DNA of 64,000 nucleotides, taken from Desulfuromonadales bacterium (lineage in GTDB: Bacteria > Desulfobacterota > Desulfuromonadia > Desulfuromonadales > SZUA-540). Made by a program: the position numbers and the translations under genes. The DNA is taken from NCBI GenBank assembly GCA_033549025.1, contig JAWSUS010000001.1:1-64000 (forward strand). Direction: 5' to 3'. Each line of letters starts with the position of its first letter. The first letter of the stretch is position 1. Positions 1 through 64,000 of the stretch are shown here, piece by piece. The notes below the pieces were generated by a model. That model had not been told where the DNA came from, ran no database searches, and worked only from the letters and a program-made list of their open reading frames with translations.

Positions 1-77
1 TTGCCGGCTGGGCAGGAAAATTTCAGTGCGCGGCCTATTGAACCCGAAATGGCCACCTGAGTTTTTACGATGCCATC

Positions 78-110
78 AAAAAAGGGCCAGCGAAAAATCG
101 CTGGCCCTTC
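78..110 (-). terminator. Rho-independent terminator downstream of the tRNA-Phe fragment
   Basis: GGGCCAGCGA-AAAA-TCGCTGGCCC hairpin followed by a T-run on the minus strand. Confidence 0.7.
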
Positions 111-118
111 GTCATTGC

Positions 119-164
<46 letters not shown>

Positions 165-437
165 TGGTTCTCGTAGCTGTGAATGCAATTAAACCCACAT
201 CTTATAGCGATAGATTGTTGCAAAAGCTTGCGACAAATGACAAAAGTAGCGTGGATTTTGTCTCACCATCAGCACATGGCCCAACAGTGTAAAAATTACA
301 AGCCAATGAAATCAGATGCAAAACCAGTTTCATGTTGGACTGAGGTCAGATGCCGTTGATGGGTCAAATTTCGATGCCGATTGATACCCAAGCCTTCAAC
401 GGAGAGGCGTGACGAGAGCGGGCAGCCGGTTGGGACG

Positions 438-610
438 TGTCGAAAAATTCCACCTATATCGACACATCTATCCGCTCATGTCGATACCGTCAACATCAAC
501 CGGGCGCCAGCGCATCTTATGTCGACAGAATTGACTTATTTCGACATTGTAGGGTTGACATGTCGATATTATCGACATATCGTGGACCAGCTAGCCACAA
601 TGTGTCGATA
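438..610. repeat. Cluster of eight TGTCGA-core motifs upstream of fic
   Basis: TGTCGA/TCGACA at ~438, 459, 479, 520, 541, 561, 572 and 603, including palindrome ATGTCGATA-T-TATCGACAT (560-578). Confidence 0.7.
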
Positions 611-628
611 AAAGACGGATTTACAAAG

Positions 629-1741
629 ATGAAATGGCAGCCAGATCACCCCTACAACACCCTTCCGCTCCTGCCTCCCCCGGTGGAAGCGGTCGAAACC
701 CGGACAATTCTTAAAGCCTGTATCCCGGCTCGCGCCGCCCTTGCCGAGCTCAAGCAGGCGGGGGCATTACTGCCGGATCAGGGACTGTTGATCAATCTGC
801 TGCCGCTGCTGGAAGCCAAGGACAGCTCGGGAATCGAAAATATCCTGACCACCACCGACAAGCTGTTCCGCCACGCCCAGCGGGAAAGCGAGGCCGATGC
901 GGCCACCCGGGAGGCGCTGCGTTACCGTACCGCTCTGTACCAGGGGTTCAGGCAACTGCGGGATCGGCCTCTGGCCACCGCAACCGCCATCGAGGTCTGC
1001 AGCACCCTGAAGAATCAGGCCATGGAGCTGCGCCGGCTGCCCGGCACTGTCATTGGAAATCAAACTACAAGCGAGGTGATCTACACGCCGCCTGAAGGTG
1101 AATCCGTCCTCCGCGACCTGCTGAGCAATTGGGAGCGCTTTATCCACGCCGAAGACAATCTGGACCCGCTGATCAAGATGGCCATCAGCCACTACCAGTT
1201 CGAGGCCATTCACCCTTTTTACGATGGCAATGGCCGCACGGGGCGTATCCTCAATGTCCTGTACCTGATCGAACAGGGACTGCTGACTCTGCCGATACTC
1301 TATCTGAGCCGCTATATCGTGCAGAACAAATCGGCCTACTACCGCTTGCTAAATCAGGTGACACGGGATGGTCGGTGGCAGGAGTGGATTCTTTTCATGC
1401 TCGAAGGGGTCGAGCAGGTATCGCGCTGGACCTGTCTGAAAATCGCCGCCGTGCGGGAGTTAATGGAGCAAACCTCACTCTACGTTAAAGGGCAGCTACC
1501 CAAGATATACAGTCACGAGTTGATGCAGGTACTCTTCGAACAGCCCTATTGCCGCATCAGCTCGCTGGTGGAGCGGGATATCGCCAAACGGCAAACGGCC
1601 TCGGTTTACCTGAAACAACTGGTGGATATTGGCGTGCTGGAAGAAAAGTCCGCCGGCAAGGAAAAATTATTCATGCATACGAAGCTGGTGCGACTGATGT
1701 CCCACGATAATAACCAATTCCCTCCCTATCCGACGCTATGA
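629..1741 (+). CDS. fic: Fic-domain protein adenylyltransferase (SoFic-like, class II)
   Basis: HPFYDGNGRTGR Fic motif, N-terminal SSGIEN autoinhibitory motif, C-terminal HTH-like region; start moved to ATG 629 (MKWQPDHPYN). Confidence 0.9.
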   Translation: MKWQPDHPYNTLPLLPPPVEAVETRTILKACIPARAALAELKQAGALLPDQGLLINLLPLLEAKDSSGIENILTTTDKLFRHAQRESEADAATREALRYRTALYQGFRQLRDRPLATATAIEVCSTLKNQAMELRRLPGTVIGNQTTSEVIYTPPEGESVLRDLLSNWERFIHAEDNLDPLIKMAISHYQFEAIHPFYDGNGRTGRILNVLYLIEQGLLTLPILYLSRYIVQNKSAYYRLLNQVTRDGRWQEWILFMLEGVEQVSRWTCLKIAAVRELMEQTSLYVKGQLPKIYSHELMQVLFEQPYCRISSLVERDIAKRQTASVYLKQLVDIGVLEEKSAGKEKLFMHTKLVRLMSHDNNQFPPYPTL

Positions 1742-1883
1742 GCAACTTCGCCTTCCTGCCCGACACATTCCGCGCCACCGCCGAATCTGCTAAACGGGCG
1801 GAAGGTCACATCATGGGCGATCCGCGTGCCGCCTGATTCCATGCCCGCTTCACTCTGGAGGCGGAGTAAACTGGCTCTACCGC
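1738..1883 (+). pseudogene. hsdR: Truncated type I restriction enzyme R subunit N-terminus
   Basis: ATGA-coupled to fic; MSNFAFLP...AEGHIMGDPRAA*FHARFTLE then frameshifted NWLYR, resembling EcoEI-type HsdR N-termini; internal stop and truncation. Confidence 0.7.
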
Positions 1884-1951
1884 CTCCTTCCAGAGCTTGC
1901 GCGCCGGAAGGCCTGTTTGCAGGCAGGGATAACCTTATTGAGGGAATCTTC

Positions 1952-2145
1952 TGTCAGCTACTGAATGATATGGCATTAAGTGGGAATGAGTGAGATTGTG
2001 CGGGCGGCGTCGGGAAATGATTGATTTTTCGAGGGCTTTAACTGAACTTTAACCGCCGGATGCTCTTGGCGGTTTTTGTTATGAGATTTGGCATTTAGAT
2101 TTGACGCGCGGTGCTATCTTTTGAATGCGGCGCGACATTTGGCAC
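1952..2145 (+). repeat. Left-end transposase binding sites (L1-L3-like)
   Basis: TGTCAG...ATGGCA (1952-1975), TTTGGCA (2087-2093) and GCGC-N3-TTTGGCAC (to 2145) match the right-end motif. Confidence 0.6.
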
Positions 2146-2214
2146 CAAGCTGAAACCTTGGGAACTGGTTATATAGGGGGGCGAATTACAGGGTTGAAAT
2201 AACCAGGGGCGGTT

Positions 2215-2754
2215 TTATTCGCCCCTGGCTTTAATCGTGTGGTCGGAAATATCTACTATGTTGGAGAGGAGCCTTTGGTACCAGGTTATTTCTAGCAGGC
2301 AGCTTTTATCAAATCCGAGAGCAGTCAGAAGTTCATTGTGGCAAATCGAGTCTAGGACCCTCAACCCCGGCGGCTCTTTGGCTTCTATATCAAGCCTTTC
2401 CCCTTCAAACCTTTTTAAAATCTGGTCATCAGTGATATTTGTTTGCAGTATCGACTTTTCAAGTTCGAAAAACTTTCTACAAAGCTCTTCGTGAAGCCTA
2501 GATTTAATATCAGTCCGTATAACAAGGTCACATATGGAGAAAAAGGTAACTAGCCCAGCAAAAATTACGCGGGAAATTCCTGCATCGGTTAAAACCGACA
2601 CTATTGTTGCAGTGCCACTAAAAGCCGTTAAAAATGTTGATATTATATGGACTTTATCATAAAAACGACGCCTTCTATTATGGTACCTTATCGACCTTCT
2701 TACCCCAAAAAGCAAACAATCAACCTTCCCTGTGATTTCATTTTGAGTGGTCAT
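2215..2754 (-). CDS. Two-TM membrane protein, SLATT-like moron
   Basis: AT-rich 179-aa ORF, basic N-terminal helix, two adjacent hydrophobic segments, helical C-terminus; hairpin CCAGGGGCG/CGCCCCTGG at the stop. Confidence 0.7.
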   Translation of the reverse strand: MTTQNEITGKVDCLLFGVRRSIRYHNRRRRFYDKVHIISTFLTAFSGTATIVSVLTDAGISRVIFAGLVTFFSICDLVIRTDIKSRLHEELCRKFFELEKSILQTNITDDQILKRFEGERLDIEAKEPPGLRVLDSICHNELLTALGFDKSCLLEITWYQRLLSNIVDISDHTIKARGE

Positions 2755-2759
2755 TTGTT

Positions 2760-2918
2760 TTATTTCTTTGGTGGGGGGTGAGTATTTATTACTTTCTGGA
2801 AATTCCCGCTAGTACTGTTTTTTCCAGTACTCGTTTGAGAGTCTTCTCGTGTTGTGGATTTTCCAGAAGAAGAACTGCTTTTACCGGTGTCTTTCCCACT
2901 GTTAGAATCTTCAGCCAT
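2760..2918 (-). CDS. Small Ser/Thr/Gly/Lys-rich peptide ending PPPKK
   Basis: AGGAGT RBS before ATG 2918; 52 aa; lies between the repressor and the membrane protein in the same orientation. Confidence 0.6.
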   Translation of the reverse strand: MAEDSNSGKDTGKSSSSSGKSTTREDSQTSTGKNSTSGNFQKVINTHPPPKK

Positions 2919-2954
2919 AATAATACTCCTCATGTTGACATTCATCAAGATCAA

Positions 2955-3623
2955 TCACATTTTCCTTCCAGCCCAGACAACCTTTCCTACAATATTCAGC
3001 TGGCCCAGGTCCTTGGGGCCGACGAACAGGTCTGAATAGTCTTTATTGTCGCTTTTAACGATAATGCCGCCGTCTATGTTGCGCTGTAGGCGTTTGGCTA
3101 TCAGGGTTGAATTCATCATTAAGATATAGATCGCGCCGTCCTGGACGTGCAGCTGGTTCAGATCGACCAGGAGCAGGTTTCCCTCCTGGATGGTCGGCCG
3201 CATCGAATCGCCTATGGCGTTGATCAGCGCGAGCCTGTCCGCCTGAAGACCCATCTCCCTAACCCATTTTCGTTTAAAGGCCAGGTGGTCAACGACCTGC
3301 TCGCTTTCGATGATGGCCCCTCCCCCGGCGCTGGCGCTGACGTTGTAGTGCGGCACCAGGAGGAAATCTCCGTTTAGGCATCCATCCGCATGAAGGCAGG
3401 TGCTTTCGGCCTCGGCCCGCAGCATGGGGCCTTCGCCGGTCAGCAGCCACTGGGGACTGTATTCGGGGCAAACCTCCAGGACCTTGATTAAATAGTCTGC
3501 ATTTGGAGACCTGGAGTCAGATTCATAGTTCACAAGCGCGGTTTTGCTGATGCCGGTATCGGGGGCGAACTTGTCACGCGATACACCGCCTCTCACCTTT
3601 TTCAACCTCTCGCCTAAAGTCAC
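2955..3623 (-). CDS. Phage repressor (XRE HTH + S24 peptidase domain)
   Basis: TLGERLKKVR...ISKTALVNYE HTH; GDSMRPTI and AKRL S24 catalytic motifs; GTG start with GGAGGG RBS. Confidence 0.92.
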   Translation of the reverse strand: MTLGERLKKVRGGVSRDKFAPDTGISKTALVNYESDSRSPNADYLIKVLEVCPEYSPQWLLTGEGPMLRAEAESTCLHADGCLNGDFLLVPHYNVSASAGGGAIIESEQVVDHLAFKRKWVREMGLQADRLALINAIGDSMRPTIQEGNLLLVDLNQLHVQDGAIYILMMNSTLIAKRLQRNIDGGIIVKSDNKDYSDLFVGPKDLGQLNIVGKVVWAGRKM

Positions 3624-3637
3624 TCTTCCCTCCGAAA

Positions 3638-3867
3638 CACAAATGTGATTCTGGTTGTCAAAAGCACGTTCGTGAACCGACAACCATGGACGTCTCTCTT
3701 TTCGCTGGTTTCCGGTTTTGTAAGTGCCTAATAAAAAACATAAAAACGGGAGCAAGCGGGCGGAAGGTTGTCAGTTGCGGATCAGGCTTAAGTGACAACC
3801 TTCAAGACCCTTTAAATGGAAAAGGAAAAATAAATCACAAATGTGCTTGACATGATGCACATACGTG
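3638..3867. promoter_or_regulatory. Immunity region: four CAC-N4-GTG operators and a GAAGGTTGTCA/TGACAACCTTC inverted repeat
   Basis: CACAAATGTG (3638, 3836), CACGTTCGTG (3665), CACATACGTG (3858); 11-bp inverted repeat at 3763-3773/3793-3803. Confidence 0.7.
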
Positions 3868-3874
3868 ATTTAAT
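3847..3874 (+). promoter_or_regulatory. Early (Pe-like) sigma70 promoter
   Basis: TTGACA-16bp-TTTAAT with extended TG; one operator directly upstream and one in the spacer. Confidence 0.7.
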
Positions 3875-3903
3875 GTCGTTCACAAGACAACGAACGCGAC
3901 ACT

Positions 3904-3925
3904 AAAAAAACCGACACGCTGTCGG
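3904..3925 (-). terminator. Terminator for antisense ORF 3936-4298
   Basis: Minus strand CCGACA-GCG-TGTCGG-TTTTTTT. Confidence 0.55.
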
Positions 3926-3935
3926 GGATCGGTTC

Positions 3936-4298
3936 TTACTTATGATCTTTTTCCAGACTCAAAACCTGCTGGATACCGCGACTGATTTCATCGCCCGCCC
4001 GCCAAAGAAAGGTCAGGCAGCCGGGATAAAAAACCAGCCGTTCGCATTCGGCCCGGTAACAGTTGGCTTCCTGGATACAGCACATGGCGTTGGGGCAACG
4101 GCTGAAAAGCCTGAACCACCCCGTAATGTCTTCGGAAGAGATGTTGCGGGGCGCCACAACAGCGCCGCATTCGGGGCAATGCGCGGCAAGGCCCTTGCCT
4201 TCAAGATATTGGATCATCAGATCCCCGGCCGACACCTCAGGCAGGTCATCTTTACCCGTCCAATCACATCCGTAGCATTCATAAATCACAGGAGTCAC
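3936..4298 (-). CDS. Cys-rich hypothetical protein (CxxC pairs), antisense to the early operon
   Basis: CYGC, CPEC and further Cys; own terminator just after the stop; weak RBS. Confidence 0.45.
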   Translation of the reverse strand: MTPVIYECYGCDWTGKDDLPEVSAGDLMIQYLEGKGLAAHCPECGAVVAPRNISSEDITGWFRLFSRCPNAMCCIQEANCYRAECERLVFYPGCLTFLWRAGDEISRGIQQVLSLEKDHK

Positions 4299-4301
4299 CT
4301 C

Positions 4302-4430
4302 ATGAGCAATGAAGAGAAAGTTCTAAAGCTATTTGTTCATCCGTCTATGCCGACCGTGGCCGAAATATCCAGGCAGACCGGGGTCCCCGTGACCCGTGTG
4401 GCCCGCATTATTCGGAGGGCAGGTCGATGA
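4302..4430 (+). CDS. Small HTH protein
   Basis: AGGAG RBS; PTVAEISRQTGVPVTRVARII HTH pattern; stop overlaps the ner start. Confidence 0.6.
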   Translation: MSNEEKVLKLFVHPSMPTVAEISRQTGVPVTRVARIIRRAGR

Positions 4431-4711
4431 ACGCTCTCGCAAAAACCACCCCAGCGCCCCGGCTGACCGGCAGCGAAGCCGAGCGCCGCGTGTGGATCAA
4501 GGCCCAGCTAGAGCTGCGCGGCGAATCGTTCGCCACCATCGCCCGCGAGCTGGGCGTCTCCCGCCAGGCAGTGCAGCGAGCCTTGAACGAACGCCGCCCC
4601 CGCATGGAGCGGGCCATTGCCGCCAAGCTGGGCTTGAACCCGGCTGATTTGTGGCCCGAGCGCTACGACCCGGCCAACCATCCTAAACGAGGCCGCAAGC
4701 CCCGGCAATAG
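4427..4711 (+). CDS. ner: Ner/Nlp-family transcriptional regulator
   Basis: WIKAQLELRG...ERAIAAKLG...LWPERY signature; position before the transposase. Confidence 0.9.
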   Translation: MNALAKTTPAPRLTGSEAERRVWIKAQLELRGESFATIARELGVSRQAVQRALNERRPRMERAIAAKLGLNPADLWPERYDPANHPKRGRKPRQ

Positions 4712-4738
4712 AAAATCCGCCCACCGGAGATTCGCACC

Positions 4739-6913
4739 ATGAAAGTCAAAACATCTGACATCGTAGCCGCGCTTTGCGTTAGCAAGCAGGCGGTTAATAA
4801 ACGTGCCGCTAAACAGGGCTGGCAACCCCTGCCCGAGCGCGTAAAAGGCGGCGGTAAGGTCTATCTGCTGGCCGAGTTGCCGCTGACGGACGAAGAGCGC
4901 GCCAGCGTGCGCAACTACCTGCAGAACAAGAAGCTGATCCAGCTGATGGACGAGACCGAAAAACACGCCGCCGAGCAGGTTGAAACCGCCGCCGAGACCG
5001 CCCTGGTCTGCCAGGAAGAAGCCGAGGTGCCCGCCGTAATCGCGGTGCCCGATTTGGGCTCGCTTAAAAACTGGCAGCAACGGGTGATGGATGCCCGCCT
5101 GGCCTTTATGCGACTTATCGAGCGGGCCCCAGAAGGGGGCGTCACGCTGGCGATCGACACCCTGGTTAAAAAGTCACGGACCGAAGAGCTCCCCCCATTC
5201 TACCAGGCTTTGGTGCCCATGGCGAACGCCCGGGCCGGAAAAGAGGGCAAGCGGGCCCTGTCGAAGCGCACCTTGATGCGCTGGTGGAGCGACTACAAAA
5301 AGAGCGGCGGCAAGTGGGCCTCGCTGGCCCCGAAAAAGGTTGAAAAAGACGATATCCCCGCCTGGGCTCCGGCTTTTCTCAAGCTGTACCGGGTGCCGCA
5401 AAAGCCCAGCATTAACCATGCGCTGGAAGATCTGGCGGCCATGCTGCCCGAAGGGGCCACACTGCCCAGCGAAAGCCAGGTGCGGCGCTTTTTAAAGAAG
5501 TACAGCCGCCTCGAAGTGCAGCGCGGCCGCAAGAGCGGCAGCGAGCTGCGCAGCCAGCGCATCTACCGCGAGCGCGACACCGACGGCCTAAGCCCGGCCG
5601 ACGTCTATATGTGCGACGGCCACAGCTTTAAGGCTGACGTGGCGCACCCCGGCCATGGCCGCCCCTTCAAGCCCGAAGTCTGCACCGTGATAGACGCCGT
5701 CACCCGCGTGGCCGTCGGCTGGAGCGCCGGTCTGGCCGAGAGCTCGCTGACTGTAGCCGACGCCCTGCGCCACGCCTGCACGGTGAACGAAGAGAAGCCC
5801 TACGGCGGCATCCCCGCCATCTTTTATACCGATAACGGCGGCGGCAACACCGCCAAAATCAACGCTGACGAGGTCGCCGGGCTTTTCCCCCGCCTGGGCG
5901 TCACCTTCGAGACAGGCATCGCGGGCAACCCCCAGGGGCGCGGCATGATCGAGCGGCTGAACTCGTCCCTGTGGATCCCGGCCGCCAAGAAACTCGCCAC
6001 CTATACCGGCAAGGACATGGACAGCCTGGTAAAGCGCAATGTCTACCTGACCCTCGACAAAGAGGTGAAGGCCGCCGACCGCGAACAGCGCGACGTCCAG
6101 CACGAACTGCTGATCTCCTGGCCTGAATTTTTACTGTTCATGGCCGACGAAGTCGACCGCTACAACCGCCGGCCGCATTCGTCGCTACCGCGCATCACCT
6201 GTCCGCAGACCGGCCGGCGCCGCCACATGGCCCCGCTGGAATACTGGGCCGAGTTCGTGGGGCACGGCTGGAAACCCATGATGCTCGACGAGCACGAAAT
6301 CGTCTCGCTCTTTCGCCCGCACGAAATCGTCAAGTGCAACCGGGGCATGATTCGCCTGTGGAAACAGGTCTATTCAGACCCTGTTCTGGAGCACTACCAC
6401 GGCATGGAGTTGATGGCCGGGTACGACGTCCACGACGCCAGCAAGATCTGGGTGCGCGACCTCGAAGGACACCTGCTGGTCATCGCCAAGCGAGACGCCC
6501 ACAAGTCGAAGATTTTCCCCATGAGCAAGATCGAGCTGGCCGCCGAGCAGCGGTACAAGAACCGCATGAAAAATCTGCGCGCCAAAGAGGAAGAGACCGA
6601 ACTGGAATATCGCAGCCGGACCATAGAGACCCGGCCGATACAGGATGTCATCGAGATTGAAGCGGAGGTGGTCGAGAAGAGCGAGAAGATCATCGCCCGC
6701 GCCGCCAAGAAAAAGAAGCTCTTCAGCTCGGTGTGGGAGCGTTACGAAGACCTGTGCAGCCGCATGTCCCAGGGCGACGCCACCGTTACCGACTACGAAA
6801 AGCAGTGGCGCCAGGACTACGAGCACTACACCGAAACCGGCAAGCGCAAAGGGCTGTTTAAAGAGGATGAATTCTGCCTTAAAGAGCAGCTTGAACAGGC
6901 GGAAAGCAAATAA
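4739..6913 (+). CDS. Mu-like DDE transposase (MuA)
   Basis: N-terminal Mu HTH; CDGH, YTDNG and IER catalytic motifs; YNRRPHSSL; Mu transposase C-terminal region. Confidence 0.95.
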   Translation: MKVKTSDIVAALCVSKQAVNKRAAKQGWQPLPERVKGGGKVYLLAELPLTDEERASVRNYLQNKKLIQLMDETEKHAAEQVETAAETALVCQEEAEVPAVIAVPDLGSLKNWQQRVMDARLAFMRLIERAPEGGVTLAIDTLVKKSRTEELPPFYQALVPMANARAGKEGKRALSKRTLMRWWSDYKKSGGKWASLAPKKVEKDDIPAWAPAFLKLYRVPQKPSINHALEDLAAMLPEGATLPSESQVRRFLKKYSRLEVQRGRKSGSELRSQRIYRERDTDGLSPADVYMCDGHSFKADVAHPGHGRPFKPEVCTVIDAVTRVAVGWSAGLAESSLTVADALRHACTVNEEKPYGGIPAIFYTDNGGGNTAKINADEVAGLFPRLGVTFETGIAGNPQGRGMIERLNSSLWIPAAKKLATYTGKDMDSLVKRNVYLTLDKEVKAADREQRDVQHELLISWPEFLLFMADEVDRYNRRPHSSLPRITCPQTGRRRHMAPLEYWAEFVGHGWKPMMLDEHEIVSLFRPHEIVKCNRGMIRLWKQVYSDPVLEHYHGMELMAGYDVHDASKIWVRDLEGHLLVIAKRDAHKSKIFPMSKIELAAEQRYKNRMKNLRAKEEETELEYRSRTIETRPIQDVIEIEAEVVEKSEKIIARAAKKKKLFSSVWERYEDLCSRMSQGDATVTDYEKQWRQDYEHYTETGKRKGLFKEDEFCLKEQLEQAESK

Positions 6914-6981
6914 AAAAGCCGCGCTGCAACGCGGCTTAGGCGGCCATTTCGGCCAAAACACACCCCAAGGAGGATAACAAA

Positions 6982-7734
6982 ATGACGTACCAGATGGCAA
7001 TGACGAAAAACCTGCGCCGCTTTCTCAACGCGGTGGGTGAACTGATGGACCGCCCCGAGGGCACCGAAGGCATGGGGCTTTTATGGGGAGAGCCCGGCGA
7101 AGGCAAGAGCACGGCGGTAGCTTACGTGGTGTCGGTGATGGATGGCGTGTTCGTCCGCGCCGTCGGCTGCTGGACCGTGACCAGCATGCTGGGCGAACTC
7201 TGCAAAGAGCTGGGCGGCCACCGCATGCTGCGCCGCAGCGACATGATCGACTACATCACGCAGAAGCTGGCCGACAACCCCCGCCCCATCTTTATTGACG
7301 AGGCCGATTACCTCTTTCGCCAGTTCGAAATGATGGACGCCCTGCGCGACATTTACGATGTGTCGGGCTGCCCCGTCATCCTGATCGGCATGGAAGATAT
7401 CGCCCGCAAACTGCAAGCCCACGGCCGCTTTGCCCGCCGCATTACCCAGTGGGTCGAGTTTAAAGGGGTCGACCTGGACGACGCCCGCGTGCTGGGCGAA
7501 ACCGTGTGCAAGGTCAAGGTCGAAAAAGACCTGCTGGCCTACCTGCACCAGGCCAGCCGCGCCAACGTGGGCCGCATGGTTATCGGCTTCTCCAAGATCG
7601 AACGCATGGCCAAGGCCAGCGGGCTGACATCGGTCAGCCTGGAGCAATGGGGAGAGCGTGAACTGTTCTACGACCAGCCCGTTTTCGCGTCGCGGAGGGG
7701 CGCAAACGGCAATGGGAACGGGGGGAAATCTTAA
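6982..7734 (+). CDS. Transposition AAA+ ATPase (MuB-like)
   Basis: Walker A GEPGEGKS, Walker B IFIDEAD; follows the transposase. Confidence 0.92.
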   Translation: MTYQMAMTKNLRRFLNAVGELMDRPEGTEGMGLLWGEPGEGKSTAVAYVVSVMDGVFVRAVGCWTVTSMLGELCKELGGHRMLRRSDMIDYITQKLADNPRPIFIDEADYLFRQFEMMDALRDIYDVSGCPVILIGMEDIARKLQAHGRFARRITQWVEFKGVDLDDARVLGETVCKVKVEKDLLAYLHQASRANVGRMVIGFSKIERMAKASGLTSVSLEQWGERELFYDQPVFASRRGANGNGNGGKS

Positions 7735-8132
7735 TGTCTGGAATCAAAGGGATGCACCACAAAACCACCCGAACCAACACCCTGCGACGCAAGGTATGGC
7801 AGAGCATGCGCATTATGCGCCGCTTCTCGATCCCCGATCTGTGCCGGACCGTCCCCGGCGCCGCTTACGGCAACGTCCGCAAGTTCGTCTCCGGCCTTGA
7901 AAAACACGGCGTCATTGCCAAGCACGGCCGCTATATCGGCGGCCGCGCCGGAGAATATCAGATCTACCGCCTGGTCAAGGATGACGGCCCCGAATACCCC
8001 ACGGTCTGCCCGGTGTGCGGGCAGTCGATGTCGGTCACGCGTTGCGACCCCTCTTTTTTAAAAAAAGACCAGGAAAGAAAGAAAGAGACAAACAAAGAGA
8101 ACAGCCCGCCCGAGCCGGGAGGTGACCTATGA
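7734..8132 (+). CDS. Hypothetical winged-helix protein
   Basis: VWQSMRIMRRFSIPDL helix pattern, C-terminal CPVC; translationally coupled. Confidence 0.7.
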   Translation: MSGIKGMHHKTTRTNTLRRKVWQSMRIMRRFSIPDLCRTVPGAAYGNVRKFVSGLEKHGVIAKHGRYIGGRAGEYQIYRLVKDDGPEYPTVCPVCGQSMSVTRCDPSFLKKDQERKKETNKENSPPEPGGDL

Positions 8133-8440
8133 CACAGGCCGACCGCATGACCCTGCTGCGGCAGAAGGTCGAAGAAAAAAGCCAGGCGCAGGTCGCCCGC
8201 GAGCTGGGTTATTCCGGCGCGGCGATCAGTCAGGCGCTCTCGGGCAAGTACCAGGGCGACCTGACCAACCTGCTGAATAAGGTCGAAGAGGTCTATGGCG
8301 CCAGCACCGTGGTGTGCCCCGTGCTGGGCGAGATCGTCCTGGGCAAGTGCGCCGAACATCGCCGCCGCCCCTTCGCAGCGACCAACCCCCTGCGGGTGCG
8401 CCTGTATCGGGCCTGCAAAAACTGCGACGCCTGGAGGTGA
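8129..8440 (+). CDS. XRE-like HTH protein with Cys motif
   Basis: SQAQVARELGYSGAAISQAL HTH; CPVLG...CKNC. Confidence 0.8.
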   Translation: MTQADRMTLLRQKVEEKSQAQVARELGYSGAAISQALSGKYQGDLTNLLNKVEEVYGASTVVCPVLGEIVLGKCAEHRRRPFAATNPLRVRLYRACKNCDAWR

Positions 8441-8442
8441 CC

Positions 8443-9036
8443 ATGAATATCACCTGCCCCAAATGCGGCGCGGGCCGCACGGCGCTTTACCGCAAAGCCG
8501 AGGTGCTCGAAAGCGGCACCAAGCTCGAAATTATCGCCTGCCGCCTGTGCTCGCACCGGCTGGCCGAACGGCAGATTTTCACGGCGCCGGTGGTCGCGCC
8601 CAGCCGCCCGCAGCGTAATAAGGCCGGACGGCAGCAACCCCGAGAGGACAAGCCGCAGTTTCAATACACCTACGAGCCTTGCCCGGTGCTGGGCTGCAAG
8701 GGCAGCTATGTGCCGGCCATGAGCCGCACCGGCATGTGCCCTACCTGCCACACCCGAAACCTGCGCTGGACCAAGGGCCACCGCACCACGGCGCCGCGCT
8801 GGGTAATGTCCAACGGCCACCGGGTGCTGAGCAGCCTCGGGTTTCTGCTGGGCGATAACGTGATTGCCGCCCCTAGACCTGCGGCCAAGCCCGCCCGGCC
8901 CAAGGCGCACAAGCCCAAGGCCCGGCCCGCAAGCCCCACCCCGGACAGCCGCGATCTGGCCGGGCTCTATCAACTGGCCAAAGCTGGCAACCTTGCCGCC
9001 CTGGCCCTGCTGGACCGCATCGAGGAGGCCTCATGA
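8443..9036 (+). CDS. Hypothetical zinc-finger protein
   Basis: GGAGG RBS before ATG 8443; CPKC, CRLC, CPVLGC and CPTC motifs. Confidence 0.65.
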   Translation: MNITCPKCGAGRTALYRKAEVLESGTKLEIIACRLCSHRLAERQIFTAPVVAPSRPQRNKAGRQQPREDKPQFQYTYEPCPVLGCKGSYVPAMSRTGMCPTCHTRNLRWTKGHRTTAPRWVMSNGHRVLSSLGFLLGDNVIAAPRPAAKPARPKAHKPKARPASPTPDSRDLAGLYQLAKAGNLAALALLDRIEEAS

Positions 9037-9176
9037 TTCTGTACGTGATTATCGCCCTGATCTTTGGCGGCATTATCGGCATCACCCTGATGGCCGCCTT
9101 GCAGATCAACCGCCCCGACAATGACTACATAGATTTGATCGCCCCGCATAGAGAGGAGAAAAGCCATGATGAATGA
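9033..9176 (+). CDS. Small membrane protein
   Basis: GGAGG RBS, ATGA overlap, MILYVIIALIFGGIIGITLMAAL; 47 aa. Confidence 0.6.
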   Translation: MILYVIIALIFGGIIGITLMAALQINRPDNDYIDLIAPHREEKSHDE

Positions 9177-9366
9177 CCATACATTGGACGCCCTGGCTGA
9201 GCGATTTATCAGCAACCATATTCGCCAGACCTTGAAAATATCGTTCCAGCAATACCTGACCCAGCCGGAAAAGTACGACGGCATTATCGCCGCTTTCAAG
9301 GCGGGCAAGGCGGGCATCTGTATTCACCCTTTCAGCCGCGAACCGAAGGTTGTCACCCTCAGTTAA
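9166..9366 (+). CDS. Hypothetical protein
   Basis: GAGGAG RBS; fits the operon. Confidence 0.6.
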   Translation: MMNDHTLDALAERFISNHIRQTLKISFQQYLTQPEKYDGIIAAFKAGKAGICIHPFSREPKVVTLS

Positions 9367-9390
9367 CCCCCGATAAAGGAGACTTGAAAA

Positions 9391-9918
9391 ATGGCAAAAG
9401 CCGCAAGAGTAAAAGCCGCCGCCACCACCCACACCGTGCCCCAGAGCCGCGAAGAGTGCACCGAATATATCGCCGAAATCGGTCGCTTGCAGCGCCAGCG
9501 CCAGCGCATCGAGGCCGACCTGAACGACCAGATCGCCGCCATCAAGCAGCAGTTTGAAGAGCAGGCCCGGCCCCTGGCCGACGATATCCGCCAGCTGTCG
9601 GGCGGCGTGCAGATGTGGTGCGAGGCCAACCGCATGGACCTCACCCGCGATGGCAAGGTCAAGTTCGCCAACCTCGCCAGCGGCGAAGTCAAATGGCGCA
9701 TGCGCCCGCCCCGCGTCAGCCTGCGTGGCACCGAGAACATTATCGACGCCTGCAAACGTCTGGGTCTGTCGCGCTTTGTGCGCATCAAAGAAGAGATCAA
9801 CAAAGAGGCCATGCTGGCCGAACCCGAGCTGGCCGCCACGCTCACGGGCGTCACCATCAGCCAGGGCGAGGATTTTGTGATTGTGCCCTTTGAGACGGAG
9901 CTGGAGGAGGTGGCGTGA
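9391..9918 (+). CDS. gam: Mu Gam-like host-nuclease inhibitor
   Basis: Coiled-coil N-terminus, GEVKWRMRPPRV, EEINKEAML, GEDFVIVPFE. Confidence 0.92.
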   Translation: MAKAARVKAAATTHTVPQSREECTEYIAEIGRLQRQRQRIEADLNDQIAAIKQQFEEQARPLADDIRQLSGGVQMWCEANRMDLTRDGKVKFANLASGEVKWRMRPPRVSLRGTENIIDACKRLGLSRFVRIKEEINKEAMLAEPELAATLTGVTISQGEDFVIVPFETELEEVA

Positions 9919-10097
9919 TGGAGCTTGAACCCTGCCCTTTTTGCGGCGCCCTTGAACAGGAATGGGACGGCGAGAAGCACAAGGACGGCACGGAGTATTG
10001 GTGGGTGAAGTGCTCGTTCTGCGGCGCTCGCGGCCCCCTCGGAGCCTCCCAGGAGAATGCCGCCTGGGCCTGGAACGGCGCGAAGGAGGCCCACTGA
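9918..10097 (+). CDS. Lar-like restriction alleviation protein 1
   Basis: LEPCPFCG...VKCSFCGARGP...AWAWN. Confidence 0.7.
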   Translation: MELEPCPFCGALEQEWDGEKHKDGTEYWWVKCSFCGARGPLGASQENAAWAWNGAKEAH

Positions 10098-10282
10098 TGC
10101 GCAACGCCGAAAGTCTAATTCATACCAGCGTGACGGATTGCATGACCACGTTGCAATTCTGGGGCCCCGACGACCTCGCGGAGTTGGAGAAAGCCTTACA
10201 GATGGCGTGCGATCTGGGTCACAAGTCCAGGGCCATTGTTATTGGCCGCCGGATCCGCGCCATAAAGAAGGAGGCCAAATGA
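10097..10282 (+). CDS. Hypothetical protein
   Basis: GGAGG RBS, TGATG coupling. Confidence 0.6.
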   Translation: MRNAESLIHTSVTDCMTTLQFWGPDDLAELEKALQMACDLGHKSRAIVIGRRIRAIKKEAK

Positions 10283-10452
10283 AAGAAATCCGCCCCTGCC
10301 CCTTTTGTGGAGAGCACGACGTGGAATGGGACGCCGACGAAGAGCACGTCCCTGTGCTGCACTGGGTCTATTGCCCCGAGTGCCAGTGCACCAGCCCCAC
10401 CGGCGTCACCCATGAGGATGTCGTCGAAATGTGGAACGGAGCCTTGCGATGA
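10279..10452 (+). CDS. Lar-like restriction alleviation protein 2
   Basis: IRPCPFCG...VYCPEC...VEMWN; GGAGG RBS. Confidence 0.7.
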   Translation: MKEIRPCPFCGEHDVEWDADEEHVPVLHWVYCPECQCTSPTGVTHEDVVEMWNGALR

Positions 10453-10619
10453 TGACCACCATCAAACAGATCGGCAGCCCCTCAACGGTCGAAACCATGA
10501 TCGCTGCCCTGTCAGAACTCCCCCTGAGAATGCCCATTGTCGACGCCCTGGGCGAGCCGGTGCGGCTGCTTTTGCGGGCCGAAGTCGATACGGGAAACGA
10601 GTTTATCGAAGTGCGATAA
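10449..10619 (+). CDS. Hypothetical protein
   Basis: Coupled ORF in the early operon. Confidence 0.5.
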   Translation: MMTTIKQIGSPSTVETMIAALSELPLRMPIVDALGEPVRLLLRAEVDTGNEFIEVR

Positions 10620-10632
10620 GGAGGCCATCCAA

Positions 10633-10746
10633 ATGGGAAAACGCATGGGAATCACCATCGGCAATAGAGTTTTCGCCCGCCTCGATGACGTGCCGGCCAC
10701 CCTGCTGCACGATGACAGAGCCGCCCTGAAGCGCGGCAAATACTAG
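10633..10746 (+). CDS. Small hypothetical protein
   Basis: AAGGAGG RBS; 37 aa. Confidence 0.5.
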   Translation: MGKRMGITIGNRVFARLDDVPATLLHDDRAALKRGKY

Positions 10747-10811
10747 GCGAAACCGGCCCCAGCGGCCGGTCGCTTCGGGGTGGCTCCCGGGGCCTGATGA
10801 TGCCAGCCAAC
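10743..10811 (+). ncRNA. Type II hammerhead ribozyme 1
   Basis: GGC-GAAA-CCGGCC/GGCCGG-TC (GUC, cut after 10771), stem I GCTTCGGG/CCCGGGGC, CTGATGA-T-GCC; loop TGGCT pairs with 3' AGCCA. Confidence 0.85.
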
Positions 10812-10893
10812 ACGTTGACCAGGGCGCAAGCCCATTTTGCCCGCCGGGGTTTTCTCCCTCCTGGCCCCGGCGGGAATTTTTACCGGGAGCACC

Positions 10894-11082
10894 ATGGCTA
10901 CAAACCACAAATACGAAGCGGCACAGTCATCGTGCCGGCGCTTCTGGCAAGCCGCCAAAGACGACTATTACCAGCAGGGGCTGGCCGCTGCTGACGAGTC
11001 CGATTGCCCGTATCCTTACACGTCCTTTGCCGCCATCCACTGGCGTCGGGGGGCCGCAGACAGAGAAAGGAACGCCGCATGA
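10894..11082 (+). CDS. Hypothetical protein
   Basis: GGGAG RBS before ATG 10894; CPYP...W motif. Confidence 0.55.
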   Translation: MATNHKYEAAQSSCRRFWQAAKDDYYQQGLAAADESDCPYPYTSFAAIHWRRGAADRERNAA

Positions 11083-11318
11083 CCCGTATCCATTACGCCA
11101 AGATTGAAGAGTCCGAACGCCTGCAACGGGTCCACCGCCTGCTGACCAATGGCGGCTGGCACAGCACCCGCGACATCATGCGCGCCGCCGATGTCTGCGC
11201 CGTCAATACGGTGATCACCGAGCTGCGCTGCAACGGCTACGACATTGTCACCCGCTGCGCCGGCAAGGGGCGCTACGAATACCAACTGATAACCGAACCG
11301 CAGAGGAGTTTGTTTTGA
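11079..11318 (+). CDS. Winged-HTH protein
   Basis: STRDIMRAADVCAVNTVITELRCNGYDI pattern; ends QRSLF. Confidence 0.65.
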   Translation: MTRIHYAKIEESERLQRVHRLLTNGGWHSTRDIMRAADVCAVNTVITELRCNGYDIVTRCAGKGRYEYQLITEPQRSLF

Positions 11319-11728
11319 TGACAAAGGAAGACTGGGACAAAGTCGAAAAGGCGCTGTCTGGCATTTATGGCATGGCCGGGGTCAAAGCCGATGAGTTCGA
11401 GGTGACCTTTCACCGAGGTCTGGTCAGCAAGAACCGGCTCGCGATCGTGACGTATGTCGACGGCTACAGGAAGGGTAAGTGGGTCGACGCGAAGGATCAG
11501 CACCCTGAGCAGCGCTGTCTTCGTCCGGCCTCCAGGCTCATGTGCAAGCCAAAGGAGCGGGCAGCGCTGAAGAAAATGAGCAAGCGACTTTTGAAGGAGC
11601 TGGGCCCGGCCTTCGATCCGGACCGAAAGTGGCACTATTACGATTTTAAATGGACCAGTGTCGCCCAGATCCGCCGCCATTACGAGAAAACGTTTCAGAG
11701 CATCGAGCTGATAGAGGTGTTCGGATGA
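11315..11728 (+). CDS. Hypothetical protein
   Basis: GAGGAG RBS, coupled ORF. Confidence 0.65.
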   Translation: MMTKEDWDKVEKALSGIYGMAGVKADEFEVTFHRGLVSKNRLAIVTYVDGYRKGKWVDAKDQHPEQRCLRPASRLMCKPKERAALKKMSKRLLKELGPAFDPDRKWHYYDFKWTSVAQIRRHYEKTFQSIELIEVFG

Positions 11729-11874
11729 AATGCACTGAAAAAACCGAAGTCTGGAGCCGCGTTTGCGGCTTCTTTCGCCCCGTAGCGCAGTGGAACAAGG
11801 GGAAAAAAGAAGAGTACAAAGACCGCACGCCTTTTAAACCGGAGGGACACCATGGCGACAGCCAAGCAGATTAA
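11725..11874 (+). CDS. Stand-alone NrdD C-terminal-like miniprotein
   Basis: EVWSRVCGFFRPVAQWNKGKKEEYKDR resembles the glycyl-radical loop of class III ribonucleotide reductase; GAGG RBS. Confidence 0.75.
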   Translation: MKCTEKTEVWSRVCGFFRPVAQWNKGKKEEYKDRTPFKPEGHHGDSQAD

Positions 11875-12295
11875 GTTGATTCATACCTGCAAAGGCGCCC
11901 TGCACCTGTCCGACGAAGACTACCGCGCCATTCTGGCCGGGTACGGGGTACAAAGCAGCAAAGACCTGAGCACCTTCAAGGCCGCCAAACTGCTGGCCGA
12001 CCTTGAAGAAAAAGCCGCCGCCGCCGGAGTCTGGAAGCGCCGGGGCGGTAAGGGGCACCGGCCGCACAACATGGCCACCGGCCGCAGCAGCCGCGCCGCC
12101 CAGCTGGAGAAAATCGGGGCCTTGCTCACCGTGGGCGGCAAAAGCTGGGCCTATGCCGACGGCATGGCCAAGCGGATCTGCAAGGTCGAAAAGGTGGCTT
12201 GGGTGGCTGATGACGAGCTGTATAAAGTGATTGCCGCGCTGAGGTACCAAGCCAAGCGCGAGGGCTGGGACTTGAGTGGGGAGGGCGCCAGATGA
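11852..12295 (+). CDS. gemA: GemA / DUF1018 family protein
   Basis: IKLIHTCKGALHLSDEDYRAIL...SSKDL, typical of Mu gp16. Confidence 0.85.
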   Translation: MATAKQIKLIHTCKGALHLSDEDYRAILAGYGVQSSKDLSTFKAAKLLADLEEKAAAAGVWKRRGGKGHRPHNMATGRSSRAAQLEKIGALLTVGGKSWAYADGMAKRICKVEKVAWVADDELYKVIAALRYQAKREGWDLSGEGAR

Positions 12296-12423
12296 CCCCC
12301 TGCCCCCTTTGTGAAGCCGACGACATGGAGGCGTGTGCCTGCGGCTGGGAGACCATCGCCGAATACGCAGCCGACGAAGTAACCGTGGCGCTCATCGAGC
12401 GCCGCTTGCATACGGCACAGTGA
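12292..12423 (+). CDS. Small Cys-containing protein
   Basis: GGAGG RBS; MTPCPFCE...CACG; 43 aa. Confidence 0.5.
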   Translation: MTPCPLCEADDMEACACGWETIAEYAADEVTVALIERRLHTAQ

Positions 12424-12440
12424 CGAAATGAACGAGACGC

Positions 12441-12469
12441 TTGACACAAAAACCGCTTCGGGCTACGCT
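12441..12469 (+). promoter_or_regulatory. Sigma70 promoter of the c4-antirepressor unit
   Basis: TTGACA-17bp-TACGCT. Confidence 0.7.
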
Positions 12470-12582
12470 TGCCCTGCTGTCGGCAAAATCCGGCAGTCGG
12501 GTTTAGCGGCCCGCGTTACAGGCGGACACACCGCCTCTGCTTTTCGGCGGTCTTTTTGTGTCCACGGCATGGCGCTCCAGTT

Positions 12583-12655
12583 GGGCGCGTCGTGTGGGGA
12601 GCCTTCGGGCTCGCCGGTTTCCTGTAGCCGGTCCGCTAACCCGCACGGCGCGCCC
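12583..12655 (+). ncRNA. c4-type antisense RNA
   Basis: Closing stem GGGCGCGTCGTGTGGG/CCCGCACGGCGCGCCC, GAGCC-TTCG-GGCTC hairpin; segments TCCTGTA and CCGCTAA are complementary to targets at 12501-12522 and 12663-12704. Confidence 0.85.
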
Positions 12656-12712
12656 TCTTTTCGTTTAGCGGCGAGAAGGGGGGATTATCAACCCCTTATA
12701 CAGGAGAATGCC

Positions 12713-12916
12713 ATGCACCCACCCGACACCCACCCCCTGGACGTACTCGCCGAGTGCGTCTGCAAGTCGGCCTTTTTGGCCGATGCCGTCAATTCCCTTT
12801 CGGTTCGCCGCGATGAACTCAGCGACCAAGGCCTCGAAGGCCTGGGCTTCTTTCTGAGCGAAATCGAACGCGACATCCGCCTGCTAAAAACCATTCTTGA
12901 AGAAAAGGAGGCGTAA
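12713..12916 (+). CDS. Small protein in the icd-like position downstream of c4
   Basis: AGGAG RBS overlapped by c4 target TACAGGA; 67 aa. Confidence 0.65.
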   Translation: MHPPDTHPLDVLAECVCKSAFLADAVNSLSVRRDELSDQGLEGLGFFLSEIERDIRLLKTILEEKEA

Positions 12917-12918
12917 TC

Positions 12919-13503
12919 ATGCTTGCTCAAGTAATCCCCTTCCCCCAAGACGCCGTGGCCCTCAAGGACGGCCGCCCAGTCACAACCAGCCTGAAAGTCG
13001 CCGAAGCGTTCGGCAAGCAGCATGACAATGTACTCCGGACAATCCGCACGCTGGATTGCTCGGACGAGTTTCGCCGCCTCAATTTTGAGGCGGCGACCTA
13101 CACCGATGCGCAGGGCAAGCCTCGGCCTATGTTCGAATTGACCCGTGACGGCTTCACCCTTCTCGGGATGGGGTTCACCGGCCCCCAAGCTGCGCGGTTC
13201 AAAGAGGCATACATCGGGGCCTTCAATGCGATGGAGTCGGCCCTGTTGAGCAAGCACTTCGCGCCAGCTTCTGCCCCAAAAATCGAGGTTGACGCTGTCG
13301 AGCACTACAAAATGAAGGCCGAGCTTGCCGAGTTGAAGCTGGAAAAGGCCGAAGCCGCGAAGAAACGCCGCCGCGCCTTCACCGAGGCCGACAAGACCGT
13401 CATGCTGGCCATGAATGCCCGAGGCAAAACCCCCGGCCAGATCGCCGCCGAACTGGGCCGCACGACCTCTGCCGTGCGCACCTGGTTGCGCACCCGCAGT
13501 TAA
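12919..13503 (+). CDS. Rha-family phage regulator/antirepressor with C-terminal HTH
   Basis: TTSLKVAEAFGKQHDNVLR, LTRDGFTLLGMGFTG, FKEAYIGAFNAME. Confidence 0.9.
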   Translation: MLAQVIPFPQDAVALKDGRPVTTSLKVAEAFGKQHDNVLRTIRTLDCSDEFRRLNFEAATYTDAQGKPRPMFELTRDGFTLLGMGFTGPQAARFKEAYIGAFNAMESALLSKHFAPASAPKIEVDAVEHYKMKAELAELKLEKAEAAKKRRRAFTEADKTVMLAMNARGKTPGQIAAELGRTTSAVRTWLRTRS

Positions 13504-13590
13504 GCGAAACCTTGGCGCGTCCAAAAATGGACGCGCCAAGGTCTGCCGGGCGTGGTGGCCCGGTACTGACGAGCAGCCAAAGGAGACCAC
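13504..13590 (+). ncRNA. Type II hammerhead ribozyme 2
   Basis: GC-GAAA, 14-bp stem III, GUC (cut after 13543), stem I TGCCGGGC/GCCCGGTA, CTGACGA-GC; loop GTGGT can pair with 3' GCCA or ACCAC. Confidence 0.85.
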
Positions 13591-13593
13591 TTG

Positions 13594-14052
13594 ATGAAAC
13601 TGCGCTGTCCCTGTTGCCACACCAGCAACAGCCTTGAAGCCTATACCGCCGATGACGCGGGCCGTGAACTGCTGGGACTGCTGGCATCAAGCGGCCCTCT
13701 CTTTCGCCCGATTGTGGGCTATCTGGGCCTGTTTCGCCCGGCTTCGCGGGATCTCTCCCACGACCGCGCCTTAAAGCTGGCCCGCGAAGTGCTGGAGATC
13801 GGCGCCGATCCGCGCGCCCTGGCACAGGCTCTGAGTGAGACCGTGGAGGCCATGCGGCAAAAGCGGCAAGAGGGCGATGTGCGGCCCTTGAAAAACCACA
13901 ACTACTTGAAGCGCGTGCTTGAATCGGTGGCCGCTACGCCGAATGTAGCGCTTGCTACGCCGAATGTCGCGCTCGCCCCCACGGCCCCCACCGCCCCGCG
14001 CAGCAAGCGGGCGCAGGGCATGGCCGCCCTGGAGGACTGGGGCCGTGAGTAG
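13594..14052 (+). CDS. Conserved Mu-like hypothetical protein (N-terminal CPCC)
   Basis: AGGAG RBS; YLGLFRP, PLKNHNYLKRV. Confidence 0.75.
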   Translation: MKLRCPCCHTSNSLEAYTADDAGRELLGLLASSGPLFRPIVGYLGLFRPASRDLSHDRALKLAREVLEIGADPRALAQALSETVEAMRQKRQEGDVRPLKNHNYLKRVLESVAATPNVALATPNVALAPTAPTAPRSKRAQGMAALEDWGRE

Positions 14053-14425
14053 CTGGCTGCGACGCGAAGTCAAAGACGGGCTGCAAGCCCTGGTGGCGCT
14101 GGGGCTTGAAGGCCAGCCAGCCGCCGAGGTGCTGCCGCGCACGGCGGATATCTGGCTGCGGGCGATGCAAAAGGCCAATATCGGCATGAGCATCGAAACG
14201 GTCGACGCGCCCCGCGTGCGCGCAGGGTTCGAGAATCTTTTTCCCCTTCTTCGCCGCTGGCCCAGCCCGGCCCAGCTCATCGAGCAGGTACCGGATCGCC
14301 CCAAGCGCCAAAGCCTGCCGCCAGCCCCCCGCAGCGAGGGCGAAGAGGCCGAGGCAAAGGCAAAGGCGGCTTTAACCGATATTTACAAAGGTCTTGAAAA
14401 AGGCTTTACCTTGTCTGAACAGTGA
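14045..14425 (+). CDS. Hypothetical phage protein
   Basis: GTG start with GGAGG; GLQALVALGLEGQP...WPSPAQLIE. Confidence 0.7.
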   Translation: MSSWLRREVKDGLQALVALGLEGQPAAEVLPRTADIWLRAMQKANIGMSIETVDAPRVRAGFENLFPLLRRWPSPAQLIEQVPDRPKRQSLPPAPRSEGEEAEAKAKAALTDIYKGLEKGFTLSEQ

Positions 14426-14754
14426 ATGAAAGGAGGCGGGCAGTGAACGATTTGGCAGAGCGCAAATTTATGGGAATGCTGGAGGCGTCGGGAGCGCCGA
14501 AGAAGGCCAGTTACAACCGGGCGGAGTTCTGCCGGATCTTCGGGATCTCGGAGCGCACCTTTTACCGCATGGTGGCGGCGCATGACCTCGATCCGGAAAC
14601 GGGAGAGCCCCTGTTCCCCTGGACGGTGGACAGCTACATGACGCGCGGCCATCACCGGGTGCGCTATGCCGAATGCGTCGACTACCTCGCCCGCAATCGC
14701 ACCATCGAGCGCAAGCTGGCCGCCGACCCCCGTCAAATGTCGATATTCGATTAA
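14422..14754 (+). CDS. HTH DNA-binding protein in the late-activator position
   Basis: YNRAEFCRIFGISERTFYRMV HTH; last early gene before lysis. Confidence 0.7.
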   Translation: MNERRRAVNDLAERKFMGMLEASGAPKKASYNRAEFCRIFGISERTFYRMVAAHDLDPETGEPLFPWTVDSYMTRGHHRVRYAECVDYLARNRTIERKLAADPRQMSIFD

Positions 14755-14792
14755 ACCCCCGCATTTTCAACCACATCCAGACAATGCACGCC

Positions 14793-14824
14793 GAAGCGCC
14801 GCTATTTTGCGGCGCTTTTCTTTT
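14793..14824 (+). terminator. Hairpin/terminator ending the early region
   Basis: AAGCGCCGC/GCGGCGCTT followed by TTCTTTT. Confidence 0.55.
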
Positions 14825-14963
14825 ACCCTGCCTGTGACAGAATACGTCACACCATCAGTCAGCCGGGCTTGCCCGGCCTGACGTGTATCCACCGATACCC
14901 CCCGCGAAAAGGGGCAGGCAGGGACGGCCCGTAAGCCCTGCCCCGCGATTTAAGGGAGCCAGC

Positions 14964-15326
14964 ATGGCCAAGTTGACCAAGCATTTTTCAAGCGAAGAGT
15001 TTGCCTGCAAGTGCGGCTGCGGCAAGGCCAGCATAGACCCCAACCTGGTGGCGGTGCTGGAGATGATGCGCGAGAGCATCGGCCAGCCCCTGCGCATCGC
15101 CAGCGGCGTGCGCTGCCATGCCCACAACGCCAAGGTCGGCGGCAAGCCCGATTCGGCGCACCTGCACGGCAAGGCTGTGGACATCATCTGCACCACCAGC
15201 CGGCTGCGCCATGACATCCTTGATGCGGCCTATCAATGCGGCTTTCGCCGCGTCGGCATTCACTCATCTTTCATCCACCTGGACTGCGCGGAGCATCTGC
15301 CCCAAGACGTCTGCTGGGTGTACTAA
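14964..15326 (+). CDS. Endolysin, peptidase M15 family
   Basis: HFSSEEFACKCGC, SGVRC, SAHLHGKAVD, FIHLD; GGGAG RBS. Confidence 0.9.
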   Translation: MAKLTKHFSSEEFACKCGCGKASIDPNLVAVLEMMRESIGQPLRIASGVRCHAHNAKVGGKPDSAHLHGKAVDIICTTSRLRHDILDAAYQCGFRRVGIHSSFIHLDCAEHLPQDVCWVY

Positions 15327-15339
15327 CACGGAGGCACAC

Positions 15340-15525
15340 ATGGAATCGACCGGCAAGAAATTCTGGCTCTCTAAAACCTTCTGGGTCAACCTGCTCGCCC
15401 TGGTCTTTATCGTTCTGCAAAGCCTGACCGGGCTGGAATTGTCGGCCGAGGCGCAGGTGTCGCTGCTGTCGCTCGTCAATATCGGCCTGCGTCTGGTGAC
15501 GAAAGAGGCGGTCACCTGGAGCTAA
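15340..15525 (+). CDS. Holin-like two-TM protein
   Basis: KKFWLSKTFWVN, two hydrophobic helices, NIGLRLVTKE. Confidence 0.75.
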   Translation: MESTGKKFWLSKTFWVNLLALVFIVLQSLTGLELSAEAQVSLLSLVNIGLRLVTKEAVTWS

Positions 15526-15528
15526 ACC

Positions 15529-15765
15529 ATGGCCGAGGCTTTAAGCGCCCTGCTGGCCGTGGTGCTGCTGCTGCTGAGGCACTACCTGGCCGAGAAGAGA
15601 ACCCATGATCGACGTCATCTGCCCGACCTGCACGATTTGGATCAAGCGCTTGCTGATCGCGATACCGGTGCTTTGTCTGCTCTGTTTGACCGGTTGCGCA
15701 AGCCCCGAGATCCGGATCGTACCGGAGGGACGGATCATTCAGCCCCTGCCGAACGGGAACTATGA
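15529..15765 (+). CDS. Putative inner-membrane spanin
   Basis: N-terminal TM; overlaps a lipoprotein ORF in another frame. Confidence 0.5.
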   Translation: MAEALSALLAVVLLLLRHYLAEKRTHDRRHLPDLHDLDQALADRDTGALSALFDRLRKPRDPDRTGGTDHSAPAEREL

Positions 15766-15847
15766 AGTAACCCCCGGCTGGCTGCGGGATCGCTACGAAT
15801 ACGAGGCCTGGCTCACCGAGATGCTGGACCACTGCCAGGAGGACTAA
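15605..15847 (+). CDS. Putative outer-membrane spanin lipoprotein
   Basis: Hydrophobic signal with LTGC lipobox, in the lysis cassette. Confidence 0.6.
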   Translation: MIDVICPTCTIWIKRLLIAIPVLCLLCLTGCASPEIRIVPEGRIIQPLPNGNYEVTPGWLRDRYEYEAWLTEMLDHCQED

Positions 15848-16075
15848 GTGCCCGACGATCTGGACCGCGCTCAGGGCATCAACGAGCAACTGCAGGCCGA
15901 TGCCCTGGCCGCTCACTTCCGCCGGGTGCGGCGCTTGCCGGCGGCGACTTTTGAAGCCACGGCCTGCGTCGACTGCGACGAGCCGATCCCTGAAAAGAGG
16001 CTGCAGGCCTCGCCCGGCTGCATCCGGTGTGTGGATTGCCAACGGGATTTCGAACAGCGAGGAAGGAGAGGCTAA
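15848..16075 (+). CDS. TraR/DksA C4 zinc-finger protein
   Basis: DDLDRAQ, CVDCDEPIPEKRL...CIRCVDCQ. Confidence 0.88.
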   Translation: MPDDLDRAQGINEQLQADALAAHFRRVRRLPAATFEATACVDCDEPIPEKRLQASPGCIRCVDCQRDFEQRGRRG

Positions 16076-16078
16076 AGG

Positions 16079-16441
16079 GTGTCGCCAGAGCAACTTGCCG
16101 CTATCAAGGCCGTGTCAGACATTCTGACCAGCCTGGGATCGATGCCCCTGACCAGCATCGCCGTTCTGGTTCTGTTCGGGCCTTGGGTCGTCATGATCAT
16201 GGTCAGCCTGCAACAGAACCGCCGCTTTGAGGCTGTGGCCACCATGTACGCCGACAACGTGCAGCTGGTGAAGGATTACCAGGACCTGGTGCGGGGCTAC
16301 AAGGCCATCGTCAGTGGTCAGCAGGATCTCATTATCCACACCACCCAGGTGCTGACGGGGGTCAAAAGCGTGGCGGAAAACAATCTTTACTGCCCGATGG
16401 TCCGCAAGGAAACCAAAGGCAAACCGGAGGTGCACGGATGA
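16079..16441 (+). CDS. Membrane protein
   Basis: TM segment followed by coiled coil and CP motif. Confidence 0.65.
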   Translation: MSPEQLAAIKAVSDILTSLGSMPLTSIAVLVLFGPWVVMIMVSLQQNRRFEAVATMYADNVQLVKDYQDLVRGYKAIVSGQQDLIIHTTQVLTGVKSVAENNLYCPMVRKETKGKPEVHG

Positions 16442-16686
16442 GTCTCGTCCTTCAACTGCGCGAACAGCTCGACCGGCTCAAGCGCCAGAAAATAGACCTG
16501 TCGCTGCGGGCCGACGCGAATGTGAAGGCCGCCAAAGAGCTGCTTTCCATCTCGGCCTATTCGGCGCTGATGGAAATTGACCTGAAGACGGCCGCCCATC
16601 ACCTGTCCCTGGCGATCCGCGACCAGGAGGAACTCGAAGCCGTGCTGGCCGACATCCGCAAGATCGAGCGGGAGCTGGGGGCCTAG
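16438..16686 (+). CDS. Hypothetical coiled-coil protein
   Basis: GGAGG RBS, coupled ORF. Confidence 0.6.
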   Translation: MSLVLQLREQLDRLKRQKIDLSLRADANVKAAKELLSISAYSALMEIDLKTAAHHLSLAIRDQEELEAVLADIRKIERELGA

Positions 16687-17205
16687 ATGGCGACTGTGCG
16701 CCGCCGCTCTCGGGTCGAGACCGAGCTTCCGGCCAACCTGAGGCAAGAGGCCAACCGGCTGATTCTCGAAGGGCTGACCTATGAAGACCTTGCCACCTGG
16801 TCGGCTTCCCGAGGGTTCGACATCAGCCGCAGCTCTTGGGGGCGGTATGGCAAAGAGTTTTATGAGGCGTATCAGGCGGTAAAGCGGTTTGAGGATCAGA
16901 GCCGCGCCCTGACAGGAGAGGCAGGTGACGGGCTGACCATGGAAGAAGCGGTCAGCAAGCTGCTGATGCAGAAGGTCATGGCCGCGATCACTTCGGGAGA
17001 CTTCGACATCCTCGAAATACCGAGACTGCTGGGGGATGTCGCCAAGCTGCAAAGCTCAAGCATTCAGCGAGAGAAGCTTAAGGATGAGTTTTCACGGCGG
17101 GCTCGCGAGACCGCTGACAAGGTTGGGAAGATCGCCAGTCGCGGCGGCCTGACCGCCGAAACCGTTGACCAGATCCGCAGCGAGATCCTTGGGATAGCCA
17201 AATGA
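16687..17205 (+). CDS. Terminase small subunit (Mu gp27/DUF3486-like)
   Basis: RRSRVETELP, ISRSSWGRY, IRSEILGI; precedes terL. Confidence 0.85.
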   Translation: MATVRRRSRVETELPANLRQEANRLILEGLTYEDLATWSASRGFDISRSSWGRYGKEFYEAYQAVKRFEDQSRALTGEAGDGLTMEEAVSKLLMQKVMAAITSGDFDILEIPRLLGDVAKLQSSSIQREKLKDEFSRRARETADKVGKIASRGGLTAETVDQIRSEILGIAK

Positions 17206-18728
17206 CCTTAGCCCCTGTGCTCCCCAACACGACCAAAGCGGCACCGCCTCCGGTGCTGCTGCCCTATCAGCAGCGCTGGATTTCTGACCAGTCGCAGCTG
17301 AAGGTCGCCGAGAAGTCGCGTCGTGTCGGGCTGACCTGGGCCGAGGCGGCCGATGATGTGCTGATTGCAGCCGAGGCCGGCGGTCAGAATGTCTACTATA
17401 TCGGCTACAACCAGGACATGGCCATCGAGTATATCGAGGCCTGCGGCATGTGGGCCAGGGCGTTCAACCAGGCCGCCTCAGCGGTCGAAGAGGGGCTCTG
17501 GGAAGACGGCAAGGAAGACATCAAGACCTACACGATACGCTTCCCCGGCAGCGGCCGGCGAATCGTCGCTCTTTCCAGCCGTCCTGCCAACCTGCGAGGC
17601 AAGCAGGGCGTGGTGGTCATCGACGAAGCGGCCTTCCACGACAAACTGGGCGAGCTGCTTAAAGCCGCGCTGGCCCTTTTGATATGGGGCGGCCGAGTGC
17701 GGGTGATCTCCACCCATGACGGTGTTGGCAACCCCTTCAACGAGCTGATCCAGCAGATTAAGGCCAAGAAGCGCAAAGGGTCCGTATTCAGGTGCGACTT
17801 CCAGGAAGCGATCGAAGAGGGCCTTTATCGGCGGGTCTGCCTGAGGCTGGGCCGCGAATGGGTTGCCACGGAAGAAGAGGCCTGGGTGAAGGACGTCTAC
17901 GACTTCTATGGAGACGATGCCGAAGAGGAGCTTGATGTTGTCCCCAAAGAGTCTGCCGGCGCTTATCTGCCCGGGGTGCTGATCGAGGCGCGGATGAAGC
18001 CCGTGCCGATCGTGCGACTGGCCAAGAAGGACGATTTCGGTGAATACCCCGAGCATCTGCGCCGGGCCGAGATCGCCGACTGGTGCAAAGATAACCTGCT
18101 GCCGCGCCTGGAGCAGCTTGACTCGCGCCGCGAGCACGTCTTGGGCGAAGACTTCGCCCGATCGGGAGACCTGACGGTGCTCTCTCCGGCCGAGATCGGC
18201 CAGGACCTGGTGCGCCGTGTCCCCTTCCAGGTCGAGCTGCGCAACATCCCCTTTGCCCAGCAAGAGCAAATCCTCTGGTACATCCTAGACCGGCTGCCGC
18301 ACTTCCGCTCGGCAGCGCTGGACAGCCGGGGCAACGGCCAGCAGCTGGCGGAAAACACCGCCGACAAGTACGGCCGCGAGCGCATCCACCAGGTAATGCT
18401 CTCGGACAAGTTCTACGCCGAGCAGTTCCCGGCTTTCAAGACGGCCTTCGAGGACGCCATGATCGAGGTTCCCCGGGATTCGGACGTCAAGGACGACCTG
18501 CGCGCCGTCCAGGTGATCGGCGGTACGCCGAAAATCCCCAAGACGACTGGCCAGGGGAAGAAGGGCGAGCGCCGCCACGGCGACGCGGCGATCGCGCTGC
18601 TGCTCATGTGGCACGCCAGTCAGCAGGATGGCGGCGAGTACGCCTATCACCCGGTCAGAAAACACGACGATATTCCTCGCCAAATCCGCGCGACGGCTGG
18701 TGTCGGACGCGGGAAAGGACTCTGGTAA
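17202..18728 (+). CDS. Terminase large subunit (Mu gp28-like)
   Basis: LLPYQQRW, KSRRVGLTW, VVIDEAAFH, DFARSGD, RHGDAAIA. Confidence 0.95.
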   Translation: MTLAPVLPNTTKAAPPPVLLPYQQRWISDQSQLKVAEKSRRVGLTWAEAADDVLIAAEAGGQNVYYIGYNQDMAIEYIEACGMWARAFNQAASAVEEGLWEDGKEDIKTYTIRFPGSGRRIVALSSRPANLRGKQGVVVIDEAAFHDKLGELLKAALALLIWGGRVRVISTHDGVGNPFNELIQQIKAKKRKGSVFRCDFQEAIEEGLYRRVCLRLGREWVATEEEAWVKDVYDFYGDDAEEELDVVPKESAGAYLPGVLIEARMKPVPIVRLAKKDDFGEYPEHLRRAEIADWCKDNLLPRLEQLDSRREHVLGEDFARSGDLTVLSPAEIGQDLVRRVPFQVELRNIPFAQQEQILWYILDRLPHFRSAALDSRGNGQQLAENTADKYGRERIHQVMLSDKFYAEQFPAFKTAFEDAMIEVPRDSDVKDDLRAVQVIGGTPKIPKTTGQGKKGERRHGDAAIALLLMWHASQQDGGEYAYHPVRKHDDIPRQIRATAGVGRGKGLW

Positions 18729-20279
18729 ATGGCACCCCTCTACGATGCATACGGCCGCCCGGTAATCCCCCGGGAGTTGACCCGCGAAAAGGCCGCACCG
18801 GCACTGACCGGGGTGCGCACCTTTTGGGACGATACGGTCGCCAGCGGCCTGACTCCCCCGCGTCTTGCAGCTTTGCTGCAGGCGGCGGCCATGGGGGATC
18901 ACTATGAGTTCCTCACTCTGGCCGAAGAGATGGAAGAGCGGGATCTGCACTATGCTTCCGAACTCTCCAAGCGCAAGCTGGCCGTCAGCCGCCTGCCGAT
19001 TGCCGTGGAGGCCTATAGCGACAGCCCCCAGGATGTGCGATTGGCCGATGAGGTACGCGCCCTGGTGCGACGCCCTGGTTTCCGCAATCTGATTAAGGAT
19101 CTGCTCGATGCGCTGGGCAAGGGGTATTCCGTCGTGGAGATTCTCTGGGATCGCACTGGCCCCAGGTGGATTCCTCAAAAGTACAAGTATCGCGACCCCA
19201 GGTTTTTCCAGTTCGACCAGGTCTCCCGCTCCGAGATCCGCCTGCGGGACGAAGCCGATCTGGCCAACGGGGTGGCGCTTTCGCCCTTTGGCTTCATCGC
19301 GCATGTGCCTCGCATCAAGACAGGCATCCCCATTCGCGGAGGTCTGGCCCGCCTGGCTGCCTGGGCTTACATGTGCAAGGGGTACACGGTCAAGGACTGG
19401 TTGGCGTTCGCTGAGGTGTTTGGGCTGCCGATCCGGCTGGGCAAGTACAATGCCAGCGCCAGCGTCGACGATATCGCGGTGCTCAAGAGCGCGGTGGCCA
19501 ACATCGGCAGTGACGCGGCGGCGGTAATTCCCGAGTCGATGCAGCTGGAGCTCAAAGAGGTCGCGGCCAAAGGCGGCAGCGCCGAGTTCTTCAAGACGCT
19601 GGCCCAGTACATGGACGACCAGGTCAGCAAAGGGATCTTGGGCCAGACGGCGTCCAGCTCGGGAACTCCCGGCAGGCTGGGCAACGACGATCTGCAAGCC
19701 GAGGTGCGGGACGACATCCGCGACGATGATGCTGAGCAGCTCGAAGAAACTCTGGGCCGCGACCTGGTCAAGCCATTTATCGACCTGAACTTCGGCCCGC
19801 AAGAGAACTATCCGGCCCTGCAATTGAGGGCCCCCAAGGCAGAAGACGTGGTCGCCCTGGTGACTGCTCTGGAAAAATTGGTGCCGCTGGGCCTCAAGGT
19901 CGAGCAGAGCGTGGTGCGCGACCGACTGAACATCCCCGACCCCGACCCGAAGGCCAAGCCGGAGGACCTGCTGGCCGCTCAACCTGCCCCGGCCCCGCCG
20001 GCGGTAAACCGGGCCCTGAACCGAGAGTTGAACCGGGAGCAGGACGCCCCTGACGCGGCTGCCATCATCGCCGATCGCGCTCTGGACCAGGCCGATGGCA
20101 GCGATTTGGCCGCAGCTGTCGAGAGACTGCTGGCCGAGGCGGAAAGCCTGGAGGACGTGCGTGACCGCCTGTTGGCCCTCTACCCGACGTTGGAGATCGG
20201 CCAGGCTGGCGAGGTTCTCGGAGAGGCCTTGCTGGTGGCGGATCTGGCCGGCCGGGCCGCCGTAAAGGATGAAGCATGA
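18729..20279 (+). CDS. Portal protein (Mu gp29/DUF935)
   Basis: LAEEMEERD, LLDALGKGYS, GLPIRLGKY, SKGILGQT. Confidence 0.93.
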   Translation: MAPLYDAYGRPVIPRELTREKAAPALTGVRTFWDDTVASGLTPPRLAALLQAAAMGDHYEFLTLAEEMEERDLHYASELSKRKLAVSRLPIAVEAYSDSPQDVRLADEVRALVRRPGFRNLIKDLLDALGKGYSVVEILWDRTGPRWIPQKYKYRDPRFFQFDQVSRSEIRLRDEADLANGVALSPFGFIAHVPRIKTGIPIRGGLARLAAWAYMCKGYTVKDWLAFAEVFGLPIRLGKYNASASVDDIAVLKSAVANIGSDAAAVIPESMQLELKEVAAKGGSAEFFKTLAQYMDDQVSKGILGQTASSSGTPGRLGNDDLQAEVRDDIRDDDAEQLEETLGRDLVKPFIDLNFGPQENYPALQLRAPKAEDVVALVTALEKLVPLGLKVEQSVVRDRLNIPDPDPKAKPEDLLAAQPAPAPPAVNRALNRELNREQDAPDAAAIIADRALDQADGSDLAAAVERLLAEAESLEDVRDRLLALYPTLEIGQAGEVLGEALLVADLAGRAAVKDEA

Positions 20280-21475
20280 CCGTCACTGCTCTCGATCTGC
20301 CCTTTGCCGAAGCGATTGCCTATTTTCGGCAGAAGGTCAACATCCCGACCGAACGGTGGGATGACCTGCGGACCGGCATGCATACGCGGGGTTTCATGAT
20401 TGCCGGCGCTCAGAGAGACAGCCTGTTGGCCGACTTCCGGACCGCCATCGACAAGGCCATTGCCGAGGGTGGCACCCTGGAGAGTTTTCGGAAAGACTTT
20501 GACCGCATCGTGACCACCCACGGCTGGAGCTACAACGGGTCGCGGGGCTGGCGTAGCCGGGTGATCTATGAGACGAACCTGCGCACCGCCCACCAGGCAG
20601 GACGCTATGCACAGATGACCGACCCGGACGTGCTCAGTTATCGCCCCTATTGGCGCTACCGGCACGGTGACAGCCGGCATCCCCGGCCGCAGCACCTGGC
20701 CTGGGACGGGCTGGTGCTGGCGGCGGACGCCCCCTGGTGGCAAACGCACTATCCACCCAACGACTGGGGCTGCAAGTGTTTCGTCGAAGCGCTCAGCGGC
20801 CGTCAGCTGCGCAAGCTCGGCAAGGACGAACCCGACGACGCTCCGGACAGCCCCATCAACCCGACCACCGGAACGCCGGAAGGAATCGGCAAGGGGTGGG
20901 ACTACAACGTGGGCGAAGCCGCCTGGGGGCGCAATGAAGCGGCCCGGCTCATGGAAGATCAGGGCCCGTGGCAGGACTTGCACCCCTGGGGTCCGGAGAG
21001 GTTTGGCCGTCCTGAAAAGCTGACCCCCGTTCCGGCGGCCGCACGACTGGGCCGCATAGTGCCAAAGGGGGACGAGGCAGCCCTGCGGCAGAGCTTGCGA
21101 GATGCCATCGGCGGCGAAGCGGCCGACATGGCCGACCCGACCGGCACGCCCGTACGGGTGACGCAGGCACTGGTGGACCACATCTTGGCCGAACCCGATG
21201 AGCGATGGGATGGCCGGGAAGCTTATTTCCCTCTGATCCGCGACCTGATCGAAGACCCGCAGGAGATCTGGGTCAATTTCGCGCGCAGCGAATTGTCGGG
21301 GCGCGTGGCCTTGCGCCGCAAGTATGTCAAAGCCGTTCGGCTCTCAAGCAACAAGGTGCTGGGCCTGTATGCCGAAATCGAAAACGGTCACTGGGTCAGC
21401 GGGAATATGTTCAGAGGGGGATTAACCGGCGCCAGCAACCTGCGCAAGGGGCGGCTGGTGTATGGCAAGGATTAA
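20276..21475 (+). CDS. MuF head morphogenesis protein with C-terminal PBECR-like nuclease domain
   Basis: IYETNLRTA, YWRY, RPQH, YPPNDWGCKC MuF motifs; extra C-terminal domain with H...DGREAY...IEDPQEIW...RRKYVK. Confidence 0.88.
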   Translation: MTVTALDLPFAEAIAYFRQKVNIPTERWDDLRTGMHTRGFMIAGAQRDSLLADFRTAIDKAIAEGGTLESFRKDFDRIVTTHGWSYNGSRGWRSRVIYETNLRTAHQAGRYAQMTDPDVLSYRPYWRYRHGDSRHPRPQHLAWDGLVLAADAPWWQTHYPPNDWGCKCFVEALSGRQLRKLGKDEPDDAPDSPINPTTGTPEGIGKGWDYNVGEAAWGRNEAARLMEDQGPWQDLHPWGPERFGRPEKLTPVPAAARLGRIVPKGDEAALRQSLRDAIGGEAADMADPTGTPVRVTQALVDHILAEPDERWDGREAYFPLIRDLIEDPQEIWVNFARSELSGRVALRRKYVKAVRLSSNKVLGLYAEIENGHWVSGNMFRGGLTGASNLRKGRLVYGKD

Positions 21476-21546
21476 GCTCTCACTCCCCGTGCGGAGTGCA
21501 GCGCCCGGCAACCGGTTATCGGGGCACGGCCCAACCGACGCCTGCA
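21476..21546 (-). ncRNA. Candidate structured small RNA convergent with muF
   Basis: Downstream of minus-strand TTGACT-17-TAAATT; ends TGCAG/CTGCA pair, inner CGGTT/AACCG and GGGC/GCCC stems, 3' CACTCC/GGAGTG hairpin. Confidence 0.5.
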
Positions 21547-21551
21547 ATATC

Positions 21552-21580
21552 AATTTAACGGGAGCCCAGGGAGAAGTCAA
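21552..21580 (-). promoter_or_regulatory. Antisense sigma70 promoter
   Basis: TTGACT (21580-21575), 17 bp, TAAATT (21557-21552). Confidence 0.6.
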
Positions 21581-22141
21581 ATGGCCGGAGCGGGTCTGGA
21601 CTTTAACACCAGCATAGACGACCGGGACCTCCGGGAGATGTTGCGCCGCCTGGCGCGCGCGGCCAGGGACATGTCCCCGGCCATGAAGAACATCGGCGAA
21701 CACCTGGTGCAGGCCACCGAAGAGCGCTTCCGAACGGAAACCGGACCGGACGGGCAGAAATGGGCCGATGTTTCGGAGAAAAGAAAGGCGCGCAAGAAGC
21801 ACCCTAAGATCCTGACCGAAAGCCTGCGGCTGCGCCAGTCGATCCACCCAGAGGCCAGCAAGGACAAAGTCGTGGTTGGGACCGATGTCCCCTACGCCGC
21901 CGCCCATCAGTTCGGGTTTTCCGGTCAGGTGCAGGTGCCGCAGCACAACCGGCGGATCACCAAGGTTTTTGGCAAGAAGTTGAAATTCCCGGTCTGGGGC
22001 ACGGTCAACCCGTTCTCGTTCCAGCAGGAGATCCCGGCCCGGCCCTTCCTGGGCATCGATGAGGACGACCAGGAAGAGATTCGAGGCATTATCGAAGATC
22101 ATATCGCCTTCGCCCTTAAAAAAGCTCCTGAGAGCGATTAG
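21581..22141 (+). CDS. Virion morphogenesis protein (Mu gpG-like)
   Basis: RFRTETGPDGQKW, VGTDVPYAAAHQFG, IPARPFLG. Confidence 0.9.
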   Translation: MAGAGLDFNTSIDDRDLREMLRRLARAARDMSPAMKNIGEHLVQATEERFRTETGPDGQKWADVSEKRKARKKHPKILTESLRLRQSIHPEASKDKVVVGTDVPYAAAHQFGFSGQVQVPQHNRRITKVFGKKLKFPVWGTVNPFSFQQEIPARPFLGIDEDDQEEIRGIIEDHIAFALKKAPESD

Positions 22142-22225
22142 GACACCCGAACCCATACAAAGGGTGCCGCATTGAAAGAACGTCGAATACAGAGAGTTTT
22201 AAAAAGGGTTTAAACACGGTTCTGA

Positions 22226-23275
22226 ATGAGGTCATCGATGGGAAAAGCAAGATTCGTCGTAATAACGACAAAAGCAGAGGAGTTGAAGGCCCTTAACGGT
22301 GTCTCCCTCCCCGAGGGATGTGGCGTCGTGGCTCTGAACTTCGAGATGCCGACGGACGGCAGCGTGCCGGAGCACATCGAACTGATTCCGGCCGGTGAAG
22401 TCGTCCAGGGCCGTGACGGCCGCACCTTTCTGAACGACAGTCCGGCCGGGCTGTCGGAGGCGTTCGCCCAGGACGGCAAGGATATCCCCGTCGACTGGGA
22501 GCATGCCACCGAGCTGCGCGCCCCCAATGGCCTGCCCGCGCCGGCGGCCGGCTGGATCAAGGAGATCGTCACCCGTGAAGACGGGTCGGTCTGGGGCCGC
22601 GTCGACTGGACCGAGAAGGGGCGGGCATCGGTGGCGGGCCGCGAATACCGCTATGTCTCCCCCGTGTTCATATTCGAAAAGGAGAGCCGCCGCATCCTGC
22701 GGATAACATCTGTGGGCCTGACCAATCAGCCCAACCTGCGGCTCAAAGGACTCAACCATCAACAGAAGGAGGAAGAGATGCTTCCAAAGGAACTGCTGGC
22801 CAAACTCGGCCTGCCCGAGAACGCCACCCTGGAGCAGGCGATGAACGCCATTGCCAAAATCCAGGGCGACCTGACCACCGCCCTCAACCGGGCGGAGAGC
22901 CCCAGCCTGGACAAGTTCATCCCGCGCGCCGACTACGATGCCGCCATGAACCGCGCCACCACCGCCGAGCAGAAGCTGGTCGCCCGCGACCAGGCCGACC
23001 TCGACAAAGAGATCAACGCCGAAGTCGACGCCGCCGTCAAAGCAGGCAAGATCACTCCGGCCACCGTCGAGTTCTACAAGGCCAGCTGCCGGGCAGAAGG
23101 CGGCATGGAGGCCTTCCGGAAATTCGTGGAGGCGGCGCCGGTGTTGGGAGCGCCTTCGGATCTGGACGGCAAGGCGCCCGAAAAGGGCGACCGCGCCCTG
23201 AACGCCCAGGAGCAGCTCATTGCCGAAATGTTCGGCAACAGCGCCGAGGATCTCAAAAAGTTCGGCCAGGCATAA
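22226..23275 (+). CDS. Prohead protease (Mu gpI-like) with in-frame scaffold start at 22778
   Basis: GRDGR, VDWEH, PAAGW, EYRYVSPVF, LTNQPNL; internal AGGAGG RBS + ATG 22778; exact 5' start uncertain. Confidence 0.9.
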   Translation: MRSSMGKARFVVITTKAEELKALNGVSLPEGCGVVALNFEMPTDGSVPEHIELIPAGEVVQGRDGRTFLNDSPAGLSEAFAQDGKDIPVDWEHATELRAPNGLPAPAAGWIKEIVTREDGSVWGRVDWTEKGRASVAGREYRYVSPVFIFEKESRRILRITSVGLTNQPNLRLKGLNHQQKEEEMLPKELLAKLGLPENATLEQAMNAIAKIQGDLTTALNRAESPSLDKFIPRADYDAAMNRATTAEQKLVARDQADLDKEINAEVDAAVKAGKITPATVEFYKASCRAEGGMEAFRKFVEAAPVLGAPSDLDGKAPEKGDRALNAQEQLIAEMFGNSAEDLKKFGQA

Positions 23276-23299
23276 GCCGGCCCCAACCCTTAGAGGAGG

Positions 23300-23716
23300 A
23301 TGAACGCCATGGCACTGTCTGCCGATCGCAACACCCCCATGAAGGATGGCGAGCTGATCGCCGTCCCCGTCGCCGCCACGGCGAAAATTTACGCCGGGTC
23401 TCTGGTTGTGGCCAACGCCACGGGTTACGCCGCTCCCGGATCCACCGCCCTGAACCTGACCGCCCTGGGTCGCGCCGAAGAATACAAGGATAACTCCGCC
23501 GGGGCGGACGGCGCCCTGACCGTACTGGTGCGCCGGGGCAAGGCCTTCAAGTTCGCCAATGACGGTGTCGCTCCGGTGACTCAGGCCGCCGTCGGCAAGA
23601 CCTGCTACATCGTCGATGACGAGACGGTGGCCGCGACGGACGGCACCGGCACCCGCAGCGCCGCCGGCACAGTCATTGCCGTCGATTCGGACGGCGTCTG
23701 GGTCGAAATCGGCTAA
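23300..23716 (+). CDS. Head decoration/cement protein
   Basis: ALSADRNTP...CYIVDDETV...GVWV, between protease and capsid genes. Confidence 0.75.
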   Translation: MNAMALSADRNTPMKDGELIAVPVAATAKIYAGSLVVANATGYAAPGSTALNLTALGRAEEYKDNSAGADGALTVLVRRGKAFKFANDGVAPVTQAAVGKTCYIVDDETVAATDGTGTRSAAGTVIAVDSDGVWVEIG

Positions 23717-23760
23717 CCAGTCACGTTTTTTACACCCCTTTCAACGGAGGATAAACAGTC

Positions 23761-24801
23761 ATGAAAAAAACCTTTACCACTCTCGGGATCTGGGCTGCGC
23801 TGATCGTCATCGCCCTGGCCTGTTTCCCCGCCGCCGCCCTGGCGAAACCGGCGGGCGAAACCACGGGCTTGCTGCCCATGCTTGGCTTTGCCGGCATGAT
23901 CGTCAACGCCGAGGCCATCAAGAACATCTTCATCAACCTCAAGGCGACCTTCAACAAGGCCTTCGACGCCGCGCCCAGTGTTTGGGAAAAGATCGCCATG
24001 CTGGTGCCTTCCGGCGGCAGCCAGAACGACTACAGTTGGTTCGAGAACTTCCCCCGCATGCGCAAATGGGTGGGGGAGAAGGTCATCAAGGCGCTCAAGG
24101 CGCACAAGTACACCATCGTCAACGATGACTTCGAGGCGACGGTGGAAGTCGACCGCAACAACATCGAGGACGACAACCTCGGGATCTACGCCCCCCAGGC
24201 GCAGATGGCCGGCTTCAGTGCGAAGCAGCTGCCCGACGAGATCGTCATGGACCTGGTCAACGAAGGTTTCGCCAGCCAGTGCTATGACGGCCAGTATTTC
24301 TTCGACACCGACCACCCTGTCGGCGAAGGCAGTGTCAGCAACAAGGGGACCGTGGCTCTGTCCGTCGCCACCCAGGCCGCCGCGCAGGCGTCCTACGGCG
24401 CCGCCCGCACCGCCATGCGCAAGTTCAAGGACGAGGATGGCCGGCCGCTGAACATCACCCCGAACGTGCTGCTCGTGCCGCCCGCCCTGGAGGACATCGC
24501 CCGCGCCCTGGTCACCAATGACCGTCTGGAAGACGGCAAGCCCAACCCCTACAAGGGGACGGCCGAAGTGGTGGTGGATGCCCGCCTGACTTCGGATACC
24601 GCCTGGTTCCTGCTCGACACCACCAAGCCTGTGCGCCCCTTCATCTATCAGGAGCGCAAGAAGCCGGTCTTCGTGCAGCAGACGGAGATGAACAGCGACA
24701 ACGTCTTCCTGGCGAAGAAGTACCGCTTCGGCGCCGAAGCCCGCGCGGCCGGTGGCTATGGCCTCTGGCAGCTCGCCTACGGCAGCACCGGCGTCGGCTA
24801 A
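23761..24801 (+). CDS. Major capsid protein (Mu gpT-like) with N-terminal hydrophobic extension
   Basis: PRMRKWVGE, FEATVEVDRNNIEDD, YDGQYFFDTDH, GYGLWQLAYGS. Confidence 0.93.
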   Translation: MKKTFTTLGIWAALIVIALACFPAAALAKPAGETTGLLPMLGFAGMIVNAEAIKNIFINLKATFNKAFDAAPSVWEKIAMLVPSGGSQNDYSWFENFPRMRKWVGEKVIKALKAHKYTIVNDDFEATVEVDRNNIEDDNLGIYAPQAQMAGFSAKQLPDEIVMDLVNEGFASQCYDGQYFFDTDHPVGEGSVSNKGTVALSVATQAAAQASYGAARTAMRKFKDEDGRPLNITPNVLLVPPALEDIARALVTNDRLEDGKPNPYKGTAEVVVDARLTSDTAWFLLDTTKPVRPFIYQERKKPVFVQQTEMNSDNVFLAKKYRFGAEARAAGGYGLWQLAYGSTGVG

Positions 24802-24815
24802 GCCCGGTAAGGAGT

Positions 24816-24848
24816 GAGGCGGCAGGGGCTGGCCCCTGCTGCCTCTTC
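24816..24848 (+). terminator. Stable hairpin after the capsid gene
   Basis: GAGGCGGCAGGGG-CTGG-CCCCTGCTGCCTC. Confidence 0.5.
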
Positions 24849-24875
24849 TGACAACTTTTCCAGGAGGATAAGCGC

Positions 24876-25052
24876 ATGATCCGCATCACGAGCAAGTACC
24901 CCGGTTTCCGCCGCTGCGGGATCGCCCATAGCAAGGAACCGACCGACTACCCCGCCGACCGCTTCAGCAAGAAAGAGCTGGCGGCTCTCAAAGCCGAGCC
25001 GATGCTGGTGGTTGAAGAGGTGGAGGAGCCCAAGAAGGGCAAGGAGAAGTAA
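24876..25052 (+). CDS. HI1506/Mu gp35-like small protein
   Basis: AGGAGG RBS; MIRITSK..GFRRCGIAH..LKAEPMLVV (below the ORF-track cutoff). Confidence 0.8.
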   Translation: MIRITSKYPGFRRCGIAHSKEPTDYPADRFSKKELAALKAEPMLVVEEVEEPKKGKEK

Positions 25053-25055
25053 ACG

Positions 25056-25481
25056 ATGTCCTACAGCACCCTGGCCGACATCCTGGAGCGCATCCCGGCC
25101 GAGATACTGCAGCAGCTCACCGACGATGCGGACACCGGATCGGTGGACGAAACGAAGGTTGCCGCGGCGATCGACCGGGCCGACAGTGAAATCGATGCCT
25201 GGTGCGGCGGCCGTTACAGCGTCCCCTTTGCCACGGTGCCGGCCATTATCGTCGAACTTTCCGCCGACCTGGCCACCTACTACCTCTACATGCGCCGGCA
25301 GGAAATCCTGCCTGAGGCGCGCCTTGGCCAGTACCGGGCCAACCAGAACATGCTCAAGGCCATTTCGTCGGGGCAGGTGCAACTGCCCGGCGCCGCGACC
25401 GCCAAAACGGGAACGGTGCGCATCGAGGTCACCGGCAATGACCGGCTTTTCTCCCGGGACAAGCTGAAAGGAGCTTTTTAA
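25056..25481 (+). CDS. Head-tail adaptor (Mu gp36/DUF1320)
   Basis: MSYSTLADI, ADSEIDAW, RYSVP, LFSRDKLKG. Confidence 0.88.
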   Translation: MSYSTLADILERIPAEILQQLTDDADTGSVDETKVAAAIDRADSEIDAWCGGRYSVPFATVPAIIVELSADLATYYLYMRRQEILPEARLGQYRANQNMLKAISSGQVQLPGAATAKTGTVRIEVTGNDRLFSRDKLKGAF

Positions 25482-25484
25482 CCC

Positions 25485-25919
25485 ATGACCTACGCCGAAA
25501 TCGAAGACCAGTGTCACGCCGCTCTCGAACCCCTGAAGGCCGAAGGGCTGAAAACCTTGAAAAGCTACGGTGGCGAATTCAGCCCCGACTCTTTCGGGCT
25601 CTTCCCCATCACCTTCCCGGCCTTGATGTACTGCGTGACCGGCTTCGAAAACGAGGTGCGCGGCAGCCTGGATGTTCAGGATCTGGAGATTGAAGTCTAC
25701 GCCGCTGCCCGCGATCTGCGTGGCGAGGACGAGGCGCGCCAGGGCGCCTACGCCACCACCGAGCTAGCCAGGGGAAAGCTGAACCGTCTGCCGATCCCTG
25801 GCGCTGGCCGCCTGGTGCTCAAGCGGGAGAGAATCGTCGGGTACAGCCGTCAACTGAACCTCTGCGTCATGCGGGCTGTTTATCACCTGCGGGCGCAGCA
25901 ACCAGCAGTCACCAATTAA
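25485..25919 (+). CDS. Tail terminator-like protein (Mu gp37-like)
   Basis: EIED, KSYGGEF, FPA; position. Confidence 0.7.
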   Translation: MTYAEIEDQCHAALEPLKAEGLKTLKSYGGEFSPDSFGLFPITFPALMYCVTGFENEVRGSLDVQDLEIEVYAAARDLRGEDEARQGAYATTELARGKLNRLPIPGAGRLVLKRERIVGYSRQLNLCVMRAVYHLRAQQPAVTN

Positions 25920-25931
25920 AGGAGCAACACT

Positions 25932-26687
25932 ATGGACAGTTTTCTCGGAGGCGGCGATCTCTACTTCGACCGTCTGACGGATGCGGGGGTCTCCCAGGGC
26001 GCCAAGATCGCCGGGGCCACCACGAAATTCGCCCTCAACCCCGAGTCCGAGCTGAAAGAGCAGGTCGGGCGCGGACGCGACAACTACGGTCAGGTCATCG
26101 CTTCGGCCACGCTGCCCGGCAAGACCAATATCTCGATCACCCTCAACCAGCTCGATGCGGCCAATCTGGCCGTCGCCTTTCTGGGCGATGTGACCGTCGG
26201 CCAGCAGGCCAGCGGCAGCATCTTGGTGGGCAGCCCGGTAGCGGTAGCCGCCATCCATGATCGTTATGTGGAGATCGGCAAGGAAGAGCTCAGCAACGTG
26301 GTGGTCAAGGACGATACCGACACCACGACCTATGTCGAGGGCACGGATTACGTGCTGCATGCCCGCCTCGGCATGATCAAGGTGCTCAGCACCGGCAGCA
26401 TCGCCGATGCCGCCACCATACATGTCTCCGGCGACTACGCCGAAGTCAACTTCGAAAAGATTACCGGCGGAACCTCGCCGATCATCCGGGCCCGGCTGGT
26501 GCTCGACGGCAAGAACTACGTCAACGGCCGCAACGTCAAGGTGCTGGTCAAAGACGCCCGGCTCAAGCCGTCAACGGAGGTCGATTTTCTTTCGGAAGAC
26601 TTTCTGCCCCTGGAGCTCGAAGGGGTCTGTGAAATCCCCGAAGGAGATACCACGCCGTTTGAGGTCATCTACTACGAAACGACCTGA
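25932..26687 (+). CDS. Major tail tube protein
   Basis: FLGGGDLYFDR, YVEGTDYV, LELEG; no sheath gene present. Confidence 0.8.
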   Translation: MDSFLGGGDLYFDRLTDAGVSQGAKIAGATTKFALNPESELKEQVGRGRDNYGQVIASATLPGKTNISITLNQLDAANLAVAFLGDVTVGQQASGSILVGSPVAVAAIHDRYVEIGKEELSNVVVKDDTDTTTYVEGTDYVLHARLGMIKVLSTGSIADAATIHVSGDYAEVNFEKITGGTSPIIRARLVLDGKNYVNGRNVKVLVKDARLKPSTEVDFLSEDFLPLELEGVCEIPEGDTTPFEVIYYETT

Positions 26688-26690
26688 TTC

Positions 26691-26721
26691 ACCGGGCGGC
26701 CATCAGCGCCGCCCGGTTTTT
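26691..26721 (+). terminator. Terminator after the tail tube gene
   Basis: ACCGGGCGGC/GCCGCCCGGT + TTTT. Confidence 0.7.
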
Positions 26722-26746
26722 AACTGATCTTTAACGGGAGAGTCGC

Positions 26747-27097
26747 ATGCGGAAAGAAAAGCGGGTCACGCTCGGGGAGGAAGAAATCGTCGTCTCCGAG
26801 CTGACCGTCGAACAGGTTACCAACGTCATGGATGGTTTGGAGGCGCAGCAGACCGGGACGCTCGATCTGCTCTTCCATGATCGGCTGCCGGTGGCTGCCG
26901 TCAGCCTCGCCTCGGCGCTATCGTCTAAGAAGCTGAACGGGATGGCCCCATCGGAGCTGGACACACTCTGGAAGGCGGTGGAGGACGTAAACCCTTTTTT
27001 CGTCGGGATGGTGGAGAGGCTGGCCGCCTTCGGCCAGGCGGCTCTGGCAGCCGGGAACCTTTCCGCCGAAGTGTTGAAAAAGCCTGCTGCCAGTTAA
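26747..27097 (+). CDS. Tail assembly chaperone (possible -1 frameshift extension to 27198)
   Basis: VSELTV, PSEL, VNPFF; G-AAA-AAG at 27076-27082. Confidence 0.75.
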   Translation: MRKEKRVTLGEEEIVVSELTVEQVTNVMDGLEAQQTGTLDLLFHDRLPVAAVSLASALSSKKLNGMAPSELDTLWKAVEDVNPFFVGMVERLAAFGQAALAAGNLSAEVLKKPAAS

Positions 27098-27172
27098 TGG
27101 CGGCGGGCTGTGGTCAGCCGTGGGTCTGGGGTTGGTCGCTGTTTGAGACGGTATGCGAGGAACTGCCAAAAG

Positions 27173-27388
27173 CTATCGACGGCAAAGACTCGCGATGAAG
27201 ACCACGACGGCCGCCGTCAGTAGCGCAAAGAAGGCGATGACGACCCCGGCGCCAAGGATGGGGCCAACATGGCCGAACAGCCGGGCGGCCTGTTCCGGGT
27301 CGAGGGCAAGCCAAGCTCCGATCATCCCGCTCAGCAGGATGACTAGCAGGTTGGGCCAGCCGAAGGTTTTGATGGCGGTGTTTTTCAT
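27173..27388 (-). CDS. Small two-TM membrane protein (moron)
   Basis: Two hydrophobic helices; antisense between the chaperone and tape measure genes. Confidence 0.55.
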   Translation of the reverse strand: MKNTAIKTFGWPNLLVILLSGMIGAWLALDPEQAARLFGHVGPILGAGVVIAFFALLTAAVVVFIASLCRR

Positions 27389-27415
27389 ACCTAAAATTTA
27401 GCAGGTTATGGGCAG

Positions 27416-30400
27416 ATGACAAACCAAAAAGTCAAGGTCGAGATCAGCGCCGATGCCTCTGACTTCCAGAAGGGGGTCAAGGTTTCGCTCCAGGAGCTCG
27501 GCAATCTGGGCCGGGGCTATGAGCGCTTGCGCAAAAGCCAGAACAAGGTCAGTGCGGCCCGTGATCTGCTCGACGTGCGCCCCCACCGGCAGATCCGTCG
27601 CGAGATCGACCAGCTGTCCGCCGCCTATAATCGTCTCAAGCGATCGGGCCAGCTCAGTGCCCGGGAGCTCTACCGGGCGCAACTGCAGTTGCAGCGCAAG
27701 ACGGCTGAACTCAAGCATGACACTAACGGCTGGGCCGATTCCATCGCCTCGGCGCGGGCCGGCCTGGCTGCCCTGGCTGTGGTCGGCTATGGCGTGGTGA
27801 GAGGTATGGCAGGCTACAGCGACTTCGCGCAGCGCATGGCAGAAGTCAGCACTCTCACCGACACATCCGCCGAAAGCATGGCCGCCCTGTCAAGAGAGGT
27901 CATCAACCTGTCGCGCAACGTGCCCCAGACCGCCTCGCAGTTGGCGGCGGCCCAGTACGATATCCTATCTGCCGGGGTGTCTCTGGAGCGTTCCGTGGGC
28001 GTGCTCGAACTCTCCAGCAAGGCCGCCGTGGCCGGGGTGACTGACACCAAGACGGCGGTCAATGCCGGGCTTGGTGTCCTGAACGCCTACGGGCTACAGG
28101 TGGGGGAGTTGGGGGACGTCTACGATGCTCTGTTCACCACGGTGAAATTGGGTGTGACCACCTTCCCCGAGCTCAGTCAGCACATCGGCGACACCTTGCC
28201 TACCGCCAAGGCGGCTGGAGTGGGGTATCGCGAGGTGGCCGCCGCCGTGGCCGCCTTGACCAAGGCGGGGATACGCACCCCTCAGGCAACCACCGCCATG
28301 AAGGGCGCCATCAACGCGCTGGCGGCGCCGACGGCCGAAGCCCGCAAGCAGATGCAGGCGCTGGGGATCGAATGGCGGGGGCTGCTGCCGACCCTGGAAC
28401 AGATTGCCGCCCAAAGTCTCAGCATTGACCAGATGCGGATGCTGATCCCTGATGTGGAAGCGCGCACCGGGGTTTTGGCGTTGACCCAGAACATCGAGGG
28501 GCTGCGTCAGATCCTGGGCGAGATGGACACCGCGGGCGGGGCCATGCAGGACGCCTATGACAAGATGGCCGACACGCCACAGAATCAGCTGCAGCTGCTG
28601 AAAAACGAGGCGTCGGCCTTGGCCCTGACTTTGGCCGGGGTGGTCTCGAAGGGCCTGCTGCCGGCCATCAAAGGGATCAACATCTTTCTGAAACTGATTA
28701 ACGAGGCCGACCCGGTGACCAAGGCTCTGGTTGCCACGCTGTTCTCGGCCGGGGCAGCCTTCACGCTTTGGCACCTGGGCCTTGGCAAGATTGTCTTCGG
28801 CCTGCGCGGCGCCGGGCTGGCCATGCTGGAGTCCCGGCAGCAGATGCTGGCCTGGATCTCTACCACAAAGGGCGCGGCCCTGGCCATGCGCGGGCTGACG
28901 GCAGCCGTGGCCATTTGGGCGGCGATCAAGCTGACTCAGGCGGTCGTTGAGTATGTCAAGATGCGCGAGGCGATCGAGGAAGCCGAGGCGGCCCAGGAGC
29001 GGCTCTTTGAAACCACTGGCCGGGTCAAGGACAAGTTCGCCGAGTTCCGAGATGTCGAGATCCCCGCCGATCTGACCGGCAAGACTCAGGAAGACTTGCA
29101 GGCGCTGCGTGCTGACCTGTCCCGCGCCAGGGCCTACTGGGTGGCTCAGCTGAGCGAAATATCCGAAAAAGCCCGGCAGACCAACTGGCTGGGGAATCCG
29201 ACCGAAGAGGCACGGGAAGCCCAAAAGCAGCTGGCCGAGACCGAGCGCAAGGCCGACGGATATATTGCGGCTATCGGCAGGGTCAATCAGGCGCTGAATG
29301 GTCAGGGAGAAAAGACTGCCACGGTGGGCCGTATCGGGCAGGAGGTCTATGAGGACTTGGCCGAGGAGGCCAAGAAGAGCTACGAGGCCCAGACCCGCGC
29401 CGCCGAGAAGTGGGCCGGCCGTGTCATTGATCTCGACGAACAGATCCGGCAGCAGCGGCAGAGCACCGAGGACAAGCTGCGAGCCCTGGCCCAGAAGGGC
29501 ATGACCGACCGTCAGCGCTACCAGGACGACCAGGCGCTGGGCAGCGAAAAGACCCGGGCGGCCGAGGCCGAACTGGCTGCGGCGCAGACGGCTTATGTCG
29601 GAGCCCAGGCCAAGCGCACCGAGGCGCAGCGGTTGATGGTCGAGATGCAGGCTGCCCTGGCATCGGGGGATGCCAAAGCGGTAGCCAAGGCCCGGGCGGC
29701 GGCCCAGGAGGCCACTCGGCAGGCCGAACAGGCCACGGCGGCAACGGAGCAGCATTTTGGCCGGGCGCAGGAGCTGGCCCGGCAGGCAGAGCAGACCTAT
29801 GGCGAATTGGCCCGTGAGGTGCGCGATGGGGACACCGTCGTGATCAGCCTCCAGCAAGGAGTGCAGGCGGCACGGACCGGCGTCGAAGAAGTCGGCGCGC
29901 TTCAGGCCCGGATACTTGCAGCCCAGCGTGACCAGGCGGCCGGCTTTGCCGCCACGGCCATGGAAGCCGCCGGCCAGGCCGGCCAGGCGTTTGAATCCTT
30001 GAGCCAGCAGTCCCTGGAAGTGACCATCGAGACGCCGAACCTCGACCAGATCCGGAGCCAATTGCAGGAGCTGGCGAAGCCGGTAACGAAGGAAGTCCGG
30101 ATCAAGACGGTCGAGGCCCGCGCGGCGGGTGGCCCGGCCGGTGGGTATGTGCGAATGAGCCGGGGCGGGAGACTGCCCGGGCCGGACAGTAAGGAAGACA
30201 AAATTCCGGTGCTGGCCCGACCAGGAGAATGGTTTATCCGCAATGAAGCGGTTTCGGTCTGGTCTCGCGCCCTGGGCAGCGGATTCATGCACGCGATCAA
30301 CGCCCCCTGGTCAGGTGCCGGTCAGAAATTGCTGGCCGGGTTGCAGGGGGTGAAGATGCCGGCAATGTCTGCGCCCCGGGTGTCCGTGCCGAATGTTGCG

Positions 30401-30565
30401 CCGCTGCGTTTTGCCACGGGCGGCGCAGTCCCATCAGGAGCCGGCACGGTATCCATGGGCACCATCAATTTGGCGATCGGCGGCGACAGTGTCGCCGTCA
30501 GTGCGCCGGTGTCCGATCTTGACCGACTCAATCAATTGATCCGGAGGGCCAGAAGAACATCATGA
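27416..30565 (+). CDS. Tail tape measure protein
   Basis: 1049 aa Ala-rich helical; TP901-type core (YDILSAG, TVKLGVTTFPEL); C-terminal GGRLPG...PGEWFI. Confidence 0.92.
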   Translation: MTNQKVKVEISADASDFQKGVKVSLQELGNLGRGYERLRKSQNKVSAARDLLDVRPHRQIRREIDQLSAAYNRLKRSGQLSARELYRAQLQLQRKTAELKHDTNGWADSIASARAGLAALAVVGYGVVRGMAGYSDFAQRMAEVSTLTDTSAESMAALSREVINLSRNVPQTASQLAAAQYDILSAGVSLERSVGVLELSSKAAVAGVTDTKTAVNAGLGVLNAYGLQVGELGDVYDALFTTVKLGVTTFPELSQHIGDTLPTAKAAGVGYREVAAAVAALTKAGIRTPQATTAMKGAINALAAPTAEARKQMQALGIEWRGLLPTLEQIAAQSLSIDQMRMLIPDVEARTGVLALTQNIEGLRQILGEMDTAGGAMQDAYDKMADTPQNQLQLLKNEASALALTLAGVVSKGLLPAIKGINIFLKLINEADPVTKALVATLFSAGAAFTLWHLGLGKIVFGLRGAGLAMLESRQQMLAWISTTKGAALAMRGLTAAVAIWAAIKLTQAVVEYVKMREAIEEAEAAQERLFETTGRVKDKFAEFRDVEIPADLTGKTQEDLQALRADLSRARAYWVAQLSEISEKARQTNWLGNPTEEAREAQKQLAETERKADGYIAAIGRVNQALNGQGEKTATVGRIGQEVYEDLAEEAKKSYEAQTRAAEKWAGRVIDLDEQIRQQRQSTEDKLRALAQKGMTDRQRYQDDQALGSEKTRAAEAELAAAQTAYVGAQAKRTEAQRLMVEMQAALASGDAKAVAKARAAAQEATRQAEQATAATEQHFGRAQELARQAEQTYGELAREVRDGDTVVISLQQGVQAARTGVEEVGALQARILAAQRDQAAGFAATAMEAAGQAGQAFESLSQQSLEVTIETPNLDQIRSQLQELAKPVTKEVRIKTVEARAAGGPAGGYVRMSRGGRLPGPDSKEDKIPVLARPGEWFIRNEAVSVWSRALGSGFMHAINAPWSGAGQKLLAGLQGVKMPAMSAPRVSVPNVAPLRFATGGAVPSGAGTVSMGTINLAIGGDSVAVSAPVSDLDRLNQLIRRARRTS

Positions 30566-30942
30566 ATACTCTCGATACCATTGAGCTGCCCGGCTTGATC
30601 TGGGCCGATGAATTTGACTGGAGCGGTGTCGTGAGCGAGGCCGCTCCCGCCATCAACGGGAGCGTCGTGGTGCAGGAGGCGGCTCTTTCTGGCGGCCGAC
30701 CGGTTACCTTGCAGGGCGACGCTACACGGGGATGGTTAAAGCGGTCGTCTCTGGTGGCGCTGCAGTCTCTGGCCGGCGCGCCCGGTGCCAGTTATGTACT
30801 GACGTGGGGTGGGACCCAATACACCGTGCGCTTCAGGCATGAAGACGGACCGGTGATTGCTGGCTCTCCCGTCATCGATTACGACACGGCCGGCGAGACC
30901 GACGATTACCACAGCATTACACTGAAATTAATCACGGTTTAA
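30562..30942 (+). CDS. Distal tail-like protein
   Basis: LIWADEFDW, GGRPVTL, VRFRH; follows the tape measure gene. Confidence 0.7.
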   Translation: MNTLDTIELPGLIWADEFDWSGVVSEAAPAINGSVVVQEAALSGGRPVTLQGDATRGWLKRSSLVALQSLAGAPGASYVLTWGGTQYTVRFRHEDGPVIAGSPVIDYDTAGETDDYHSITLKLITV

Positions 30943-30945
30943 ACG

Positions 30946-33360
30946 ATGATTATATCCGTTGAAATTGAAGATGCCGCTGGGCAGTGGAACGACGTGAGCA
31001 GCCTCATCGAGGAGCTGACCGATGGCACCGGCGATGCCGATCAGGTCATCCCTGAGATTACTCTCCAGTTCAGAAAAAGGCCGGCCGATCCCGATCTGTT
31101 CAACCCCTCAATCAACAAATGGCGGCCGCGTATCCGCGTCACCGAAGGCGAACTGACTATCTATTATTTAATGGAGCGCCCCCAGGGCAGTATCGTGCAG
31201 AGTCTGGATGCCAAGAGCCTGTATGGCCGCGCCTGGGCCGGGGTGCTCGACAACCTGCGGCCGGCCAGTTTCGACTGGCTCTTTGATACCCCGGCAAGCG
31301 TCATCTGCGCCCAGGTGGCTCATCAAGACATCGTCAACCAGAGTGGTTTGACGGTTCCAATCGTGTGGCAGGCGACCTTGGATCCTGTTATCCCCGGTGG
31401 CAGGTACAGCATCAGCCGCGCCAGCCGACGGGAGGTCATAGCCGAAGTGGCGGCCGCCTGCGGCGCCAGGGTCCGCAGCACTTTGGACGGCCTCGGGCTG
31501 GAAGTCTACGATACGCCGGCCAAGGATGGCAGCGCCCCTATTGCGGCCCGGTATAGTGATGGTATTGCCCCACTCAACTACGAGTGCCGTCGGCAGTTTG
31601 AACTTGCCAACGCCGTGCGCGTCCAGGGCGAAGTGCTCGACTACACCCAGCCAACCCTGCCCCGCATCGAGATCGAACTCAGCCCGCCTTACATTGAGGC
31701 CAATGGCACAGCCACCGCCACGGCGCGGGCGCGGGTGTACGATGGCAGCGGCCGCGCCGTGCAGCACAAGGCCATCATTGACGAGGCCATCACCGCCGGC
31801 AGTTACAGCGAGATCCCGGTGCAGGGGTGCTATGCCGTGCAGGGGGTCTGGCTTAACATCGGCACGCAAGAGGCCCCGGTCAAAGGCACGCGCCTGGAGC
31901 CGATCGGCTTTACCGCCAGCACCATCACCGTGGCCGCGCAGAGCACCCAGCTCTTTATCGTCAGCTACACCCGGGCCGAGTCGGTGAGCTGGAGCCTGAC
32001 CGACTATCAGGACCAGGTCGACGGCGAGGCGCAGGCCTCCACCGGCGACCTCAGCGTCTCCACCGCCCACCCCATCGGGCGGGTGCGCGGCGTCTATCGG
32101 GCCACCGACACCAACCGCACCGGCACCAACTACTTTGCCGGCGGCAGCGCCACAGCCAACACACAGACCATCACCTTGGGGATCTCGCCCGGGGCCACCG
32201 GCACGCCCCTGCTCATCGATTACGACATCTACAACGGCTTGCCCGTGGGGGCCTCGCTGTCGCCCACGTCCACCCTGGTGGATAGCGGCGGTTTTGCCAC
32301 CACCACCATCGGCGCCGGCACCACCCTCGGCACCGCCGTGGTCACCGCCTCGGCTTTGGGGCAAAGCGGCACGGCCGAACTGGCCCTGATCGGCAGCGCC
32401 ATCGGCTCACTCCAGGTCACCATCGACCCCGCCGTGCTGCGGGCCCGCCAGGGCGACACCGGCGCCCCGATGACCGTCACGGATGAAGCCTGCGTGGTGG
32501 CCAGTGCCGTCGACCTCGGCATGACCCGCCCCTATGTGGCCGTGGACAACAAGATCGTGGTGGCCGAATCGGTCTATATCGGCGGCGTGCGCCAGTCGGT
32601 GGCCTACTGGACCAACGACGAAACCCTGGAAGATTACCGCATCTACCTCAACGGCTCGCTCCTGGACGGCTCACCCGCTCTGGCCAACTACACCAGCATC
32701 GTGGGCGAAGCCGAAGACGATCAGCAGGCGACCATCACCGCCGTGGTCACCGACAGCGCTGGCGACCCGGTCAGCGACGGCGAGGCCGTCAAGTTCGAGC
32801 TGATCGGACAGACGGCGGGAGCCTCCCTCGACATCAGCCAGGGCTATACCGTCGACGGCGAAGTCGAGGCCGTGCTGACGGCCGGCAATGTGGCCGAGTT
32901 CACCGTGCGGGTCACCGCCGGGCCGCTCTTTTACGAGGGCACCGTCTCCGTCGTGCTCAACCCCACCGGCGCCGAAGAAGATTCGTCCGAGTCGGGCACC
33001 GGCGGGCTGATCCGCCCACGCGATACGGCCTGCGGGTCGGGCTATCTGGTCAGCGCTGACGATACCTGCTGCAAAGAGTCGCCCAAAGACAGCGACGGCC
33101 CCTCCGGCTCGATCTGCGGCAAGCGCCGTCTGGTGGGCTGCGACGGCGAAGGGCTGGCCAAGGTCTGGGTCAAGGTCTGCGGCAACATCCTCACCCAGAC
33201 TGACGAAGACGGCTGGTTCCACTTCTGCTGCGGCGCCGAGGGCGCCAATACCGGCATCGCCTTCTACCAGGGCGAAGAGCATCAGATCTCCTGGACCATC
33301 GACCCCGCTGGCAGCGAGAGCCGTGGCGAGAGCAGCTTTACCGAGGGCTGCACCGTATGA
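30946..33360 (+). CDS. Tail tip/hub protein with Ig-like segments and Cys-rich C-terminus
   Basis: ANAVRVQG hub-like motif, ITAVVTDSAGDPVSDG Ig-like motif, Thr/Gly/Ala-rich. Confidence 0.7.
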   Translation: MIISVEIEDAAGQWNDVSSLIEELTDGTGDADQVIPEITLQFRKRPADPDLFNPSINKWRPRIRVTEGELTIYYLMERPQGSIVQSLDAKSLYGRAWAGVLDNLRPASFDWLFDTPASVICAQVAHQDIVNQSGLTVPIVWQATLDPVIPGGRYSISRASRREVIAEVAAACGARVRSTLDGLGLEVYDTPAKDGSAPIAARYSDGIAPLNYECRRQFELANAVRVQGEVLDYTQPTLPRIEIELSPPYIEANGTATATARARVYDGSGRAVQHKAIIDEAITAGSYSEIPVQGCYAVQGVWLNIGTQEAPVKGTRLEPIGFTASTITVAAQSTQLFIVSYTRAESVSWSLTDYQDQVDGEAQASTGDLSVSTAHPIGRVRGVYRATDTNRTGTNYFAGGSATANTQTITLGISPGATGTPLLIDYDIYNGLPVGASLSPTSTLVDSGGFATTTIGAGTTLGTAVVTASALGQSGTAELALIGSAIGSLQVTIDPAVLRARQGDTGAPMTVTDEACVVASAVDLGMTRPYVAVDNKIVVAESVYIGGVRQSVAYWTNDETLEDYRIYLNGSLLDGSPALANYTSIVGEAEDDQQATITAVVTDSAGDPVSDGEAVKFELIGQTAGASLDISQGYTVDGEVEAVLTAGNVAEFTVRVTAGPLFYEGTVSVVLNPTGAEEDSSESGTGGLIRPRDTACGSGYLVSADDTCCKESPKDSDGPSGSICGKRRLVGCDGEGLAKVWVKVCGNILTQTDEDGWFHFCCGAEGANTGIAFYQGEEHQISWTIDPAGSESRGESSFTEGCTV

Positions 33361-34406
33361 GCGATATAAGGCTGTGCAACCAGGCCAGCCAGCAGGCGCA
33401 GAGCGACATCAGGCTGTGCAAGCAAACCCAAGAGCCAACCTCGCGAGAGATCGTGCTGTGCGAGCAGCCAACCGAATGCCCGCCTGACGCTCCTGATTTT
33501 ACCTATGAGATCGTCGGCAACCAGATGCGGGTACTGACAGGGCAAACGCCCCTGTTTCGGGTGGTGGGCGCACCGTGCGGAACCGGTCAGCCCAGTGATA
33601 CACTCGCCATTGGTCAGTGGGTCGCGCTCAATTGCCGGTGCAGCTCCGCCATTATCGACGCCTGCGGCCGCTCCACGCCTGCGGCCTATGGCGATCCGAC
33701 CAACCCGCCGCCGGTGGTGAGCGGCCCTGATACCATCGGCGTGGGCTCTACCTATATCGTGACCGATGGAGACCCGCCATTCACCTGGGATGCCGCCGGC
33801 GCGCATTTCACCGAGGGCACCCGCTCGATACAGATCACCAGCATAGCCGAGGTGTGCAGCGGCAGTGTATCGGTCAGCGATGTTTGTGGCCGCACCGACT
33901 CGATGAGTGTGACCGTGGGTGGGGTGCTCACCCTGACTGGTACCGAAACGCCCGTGGTTGGCAGCCAATACGGCGTCAGCGGCGGCAAAGCCCCCTATCT
34001 TTGGTCGATCTCCTGCGGGTCAATCGATGAGACCGGCCAGATCACCAGCCTGGACGGCTGTTGCGGCAGCGGCACGGTATCGGTATCGGATGCCTGCGGT
34101 GGCAATGCTGTCATGGATGTGCGGTTTGCGGATGGGCAGTGGGTGTTTTTGGGGTGGCAAAAAACGGGCACGCTACAGGGGCAAGGTTCCTGCCATACCA
34201 TGAATATTGAGGGTGCTCCTGTCGACTGTGAGGCCTTTGTAGTCACGGGCTGTGCCAGTTTCCCATCGGAGTATGTGTCTCGGGCCGGGCGCTGCGCGAC
34301 GCACCGTGTGTATGAGCAATGCGATGTATGGAGTGACGGGGTGACGCCGATTTATATCAGGAAGATTTATTACTGCCGCCCCATCGAAGAATGGCAATGC
34401 CTATGA
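33357..34406 (+). CDS. Cys-rich tail protein with internal repeats
   Basis: 21 Cys in 349 aa; SDIRLC repeats; DxCG-ending modules. Confidence 0.7.
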   Translation: MSDIRLCNQASQQAQSDIRLCKQTQEPTSREIVLCEQPTECPPDAPDFTYEIVGNQMRVLTGQTPLFRVVGAPCGTGQPSDTLAIGQWVALNCRCSSAIIDACGRSTPAAYGDPTNPPPVVSGPDTIGVGSTYIVTDGDPPFTWDAAGAHFTEGTRSIQITSIAEVCSGSVSVSDVCGRTDSMSVTVGGVLTLTGTETPVVGSQYGVSGGKAPYLWSISCGSIDETGQITSLDGCCGSGTVSVSDACGGNAVMDVRFADGQWVFLGWQKTGTLQGQGSCHTMNIEGAPVDCEAFVVTGCASFPSEYVSRAGRCATHRVYEQCDVWSDGVTPIYIRKIYYCRPIEEWQCL

Positions 34407-34774
34407 AAACCATCGCCGAGCGCATTTATTTAGGCGAAACCGCCACGCAGATCGGCATCACCCCGGCCGAGTGGGAAAGCCGGCAGCGGCTGGTGCAGGA
34501 GTTCGTCGTAATGTGGCCCGGTGACGATGACTTCAGCTCGGCCTACCGGGCCTGGATCGCCACCCGAGCCGAGGGGCAGCGTGGCCGCTCCGCCCAAACC
34601 ACTGTCACGGCGGCCCCTGCCGGGCAGCGTGGCCTGGGGGATACGGTGGCGGCGATCACGCAGGCGACCGGCCTGGACAAGCTGGCGCACCTCTACACCA
34701 GGGTCACGGGCAAAGACTGCGGCTGCAAACGCCGCCAGGCGCTGTTGAACAAACTGGTACCATACAGGAGATAA
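34391..34774 (+). CDS. Hypothetical phage protein (GLGD...CGC motif)
   Basis: GLGDTVAAITQATG...KDCGCKRRQALLN. Confidence 0.7.
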   Translation: MAMPMKTIAERIYLGETATQIGITPAEWESRQRLVQEFVVMWPGDDDFSSAYRAWIATRAEGQRGRSAQTTVTAAPAGQRGLGDTVAAITQATGLDKLAHLYTRVTGKDCGCKRRQALLNKLVPYRR

Positions 34775-34775
34775 T

Positions 34776-35543
34776 ATGGATCTGCAGAGCACGCAAATCA
34801 AACAGATCATCGACCGGGGCGGGCTGCTCTACCTGTTCAGCGAGGGCGGAGTGGATATCTACCGGCAGGACACCTGGCAGCGCCAAGCCTGGGCCTCCCT
34901 GCCCGGCGTACGATCCGGCGCGGTCAATGATCTGGGAGTCTGGCTTGGCACCGCGTTTGGTGTCTGGCATCTGCCCCACGGGGTAAGCGGCGGCGCCAGC
35001 AGTCGGCTGACGCTCACCTACACTGATCTGACAGCCACCGCCCTGGCCAGTGCCGATGTCAAAGGCCTGGCCGGCCTGGGCAGTGCGCTGGCGGTTGTCA
35101 CCGCCGCCGGGGTCGATTTTATTCCGGCACCCGGGGCCGTCTATCGCTACACCGGCCTGCTATTGCCGGGGGCGGTGGCGCTATCCTCCACGTCGCTGGC
35201 CTATGCGGTGCAGTCCGGTCTGCACCTGGTGGCTATCCCTGCGGTAGACTGGGACGCCACCGCCGCCACAGTACTGTCGACCACCAGCACCCCGGCCCTG
35301 CTGAGCGATTCAGTGCAGGCGCTGGCCTGGGGCACCGATCTCTTTATCGGCACGGTCGGCGGTCTCAACGTGTTTGACCCGGGCGCCGTCAGCCTGGCGG
35401 CCATCACCAGCGAGCTGGGCACCGTGGTCGATGTCAAGGCCCTCTCGCCCACGCCGACGGCTACCGCAGCGGCCGGGTTTTGCGCGGTCGGCACGGCCGA
35501 TGGGGCCAATGGCGGGCAATTCACTATTTTGCAGATGGGGTAA
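34776..35543 (+). CDS. Tail-associated beta-rich protein
   Basis: AGGAG RBS; paralog of the next gene. Confidence 0.7.
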   Translation: MDLQSTQIKQIIDRGGLLYLFSEGGVDIYRQDTWQRQAWASLPGVRSGAVNDLGVWLGTAFGVWHLPHGVSGGASSRLTLTYTDLTATALASADVKGLAGLGSALAVVTAAGVDFIPAPGAVYRYTGLLLPGAVALSSTSLAYAVQSGLHLVAIPAVDWDATAATVLSTTSTPALLSDSVQALAWGTDLFIGTVGGLNVFDPGAVSLAAITSELGTVVDVKALSPTPTATAAAGFCAVGTADGANGGQFTILQMG

Positions 35544-35545
35544 CT

Positions 35546-36967
35546 ATGCAACTGACGCTACTGGGCACCACCGTCAAAAAGATCGTCGGCTACGGCGCCA
35601 ATCTTTACCATTTTACCGAGGCCGGTCTGGACGTACACACGCAGGCCGAAGGCACCCGGCTGGCCTGGGCTTCGCTGGCCAATGTGACCTGTGGCGCGGT
35701 AAACGACAACGGCATTTATCTCGGCACATCCGCCGCCGGGGTCTATTTTTTGCCGCATTCGTCGGTGTCCACCGGCGGCGACCGGACTGCGGATTTGGTT
35801 CAGCAACTGACGACAACCAGCACTCCGGCCCTGCTTAGCAATGCCGTAACCGGGCTAGTAGGCAGAGGGACGAAGCTGCTCGCCACGACTGGCGGCGGTG
35901 TCAACTATCTGCCTGACACGCTCACCGTGTACAAATACACGGATGTAGCAGGATGTTCGGCCCCGGCAATCTCCACTACGGCCATCGCGTATGTTGCGAG
36001 CGATGGGATCGCCTACACCAAGGCATACCCTTCAGCAGATTGGGCCACAGCAACAGGGGTCCCCTTGGCGACGAATCCTTTCTTGAGTTTTGATGGAGTT
36101 GATGACAATGTAAATTGCGGCGACGTATTAGATATGGGGCTCAGTGACCGGACATATGAAATATGGCTGAGAACAACGCAGTCCGTCAGTTCATTCTGCC
36201 TATCAAAATCTATATCGAAGGTCGAACCCTGTAGATGGGGGCTAGCACCTGTATTCGATAACGGAAAACCTTTATTCTTTTCCAACTTTGTGAACGTCGA
36301 TATTCTTACGGAAGCCACAACTGCCGTCAACGACGGCGCATGGCATCATCTAGCCGTGACTATTGACCGCAGCGCGAACATAACCCTTTATGTTGATGGA
36401 GTTGCGGAAGCGGTTACAGACATATCAGCCCATGCAGCTGTTGATTTCCAGAGTGCCAATTTTTTCCGCATAGGAGCCTATACGGGGTCCACTGTGTCCT
36501 CCACTACTTGGCTCTTCGACGGGGACATATCCGAAGTCCGAGTATGGGACATGGCACTGTCTCCGACTGATATCCAGAATAACATGTACGCCACTTTAAC
36601 AGGCTCGGAACCCGGCCTTTTGGCCTTGTACAACTTCGAGGATACTGGGTCGACTCTGACCGATAGCGCCGGGACGAATGATGGTCTCATTACCGGAGGG
36701 ACCTGGGGTAATGAGCCAGTGCCGCCGGAGGCCATTAATGATCTATCGTATGGCGGCGACCTGTTTGCGGCTACGGATGACGGGGTAATTGTCTGGGACG
36801 GATTTAGCTCCAAAACCCTCACGACCGAACTCGGCACGGTACAGAATGTGGTGGCCATCCACCCCGGCAGCACGGCGACCAAAACCACCGGCTATCTCGC
36901 CTATGGCACTAGTGACGGAGTGGATGGTGGGCAGTTCGGTGTGCTCAATATGGCGGAGGTGCCCTGA
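35546..36967 (+). CDS. Tail protein with inserted LamG-like domain (putative receptor binding)
   Basis: LSFDGVDD, TYEIWLR, DGAWHHLAVT, LYVDG, FDGDISEVRVWD. Confidence 0.8.
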   Translation: MQLTLLGTTVKKIVGYGANLYHFTEAGLDVHTQAEGTRLAWASLANVTCGAVNDNGIYLGTSAAGVYFLPHSSVSTGGDRTADLVQQLTTTSTPALLSNAVTGLVGRGTKLLATTGGGVNYLPDTLTVYKYTDVAGCSAPAISTTAIAYVASDGIAYTKAYPSADWATATGVPLATNPFLSFDGVDDNVNCGDVLDMGLSDRTYEIWLRTTQSVSSFCLSKSISKVEPCRWGLAPVFDNGKPLFFSNFVNVDILTEATTAVNDGAWHHLAVTIDRSANITLYVDGVAEAVTDISAHAAVDFQSANFFRIGAYTGSTVSSTTWLFDGDISEVRVWDMALSPTDIQNNMYATLTGSEPGLLALYNFEDTGSTLTDSAGTNDGLITGGTWGNEPVPPEAINDLSYGGDLFAATDDGVIVWDGFSSKTLTTELGTVQNVVAIHPGSTATKTTGYLAYGTSDGVDGGQFGVLNMAEVP

Positions 36968-37857
36968 TGAACCCTATCTCTGGAGATGTGCAGGCCGTCT
37001 GGGTCTCCGATGACGGCAGCCTGGCCGCCTATGATGATAACCTGATATCGACCTCGGCACCGCCTGCCGGCGTGACGGTAGTCACCACCACCGCCGGCGA
37101 CACCACCGCCTGCTGGCTTGACCCGCAGGTGCAGGCGGCGATCAGGGGCGCCATCCTGGTGCAGTATGCCCAGATCGCAGCAGCATCACCCGCCAATGGC
37201 GCCCGCGAAGTGCGGCGGGACTGGTCTCTGTACGCCGAGGTCACCGACAGTCTGGGTGGCATCGCCAGCGTCACCCTCACGATCAACGGGCAGGAAGTAA
37301 CGCCCACCCTCACGGCCATCACCAACGGCTATCGGGTCGAGTACACCCCGGCCAGCCCATCAGGATACCGCGAGACAGTCCGCGTGGCCCTGTCGGCCAT
37401 CGATGCGCACGGCTTCACCATCACCGAGCAATGGAGCTTTATCACCGCTGCCGCGCCCGTGGCCACCGTCAGCAGCGCCCCTCCGCCCAACGTGGTCTGC
37501 ATCCGCGATATCGGCCTGACCGCTGCCGAGGCCGACGACACGGTGAGCGGGGTGCCGGTGGTCTGGCTGGAGGATATCGTGTCACCTTTGATTGTCACTG
37601 ACATCCAAGCCTCTCGGGTTGGTAAAGTAGCGATCGACGGGGTGACCTTTCACGAATGGCGGCTGTCGGCGGCTTTTTTGCCTGCCGACGCTGATGGGGT
37701 TCCCGCTCGTACCTTGAGATGTGGTGAGACTGTGGCTGTGTCGGTACCGGCGCTCGGGTTGGTGTCGCAGGCATGCGTGTTACTGGCGAAGACCCGCGCA
37801 GCTAGCGGCGGGGTAGTGCGCTATCAGCTTTCATTGGCCTATTTTGAGGCGGCGTGA
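36967..37857 (+). CDS. Tail-associated protein with Ig-like segment
   Basis: GGAGG RBS; PANGAREV...WSFIT. Confidence 0.65.
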   Translation: MNPISGDVQAVWVSDDGSLAAYDDNLISTSAPPAGVTVVTTTAGDTTACWLDPQVQAAIRGAILVQYAQIAAASPANGAREVRRDWSLYAEVTDSLGGIASVTLTINGQEVTPTLTAITNGYRVEYTPASPSGYRETVRVALSAIDAHGFTITEQWSFITAAAPVATVSSAPPPNVVCIRDIGLTAAEADDTVSGVPVVWLEDIVSPLIVTDIQASRVGKVAIDGVTFHEWRLSAAFLPADADGVPARTLRCGETVAVSVPALGLVSQACVLLAKTRAASGGVVRYQLSLAYFEAA

Positions 37858-38105
37858 ACATGGTCTTAAGGGACATTAAAAACAGCTTTACAGTCGACCA
37901 GGTCAATATTATGCCGGGCAGAATTGTTGCAGTCAGCAGCGCAACAGTCCAGGTTCTGCTGCATTCAGGTAAGATTGTTCGCGCAGTTGGCGTGGAATAT
38001 GGGGTTGGAGAACAGGTGCTGCTACATACCGATGGACGCAGCTATTCTGTGGCGGGATCGGCCATGCGGGCCCCCTTAGATGGAGAGAGGGTCGAACACG
38101 TTTAG
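37854..38105 (+). CDS. Small hypothetical protein (last prophage gene)
   Basis: Coupled GTG start; GRIVAV...GEQVLL. Confidence 0.6.
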   Translation: MNMVLRDIKNSFTVDQVNIMPGRIVAVSSATVQVLLHSGKIVRAVGVEYGVGEQVLLHTDGRSYSVAGSAMRAPLDGERVEHV

Positions 38106-38108
38106 CAA

Positions 38109-38155
38109 GTGCCAAACCGAGCGCAATCCAGTGCCAAAACGCGCGGGGTGTTACA
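38109..38155 (-). repeat. Right-end transposase binding sites and terminal CA
   Basis: GTGCCAAA at 38109 and 38131 (22-bp spacing), each followed by GCGC; terminus TTACA at 38155. Confidence 0.75.
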
Positions 38156-38186
38156 AAACGGCAGGCACATTCCAGGCACAGAGCAT

Positions 38187-38220
38187 AAAAAAGGGGTTAG
38201 CGACATATCGCTAACCCCTT
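38187..38220 (-). terminator. Terminator of tRNA-Val
   Basis: AAGGGGTTAGCGA/TCGCTAACCCCTT + T-run on the minus strand. Confidence 0.75.
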
Positions 38221-38229
38221 GATTTTTTA

Positions 38230-38304
38230 TGGTGGGCGTTATTGGGATTGAACCAATGACCCCTGCCGTGTGAAGGCAGTGCTCTCCCGCTGAGCTAAAC
38301 GCCC
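38230..38304 (-). tRNA. tRNA-Val(CAC)
   Basis: Full cloverleaf GGGCGTT...AACGCCC-ACCA, anticodon arm CTGCC-TTCACAC-GGCAG. Confidence 0.96.
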
Positions 38305-38352
38305 CTTGGTGGGAGGTCTTTATAGCAATTTGAAGCCGAAAGTGTCAACCGT

Positions 38353-39306
38353 TTATTCAGTATCCAGCTTAAGGCTGTGCTGCAGAATCTGCTCGACGGC
38401 ACTGTAGGGGTCGACCTCGCGGCGGGCGATAGCCTGGATGGTCTCAGACAGACGGTTATCGGCATGCAGGTGGCTGTAAACCTGGAGGAACAGGGCATCC
38501 TTGAGCAATTCGGTGAAATGGGTCGCGCTTTTGTTTTCTTCAAAATGCGTCATCTCACCGCTCTGCACCAGATGCGCGTGGTGGGCCTCTATCTTGTCGA
38601 TGAGTTCGGCGATGCCATCCTGACGAGCGGCCACGGTCTTGACGACGGGCGGCCACCATTTGCCTTCAGGGGGATGATTCATCTCTATCATGACTTCGAG
38701 ATCGCGAACGGTGCGATCGGCGTCAGGGCGATCGGCCTTGTTGACGGCAAAGACGTCACCGATTTCCAGAATCCCGGCCTTGATGGCCTGGATATCGTCG
38801 CCAAGGCCCGGAACGCTCACCACCACGGAAGTATGGGCCGTGCGCACGATCTCGACTTCGTCCTGGCCGACGCCGACGGTCTCGACGATGATGATCTCCC
38901 AGCCCATGGCGTCGAAAACATTGACGATGTCGGCGGTGGAGTTGGACAGGCCGCCGAGATGGCCGCGGGTGCCGAGGGAGCGAATGAAGACGCCGTCGTC
39001 GGAAGAGTGGCGGTTCATCCGGATGCGGTCGCCGAGGATGGCGCCACCGGTAAAGGGGCTGGTCGGGTCGATGGCGACCACGGCGACGGTCTTGCCTTTT
39101 TTGCGGTAGGCCTCAATGACCTTGTCGGTCAGGGTGGATTTGCCGGCGCCGGGCGGACCGGTGATGCCGATGATGTAGGCGCGCCCGGTATGCGGGTAGA
39201 GCTTTTTCAGTTCTTCGGTGGCGCTGGGCATGCCGTCATCGATATCGCGCATGAGGCGCGCGGCAGAGCGGATGTCGCCTTGAAGTATTTTGTCGGCAAG
39301 TGACAT
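38353..39306 (-). CDS. meaB: Methylmalonyl-CoA mutase-associated GTPase MeaB/ArgK
   Basis: GITGPPGAGKST, GGAILGDRIRM, ETVGVGQDE, NKAD. Confidence 0.95.
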   Translation of the reverse strand: MSLADKILQGDIRSAARLMRDIDDGMPSATEELKKLYPHTGRAYIIGITGPPGAGKSTLTDKVIEAYRKKGKTVAVVAIDPTSPFTGGAILGDRIRMNRHSSDDGVFIRSLGTRGHLGGLSNSTADIVNVFDAMGWEIIIVETVGVGQDEVEIVRTAHTSVVVSVPGLGDDIQAIKAGILEIGDVFAVNKADRPDADRTVRDLEVMIEMNHPPEGKWWPPVVKTVAARQDGIAELIDKIEAHHAHLVQSGEMTHFEENKSATHFTELLKDALFLQVYSHLHADNRLSETIQAIARREVDPYSAVEQILQHSLKLDTE

Positions 39307-39331
39307 GACAGGAGGATTCCTTTTCTGTGAA

Positions 39332-40486
39332 TTAAGACAAGGGTCCGAGAAGTTCGCGGGCGATCACCAGGCGCTGCATCTCGCTGGTGCCTTCACCAAG
39401 CTCACAGGCCTTGGCATCGCGCAGGTAGCGCTCAACAGGAAATTGCCGCAGGTAACCGTAGCCGCCGTGAATCTGCAAGGCAGTGTTGGCGGCACGGGTG
39501 GCCACCTCGGAAGCCTGGAGCTTGGCCATGGCGGCTTCGCGGGTACCCTTCTCCCCGGCGGTTATCATGGCGGCGGCACGCCATACCAGCAGACGGGCGG
39601 CGTCTATTTCAGTGGCCATGTCGGCCAACATCCACTGGATAGCCTGGGCTTTGCCGATAGGCTGACCGAACTGCTTTCGGCGGCGGGCATAGGCCAGGGC
39701 TTCTTCGAGACAGGCACGAGCGATACCGATGGCCATGGCGGCCATACCGACACGACCCCGGTCGAGCACGGCCATAATATCGGCAAAGGCCTTGCCCTCA
39801 CGGCCAAGGAGCGCCTCATCAGGTAGCTGGACATTTTTCAACAGCAGCGAAGTGGTATCGGAAGACCGGCAGCCCATCTTTTTGAGTTTGGCGCCACGTT
39901 TGACCCCGGCGGATTCCGCCGGCACCAGAAAGGCGCTGATGCCCGCGTGCCGCTTGCCCTCCTGGCTGGAGGTTCGGGCCAGGACGATGAAAAGGCCGGC
40001 AACGGAGCCCAGGGTGACGAACATCTTGCTACCGTTCAGACGCCACCCTTCCCTCGTGCGTTCCGCCTGCGTCTGCAGAGAGGCGGCGTCACTGCCGGTG
40101 GTGGTCTCGCTGAGCGCCCAGGCCCCCAGCATTTCGCCGCTCGCCAGCGCAGGCAGATAACGCTCTTTCTGTTTTGAGGTTCCGCTTATCTTAAGGTGCC
40201 CAGCGGCCAGGGTATTGTGCGCCGTCAGCGTCAGGGCCGTGCCGCCATCATAGCGGGCGATCTCCTCCAGGACAATGGCATAACTGAGCAGGTCAAGCTC
40301 CAATCCACCGTACTGACGCGGGATGGCCATGCCCAACAAGCCTTCGGCAGCCAGCGCATCAATCGCGGCGCGGGGGAAAACCTCCGCTTCGTCCCACCGG
40401 GCCGAATGGGGGGCAATGTGCTGCTGCGCCAACTGACGGATGCGGTCACGCAACTTCTTCTGCTCGTCATTCAGGTCAAAAATCAT
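39332..40486 (-). CDS. Acyl-CoA dehydrogenase
   Basis: WALSE..GSD, LNGSKMFVT, QIHGGYGY, GEGTSEMQR. Confidence 0.95.
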   Translation of the reverse strand: MIFDLNDEQKKLRDRIRQLAQQHIAPHSARWDEAEVFPRAAIDALAAEGLLGMAIPRQYGGLELDLLSYAIVLEEIARYDGGTALTLTAHNTLAAGHLKISGTSKQKERYLPALASGEMLGAWALSETTTGSDAASLQTQAERTREGWRLNGSKMFVTLGSVAGLFIVLARTSSQEGKRHAGISAFLVPAESAGVKRGAKLKKMGCRSSDTTSLLLKNVQLPDEALLGREGKAFADIMAVLDRGRVGMAAMAIGIARACLEEALAYARRRKQFGQPIGKAQAIQWMLADMATEIDAARLLVWRAAAMITAGEKGTREAAMAKLQASEVATRAANTALQIHGGYGYLRQFPVERYLRDAKACELGEGTSEMQRLVIARELLGPLS

Positions 40487-40609
40487 GGATCACGGCCATC
40501 TCGGAAGGATAGAAAAGACAGGGCGGCCTCGCTAGCGGCCGCCCCAAAAAGGCGGGCCCTCGCCATGGAGGGCCCTCATACTTGCGTATTGACTCAGAAA
40601 CCTTTGAGG

Positions 40610-41014
40610 TCAGGCCCGGGGCTTGATATTTTCCCGTACCCAGGCGTTGATGTCCTCGGTGCTGGTACCCGGAGTGAAAATTTCCTTGACGCCTACCGCT
40701 TTTAGGCCGGGGATATCGTCTTCCGGAATGATGCCGCCGCCAAAGACGGGCACATCGTCCGCCCCTTTGGACTTGAGCAGCTCGATGACCTTGGCGAACA
40801 GGGTGTTATGCGCCCCGGACAGAATCGAAAGGCTCACCGCGTCGACGTCTTCCTGGATGGCGGTGTTGACAATCTGTTCGGGTGTCTGGCGCAGGCCGGT
40901 GTAGATGACTTCAAAACCGGCATCGCGAAAGGCGCGGGCTACGATTTTGGCGCCGCGGTCATGCCCGTCGAGTCCCGGTTTGGCTACCAGCAATCTAAGT
41001 TTTCTTTCTGCCAT
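40610..41014 (-). CDS. Cobalamin-binding small subunit of an acyl-CoA mutase
   Basis: [12 protein letters not shown] (DxHxxG), SILSGAH, GGIIP. Confidence 0.95.
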
Positions 41015-41037
41015 TGAGTTCTCTCCTTTTTTTGCCT

Positions 41038-41580
41038 CTATGATTCGATCCCCTCGCGGGCGGGCTGTCCTGAGTTGTAGTAATGCTTCACTTCCCTCAT
41101 TTCAGTCACCAGATCGGCTAAAGCGATGATATCGGGATGAGCGCCGCGACCGGTCATAACCAGTTCGGTGTGCGCGGGTTTCCGACGGATAAGTTCTTTG
41201 ACCTCGTCGACAGGGATGAGACCGAAATCGACGGCACAGTTGAGTTCATCGAGAATGACCAGATCGTAGTCCCCTGACAGCAGAATATCCCGAGCCTTTT
41301 CAAAACCGGCCTGCGCCATGGCGACATCCACCGGGTCAGGATTGGACTTGGACACGAAGGTATCGCGACCGACCTGTTCGATGGTGATTTCGGGCGAGAG
41401 CCGCTTGGCGGATTCCAGTTCGCCATAAACCGTGCTCCCCTTCATGAACTGCAGAATACGCACCTTGAATCCATGCCCGGCCGCCCGAAAAGCCAGCCCG
41501 AGCGAGGCCGTCGTCTTGCCCTTCCCATTGCCGGTATAGATCTGAATCAGGCCTTTTTTGAGGGGATGCCCCTTGCTCAT
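41038..41580 (-). CDS. cobO: Cob(I)alamin adenosyltransferase
   Basis: [30 protein letters not shown]. Confidence 0.95.
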
Positions 41581-41984
41581 TGACTTTCTCCCGAGGATGC
41601 TTTGGCCAGCATTTCCGGCGGCAAAGCCACCGGCCGGCGATCCTGCCCGATAACGACATGCACCGTACGCCCTTCGGCCAGCAGGCGCCCTTCCTGATTC
41701 AAGGCGCGATAGCTGAATTCCAGCACCTTGCCCTTGAAACGGTCCAGGGTCGTTTCGATGGTGATTTCATCTTCATAATAGGCGGGTGCCTTGTATTTTA
41801 GCTGCGCTTCGGCCACCACAATGAAATAGCCGGACTTTTCAAAATCGGTGTAGTTGAGACCGCGCTGCCGCAAGAAATCGGAGCGCCCTTCTTCAAACCA
41901 GACAAGATAATTGGAATGATGCACGATTCCCTGAGCATCCGTTTCGGCATAGCGGACGGTCAGACGGCAGGTGGTGGTAGTCAT
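41577..41984 (-). CDS. Acyl-CoA thioesterase (YbgC family)
   Basis: VRYAETDAQGIVHHSNYLVWFE. Confidence 0.9.
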   Translation of the reverse strand: MTTTTCRLTVRYAETDAQGIVHHSNYLVWFEEGRSDFLRQRGLNYTDFEKSGYFIVVAEAQLKYKAPAYYEDEITIETTLDRFKGKVLEFSYRALNQEGRLLAEGRTVHVVIGQDRRPVALPPEMLAKASSGESQ

Positions 41985-42185
41985 GGCATCCTTTTACGGC
42001 AGCCCCATCAGCCCGGTAACCGGAGAGCACAAGGGGTGAAACAGCGGTTGGCATGAAAAGAAACGCTTTTAAGCGCGCTAAAAAGATTTAACAGGCCGAA
42101 AATATAGCAACCACGAAAAAGGGTGTCAAGAAGCTTCACGGAAATCTATAACAACTTTTGATTTACGTGAAAATGGCGCTCAAGG

Positions 42186-43103
42186 CTAGCGCCAACCGGG
42201 ATCGTCACCCTGCAGATTGTCGAGGATATATAGATAGGAATCATAGCGTTCGGCAGGGATCTTTCCCGCCTGCAGACCGCTTCGCACCTGGCAGCCGGGC
42301 TCGTTACGATGAAGGCAATTGCGGAAGCGACAGGGGGTTTGCTGAATATCTTCGAATCCGGGGAAAAAGTGGGCCAATTCCTGTTCCGAAATATCGACCA
42401 GACCGAAATCGCGAAAGCCGGGGGTATCGACCAGTTCGCCGCCGCTGGCCAGCGAATGCAAGGTTGAAACTGTGGTGGTGTGGCGACCGAGGCCGGTATC
42501 TTCACTCAAGTCACCAATGAGGAGATCAATACCTGGCACAAGGGCGTTCAGAAGAGAGCTCTTGCCGACCCCTGAAGTACCGACAAAAACGGCCCGGTGC
42601 CCTTGAGCGAGAAAATGGCGCAATGGGTCCAATCCGGCCCCACTGGCGGCGCTGACCGGAAAAACCGGCATGAGATCGCCATAGACTGCCTGCAGGGCAT
42701 CAAGAAACTCGGCGGTGGCTGGCAGATCGGCCTTGTTGACCACAAGAAACGGATCAATGCCGGCAGCCCGGGCGGCGACAATAGCCCGATCCAGGTAATG
42801 TCGGGGCGGCGGTGGTGTACAGCAGACCACCACGCCCAGCACATCAAGGTTGGCGGCAACCAGGCGGATTTTGCCGCGAGCATCCCGGCGCCGCATCTCC
42901 GTGCGGCGCGGCTGGCGGTGTAGCACCTCCCCACGGACGAGGACCTCGTCCCCCACCACATGACCGGATTGCCGCTTGACCCGCACCTGGCAACTGCGGC
43001 CGTCACCAAACCGTACTTCGACGGCAACACCGTAATGGGCCACGATGACGCCGGATTGACCCACTTCGTTTGAAAGCTTTCCTTTAGGTTGCGGCAACGA
43101 CAT
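42186..43103 (-). CDS. rsgA: Ribosome small subunit-dependent GTPase A
   Basis: NKAD, GTSGVGKSS, GRHTTT, DTPG, CRFRNCLH..EPGC. Confidence 0.95.
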   Translation of the reverse strand: MSLPQPKGKLSNEVGQSGVIVAHYGVAVEVRFGDGRSCQVRVKRQSGHVVGDEVLVRGEVLHRQPRRTEMRRRDARGKIRLVAANLDVLGVVVCCTPPPPRHYLDRAIVAARAAGIDPFLVVNKADLPATAEFLDALQAVYGDLMPVFPVSAASGAGLDPLRHFLAQGHRAVFVGTSGVGKSSLLNALVPGIDLLIGDLSEDTGLGRHTTTVSTLHSLASGGELVDTPGFRDFGLVDISEQELAHFFPGFEDIQQTPCRFRNCLHRNEPGCQVRSGLQAGKIPAERYDSYLYILDNLQGDDPGWR

Positions 43104-43427
43104 CTCCTCGCTTAAATGAGCCGCTGAAGCTCATCGGTTTCCGTGGCGGGTGAGAGTATAGATTCTTCCAGGCCGCCGGCAAAGAATAAACGACACACGG
43201 AAAAAGGGTTTAATTTCGGCCTTTGATCCTTTTTTGTCCTCATTCAACGATTTCAGCACCCCATAGAACCCGACATAGACACGTCCAACCTATTGATATC
43301 AGGTGGACACTACCAGACATCGCTCAAAATGACGATAGATATCGAATGAAACTTCGTGCGACGCCGCCTATAGTGATGTCAACACGAAAGCACCACAAAC
43401 GAAAAACAACCAAAGGAGGTATCTGCC

Positions 43428-43700
43428 ATGCAAAAAATGTTCGCGCTACTGTCCGCCATCGCCCTGCTTTCTATTGCCGTAATCGCTACGGCGAGCGACA
43501 CCGTTGTTCTGGAAAACAAACGGGGAGCGGTCACCTTTAACCACAAGGCACACAGCGAATCCATCAGCTGCGACACCTGCCACGGCAGCGGGGAACCTGC
43601 CAAAATCGAATTCGATATGAAATCGGCTCATGCGCTGTGCAAGACCTGCCATGAACAAAAAAATGGTCCGACGAAATGTAATGATTGCCATCATAAGTAA
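43428..43700 (+). CDS. Triheme periplasmic cytochrome c7 (PpcA family)
   Basis: Signal peptide, VTFNHKAH, three CxxCH, GPTKC. Confidence 0.92.
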   Translation: MQKMFALLSAIALLSIAVIATASDTVVLENKRGAVTFNHKAHSESISCDTCHGSGEPAKIEFDMKSAHALCKTCHEQKNGPTKCNDCHHK

Positions 43701-43776
43701 TTCGTTATATAGTGATGCGATTTTTAACAAAGGCTGTCCTTGAAAAACAGCCTGAAAACAACACGGAGGTTTTCTG

Positions 43777-44103
43777 ATGCGTAACATGATTAAAGTACTG
43801 GCCGCTTGTCTTCTGGTCGCTTTCGTTGCCACTTCTGCCCTGGCCGTAACCGGTGGGAACCCCAAAAAGGGGAAATATCTCTACAAGAAAAACTGCAAAT
43901 CCTGCCATACCGAAGGTGCTGAAGGCGGCAACCTGACTCCGCTGAGCAAGACCATGGCCCAGTGGGACCGCTTCTTCGAGCGTGACAAGCACGCTGCCAA
44001 GCCCGAAGCTTTCGAGGGCATCAGCGAGAAAGACCTGCTCGACATTCAGCAGTTCCTCTATGACCATGCCGCCGACGGCCCTCAGCCCCAGACCTGCGGC
44101 TAA
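43777..44103 (+). CDS. Monoheme cytochrome c
   Basis: Signal peptide, single CKSCH. Confidence 0.88.
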   Translation: MRNMIKVLAACLLVAFVATSALAVTGGNPKKGKYLYKKNCKSCHTEGAEGGNLTPLSKTMAQWDRFFERDKHAAKPEAFEGISEKDLLDIQQFLYDHAADGPQPQTCG

Positions 44104-44128
44104 TTGCCAGACGCACAAAGAAACAAAT

Positions 44129-44166
44129 AAAAAATGGGAGCGGCCACATGCCGCTCCCATTTTTTT
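44129..44166. terminator. Bidirectional terminator
   Basis: A-run, TGGGAGCGGC/GCCGCTCCCA, T-run between convergent genes. Confidence 0.8.
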
Positions 44167-44175
44167 GTCTGCCCT

Positions 44176-44880
44176 TCACCGAAAACTGATTTTTTTCACC
44201 CCCGGCATCTTGCTGATGACAGCGGTCAGCTCTTTGCCAATGCGCCGGTGATGGTTGGTCACTACCACATCGATCCTCACCTCGTCATGCTCCAGATCCG
44301 TCGTCATTTCCAGGTCGCTCACCCGAAGCTTCATCTCGCCAAACAAAGCCTCCAGATCGTCACAGAAAGCCTCCCGGTTGCAGGCGAGGACACTGAGCTT
44401 GAGATAGCGATCCTTGCCAATAAAAGGTTCAAGCTTCTTGAGAAACATCAGGCTCAGCAAAGCCAGAACCGTGCTGAGGATGGCCGGGAAGTAAAGTCCC
44501 ATGCCGATAGACATGCCGATGCCGGCAACGAGCCACAGACAGGCCGCCGTAGTCAGGCCACGAACCGAAATCCCTTCCTTGAGAATAACCCCGGCCCCGA
44601 GAAAACCGATGCCGGTGACGATCTGCGCGGCGACGCGGGCCGGGTCGAGGCGAACGACCGAGGTTCCCGGGATGTCTCCGTATTTGATAAAAAACGCCTC
44701 CGACACCACCATCATCAGACAAGAGCCGACGGTCACCAGCAGGTGGGTCCGCAAGCCCGCAGGACGCCCGTGTTTTTCACGCTCCAGGCCGATGAGTCCT
44801 CCGGCCAGGGCGGCCAAAAGGATTTTCGCGATCACTTCCAGTTCGTAATATCCCAAGTGCAGGGCAGATAACCAGGTCAT
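44176..44880 (-). CDS. MgtC/SapB family protein
   Basis: IGLERE, AGLRTH, RVAAQIVTGIGFLGAG, GLTTAA. Confidence 0.93.
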   Translation of the reverse strand: MTWLSALHLGYYELEVIAKILLAALAGGLIGLEREKHGRPAGLRTHLLVTVGSCLMMVVSEAFFIKYGDIPGTSVVRLDPARVAAQIVTGIGFLGAGVILKEGISVRGLTTAACLWLVAGIGMSIGMGLYFPAILSTVLALLSLMFLKKLEPFIGKDRYLKLSVLACNREAFCDDLEALFGEMKLRVSDLEMTTDLEHDEVRIDVVVTNHHRRIGKELTAVISKMPGVKKISFR

Positions 44881-45278
44881 GGCTGCTCCACTCGAAAAAC
44901 CTTGGCTTGCGCCTTGGCGTATACCTGATCCTCAATCTTCAGTTCGGCCTGGACCAAAAGGATCCTCTTCTTCTCTTCAGTGATTTCCGCCGTGACCACA
45001 ACCTCCCGCTGGGTTGGGACAGGTCGCAGGTATTTGACGGCGATCTCCGCGGTAACAAAATGGTCACCGATGGAGCGGCAGGCGTAAATACAGGTTTCAT
45101 CCAGCAAGGTTGCGATGATTCCGCCATGCACGATATCCTGCCACCCCTGAAAGGATGCGGGGATACTCACCTTGCCGACCGCACTGCGCCTATCTTTATC
45201 GATAGAGAAGTGCACTTTAAGGCCGATTGGGTTGTCGGCGCCGCACACAAAACATTGCCCATCATCCAAAATCTCCAT
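44877..45278 (-). CDS. PaaI-family thioesterase
   Basis: CFVCGADNPIGL, HGGIIATLLDE. Confidence 0.9.
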   Translation of the reverse strand: MEILDDGQCFVCGADNPIGLKVHFSIDKDRRSAVGKVSIPASFQGWQDIVHGGIIATLLDETCIYACRSIGDHFVTAEIAVKYLRPVPTQREVVVTAEITEEKKRILLVQAELKIEDQVYAKAQAKVFRVEQP

Positions 45279-45621
45279 ACTCTCTCCTCTTTCTACGCAC
45301 TGGCGATTTGATCAAACCTGTCTGTCGCTTCAGCTCGTTTTTTCTCTCGCCAACCGGGCAGGACAGAACGCCGCCGAGCCACAGCTGCCTGCGGCAATAT
45401 ACCATGGATAAAAAAATCATTCATCGCTTGCAATAACTTTTTTATTGAAATTTCAGTGAGTTGAAACCAGCGATGCAAAAGAGGCCCCGGTCTCCTATTT
45501 TAGGATGGATATTCTATTCATACATTGCCGGCAACCTCGGCCATCAAAGCATTACTGTAATTTCTGACTTTTATCATTTGATTTCAATAGGATAGAAACA
45601 ACATTCCTGGTTTTTCATTTT

Positions 45622-45637
45622 TGGCACAGAGCATGCT
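45622..45637 (+). promoter_or_regulatory. Sigma54 -24/-12 promoter
   Basis: TGGCAC-AGAGC-ATGCT in an AT-rich intergenic region. Confidence 0.7.
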
Positions 45638-45682
45638 CTTACTATAAATCAAAAGGGAGAGAGAAATCCCGCAGGAGGAGTT

Positions 45683-45898
45683 ATGAAAAATCTATACAAC
45701 GCCCTATTAAGCATCCTGATTTTCACCGGCTCCGCTTTTGCCGCAGGACCGGCCATTGAAAGCCAGGGCATTTTAATTCCGTTGTTTATCGGCTTCGCGG
45801 CCCTGATACTACTCAACCAATTCGTCCCGGGTCTGCTTCGGTTGACCTCTCTGTTCAAAGGAGTAAGTCACACTTCGATCAACCGCCGGGTAAACTGA
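45683..45898 (+). CDS. Small membrane protein
   Basis: AGGAGG RBS; signal-like N-terminus (SAFA) + TM FIGFAALI..Q..P. Confidence 0.7.
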   Translation: MKNLYNALLSILIFTGSAFAAGPAIESQGILIPLFIGFAALILLNQFVPGLLRLTSLFKGVSHTSINRRVN

Positions 45899-45942
45899 AC
45901 GGCAGAGCCTGATGACCGTTCAAAAATGAAAAGGAGGGCACT

Positions 45943-46173
45943 ATGAAAACCATGTCCCGTATCGCCATCGCAGCAACAATCCTGTTTGGTTCCGCCTCCT
46001 CGGTTTTGGCCGCCTCCGGCCTGCGCGAAGACAACAGCGGCATCGTCGTGTGGGTTTTCCTCGGATTCTGCGCCCTGATCGTAGTCGCTCAACTCCTCCC
46101 GGCCATCCTGCTGGCAGTCGGCATGGTCAAAGGTCTGGTCAGCACGAACGAAAAGGCCCCGCAAACCAATTAA
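45943..46173 (+). CDS. Small membrane protein, paralog of the previous gene
   Basis: AGGAGG RBS; SVLA + FLGFCALIVVAQLLP. Confidence 0.75.
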   Translation: MKTMSRIAIAATILFGSASSVLAASGLREDNSGIVVWVFLGFCALIVVAQLLPAILLAVGMVKGLVSTNEKAPQTN

Positions 46174-46431
46174 TTCCGCAATTCTCAGGCGGTTGCCCAC
46201 GCGGTGCAACCGCCTGAGACATGAATCCCCCTCGCCCACCCTGCCCTCCAAATATCTCCCGAACAAAAATAAAATTTAATTTTATGGCGTTGTTTTTGCT
46301 ATTAACCGACCGGTGAACGTGGAAATCACAACGAATCCATGTTTCTGGGCATCTCAAGGATGGGCGGAGACATGGTCTCCGGGAAATAACAACATCCCAA
46401 TACCGCGATATGACAATTAAAGGAGCAAGAG

Positions 46432-47136
46432 GTGGAGCAAAAGAAGATTCTGCTGGTGGATGATATCGGGCTTTTTATCGCCATGGAAAAAGAATACCTG
46501 CGCCGGGAAAACTGCGTCCTTCTGTCCGCCCGCAGCGCCAAAGAGGCCCTCGAAAATACGAGAGCCGAAAAACCGGATCTGATCTTCATGGATCTTTACA
46601 TGCCCGACGGCGATGGCGATGAGGCGTGTCGGGCCATTAAATCCGACCCGGAACTGCGCCATATCCCGGTGGTCATGGTGACCAACAGTCAGGACGAAAA
46701 AGACCAGGAGCGCTGCCAGAAAGCCGGTTGCGACGATTACATCAACAAGCCAATCGATCGCAATATCTTTTTGACCACGGCTTACCGTTTTTTAAAAATA
46801 GCCGACGAAGACATCCGCCGTCGAAAGGTGAAAGTGGAGGTCCTGTACGGACCGGATCAGGACCAGATGGTACAGCGCCGGAGTATCGATCTGAGCCCCG
46901 GCGGCATGTTTATCGAGACGGATCGTATGCTGCGCCGCGATACGGAGATTTACCTGGAATTCACCCTGCCCGGCGCTGATGAACCCATCCACTGCCGCGG
47001 CCGTGTAGCCTGGGCCAACCACAAGAACTGGCTGCACAAAGAGGATGCCCCCCCGGGCCTGGCTGTTCAATTTGTGGATATGCCTCAGTCTTCGCAGGAG
47101 ATGATTCGGCATTTTCTGCGCACCAGCCCGTCATAA
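46432..47136 (+). CDS. Response regulator receiver + PilZ domain protein
   Basis: ILLVDD, DLYMP, KP; DLSPGGMF PilZ motif. Confidence 0.9.
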   Translation: MEQKKILLVDDIGLFIAMEKEYLRRENCVLLSARSAKEALENTRAEKPDLIFMDLYMPDGDGDEACRAIKSDPELRHIPVVMVTNSQDEKDQERCQKAGCDDYINKPIDRNIFLTTAYRFLKIADEDIRRRKVKVEVLYGPDQDQMVQRRSIDLSPGGMFIETDRMLRRDTEIYLEFTLPGADEPIHCRGRVAWANHKNWLHKEDAPPGLAVQFVDMPQSSQEMIRHFLRTSPS

Positions 47137-47178
47137 GGCATAAGGAAAGCGGCACACAGTTGTAAGCCAGGGAATGAC

Positions 47179-48156
47179 CTAACGGGCGTTGGCGAGCAGG
47201 ATGGCGCGAATGGGGGCGGGATATCCTTCGATCGTTTTACCCGCCTCGCGCGGATTGAGAAAGTCCTGCAGCGACTCCGTCTGAATCCATTCGGTCCGGC
47301 GCTGCTCGGCGGAGGTGGTCGGGGTGATATCGATGCAGCGGATGTTTTCAAAGCCTGCCCGCTGCAGCCAGTGGGTCAAACAGGTGACTGTGGGCAGGAA
47401 ATAGACGTTATTCATCTTGGCGTAGCGCTCGGCAGGACAGAGCGCCATATCCCCCTCCCCCTCGATAATCAGCGTTTCCAGCACCAACTCGCCGCCTCGA
47501 CGCAGGTTGTGGCGCAACTCCATGAGGGCGTCAATGGGCGAGCGGCGGTGATAGAGAATCCCCATGCAGAAGATCGTATCGAAGTAACGCCGCAGCAGGG
47601 GCATTTCCTCGAACTTGGCGGGCAGACCATAGACGTTGGGAACGCGGGCGTAGTGCTGAAGCAGGCGAAACTGGAAGTAGAAGGTAAGATAGGGCTCCAG
47701 GCCGATAACACAGCGGGCACCCTCTCCGGCCATGCGGTACATGTAGTAGCCGCTGCTGCTGCCGACATCAAGGACTTTGCGATCACGCAAAGGAGCGATG
47801 TGATCCTTGACCCGGTTCCACTTTAAAGAAGAGACCCACTCACTGTCGATATCGATGCCAAAGATGGAGAAAGGCCCTTTGCGCCAGGGGCTATAACTTT
47901 TGAGAGCCTCCAGCAGCAGCTCGCCGGCGGCTTTATCTGCGTCTGCCGCCGTGCCGATGCGGACAGCGTCGGCGTTCAATTCGACAGAAGAGGCGCTCAG
48001 CTCCGGCAGTTCGGCAAAGGTGCGCAGGTAGCGCTGCCCCTTGACATCCACCTGTCCGATGTACTTTTCCTTGCGATCCAGCAGTTCGGCCAACGCTCCC
48101 GCGTAAGGGGTCAGTTCCAGCGCCTCGATGTCGCGGACGAGATCATGCATGCCCAT
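47179..48156 (-). CDS. cmoB: tRNA U34 carboxymethyltransferase
   Basis: PWRKGPF, IDSEW, MGILYHRRSP, RYAKMNNVYF, TIEGYPAP. Confidence 0.95.
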   Translation of the reverse strand: MGMHDLVRDIEALELTPYAGALAELLDRKEKYIGQVDVKGQRYLRTFAELPELSASSVELNADAVRIGTAADADKAAGELLLEALKSYSPWRKGPFSIFGIDIDSEWVSSLKWNRVKDHIAPLRDRKVLDVGSSSGYYMYRMAGEGARCVIGLEPYLTFYFQFRLLQHYARVPNVYGLPAKFEEMPLLRRYFDTIFCMGILYHRRSPIDALMELRHNLRRGGELVLETLIIEGEGDMALCPAERYAKMNNVYFLPTVTCLTHWLQRAGFENIRCIDITPTTSAEQRRTEWIQTESLQDFLNPREAGKTIEGYPAPIRAILLANAR

Positions 48157-48883
48157 CCTCCTTCTGGCCGATGAGGGAGGCGAAATTAAACCACTTGAGC
48201 CAGACGTCCATGCGGATAAAGCCCGCCGCGCGCAGTCGCTGCACGTGGTCCTCCAGCGTCTCGGGAATCAGCACGTTTTCGAGAGCTTCTCGTTTCTGGC
48301 TGATTTCCAGCTGCGAATAGCCGTTCTCCTTTTTAAAGCGATAGTAGAATTCCTGCTGCATGGCATCAAAGGCAGCGTCGGCATGGACGACCTTCTCGGT
48401 CAACAGCAGGATGCCCCCCGGCCTCAGCGCCTCGTAAATCCGGCCGATCAGGGCCGTGCGGTCAGTCAGAGGCAGAAACTGCAGGGTCAGATTGACGATG
48501 ATGACCGAGGCGTTTGCCAAAGGAATCTCGCGCACGTCGCCAAGCAGCAGCTGCACATCCTCCTGCCGGGCATGATCCTGCAGACGGCTTTGGTAAGCGT
48601 CAAGCATGGGGGCCGAGTTGTCCACGGCGATCATGTCAAAGGGCACAGCGGCCAGCTCCTGGCAGAGACAGAGGCCCAGGTTCCCATTGGAGCAGCCCAG
48701 GTCGTAGATACGGCTGCCCGGCTGGTAGTAGCGGGCGGCCAGTTGGGCCTGACGGCGGATGTTCTCGCGATAGAGAGGAACGGAACGGCCAATCATGTCG
48801 TCAAAAACACGAACGACCTGTTCGTTAAATGAAAAAGGCTCGACCTGATCTTTTTTTTCCGCAAAAACCTTATCCTGCTTCAT
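48143..48883 (-). CDS. cmoA: Carboxy-SAM synthase
   Basis: VFDDMIGRSVP, YDLGCS, NLTLQF, ISQKREALENV. Confidence 0.95.
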   Translation of the reverse strand: MKQDKVFAEKKDQVEPFSFNEQVVRVFDDMIGRSVPLYRENIRRQAQLAARYYQPGSRIYDLGCSNGNLGLCLCQELAAVPFDMIAVDNSAPMLDAYQSRLQDHARQEDVQLLLGDVREIPLANASVIIVNLTLQFLPLTDRTALIGRIYEALRPGGILLLTEKVVHADAAFDAMQQEFYYRFKKENGYSQLEISQKREALENVLIPETLEDHVQRLRAAGFIRMDVWLKWFNFASLIGQKEDGHA

Positions 48884-48906
48884 CTTGTATCCTTGTCGCC
48901 TGCCCG

Positions 48907-49188
48907 TCAGTTGCCGCCATCATGTTCAAGCAGGCCCCGCAGCTTGGCGATTTTTCGCTCCACGGCCTTTTGTACCCGCTCTTCACCGAACATATAGGTC
49001 AATTGACCGACCATGAGAGTGACGTCGGCCAATTCTTCGATAATGACCTCTTCTTCGACCTTACCCCGCTTGAGATGCTTGAGGGAGGCAATCAACTCGG
49101 CGCATTCCTCCACGGCCTGATCGTATTGGGCCTCTTCCCCCCACTTGGCGAGGGTGGCCCGATAGAGTTCCTGGTAATCCATCATCAT
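48907..49188 (-). CDS. MazG-like nucleotide pyrophosphohydrolase
   Basis: EECAEL...EELADV. Confidence 0.8.
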   Translation of the reverse strand: MMMDYQELYRATLAKWGEEAQYDQAVEECAELIASLKHLKRGKVEEEVIIEELADVTLMVGQLTYMFGEERVQKAVERKIAKLRGLLEHDGGN

Positions 49189-49272
49189 CCTTTTCAGGCA
49201 GGCAAAAGAAACAGAGGGGAAACACGCCCTCCCCTCTGTCGTCCAGTCTGCTATCGCATGGGGTTGTCCCGC

Positions 49273-49578
49273 TTATTTTTCCAGGGATAGACCAGCTTTT
49301 CGCCAGGCGGCCATCTGCCCATCGAGAAGTTCGGCCCGATAGCCCCGCTTGACCAGCAGCGTGCGGGCCATTTCGGCCCGCGGCCCGTGTTCACAGACCA
49401 CGACAACGGGAACCTGCCGGTCCTGCGGCAGACGGGCTACACGAAACATGATTTTCCACAGGGGGGCATGCAGGGCGCCGGGGATATGGCCGCTTCGGTA
49501 TTCGAAGCCACTGCGCACATCGACGACGCAAGGCGGCTGCTGCCCTCGCAGCCTCTTGTTCAGGTCGGCGGCTTTCAT
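49273..49578 (-). CDS. Rhodanese-like protein
   Basis: VDVRS, GHIPGA, CEHGPRA, LDGQMAAW. Confidence 0.9.
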   Translation of the reverse strand: MKAADLNKRLRGQQPPCVVDVRSGFEYRSGHIPGALHAPLWKIMFRVARLPQDRQVPVVVVCEHGPRAEMARTLLVKRGYRAELLDGQMAAWRKAGLSLEK

Positions 49579-50126
49579 TCACTCCCTCCGCCGAAACGAT
49601 TGATGTGGATACGCTCGCTTTTAAGGCTCGACGCCGGATGACCGGCCTTCTCTTCCCCCGGATAACCGAGACCAATAATGGCCTCGACCCGGTATTTTTC
49701 GGGAATATCGAGGAGTTCCCGGACAACCGACTCGGCACTTTTCTGCTCGTTATGGGGGCGCTGCCGGATCTGCACCCAGCAGCTTCCCAGGTCGAGGGAT
49801 GCGGCCGTCAGCTGCACAATAGTGGCGGCGATGGCGCAATCCTCGATCCAGACATCGCTTTTGCTCTCGTCGGCGCAGATGACCAGGGCCAGGGGCGCGC
49901 CGGCAAGAAAAGTCGAACCATGCTGCTTGGCCCGTGAGAGCCCCTGCAGCAGCTCGGGCCGGGTGACCCACAGAAATTCCCAGGGGTCGTTACCGCGAGA
50001 CGAATAGGTGCGCAGCGCCGCTTCGGTGAGCACGGCAACCTTATCCGGTTCGACGGCCCTGTCTTCAAATACGCGGATGCTTCGACGCTTTTGCAGCAAG
50101 GAGAGCAACATGGGGACTTGGTTCAA
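49575..50126 (-). CDS. Nitroreductase family protein
   Basis: KRRSIR, PWEF, LGSCWVQ, LGYP. Confidence 0.92.
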   Translation of the reverse strand: MNQVPMLLSLLQKRRSIRVFEDRAVEPDKVAVLTEAALRTYSSRGNDPWEFLWVTRPELLQGLSRAKQHGSTFLAGAPLALVICADESKSDVWIEDCAIAATIVQLTAASLDLGSCWVQIRQRPHNEQKSAESVVRELLDIPEKYRVEAIIGLGYPGEEKAGHPASSLKSERIHINRFGGGSE

Positions 50127-50138
50127 AAGAGACTCCTC

Positions 50139-50540
50139 TTATCGCACGGGGTTAAAAACAACCTGCTCCTGGGCCTGTTCCAGGCTCACTTCATAGCCGT
50201 CGACATCCACCAACCGCAGATTGCGCTGACAACGGTCGCAACGAAAAGCCCAGTAGGTCGCCGGAACGTTGATCGTTCGCCCTTCGGCATCTTTTTGAAA
50301 CTTGACGCTCTCGAACTCTTGCCAATCCGTCAGCTTACGCCGGCAGTGGGGGCAGAAAGGACGAATCTTGCGATCCCACAGCACCTCGAACTGATAAACA
50401 AAACGGCGATACTGCCAGCGCTTGTATAGAACCCGGAGCAACAGTATTCCGGCCAATCCGCCGGCCACTGCCAGACCCACAACAGGAAGAGAAACAGTGC
50501 CATCGGTTAAAAAATCCAAAACCACCCTCCTTGCCGGCAC
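50139..50540 (-). CDS. Hypothetical membrane-anchored Zn-ribbon protein
   Basis: N-terminal TM, CPHC and CDRC; start uncertain. Confidence 0.6.
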   Translation of the reverse strand: MPARRVVLDFLTDGTVSLPVVGLAVAGGLAGILLLRVLYKRWQYRRFVYQFEVLWDRKIRPFCPHCRRKLTDWQEFESVKFQKDAEGRTINVPATYWAFRCDRCQRNLRLVDVDGYEVSLEQAQEQVVFNPVR

Positions 50541-50719
50541 ACCACTGCAACACGGGTAATGGCCTACAAATGGCGACAGAATACCTCTTGGGGCGGAAGG
50601 CTGTCAATTCCTTCGAAGGGCGGTTTGGCCTTGCATTATGGCAGCGTCGCGATATGCATGTAGGAAGAGGGGCAGAACCATCATTAAAAACACAGGCCCA
50701 TCAGGGGAGGAAAAAAGAG

Positions 50720-51103
50720 ATGAAAAAGGCATGGATACCCGCAGGAGCGTTTTTGCTGCTGTGCGCCTGCAGCTTTCCCACCTATGAATGGCGCCATCCG
50801 CAGGGGCTGTCTCAGACGGCCCTCGAACAGGACAAGGAGGAATGCTACCGCTACGCCAACCAGGCCATCCCCCCTTCGTACTACTACGACGATCCCTTTT
50901 TATGGGGTGACCCCTACGGGGATATGTACTGGCCTTATCATCGTCACCCTTACTATCCCCACAGCTTCAGCTATCACTATCCCGGCTATTGGGGGTTCTC
51001 CTCCCACTTTTACTTCCGATACCGGGACGATATTTTCAGGGCCTGCATGAAAGGCAAAGGCTGGCGCCTCGAGCGGGTGGAAGAAAACAACAATAGAAAA
51101 TGA
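50720..51103 (+). CDS. Lipoprotein, Tyr/His/Pro-rich
   Basis: GGAGG RBS, LCAC lipobox, EC...CMKGKGW. Confidence 0.75.
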   Translation: MKKAWIPAGAFLLLCACSFPTYEWRHPQGLSQTALEQDKEECYRYANQAIPPSYYYDDPFLWGDPYGDMYWPYHRHPYYPHSFSYHYPGYWGFSSHFYFRYRDDIFRACMKGKGWRLERVEENNNRK

Positions 51104-51104
51104 T

Positions 51105-51560
51105 TTACTGAAAAAGGGCCCAGACAAAGACACCGGCCATATACAATACGACCAGAATGCCCAGCAAGATGAGAACCGCCGCCACCGGGGGATAGGTTTT
51201 GCCGTAGAGTCTTTTCAGGGGTGTGGCGGGATGTAGAAACTCCTCCTCCACCGCCGCCAGAATGTCCTGATTACGGTCAGGCATGATGGATCGAAGGCCG
51301 GTGACGAAGTCTTCGGCAACAAACTTGCGGGTCTTTTGGGGCGCGACGACAAGCAGGGTGCGCTGCTGCGGGGAGATTTCCCGTTCCACCGTCAAAAAGG
51401 TGGAGAAGAGGTCCAGATTGAAGGATTTGCCGTATTTGACTCCCTCCAGACGCAGAAGCCAGGTTTTATCGGCAAAGTGCTCACGCACCGCCACCCCCGT
51501 CGGCAGTTCCGTTTCTTCCCGAATCAGCTCCCATCCAGCCAATAGCCGTTCAGCCATCAT
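51105..51560 (-). CDS. Hypothetical protein with C-terminal TM
   Basis: GGAGG RBS; hydrophobic C-terminus. Confidence 0.65.
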   Translation of the reverse strand: MMAERLLAGWELIREETELPTGVAVREHFADKTWLLRLEGVKYGKSFNLDLFSTFLTVEREISPQQRTLLVVAPQKTRKFVAEDFVTGLRSIMPDRNQDILAAVEEEFLHPATPLKRLYGKTYPPVAAVLILLGILVVLYMAGVFVWALFQ

Positions 51561-51718
51561 CCCTCCTCTTAAGTAGTCTGAAGACGCTTACCGCCAGGAC
51601 GTTACGCCATCTTCCCCCATCAGTCAACAAGGCGCCAGTTCAGACGGTTCATTCATCAAATAAAAACCCGCCGGAGGGGTTACCCGGCGGGCTGGAAAGA
51701 AACTTGACGGATGTCGGT

Positions 51719-52504
51719 TCAGGACAGCCTGTCGCCCTGAATACCAATTTTGATGGTCTGCAAGGGAATGTCCTTGCCGCTGGCGGCCAGCGCCTGCCGG
51801 ACGATGGCGACCAGTCCGGAACAACAGGGCACTTCCATGTGTAGCACGGTGAGACTTTTGATATCGTTTTTCATCAGCATCTCAGTGAGCTTGTGCAGAT
51901 AAGCCTGGCCGTCATCGAGTTTGGGGCAGCCGATGAGCAAGGCTTTGCCCTGCAGAAAATCCTTATGGAAATCGGCGTAGGCAAAAGGAACGCAGTCGGC
52001 GGCAAAGACCAGCTCGGCCCCTTGCAGAAAGGGGGCGGTCGGCGGCACCAGGTGCATCTGCACCGGCCATTGACGCAACTGGGACTGACGAGTGCCCGCT
52101 TCGGTATTCGCGTCGTCTTTTGGCGCGGAAAAGCTTCGCAGGGCAGAACCAGGGCACCCCCCGCCGGCAGGCGGCGTCATCGTCATGACGCGCGATCCCG
52201 GGCAGCCGCCCCCATGTCCATGTCCGTGCCCATGACCATGGGCCGGCGCTGCGGGCTTTGGGGTGGACTTTTCCAGGTGCTCCTCAACGGCTTCCTCGTC
52301 GAAGGCGTCCGCCTGACGCTTTTCAATCGTAATGGCCCCCTGCGGACAGTCGCCCAGGCAGGCACCCAAGCCGTCACACAGATTGTCGGCCAAAAGGCGC
52401 GCCTTGCCGTCGATGATCTGGATGGCCCCTTCGGCGCAGGCGGGGACACAAAGGCCGCAGCCGTCACATTTTTCTTCGTCGATTTTGACAATTTCCCTGA
52501 CCAT
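51719..52504 (-). CDS. 4Fe-4S dicluster protein
   Basis: CDGCGLCVPAC, CDGLGACLGDCP, QWPVQ, GCPKLD, MEVPCC. Confidence 0.9.
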   Translation of the reverse strand: MVREIVKIDEEKCDGCGLCVPACAEGAIQIIDGKARLLADNLCDGLGACLGDCPQGAITIEKRQADAFDEEAVEEHLEKSTPKPAAPAHGHGHGHGHGGGCPGSRVMTMTPPAGGGCPGSALRSFSAPKDDANTEAGTRQSQLRQWPVQMHLVPPTAPFLQGAELVFAADCVPFAYADFHKDFLQGKALLIGCPKLDDGQAYLHKLTEMLMKNDIKSLTVLHMEVPCCSGLVAIVRQALAASGKDIPLQTIKIGIQGDRLS

Positions 52505-52585
52505 GATGCACTCCGTTCTGTATTGAGAGGATGGATTCTTTTCCGTTTATAAATTCTATCTTATAAAAATCTCGTTGCCGCCGCC

Positions 52586-52599
52586 TTGACCGGCATCAA
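52586..52599. promoter_or_regulatory. Crp/Fnr (HcpR-type) box
   Basis: TTGAC-CGGC-ATCAA upstream of the 4Fe-4S gene. Confidence 0.7.
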
Positions 52600-52623
52600 A
52601 AAAACGCGATTGCCGCTGTCTTT

Positions 52624-52956
52624 TTAGAAAAAATAGTGCCAGAGCAAATCCAGACGTCCCCGCATGATGAGCCTTTTCCCGGAAAAACGCATGATTTCCC
52701 GTACTTTCTCCCGATGCCCCGGCCGGTAGCAGTGAATGTGACACCCCTTGCAATCCGGCTTGGGGTCGAGAGGACACTTGATACGCCGGCTAAAAGCGTA
52801 CTCCAGAAACTCCCGGCATTCGGCACAAAGGGTAAAACGTGACAGATCCATGCCGTCAAAAGCAGGAGAGGTCTTTTGCCCCTCGTGGTGAGCCTGGCAG
52901 TACACCGAGGTGAAAAGCACTAAAACGCGCAGATCTTTTTTTTCTTTGCGGGTCAT
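52624..52956 (-). CDS. YgbA / nitrous oxide-stimulated promoter family protein
   Basis: YC..HH, LCAEC, CP..PKPDCKGCHIHCY, IMRFSG. Confidence 0.85.
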   Translation of the reverse strand: MTRKEKKDLRVLVLFTSVYCQAHHEGQKTSPAFDGMDLSRFTLCAECREFLEYAFSRRIKCPLDPKPDCKGCHIHCYRPGHREKVREIMRFSGKRLIMRGRLDLLWHYFF

Positions 52957-53023
52957 GGTCCAATCTCCCGGAGCGGTGAATGACGTGTTGAACAAAGCAT
53001 AGATCAAAAGGCGAGGTCATTCT

Positions 53024-53037
53024 TTGACGGCCGTCAA
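53024..53037. promoter_or_regulatory. Crp/Fnr (HcpR-type) box
   Basis: Perfect palindrome TTGAC-GGCC-GTCAA. Confidence 0.8.
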
Positions 53038-53110
53038 ATTTTGCCGAAGATTAGGCCAGTAGGGGAAAAAACGATGGGAAGGTGAAACGAGCGGGCGTGT
53101 CGGCAGACGC

Positions 53111-53785
53111 TTATTCTTTATAGGTCTGGGCGAGATCTTCGAGACGGTCACGATCAAGAATGTCGATAACCTTGCCATTGACGGCAATCAGCTCGTCGTC
53201 GGAGAGCTTGCGCAGGGTGCGTGAGAGAGTTTCACTCACCGTACCAAGATTGGAGGCCAGCTGGGTCTTGGAAATCTCCAATTCGATGCGGCTGTCCTCG
53301 TCTCCGGCCACTTCGAGCAGATAGCGGGCCAGCCGGGCCGGCACATCCTTGAAGGTCAGCTCCTCGATCTGCGTGGTGAACTGGCGCAAAAAGCGGGAAA
53401 GCCCGGCGATCATATTGATGGCAATACGCGAATGTTCGTGCAAAAGGGTGAGGAATTCCTTCTTGGGAAAGAAGATGACCTGGCTGGCCTGAAGCGGTTC
53501 GGCGTAGGCGGGATAGAGGCCGTTGCCAAAGATGGCCGCCTCGGCAAAGGTGCCGCCGGGGTGGATGATGTGCAAGATACGCTCCTTCCCCTCAGGGGAG
53601 AGCTTGTAGATCTTCACCTTGCCGCTGAGCAGAACATAAAAACCCAGCGCTGGCTCACCATCGGCGAAAAGGACTTCTCCCTTGGCGTGCTGGCGCACCT
53701 TGCCGACCTGTTGCAGACAAGACAGATCTTCGTCCGTCACACCGGCAAAAATAGGGCATTTTTTCAGAATCGCATCGATATCCAT
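53111..53785 (-). CDS. Crp/Fnr family regulator, HcpR-like
   Basis: cNMP-binding domain (GKVKIYK, FAEAA), HTH LASNLGTVSETLSR. Confidence 0.9.
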   Translation of the reverse strand: MDIDAILKKCPIFAGVTDEDLSCLQQVGKVRQHAKGEVLFADGEPALGFYVLLSGKVKIYKLSPEGKERILHIIHPGGTFAEAAIFGNGLYPAYAEPLQASQVIFFPKKEFLTLLHEHSRIAINMIAGLSRFLRQFTTQIEELTFKDVPARLARYLLEVAGDEDSRIELEISKTQLASNLGTVSETLSRTLRKLSDDELIAVNGKVIDILDRDRLEDLAQTYKE

Positions 53786-53913
53786 AGCAGGCGGATAGTA
53801 GCAGAGAGGGACGTTGACGACAAGATGCAAAGGAAAATAAAAAATCCAACCCCAGGCGCTGCCTGTCTTGGGTTGGATTTCTGACTCCTGAAGATGCAGG
53901 AGGTTTTCTTTGT

Positions 53914-54000
53914 TGGTGCCGAAGGGGAGACTCGAACTCCCACGGGACTACTCCCACTAGACCCTGAACCTAGCGTGTCTACCAATTCCACCACTTCGGC
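53914..54000 (-). tRNA. tRNA-Leu(CAG)
   Basis: GCCGAAG...CTTCGGC-ACCA, anticodon loop TTCAGGG, long variable arm. Confidence 0.96.
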
Positions 54001-54080
54001 TTGAAACGTGGGCTTTTATAACAAAAGGATTTGGCCATTGCAACAAAAAAAATCACAAAAAAAGAGGGCAGCCGAAAAAG

Positions 54081-55757
54081 CTACAGAGGCCGCAAAGGCG
54101 GCACCAGCACGGACCTAAAGCGGCTGACCGTCACCAGTCCTGGGCGCGCGCCTTTCGGTTTGTGCACGGCCTTCCCGTCGGCTACCATGACCTCGACTTT
54201 ATTTGCGTCTTTGCCTCGTGAGTAACCGGCGGCGATACGGGCGGCGAAAAGCAGGTCTTCCGTCGGGATGTCGCCGGCATGTTGTCCCCTTTTGAGAACG
54301 ACGTGGGCGCCCGGCATATCCCGGGCGTGAAACCACAGATCATCGCCGGCGGTCAGGTGGCGACTGACATAGTCGTTGGTGCGGTTGTTCTTCCCCCAGC
54401 AGATGGTGAAACCGCCGGGACTCTGCAGCCGACGCACCTGTTCCTTGGGGTCGCCTGGGCGACGGCTGGCCCGCCAGCGTTCACTGGGACGAATCAGCCC
54501 GGCCTCTTCCAGTTCGGAACGGATACCTGTGAGTTCCTCGGCTGTTTCCGCTTCTTCGAGGGCATAGAGCATTTCCTGCAGCCACTCTTTTTGCTGTCGG
54601 GCTTCTTCCCGTCGTCGCACAAGATGAACTTCCCCACGCTTGCCTTTCTTTACCCGGCGAAAATAACGCTCCGCATTTTCCTGCGGCGTGAGTAAAGGAT
54701 CGAGCCCAATGGTAACCGGACAGGGTGGTTCGGCGTGGTAATCTTCTACGGTAACAGCTTCCATGCCACGGCGGATGCGATAGAGGTTGGCCACCAACAG
54801 TTCGCCGAGCTGCCGCTGCCGATCGAGCCCGGCTAGATTTTCCTGTTCCTGTTCGAGCTTCTGCAAGAGCCTGTCAACGCGCCGGAGCCCTCGCCGCAGC
54901 GCCTCCTGCATCTTCTCCTTGCCGCCGGCGTTTCCCTCGGCACCTTCCATCTCCCCATAAAAACAGTCGGCGGCGGCCGCGAAGCTGGCAAAGGTGCGCT
55001 GGCTACTCACCTCCAAAAATTGCACATCGAAGGGAAGCAGCAGCGATCGGCCGCCTATCTCGGCAATCTGGGGAAGTAGCGGCTCCAATAGCCAGCGCTG
55101 GCGAAAGGATTCCAGAACGTTCTCGGCCGGCAAGCCAAGACGGACCCCCGCCGCCAGATCGCGGGCCACCAGAGGGGTCATAGGGGCGATTTCCCCCTTG
55201 AGCCAGCCCTCAAACGCCTCTGCCTGCTGGAAAGCCTCGGGAACCGGCAGGGGTACATCCGCCAGCAGCGTACGCGAAAGGGCCTCGGGCAGGCGGTAGG
55301 GATTTCCCGGCATGAGCGCGCGCTCGCCACTGGATCGGGTTTCGCGTTTGAGGCAATCAACGATGCGGCCTTCGCCATCGACGAGAATCAGGTTGCTGCG
55401 CCCGCCCAGCAGTTCAGCCATCAACCGATACGGGTTGTCCTCCTCGCCGGCGAAGGTCAGCTGGACAACCCGTTCGCCGGGAATCTGCTCGATGGCAAGC
55501 AGCCGGCGAAGCCGCGCCCGCAGCAGCTGACAGAAACGCGGCGGTGAGGCAGGATTGGGGAAGGTTTTTTCGGTAAGATGCAGACGACTGGCGCGGGGGG
55601 AGGTGGAAAGGAGCAGGCGCCGGTCGCCGTGTCGATTCCAGAGGCGCAGGATGATCGTCTCGGCATCCGGCTGATAAATCTTGCGAATCAGGGCGCCGGG
55701 GAGGATTTCCTCCACTTCCCGCACCATGGCCGCGATGGCAAAATTATCCATATTCAC
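54081..55757 (-). CDS. rqcH: NFACT/FbpA family ribosome quality control protein
   Basis: KIYQP, FCQLLR, ELLGGRSNLILVD, GKNNRTND, WFHARDMPGAHV. Confidence 0.9.
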   Translation of the reverse strand: MNMDNFAIAAMVREVEEILPGALIRKIYQPDAETIILRLWNRHGDRRLLLSTSPRASRLHLTEKTFPNPASPPRFCQLLRARLRRLLAIEQIPGERVVQLTFAGEEDNPYRLMAELLGGRSNLILVDGEGRIVDCLKRETRSSGERALMPGNPYRLPEALSRTLLADVPLPVPEAFQQAEAFEGWLKGEIAPMTPLVARDLAAGVRLGLPAENVLESFRQRWLLEPLLPQIAEIGGRSLLLPFDVQFLEVSSQRTFASFAAAADCFYGEMEGAEGNAGGKEKMQEALRRGLRRVDRLLQKLEQEQENLAGLDRQRQLGELLVANLYRIRRGMEAVTVEDYHAEPPCPVTIGLDPLLTPQENAERYFRRVKKGKRGEVHLVRRREEARQQKEWLQEMLYALEEAETAEELTGIRSELEEAGLIRPSERWRASRRPGDPKEQVRRLQSPGGFTICWGKNNRTNDYVSRHLTAGDDLWFHARDMPGAHVVLKRGQHAGDIPTEDLLFAARIAAGYSRGKDANKVEVMVADGKAVHKPKGARPGLVTVSRFRSVLVPPLRPL

Positions 55758-55949
55758 GTTGTATTACGCCTTTTCCGGAAGATAAGCCGTCGGACTCTGA
55801 CACCTGTGTTCACCAGAGCTGGGGCACTCAGGATAACCAAGTCGCCCAAGGCACTCAAGTTTTTCATTTAAAAACACCGTCAATCTGCTATCATATTCGA
55901 CCTGCGCATTACCTGACATCAGACGCATCTTCGCAAAAGGGAGGTCCCC

Positions 55950-57233
55950 ATGGATAAGAATTGGAAACTAGAGACCCTGGCCATTCAGGCGGGCTACAGC
56001 CCCAAGGCTACGGAACCGCGTATCGTCCCTATCGTGCAGAGCACGACTTTTAAATACGACAGCGCCGAGCATGTGGCCAAACTGTTTGATCTGGATGCCG
56101 CCGATCCTTTTTACACCCGCCTCGGCAACCCGACGACGTCGGCCTTTGAAGCCAAGATTGCCGCCATGGAAGGGGGCGTCGGCGCGCTGGCGACCTCAGC
56201 TGGCCAGGCGGCCTCCACCCTGTCCATCCTCAATATCTGCCGATCCGGCCAGCATATCATCTCGGCCAGCACCCTGTACGGTGGCACCTACTCCCTCTTT
56301 GCCAACACCCTGCCCAAGATGGGTATTGAGGTCACCTTTGTCGACCCTGAGGCGCCCCTGGACGAGCTTAAGAAGCACTTTCGCGCCGAGACTCGCGCCA
56401 TCTTTGCCGAGACCATCGGCAACCCCGGCCTGAATGTGCTCGATTTCGAAAAGTTCTCCGCCCTGGCCAAGGACATGGGTGTTCCCCTGATCATCGACAA
56501 TACCTTCGGCACCCCTTACCTGTGCCGCCCTTTCGAGCACGGCGCCCATATCGTCATCCACTCCACCACCAAATATATCGACGGCCACGCCACCAGCGTC
56601 GGCGGGGTCATTGTAGACAGCGGCACCTTCGACTGGACCTCGGGAAAATACCCGGAGCTGACGGAGCCTGATTCCAGCTACCACGGCCTGCGCTACGTAG
56701 AGAAGTTCGGGCCGATGGCCTACATCATCAAGGCCCGTGCGCAACTGATGCGCGACATCGGCACCACCCCGGCGCCCCTGAATTCTTTTCTGAACAATCT
56801 CGGTCTCGAAACCGTCGCCCTGCGCATGGAACGGCACAGCTACAATGCCCTGAAACTCGCCCAGTACCTGGAGGAGCATGCGGACGTCACCTGGGTCAAC
56901 TACCCCGGCCTGCCCAGCCATCCCAGCTACAGCCGCGCCCAGAAATACCTGCCCAAGGGGGCCAGCGGCGTGCTGACCTTCGGTATCAAGGGGGGGAAAA
57001 AGGCCGGCATCAAATTCATGGAGAGCACCAAACTCATCGCTCTGGTCGTACACGTCGGCGACGCCCGCTCCTGCGTCCTGCACCCCGCCAGCACCACCCA
57101 TCGCCAGCTTACCCCGGAACAGCAACGGGCTTCGGGTGTTTCCCCCGACCTCATCCGCCTGTCCGTCGGTATTGAGCATATCGATGACATCATTGCCGAT
57201 GTCGAACAGGCACTACAAGCCAGTCAAAAATAA
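55950..57233 (+). CDS. metY: O-acetylhomoserine aminocarboxypropyltransferase
   Basis: [29 protein letters not shown]. Confidence 0.92.
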
Positions 57234-57255
57234 GCTTTCCTCTTCTTGTTTCTTT

Positions 57256-57285
57256 AAAACGGGCCTTTACGGGCCCGTTTTTTTT
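57256..57285 (+). terminator. Terminator
   Basis: AAAACGGGCC/GGCCCGTTTT + T-run. Confidence 0.75.
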
Positions 57286-57438
57286 GATTCCCTCATTGCC
57301 AATTGCTTTCCGATATTTTTTCTGATAATTATCCAGACATTCCCTATTGTTTCCGTAGGGTTTACAGCGACCCGAAACGGAGTAAAATTTCAGCGATTCA
57401 CCCGCTATTCGCCCAGACCATTTTACCTGGAGGTTGAA

Positions 57439-58725
57439 ATGTCCGAGATAAAAAGAGGAATTGGCACACAGGCCCTGCATGGCGGCCAGAAACCGGATCC
57501 CACCACCCGCTCAAGGGCGGTACCGATTTACCAGACCACATCCTACACCTTTGATTCCACCGCTCATGCAGCCGGGCTTTTTTCCTTGGAGCAGCAGGGA
57601 AACATCTATACCCGCATTATGAACCCCACCACCGACGTATTGGAACAGCGACTGGCGGAGATGGACGGCGGTAGCGGTGCCCTCGCGGTGGCGTCGGGTT
57701 CGGCGGCCATCAGCCTGACCGTTCTCAACCTGGCCAGCGCCGGCGACAACATCATCGCCTCCAGTCACCTGTATGGCGGCACCTACAACCTGTTTAACCA
57801 CACCCTGCGCCGCTTCGGCATCCGTGTCCGTTTTTTCGATCCGGCCTCCCCCGACACCTTGGCCGGTCTCATCGATGAAAGGACGCGGGGGATTTTCTTG
57901 GAGACGATCCCCAATCCCAAAAACTGCGTTATTGACTTCACCGCCATCAGCGCTATCGCAAAAGCACAGGGAGTTCCCCTGATTGTCGACAATACGGTGG
58001 CGACGCCCGTTCTTTTCCGTCCCATTGAGCACGGAGCCAACATCGTCTGCTATTCGCTGACCAAGTTCATTGGCGGCCATGGCACCAGCATCGGCGGCGC
58101 CGTCGTCGATCTGGGCAATTTCGACTGGGACAACGGACGCTTTCCCGAATTCACCACGCCGGATCCGAGCTACCACGGCCTCGCCTATTACCCCGCCCTG
58201 GGTGCGCAGGCGTTTATCCTGAAGATGCGCCTGACCCTGCTGCGCGACCTGGGGCCCAGCCTCTCCCCTTTCAACAGTTTTCAGATTCTACAGGGACTGG
58301 AGACGCTGCACCTGCGCATGCCCCGCCACTGTGAAAACGCCCTGGCCCTGGCCCGCCACCTGGAACAGCATCCCGACGTGGCCTGGGTCAACTATCCGGG
58401 ACTGCCCAGCCATCCCGACCATGAACGCGCCCGCCAGTATCTGCCCCAGGGGCAGGGAGCCATCCTCGGCTTCGGCATCAAGGGGGGTAAAGAGGCAGCG
58501 GCACGCTTTATCGATCATGTGCAGCTCGCCAGCCACCTGGCCAATGTCGGCGACGCCAAAACCCTGGTCATCCACCCGGCCTCGACCACCCACCAGCAAC
58601 TCACCCCCGAAGAACAGCAGTCCGCCGGGGTGACCCCCGATTATATCCGGGTCTCCGTCGGCATCGAAAGCATCGAGGATATCCTGGCCGATTTCGATCA
58701 GGCCCTGCGCGCGGCCCACGCCTAG
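57439..58725 (+). CDS. metY: O-acetylhomoserine aminocarboxypropyltransferase, second paralog
   Basis: GGAGG RBS at ATG 57439; [26 protein letters not shown]. Confidence 0.92.
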
Positions 58726-58895
58726 CGCTCGTGTTGTTCACTCCCTGCACCGGCATCCTGCCCGGCCCTCTCAAGGGCGGGATGCCGGTGACTCCGTTTC
58801 GCCACCTTCGCCCCACCCCTTTTACACCCCTTTTTATTGCCAATCCCGCCTGCGCGTGCTAAGCTCCCTGCCGCTTCTATCCCCTCAATTCCCTG

Positions 58896-59792
58896 ATGCA
58901 ACGGCCTATGAAAAAGCGTTTTTTTAAAAATCGCCTCGAGTATATCCTCTTCCTCCCCCTGGCCTTTCTGGCCCGGGTGCTCCCCCGCAATGTCGCTTTG
59001 GGTCTGGGCGCTCAGCTGGGGTGGCTCAGTCAATATCTGCTGCCCAAGCGGGCCAGGCAGGCCCGGGACAATCTGCGACAAGCCTTCCCCGACATGTCCG
59101 CGACCGACCTGAAGCAGACGATCGACGACATGTTTCGCCATTTAGGCAAAAGTGGCATGGAGATGTTGCAGCTCGACCAGTTCCGCACCGACGAGGACGT
59201 AAAGAAATACTTCACCTTCCACGGACTGGAAAATCTGAAGGAAGCGCAGGCGCTGGGCAAAGGGCTGTTCATCCTCACCGGTCATCTCGGGTTCTGGGAG
59301 GTGGGAACCTTTTTTCTGCCCCGACTCGGCGTTCCCGTCGACTTTGTCGCCAAGAGAATGAAAAACCCCTATATCGACGAGTATTTCCGGCGACTTCGCG
59401 AAGCCGGCGGCGGTCAGGTGATCGAGGCCAAACACGGCGCCCGCCGCATCGTCAAGGCGTTGGGAGAACAGCGCGCTGTAGCGATTCTGCTGGATCAGCA
59501 CATCTCGCCCCCCGCTGGGTTCAAGGTCAACTTTTTCGGGCGGCCAGCCTATACCACCCCGATTATCAGCCAGATCGCCATGAAGCTGGGAACCCCCGTG
59601 GTACCCGCGTTTTCCTATCGCAAGGACGACAATCACTACGATATCGTTTTCGAGCCGATGCTGGTCTTCGACAAGGACAACAGTGAAGAGGCGGCTCGGC
59701 GCAACACCCAGGTTCTCACCGATTACATCGAAGCCGCCGTGCGTAAAAAGATCACCCAGTGGTTCTGGGTGCACAAGCGCTGGCGGGCCTGA
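58896..59792 (+). CDS. lpxL: Lipid A biosynthesis acyltransferase (LpxL/HtrB family)
   Basis: GHLGFWE, LLDQ, FFG, QWFWVHKRW. Confidence 0.85.
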   Translation: MQRPMKKRFFKNRLEYILFLPLAFLARVLPRNVALGLGAQLGWLSQYLLPKRARQARDNLRQAFPDMSATDLKQTIDDMFRHLGKSGMEMLQLDQFRTDEDVKKYFTFHGLENLKEAQALGKGLFILTGHLGFWEVGTFFLPRLGVPVDFVAKRMKNPYIDEYFRRLREAGGGQVIEAKHGARRIVKALGEQRAVAILLDQHISPPAGFKVNFFGRPAYTTPIISQIAMKLGTPVVPAFSYRKDDNHYDIVFEPMLVFDKDNSEEAARRNTQVLTDYIEAAVRKKITQWFWVHKRWRA

Positions 59793-59806
59793 TTGGCCCC
59801 ATTCCT

Positions 59807-60283
59807 ATGAACATAGCGCCCCTCCCCTTCCATATTGTGCTCATCGAGCCGGAAATCCCCCCCAACACTGGCAACATCGCCCGCCTGTGCGCGGCCACGG
59901 GCACTCATCTGCACCTGGTGGGCAAGCTCGGCTTTTCCCTCGACGACAAGCATCTCAAACGGGCCGGTCTCGACTACTGGCCGGCCGTCAAGCTGCAGCG
60001 CTGGCCATCCCTGACGGACCTGCAGCAGGCCTTTCCCGAGGGCCGCTTTTGGTACACCTCCAAAAAGGCGGCACACTCCTACGTCCAGGCCGCGTTTCAG
60101 CCCGGAGATTTCATTGTTTTCGGAAAAGAAACGGAAGGACTGCCGGAAGAGTTGCTGGAACAAAACGCCGAGAACACCATTCGCATCCCGATTTTCTCGC
60201 CGGATGTGCGCAGCCTGAACCTGTCGACGGCGGCGGGAATCGTGCTGTACGAGGCCCTGCGACAGGCGGGACGCCTTAGCTGA
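59807..60283 (+). CDS. trmL: tRNA (cytidine/uridine-34-2'-O)-methyltransferase
   Basis: PEIPPNTGNIARLC, RAGLDYW, FGKETEGLP, RSLNLS. Confidence 0.95.
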   Translation: MNIAPLPFHIVLIEPEIPPNTGNIARLCAATGTHLHLVGKLGFSLDDKHLKRAGLDYWPAVKLQRWPSLTDLQQAFPEGRFWYTSKKAAHSYVQAAFQPGDFIVFGKETEGLPEELLEQNAENTIRIPIFSPDVRSLNLSTAAGIVLYEALRQAGRLS

Positions 60284-60926
60284 GGGGTTTTTTCTCCTCT
60301 TCGCGGTCTGTCAGGCGGGCCAGCGCCCGGTCATGCCAGCGGGACAGCAGCAGCAAAGCCGCGACCGCCCCCACCAACGCCCAGAACATATCCCACTGAG
60401 TATCCCAGATATCCCCTTGCAGGGAGAGAAAGGCGTCCGCGGCGGTGCCGGTAAGAACGGACATCCACCATTCGACCAGTTCATAAAAGGCGCTGATAGC
60501 CAGACAGACACAAGTGACCAGGAAAAAGAGCCAACCGCCCGACCGCAGGGGCGAAGTGCGCAACAGAATTTCCCGGGCCACAATAGCGGGAACGAAGCCC
60601 TGGGCCAGGTGCCCGACACGGTCGTAGTAGTTGCGCTGCAGATCGTAGGTGTCCTGCAGCCAGTTGAACAGGGGCACTTCGGCATAGGTATGGTGACTGC
60701 CGACAATCAGGATGGCGGCGTGCAGCCAGATAAGCACATAGGCGAGATTGGTCAAGCGGAAGGTGCGGTAGGTCAGAAGCAGGACGATGACGGCGACGAT
60801 GGCCGGAAAGGCCTCGAGAATCCAGATAAAAAGGTCGGCCGGCTCGATGACCGACCAAACCAGCAGGGCCAGCAGGCTGATAAGCAGAAAAAGATGAAGG
60901 TTCCTGTCCCTGGTTGACGCCACCAT
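60276..60926 (-). CDS. DUF2238 / YjdF inner membrane protein
   Basis: HTYAEVP, RNYYDRVGH, YELVEW, QGDIWDTQWDM. Confidence 0.9.
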   Translation of the reverse strand: MVASTRDRNLHLFLLISLLALLVWSVIEPADLFIWILEAFPAIVAVIVLLLTYRTFRLTNLAYVLIWLHAAILIVGSHHTYAEVPLFNWLQDTYDLQRNYYDRVGHLAQGFVPAIVAREILLRTSPLRSGGWLFFLVTCVCLAISAFYELVEWWMSVLTGTAADAFLSLQGDIWDTQWDMFWALVGAVAALLLLSRWHDRALARLTDREEEKKPLS

Positions 60927-60950
60927 CCCGGCTCCTGCCCAAATGACGAT

Positions 60951-61484
60951 TTAGCTCTCTTCCCCGGCCTGCTGCTTTTCAAAATCCAACAACCACTGCT
61001 TGGTGGCTACCCCCTGCCCCCCCGAATAGCCTGTCAGCCTGCCGCCCCCTCCGACGACCCGATGACAGGGGACGACGATGGGAAAAGGATTGGTGGCCAT
61101 GGCCCGTCCGACGGCCCGAGCCGCCTGGGGCGAGCCAGCCAGTGTCGCCAGGTCGCCGTAGGTCAGGGTGCGGCCGTAATCTACCCGCGACAAGAGGGTC
61201 AACACCCTGCGGGTAAAGACCGGCAGGTTCACCATATCTAGAGGTAGCTCAAACTGCCGCCGGCGCCCATCAAAATAGGCGTTCAGCTGTCCTGCCGCAT
61301 TGTGCAGAAGGGCATTTTCCTGTTCCCTCGCTTGGGGATATTTGCGGCGAATCTGCTCTTTTATGATAGCCGGGTCTGCCTGAAAGACAATCTCCACGAG
61401 GCTGTCTTGATTCCCGACAAGTCCAAACATTCCCACCGGGGATTTCATCAAGGCAAAAAAGATTTTTTCGCTTTTCAGCATCAT
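60951..61484 (-). CDS. ogt: Methylated-DNA-protein-cysteine methyltransferase
   Basis: AARAVG, NPFPIVVPCHRV. Confidence 0.93.
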   Translation of the reverse strand: MMLKSEKIFFALMKSPVGMFGLVGNQDSLVEIVFQADPAIIKEQIRRKYPQAREQENALLHNAAGQLNAYFDGRRRQFELPLDMVNLPVFTRRVLTLLSRVDYGRTLTYGDLATLAGSPQAARAVGRAMATNPFPIVVPCHRVVGGGGRLTGYSGGQGVATKQWLLDFEKQQAGEES

Positions 61485-63052
61485 GCTCGCCTCCCGAGTT
61501 TGCGCCGTATCAACGCATAGGCCTCGGCGGCTTGGGGTATGCGTACCGCCATGCAGCCAACGCCGTACACCAACATCCCCGTACTTACCGCGGCGACCAG
61601 CACCACCGCCTTGAGTCCATGCCGGCCAGCCTCAGTCCAGGGGCCGAACTGTAAAATGGTCCAAACCACGACTCCCATAAGCACCGTGACGGGAATAAGC
61701 CGCAGCAGGTTCGTGATGACCGGTTTCAACCCAAGCGGACCGGCCACCCGCCGCAGCATCCACAGCAGGAGGGCGCCGTTGAACACGGATGAAAGGGTCA
61801 GGGCCAGTGCCAGCCCCAGGTGTTTGAAAGGCCCCATGAGTGCCAGACCGAGGCCGGCATTGACCAGCAGGGTCCAGAAGGATATCCAGACGGGTGTGCG
61901 CGTATTCTTCATGGCATAGAAAGCCGGAACCACCACGCGACTGATGCCGAGGAAAAAGAGCCCCGGCGCATAAAAGGCCAGAGCCAGGGCAGACTGGCGG
62001 ACTTCCTCGAAACCGAAAGCGCCGGACATGAAAAACAGGCTGAAGACAGGCACCGCGCACAACAGCAGGCCGACCGCGGCCGGCACAGTGAAGAGGGCGA
62101 TCAGGATGAGGGCGAATCGGAGCGACTCCTTGAGGCCGTCCATATCCCCGAGGGAGGCCTGGCGGCTCATGGAAGGAAGCACGGCCTGGGCCAGCGAAAC
62201 GATGAAGATCCCCTGCGGAAATTCAAAAAGACGCTGACCGTAATAAAGGTAGGAGACGCTTCCTTCAGGCAAGAAGGAGGCCAGCAGACGCGTGAGAACC
62301 ACATTGATCTGATAGATCGCCACCCCGGCTATCCCCGGCAGCATCAGCGAAGCGATACGGCGCACCGCCGGATGGGAGAATGAGAAGTCGAGTCGCAGGC
62401 GGATCTCCGTCGCCTTGAGGGCCGGGAACTGCATGAGGAGCTGGAGCAGGCCGCCAAGAAGAACCCCGACCGCCAGAGCTGTGATGGGCACCTCGAACAG
62501 GGGGGAGAGGAAGATCGCGCTCAGAATCATGGCGATATTGAGTACCAGGGGTGAGACGGAGGGCCAGAAATAGCGGCCGTGGACGTTGAGGATGCCGGTA
62601 AGCAGCGCCAGCAGACTAACGAAAAAGATATAAGGGAACATGATCCGATTAAGGTAATCGGTCAAAGCCAGCTTTCCCTCAATGCTGCCAAACCCGAAGC
62701 CGATAAAACGCACGATATAAGGGGAGCCAAGCACACCGGCCAGGGTCACCAGGGTCAGCACGATCAGCAGCAGCGTCCAGCAGATGGAAGCGACGCGCCG
62801 AGCTTCAGCTGGCCCTTCCCGGTGCAAGACGTCGGAGAAGGTGGGGACAAAGGCGGCGGTCAGAGACCCTTCGGCGAAAAATCGGCGCAGCAGATTGGGA
62901 ATAGTGAAGGCCATGAAAAAGGCATCTGTCGCGAATCCCGCGCCGAAAAAACCCGCCACCACCATATCGCGCACCAAACCGCCAATACGGCTCAAGCCGG
63001 TCGCCAGGCCCATGATCCCTGTTGCCCTGGAAATGTGTCCTTTTTCTGACAT
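61481..63052 (-). CDS. murJ: Lipid II flippase MurJ/MviN
   Basis: SRIGGLVRD, IPNLLRRFFAEG, multiple TM segments. Confidence 0.95.
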   Translation of the reverse strand: MSEKGHISRATGIMGLATGLSRIGGLVRDMVVAGFFGAGFATDAFFMAFTIPNLLRRFFAEGSLTAAFVPTFSDVLHREGPAEARRVASICWTLLLIVLTLVTLAGVLGSPYIVRFIGFGFGSIEGKLALTDYLNRIMFPYIFFVSLLALLTGILNVHGRYFWPSVSPLVLNIAMILSAIFLSPLFEVPITALAVGVLLGGLLQLLMQFPALKATEIRLRLDFSFSHPAVRRIASLMLPGIAGVAIYQINVVLTRLLASFLPEGSVSYLYYGQRLFEFPQGIFIVSLAQAVLPSMSRQASLGDMDGLKESLRFALILIALFTVPAAVGLLLCAVPVFSLFFMSGAFGFEEVRQSALALAFYAPGLFFLGISRVVVPAFYAMKNTRTPVWISFWTLLVNAGLGLALMGPFKHLGLALALTLSSVFNGALLLWMLRRVAGPLGLKPVITNLLRLIPVTVLMGVVVWTILQFGPWTEAGRHGLKAVVLVAAVSTGMLVYGVGCMAVRIPQAAEAYALIRRKLGRRA

Positions 63053-63242
63053 GATGCCCAGCCTGTCTCTAGTCGTTTCATCGCCCCGGGAGTCCGTATA
63101 AGAGCTGGCCCTGCTTTCCCGAGGGGTGTCATACTGCCACAAAGAGGTTACAGCAGGTATTATTTTTTATTAATCCACAGAAACGTTGCCGCAAACCCTT
63201 GATTTAGGGGATTTTTATTGAAGTTATTAATTGTTTTTTATA

Positions 63243-63272
63243 TTGACATCTCGTCATGGAGAATGCTATAAA
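63243..63272 (+). promoter_or_regulatory. rpsT promoter
   Basis: TTGACA-18bp-TATAAA with extended TG. Confidence 0.65.
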
Positions 63273-63323
63273 CGGGCCTTCGCAAGCAACATTAATACAA
63301 AAGAATCACTGGAGGATAGAACC

Positions 63324-63587
63324 TTGGCAAATCACAAGTCAGCACTGAAAAGAAATCGTCAGAACGCCGTCCGCAACGCCCGCAACACGCACATCCGTTC
63401 GTCCATGAGAACCTTTGTCAAGAAGGTCCGTGAAGCAGTATCCGCCGGTGATGCGGAAGCGGCCAAAGCTGCTCTGGCGCAGGCTGTTCCTTTTATCGAC
63501 AAAGCCTCCACCAAGGGGGTCATTCATAAGGCTACGGCCAGCCGCAAAATCTCTCGCCTGACCAAGCTTGTCAACACCATGGGCTAA
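63324..63587 (+). CDS. rpsT: 30S ribosomal protein S20
   Basis: TTG start with [14 protein letters not shown]...[16 protein letters not shown]. Confidence 0.96.
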
Positions 63588-63618
63588 GAGAAACCCGGCC
63601 TTTAGACAGATTAAACCC

Positions 63619-63646
63619 AAAGGGGGGCTTTCGCCCCCCTTTTTTT
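63619..63646. terminator. Terminator between rpsT and holA
   Basis: AAAGGGGGGC-TTTC-GCCCCCTTTTTTT. Confidence 0.8.
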
Positions 63647-63664
63647 GTGCCCTAGACTGAGCTA

Positions 63665-64000
63665 TCAAGCCCCGATCACGTTGAGCACCAGTTCTTCCAT
63701 AAGCGCTTCGTCATTGGCGCCACTCGATTTAAGGGCCACATCCGTCTGCAGAAACAACTCAAATATGCGCCGATATTGCCCCGCAGAAAACAAGTCCGCC
63801 TGGGCAATCAGGCCATCGGCGAAATAAGGATTGACGCCTACCTGTCGGGGAATATCCCGGCGCGGCACCTTCTGGTCGAGAAGCTCCCTGATTTTCCAAA
63901 GGCTCCTGTAATGGCGCGCCAACATGGTCAAAATCACCAAAGAAACAACGCCATCCTCTTGCAGACGCCGCAAAAATCGCAGGGCTTCACCCGTCTGGCG
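63665..64000 (-). CDS. holA: DNA polymerase III delta subunit, C-terminal part (runs off the window)
   Basis: TDVALKSSG...MEELVL C-terminus; convergent with rpsT as commonly seen. Confidence 0.75.
   Translation of the reverse strand, partial: RQTGEALRFLRRLQEDGVVSLVILTMLARHYRSLWKIRELLDQKVPRRDIPRQVGVNPYFADGLIAQADLFSAGQYRRIFELFLQTDVALKSSGANDEALMEELVLNVIGA

Follow-up and report, generated by a model that had tools for sequence, protein, structure and literature searches.

Comparison with related loci indicates that the gap behind the minor head gene muF of a Mu-like prophage holds a real, conserved RNA gene, which is tied to an intact PBECR2 domain at the end of MuF and is present at more than 100 distinct loci in several phyla. 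We infer the transcription of this RNA from its conserved promoter, strand and fold, and we lean towards its being an immunity factor that would bind and inhibit a virion-delivered RNase. The window, i.e., the whole 64-kb stretch of DNA that was analysed, contains an apparently whole prophage, whose head and tail genes reach about position 37860. The genes are arranged in the order portal, muF, gpG and protease, with the repressor and transposase genes upstream of muF, and the gene upstream of muF overlaps the muF start. In the initial annotation, muF was described as carrying a C-terminal extension and as being followed by gpG across a 105-bp gap with no immunity ORF, with which both the ORF coordinates and Pfam agree. 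This gap of 105 nt is non-coding, with no ORF of immunity-gene size in it, and no conserved sense or antisense ORF is present in the gaps of the relatives. The titled close relatives belong mostly to the Deltaproteobacteria / Thermodesulfobacteriota. The features are listed in Table 1.

Table 1. Features of the prophage and of the predicted RNA gene behind muF (positions in the window).
Feature	Position	Strand	Basis or remark
Prophage repressor	near 2955-3755		Named by reading the translation
Transposase A and B	4739-7734		Named by reading the translations
muF, minor head protein, 399 aa	20276..21475	+	ORF; Pfam; PHROG 220 minor head/DNA pilot
PBECR2 domain, predicted BECR-fold RNase	21092..21463	+	Pfam
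Predicted small non-coding RNA, about 70 nt of structure	21476..21546	-	Covariance model, covariation, G-U excess
3' hairpin: 3 bp, small internal loop, 5 bp, 8-nt loop; ends at the muF stop	21476..21502	-	Covariation
Loop B core GCACGG, 3' kissing partner	21487..21492	-	Covariation and held-out copies
Long arm: 2-bp basal stem, A/GG internal loop, 10-bp stem, 3-nt bulge, 3-bp GGG/CCC cap	21503..21545	-	Covariation
Loop A CCGUGC, 5' kissing partner	21524..21529	-	6/6 pairs compensatory; 96.7% and 96.3% of cells paired
-10 box TAAATT, 17-nt spacer	21552..21557	-	Predicted start about 21546-21545
-35 box TTGACT	21575..21580	-	Abuts the gpG start codon; kept in relatives, even where gpG is not next
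gpG, tail completion / Neck1 protein	21581..22141	+	Pfam Phage_tail_S, PHROG 26

The minus-strand pair TTGACT-17-TAAATT (21580-21552), already pointed out in the initial annotation, proved to be the sole promoter-like site between positions 19500 and 23000, where 0.4 are expected. The start predicted from it, which had been placed at about 21546 on the first base of the fold, fits as well, with six bases lying between the -10 box and the first paired base (21545). Querying with the C-terminal domain yielded 217 matched loci with 163 distinct downstream sequences, from which 150 gaps with a full domain match and enough flank were taken as the test set, using a weighted sigma-70 score of at least 12. 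Of these 150 gaps, 99 have a minus-strand promoter facing muF. The control counts are lower, as the plus strand gave 5, the interior of muF 4, stretches further downstream 8 of 146, and shuffled sequences 6.2. The absence from homologs of a conserved promoter, or of a conserved fold, had been set beforehand as a ground for rejection, and neither absence was borne out by the relatives. The -10 box lies 70-94 nt from the muF stop in 115 of the 135 gaps scoring at least 10.5, and a good promoter accompanies 86 of 97 matches of the covariance model described below, and in 81 of these 86 the -10 box precedes the first paired base by 6-10 nt. The promoter is of the housekeeping (sigma-70) type, so that the RNA is probably expressed in the lysogen and without dependence on the late operon for the head.

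The fold of the window sequence by itself is not above chance, with z values of -0.5 to -1.0 (-0.53 for 21476-21546, minus strand) and 28-56 of 200 shuffles folding equally well, and Rfam returned nothing at gathering score for 20 + 20 loci, the gap region giving only chance matches (E 2 and 4.9). Since the single-sequence fold is unremarkable and Rfam is empty, the window alone is insufficient and the case rests on the relatives. The first alignment comprised 45 gaps, aligned by sequence only, which were chosen by eye as alike from 95 non-redundant candidates and therefore form a biased set; 28 of its 29 proposed pairs change on both sides, and 85.6% of the cells pair, compared with 35-45% for slid partners. 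In the long arm, all 15 pairs vary, 14 of them with changes on both sides, and 85-96% of the cells are paired. The 3' hairpin is the least well aligned helix, with 70% of its cells paired in the first alignment and 77% in the second.

A covariance model built without the loop-loop pairs gives minus-strand matches at the anticipated position in most loci, including the window (21471-21549, 82 bits), which is itself part of the seed. Among the 102 distinct top matches, 57 lie outside the seed, and 34 of these held-out copies have all six Watson-Crick pairs of the kissing helix between the two loops; in 2000 partner swaps, such copies numbered 2.5 on average and never more than 9. The second alignment was made from 64 matches in 62 non-seed loci, with the nested helices fitted to the model and some rows identical or nearly identical to seed rows (L241/L103, L233/L092, L003/L004 and L001); in it, the kissing helix is 96.3% paired and all six pairs are compensatory. 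A strict descriptor of the loop pair found 99 of 162 loci, as opposed to 10-15 in the controls. A looser descriptor, whose anchor was faulty, fired in 74 of 202 control stretches and was not used.

The conserved structure retains part of the fold drawn in the initial annotation, namely the CGGTT/AACCG stem and the CACTC/GAGTG hairpin at the muF stop. The proposed TGCAG/CTGCA outer stem has to be replaced, as the conserved pairing joins 5' GC-A-GG with CC-GG-GC at 21508-21503 and CTGCA is part of the 3' hairpin; likewise, the inner GGGC-CGT-GCCC hairpin is actually GGG-(CCGUGC)-CCC with a 6-nt loop. That drawing lacked the pairing of this CCGUGC loop with the GCACGG sequence that the 3' hairpin has in its own loop. 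Tentative resemblances in topology to tRNA mimics and to HDV-like, pistol and twister ribozymes were discarded, as the pairing order does not fit and no Rfam match was obtained. One RNA run matched at 4% of sequence words; its three contigs come from relatives, and none covers the gap.

The MuF protein contains two Pfam domains, Phage_Mu_F (aa 53-170) and PBECR2 (PF18810, aa 273-396, E 1.7e-19), the latter with a profile score of 70.6 bits against a curated cut-off of 27.1, and no other family at E<=0.1, in particular no ToxN-type, HEPN or Abi family. PBECR2 has been predicted to be a virion-injected RNase whose N-terminal helix carries a histidine, with a threonine in the active site (Iyer et al. 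2017, PMC5512222), and it is on Pfam and that paper that we base the prediction of an RNase here. The AlphaFold2 model of the domain is confident (pLDDT 92). The top structural neighbours are weak, namely CdiA/colicin RNases with Z 3.2-4.3 over 74-90 aligned residues at an rmsd of 3.3-4.2 (7m5f, Z 4.3, rmsd 3.3, 81 aligned; 6cp9, Z 3.9; 3ao9, Z 3.5; 1tfk, Z 3.2), none of them reaching Z 5. The Pfam score agrees with the earlier assignment to PBECR. Foldseek gave no match in the PDB at E<=0.001. A sequence search of the PDB gave a single match (E 1.5), and the matches in the ESM Atlas were PBECR2, PBECR3, MuF_C and unnamed clusters only.

The window domain has His302, which falls in helix 78-85 of the model, as well as Arg314, Arg390 and Gly392. 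Among 163 relatives, H302 is conserved in 158, R314 in 154, and R390 and G392 in all 163; T377 is present in 122 (D in 25, N in 8), and the window has Asn377 at this usual Thr site, with Ser375 two residues earlier; the family has Thr or Ser in this last core strand. In a second subfamily, the K-type, Lys replaces His302, and a two-hairpin RNA with paired loops is still present.

The association of the RNA with the domain was also seen when the search started from either partner. A pattern scan of viral contigs for the RNA gave nine matches, five on contigs already in the set and four being copies of one new locus beside a MuF-PBECR2 gene. The covariance model matched 5 of 151 genomes of the phylum; in the four others, PBECR2 genes adjoin two of the matches, and the remaining two follow a muF-end stub of about 75 nt. 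These two stub-associated copies lie next to toxin-antitoxin-like genes. Starting from Pfam, 12 further strong PBECR2 genes were obtained from 401 genomes, ten of them with a promoter score of at least 12 and the other two with a model match. Some of the 12 genes were too divergent for the earlier searches, and by eye most have paired loops of new sequence. In four small distant relatives, a protein gene follows directly in its place. The set assembled from the MuF N-terminus comprised 74 loci; a profile search, which was dominated by this N-terminus, was not used for counts. Beside short MuFs, the model matched at none of 11 distinct loci, and the next gene begins within 25 nt in 10 of the 11. 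In phage Mu itself, gp30 overlaps G and leaves no gap, and its tail is called inactive in section 19 of Iyer et al. (PMC5512222).

Across 30 complete loci, the similarity of the RNA follows that of the C-terminal domain most closely (partial rho 0.52, 0 of 2000 permutations), followed by the MuF N-terminus (0.31, 2 of 2000) and gpG (0.11, 359 of 2000); these values are inflated by adjacency and shared descent, and RNA-domain linkage alone explains part of them. As the similarity of the RNA does not follow gpG, the latter is probably a neighbour outside the system. Between the loci L015 and L144, the N-terminus stands at 92% and gpG at 83%, the tail at 34% and the RNA at 53%.

The RNA also tends to disappear where the domain decays. 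A domain was called degenerate upon loss of His/Lys, Arg314 or the R-x-G motif, a heuristic definition, since the K-type keeps an RNA without His302, and the RNA was called present upon a model match or a promoter score of at least 11.5 at 60-140 nt. The count comprises 199 domains, with 15 unanchored and with L064, L103, L129 and L207 left out as truncated or frameshifted. By this automated call, 155 intact domains have the RNA and 23 do not, compared with 5 and 16 of the degenerate ones (Fisher p 2.6e-9, an overstatement given that related domains do not count as independent). The five degenerate rows with RNA look like miscalls: in L079 gpG begins 7 nt behind the stop, L133 is a frame artefact, and for L257, L274 and L276 the motif is too strict. 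By eye, two hairpins whose loops pair can be made out in about 18 of the 23 intact rows without RNA; in L007 the copy lies at a distance of 3 kb, and L122 is ambiguous. The exceptions are L116, which is intact and has no model match in its genome, and L028 and L113, which lack the RNA and keep His and Arg with an altered last strand. None of the unanchored degenerate loci L259, L350, L352, L354 and L355 has such an RNA.

In a quick tree of 160 domains, read by eye, the 21 degenerate RNA-less rows occupy six to seven places amid RNA-bearing kin, several of them on long branches. The clearest case is the nine-member L314 group, in which Lys is changed to Val, Thr to Ala and the RNA is gone, next to L322, which keeps both (support 99). 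Read in this way, the RNA is lost jointly with active-site residues in six to seven lineages. The RNA can also be displaced from the gene or survive it. Copies lie 0.1-3 kb off behind inserted DNA in eight loci (L007, L033, L035, L038, L040, L047, L086, L110), have outlasted their gene in L103 (frameshifted), L242 and L243, and occur as extra or orphan copies behind stubs of a former muF end in L024, L197, L242 and L243, in tandem in L024 and L197. L163 contains an apparent relic of a decayed RNA.

We consider it somewhat probable that the RNA is the antidote to the nuclease. It would be made in the lysogen from its own housekeeping-type promoter, apart from the late head operon, and would fold into two arms locked by the 6-bp loop-loop helix. 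The MuF tail, from what is known of MuF biology, would be an RNase packaged in the phage head and injected; the RNA would bind its PBECR2 domain by shape and block it, either as an inhibitor or as an uncleavable or decoy substrate, and would thus replace the immunity protein of other MuF toxins, shielding the lysogen both from leaky or late-made MuF and from MuF injected by related phages. The pattern is that of an antidote, because the RNA accompanies nearly all intact domains, is lost with decayed ones, can outlive the domain, has its own promoter and occupies the slot of the immunity ORF; the orphan and displaced copies can be likened to orphan immunity genes and are therefore counted for this reading. 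Counted against it are the weak fold matches, Asn377 of the window, the presence of an RNA in the K-type, the exceptions L116, L028 and L113, and the few terminators. RNase activity, toxicity, packaging, direct binding and protection are all deduced properties of the predicted pair. The initial annotation had offered antitoxin, decoy or guide; the link of the RNA to an intact nuclease domain fits an antitoxin or decoy, but the comparison does not separate an antitoxin from a cofactor or guide or from antisense silencing, and joint loss is predicted equally by all three.

A wider reading, tentative and rather doubtful to us, regards PBECR2 and its RNA as one branch of an unrecognised class of virion-delivered BECR RNases, each with a convergent RNA partner. 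The RNA would be more than an antidote, namely the working subunit of a packaged and injected ribonucleoprotein, in which the nuclease is off in immune lysogens and on or targeted in naive hosts. Two other MuF tail types are followed by different conserved elements with a promoter-like site facing them. If this reading were true, it would mean RNA-encoded kin recognition between phages and a second origin, after AbiF, of RNA-controlled RNases.

Antisense silencing of the type I kind is, in our view, unlikely. Here, the transcript would enter the 3' end of muF and silence leaky muF mRNA, and its folded 5' part would only stabilise it. The promoter is convergent, and the distance between the end of the fold and the stop codon is 0-16 nt in 82 of 88 adjacent copies; in the window the fold ends at the muF stop. 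Because just 5 of 101 copies are trailed by a U-rich tail (at least 5 U within 8 nt), the transcript may indeed run antisense into muF; loss alongside active-site decay is expected from silencing too. However, the loop-loop helix and the near-constant size (model span 75-84 nt) exceed the needs of a stabiliser, copies are kept in tandem, as orphans and at distances of up to 3 kb with inserted genes in between, and a U-tailed hairpin lies between the RNA and muF in L256, L132 and L138. Moreover, silencing could not act on injected protein.

We hold it to be quite unlikely that the RNA is instead a cofactor or guide that the nuclease needs, loaded on MuF, perhaps packaged, and activating the enzyme or aiming it at host RNA such as tRNA, CRISPR RNA or defence RNA. 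The nearly one-to-one occurrence with intact domains, the joint loss and the co-inheritance of the RNA with the domain type would suit such a partner, and the AbiF RNA antitoxin has been described as a forerunner of Cas13 guides in a review (PMC12737573). Nevertheless, the RNA has no variable single-stranded segment resembling a guide, its variable bases being paired within it, and no match of more than 12 nt to it was found elsewhere in the window. A separate sigma-70 promoter on the opposite strand points to expression apart from the late genes, and a copy orphaned from its enzyme would serve no purpose. Moreover, BECR RNases of the colicin-like type act without an RNA partner.

It is very improbable that the conserved structure belongs to the plus strand, whether as a cis-acting signal of late mRNA for processing, attenuation or translation between muF and gpG or as a head-assembly structure, with an incidental antisense promoter. 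Complementary stems can form on either strand, and the location in the head module would suit an assembly role, as would the paired loops, through which copies might form rings as those of the phi29 pRNA do. However, G-U pairs outnumber A-C pairs on the minus strand in the sequence-only alignment (61 vs 11 in the long arm, 9 vs 2 in the kissing helix), the promoter start coincides with the first paired base, and the RNA is kept where gpG is not next and is missing from short-MuF phages with the same head type. A small antisense gene overlapping muF and encoding the true immunity protein, with the RNA as its 5' leader, is hardly credible and was rejected, since the one antisense frame open for at least 50 codons is so in 64% of 88 loci but in 78% of the control positions higher up in muF, none of the 88 loci has an ATG with a ribosome-binding site behind the RNA, and the distance to the stop varies in all three frames.

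Among known systems, the locus is closest to the MuF polymorphic toxins, 89% of 191 of which have a small immunity ORF behind them (Jamet et al. 2017, PMC5576092). As in these, a swappable C-terminal effector is carried by MuF in the head module of temperate phages, with the cognate element directly behind the stop and the tail and element exchanged together (here L015 vs L144); the slot here, however, holds a convergent RNA gene rather than a co-directional small ORF. In the available text of that paper, the C-terminal extensions of MuF in phages of Proteobacteria are left as unknown and the word "promoter" is absent. The MuF-PBECR proteins of Iyer et al. (PMC5512222) belong to the same domain family, PF18810, but section 19 names neither an immunity factor nor an adjacent RNA, and the window differs in having Asn at the Thr site. 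Colicin D, colicin E5 and the CdiA-CT tRNases (1tfk, 3ao9, 6cp9, 7m5f), the top though weak fold neighbours, differ in that their solved inhibitors are proteins and that delivery occurs by secretion and not by the virion.

In the broad sense, type III toxin-antitoxins (AbiF, AvcID) resemble the predicted pair in having a structured non-coding RNA encoded beside the toxin. AbiF / AbiFr likewise combines an RNase with a single cis-encoded structured RNA without a repeat array (PMC12737573), and a phage-encoded example exists (10.1101/2025.04.15.648962). However, AbiF is a HEPN protein acting in the producing cell, as opposed to a BECR-type domain on a virion protein, and here the RNA lies on the opposite strand with its own promoter, with neither HEPN nor an Rfam-catalogued RNA. 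ToxIN, CptIN and TenpIN also place a pseudoknot-type RNA beside a predicted endoribonuclease, but there promoter, tandem repeats, terminator and toxin form one operon with H-type pseudoknots, the repeats and terminator lying upstream of the toxin (PMC12283969); here a single convergent RNA with a loop-loop helix lies downstream of the gene, and the putative toxin is not of the ToxN type. Because the layout and toxin family differ from those of ToxIN/CptIN/TenpIN and no immunity ORF follows muF, the pair was filed under neither class. By analogy, it would act like a single-RNA type III toxin-antitoxin of the AbiF kind within a MuF polymorphic-toxin locus.

The pair had been taken for possibly undescribed, which is in line with the absence of an Rfam match and of any description of the muF RNA in the literature searched, where subscription journals were largely outside the search, PBECR2 appeared in one paper and no report of experimental PBECR2 activity was found. 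The term "non-coding" is absent from the accessible part of a 2026 BECR preprint (10.64898/2026.08.28.747851). However, the unnamed candidate DNAVirus_1035 of Fremin et al. 2023 (PMC10690425), with 76 nt, 139 sequences and 2 covarying bases, occurs in tailed phages of Alpha-, Beta-, Delta- and Zetaproteobacteria and has Phage_tail_S within 25 bp in 33 cases. It is listed, in the part of the paper available, without a link to MuF or a nuclease, and, compared by description only, may be the muF RNA, a sister family or neither. The muF RNA is therefore apparently undescribed, and possibly catalogued there uninterpreted.

To our knowledge, the immunity factors that counter polymorphic toxins and colicin-like RNases are proteins. 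An RNA in this role would join the polymorphic toxins with the type III toxin-antitoxins and add the BECR fold to the RNA-inhibited toxins, and the antidote reading would explain the many long MuF proteins without an immunity gene. The pair is compact, with about 125 aa and 70 nt, and is also present in cultured phages, namely Thermus phage Riverbug, Meiothermus phage MMP7 and Leptolyngbya phage Lsp-JY19. The presence of the RNA marks PBECR tails that are probably active, so that their role becomes directly testable.

Behind two other MuF tail types, conserved elements differ from the predicted small RNA of the muF-gpG gap. A second conserved element, with the motifs AAACCCCACA, TGCTACGGC and AGAAT..CACCGTGTC, lies behind genes whose tail is PBECR3-like and differs from the PBECR2 tail of the window; this tail type accounts for 19 of the 31 distinct matches to the pattern that were listed, and its Pfam match is weak. 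The element is also accompanied by a promoter-like site pointing at the gene, and no match for it was found in Rfam. A third element contains the motif ACGTCCGAAAC, has a TTGCA-17-TATA site facing the gene, and occurs behind MuF proteins in which PBECR2 is decayed and a further PBECR3-like domain is present. It is lost in L347, L350, L352 and L355, the relatives that are without this second domain.

Within the PBECR2 loci themselves, the RNA occurs in several variants. The K-type subfamily, in which Lys replaces the conserved His302, has RNA variants of its own that were not found by model R1, the covariance model of the RNA built without the loop-loop pairs; judged by eye, they have the same two-hairpin layout with paired loops as the main RNA, and the loop-loop helix appears to be bulged in two of them (L254 and L255). 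Longer variants carry one or two additional hairpins 5' of the core fold. Orphan copies were found in two genomes of one genus (L242 and L243), each accompanied by a muF 3' end of some 75 nt, and in the copy of L242 a single pair of the loop-loop helix is mismatched. Going by their translations, the genes adjoining both orphan copies may be HicB/HicA-like, with a putative RelE-like gene in addition at L243. Tandem or extra copies belong to a different subtype, and at L024 and L197 the second copy is preceded by a few codons resembling an old muF C-terminus. Two weak matches of the RNA model, one in the window (E 1.9) and one at L231 (E 0.68), lie within coding regions and are probably due to chance.

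Features of the window and of related loci (L-numbers, mostly regions downstream of muF/PBECR2 genes); "stop" is the stop codon of the upstream gene
Feature	Position or extent	Strand	Loci
Second element	~100-120 nt, directly 3' of stop		L333, L337, L369, L373, L376, L377, L379, L380, L382-L384, L387, L389, L392-L394, L397, L398, L401, L403
Third element	~60-70 nt, behind stop		L344, L346, L348, L349, L366, L367
K-type PBECR2 with own RNA variants			L245, L247, L248, L250, L254, L255, L303, L319, L322, L338-L343, L274, L276
Longer RNA variant	~120-135 nt behind stop		L031, L044, L093, L094, L101, L121, L226, L299
Orphan RNA	1501-1579		L242, L243
Tandem or extra RNA	3029-3209		L024
Tandem or extra RNA	3029-3263		L197
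Tandem or extra RNA	2810-3150		L213
Tandem or extra RNA	2988-4102		L145
Weak model match	12050-12129	minus	window
Weak model match	G000:C7:114085-114181		L231
Fic-like gene, prophage left edge (named from translation only)	437-1741		window
SLATT-like gene, two-transmembrane, lower GC, prophage left edge (named from translation only)	2215-2754	minus	window
162-aa frame and presumed Rha-like gene	12428-13503		window

The leader of the last region resembles the ash/c4 region of P1/P4-type immunity.

PBECR2 was also met in other protein contexts. The small stand-alone proteins of L260, L264, L267 and L268, whose PBECR2 match is weak, have a short protein gene immediately downstream and no RNA at these loci; they resemble conventional toxin-antitoxin systems in which both partners are proteins. 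Many relatives from the profile search, among them P0078, P0086, P0099, P0105 and P0111, are about 900-970 aa long with an N-terminus extended by about 500 residues, as would be expected of a portal-MuF-PBECR2 fusion, and P0052 matches all three Pfam families (portal, MuF and PBECR2).

At seven loci (L033, L035, L040, L007, L038, L047 and L110), unrelated genes are inserted between muF and the RNA, at L035 a presumed RelA/SpoT-like frame that is split in two. These insertions suggest that the interval is a hot spot for cargo expressed in the lysogen.
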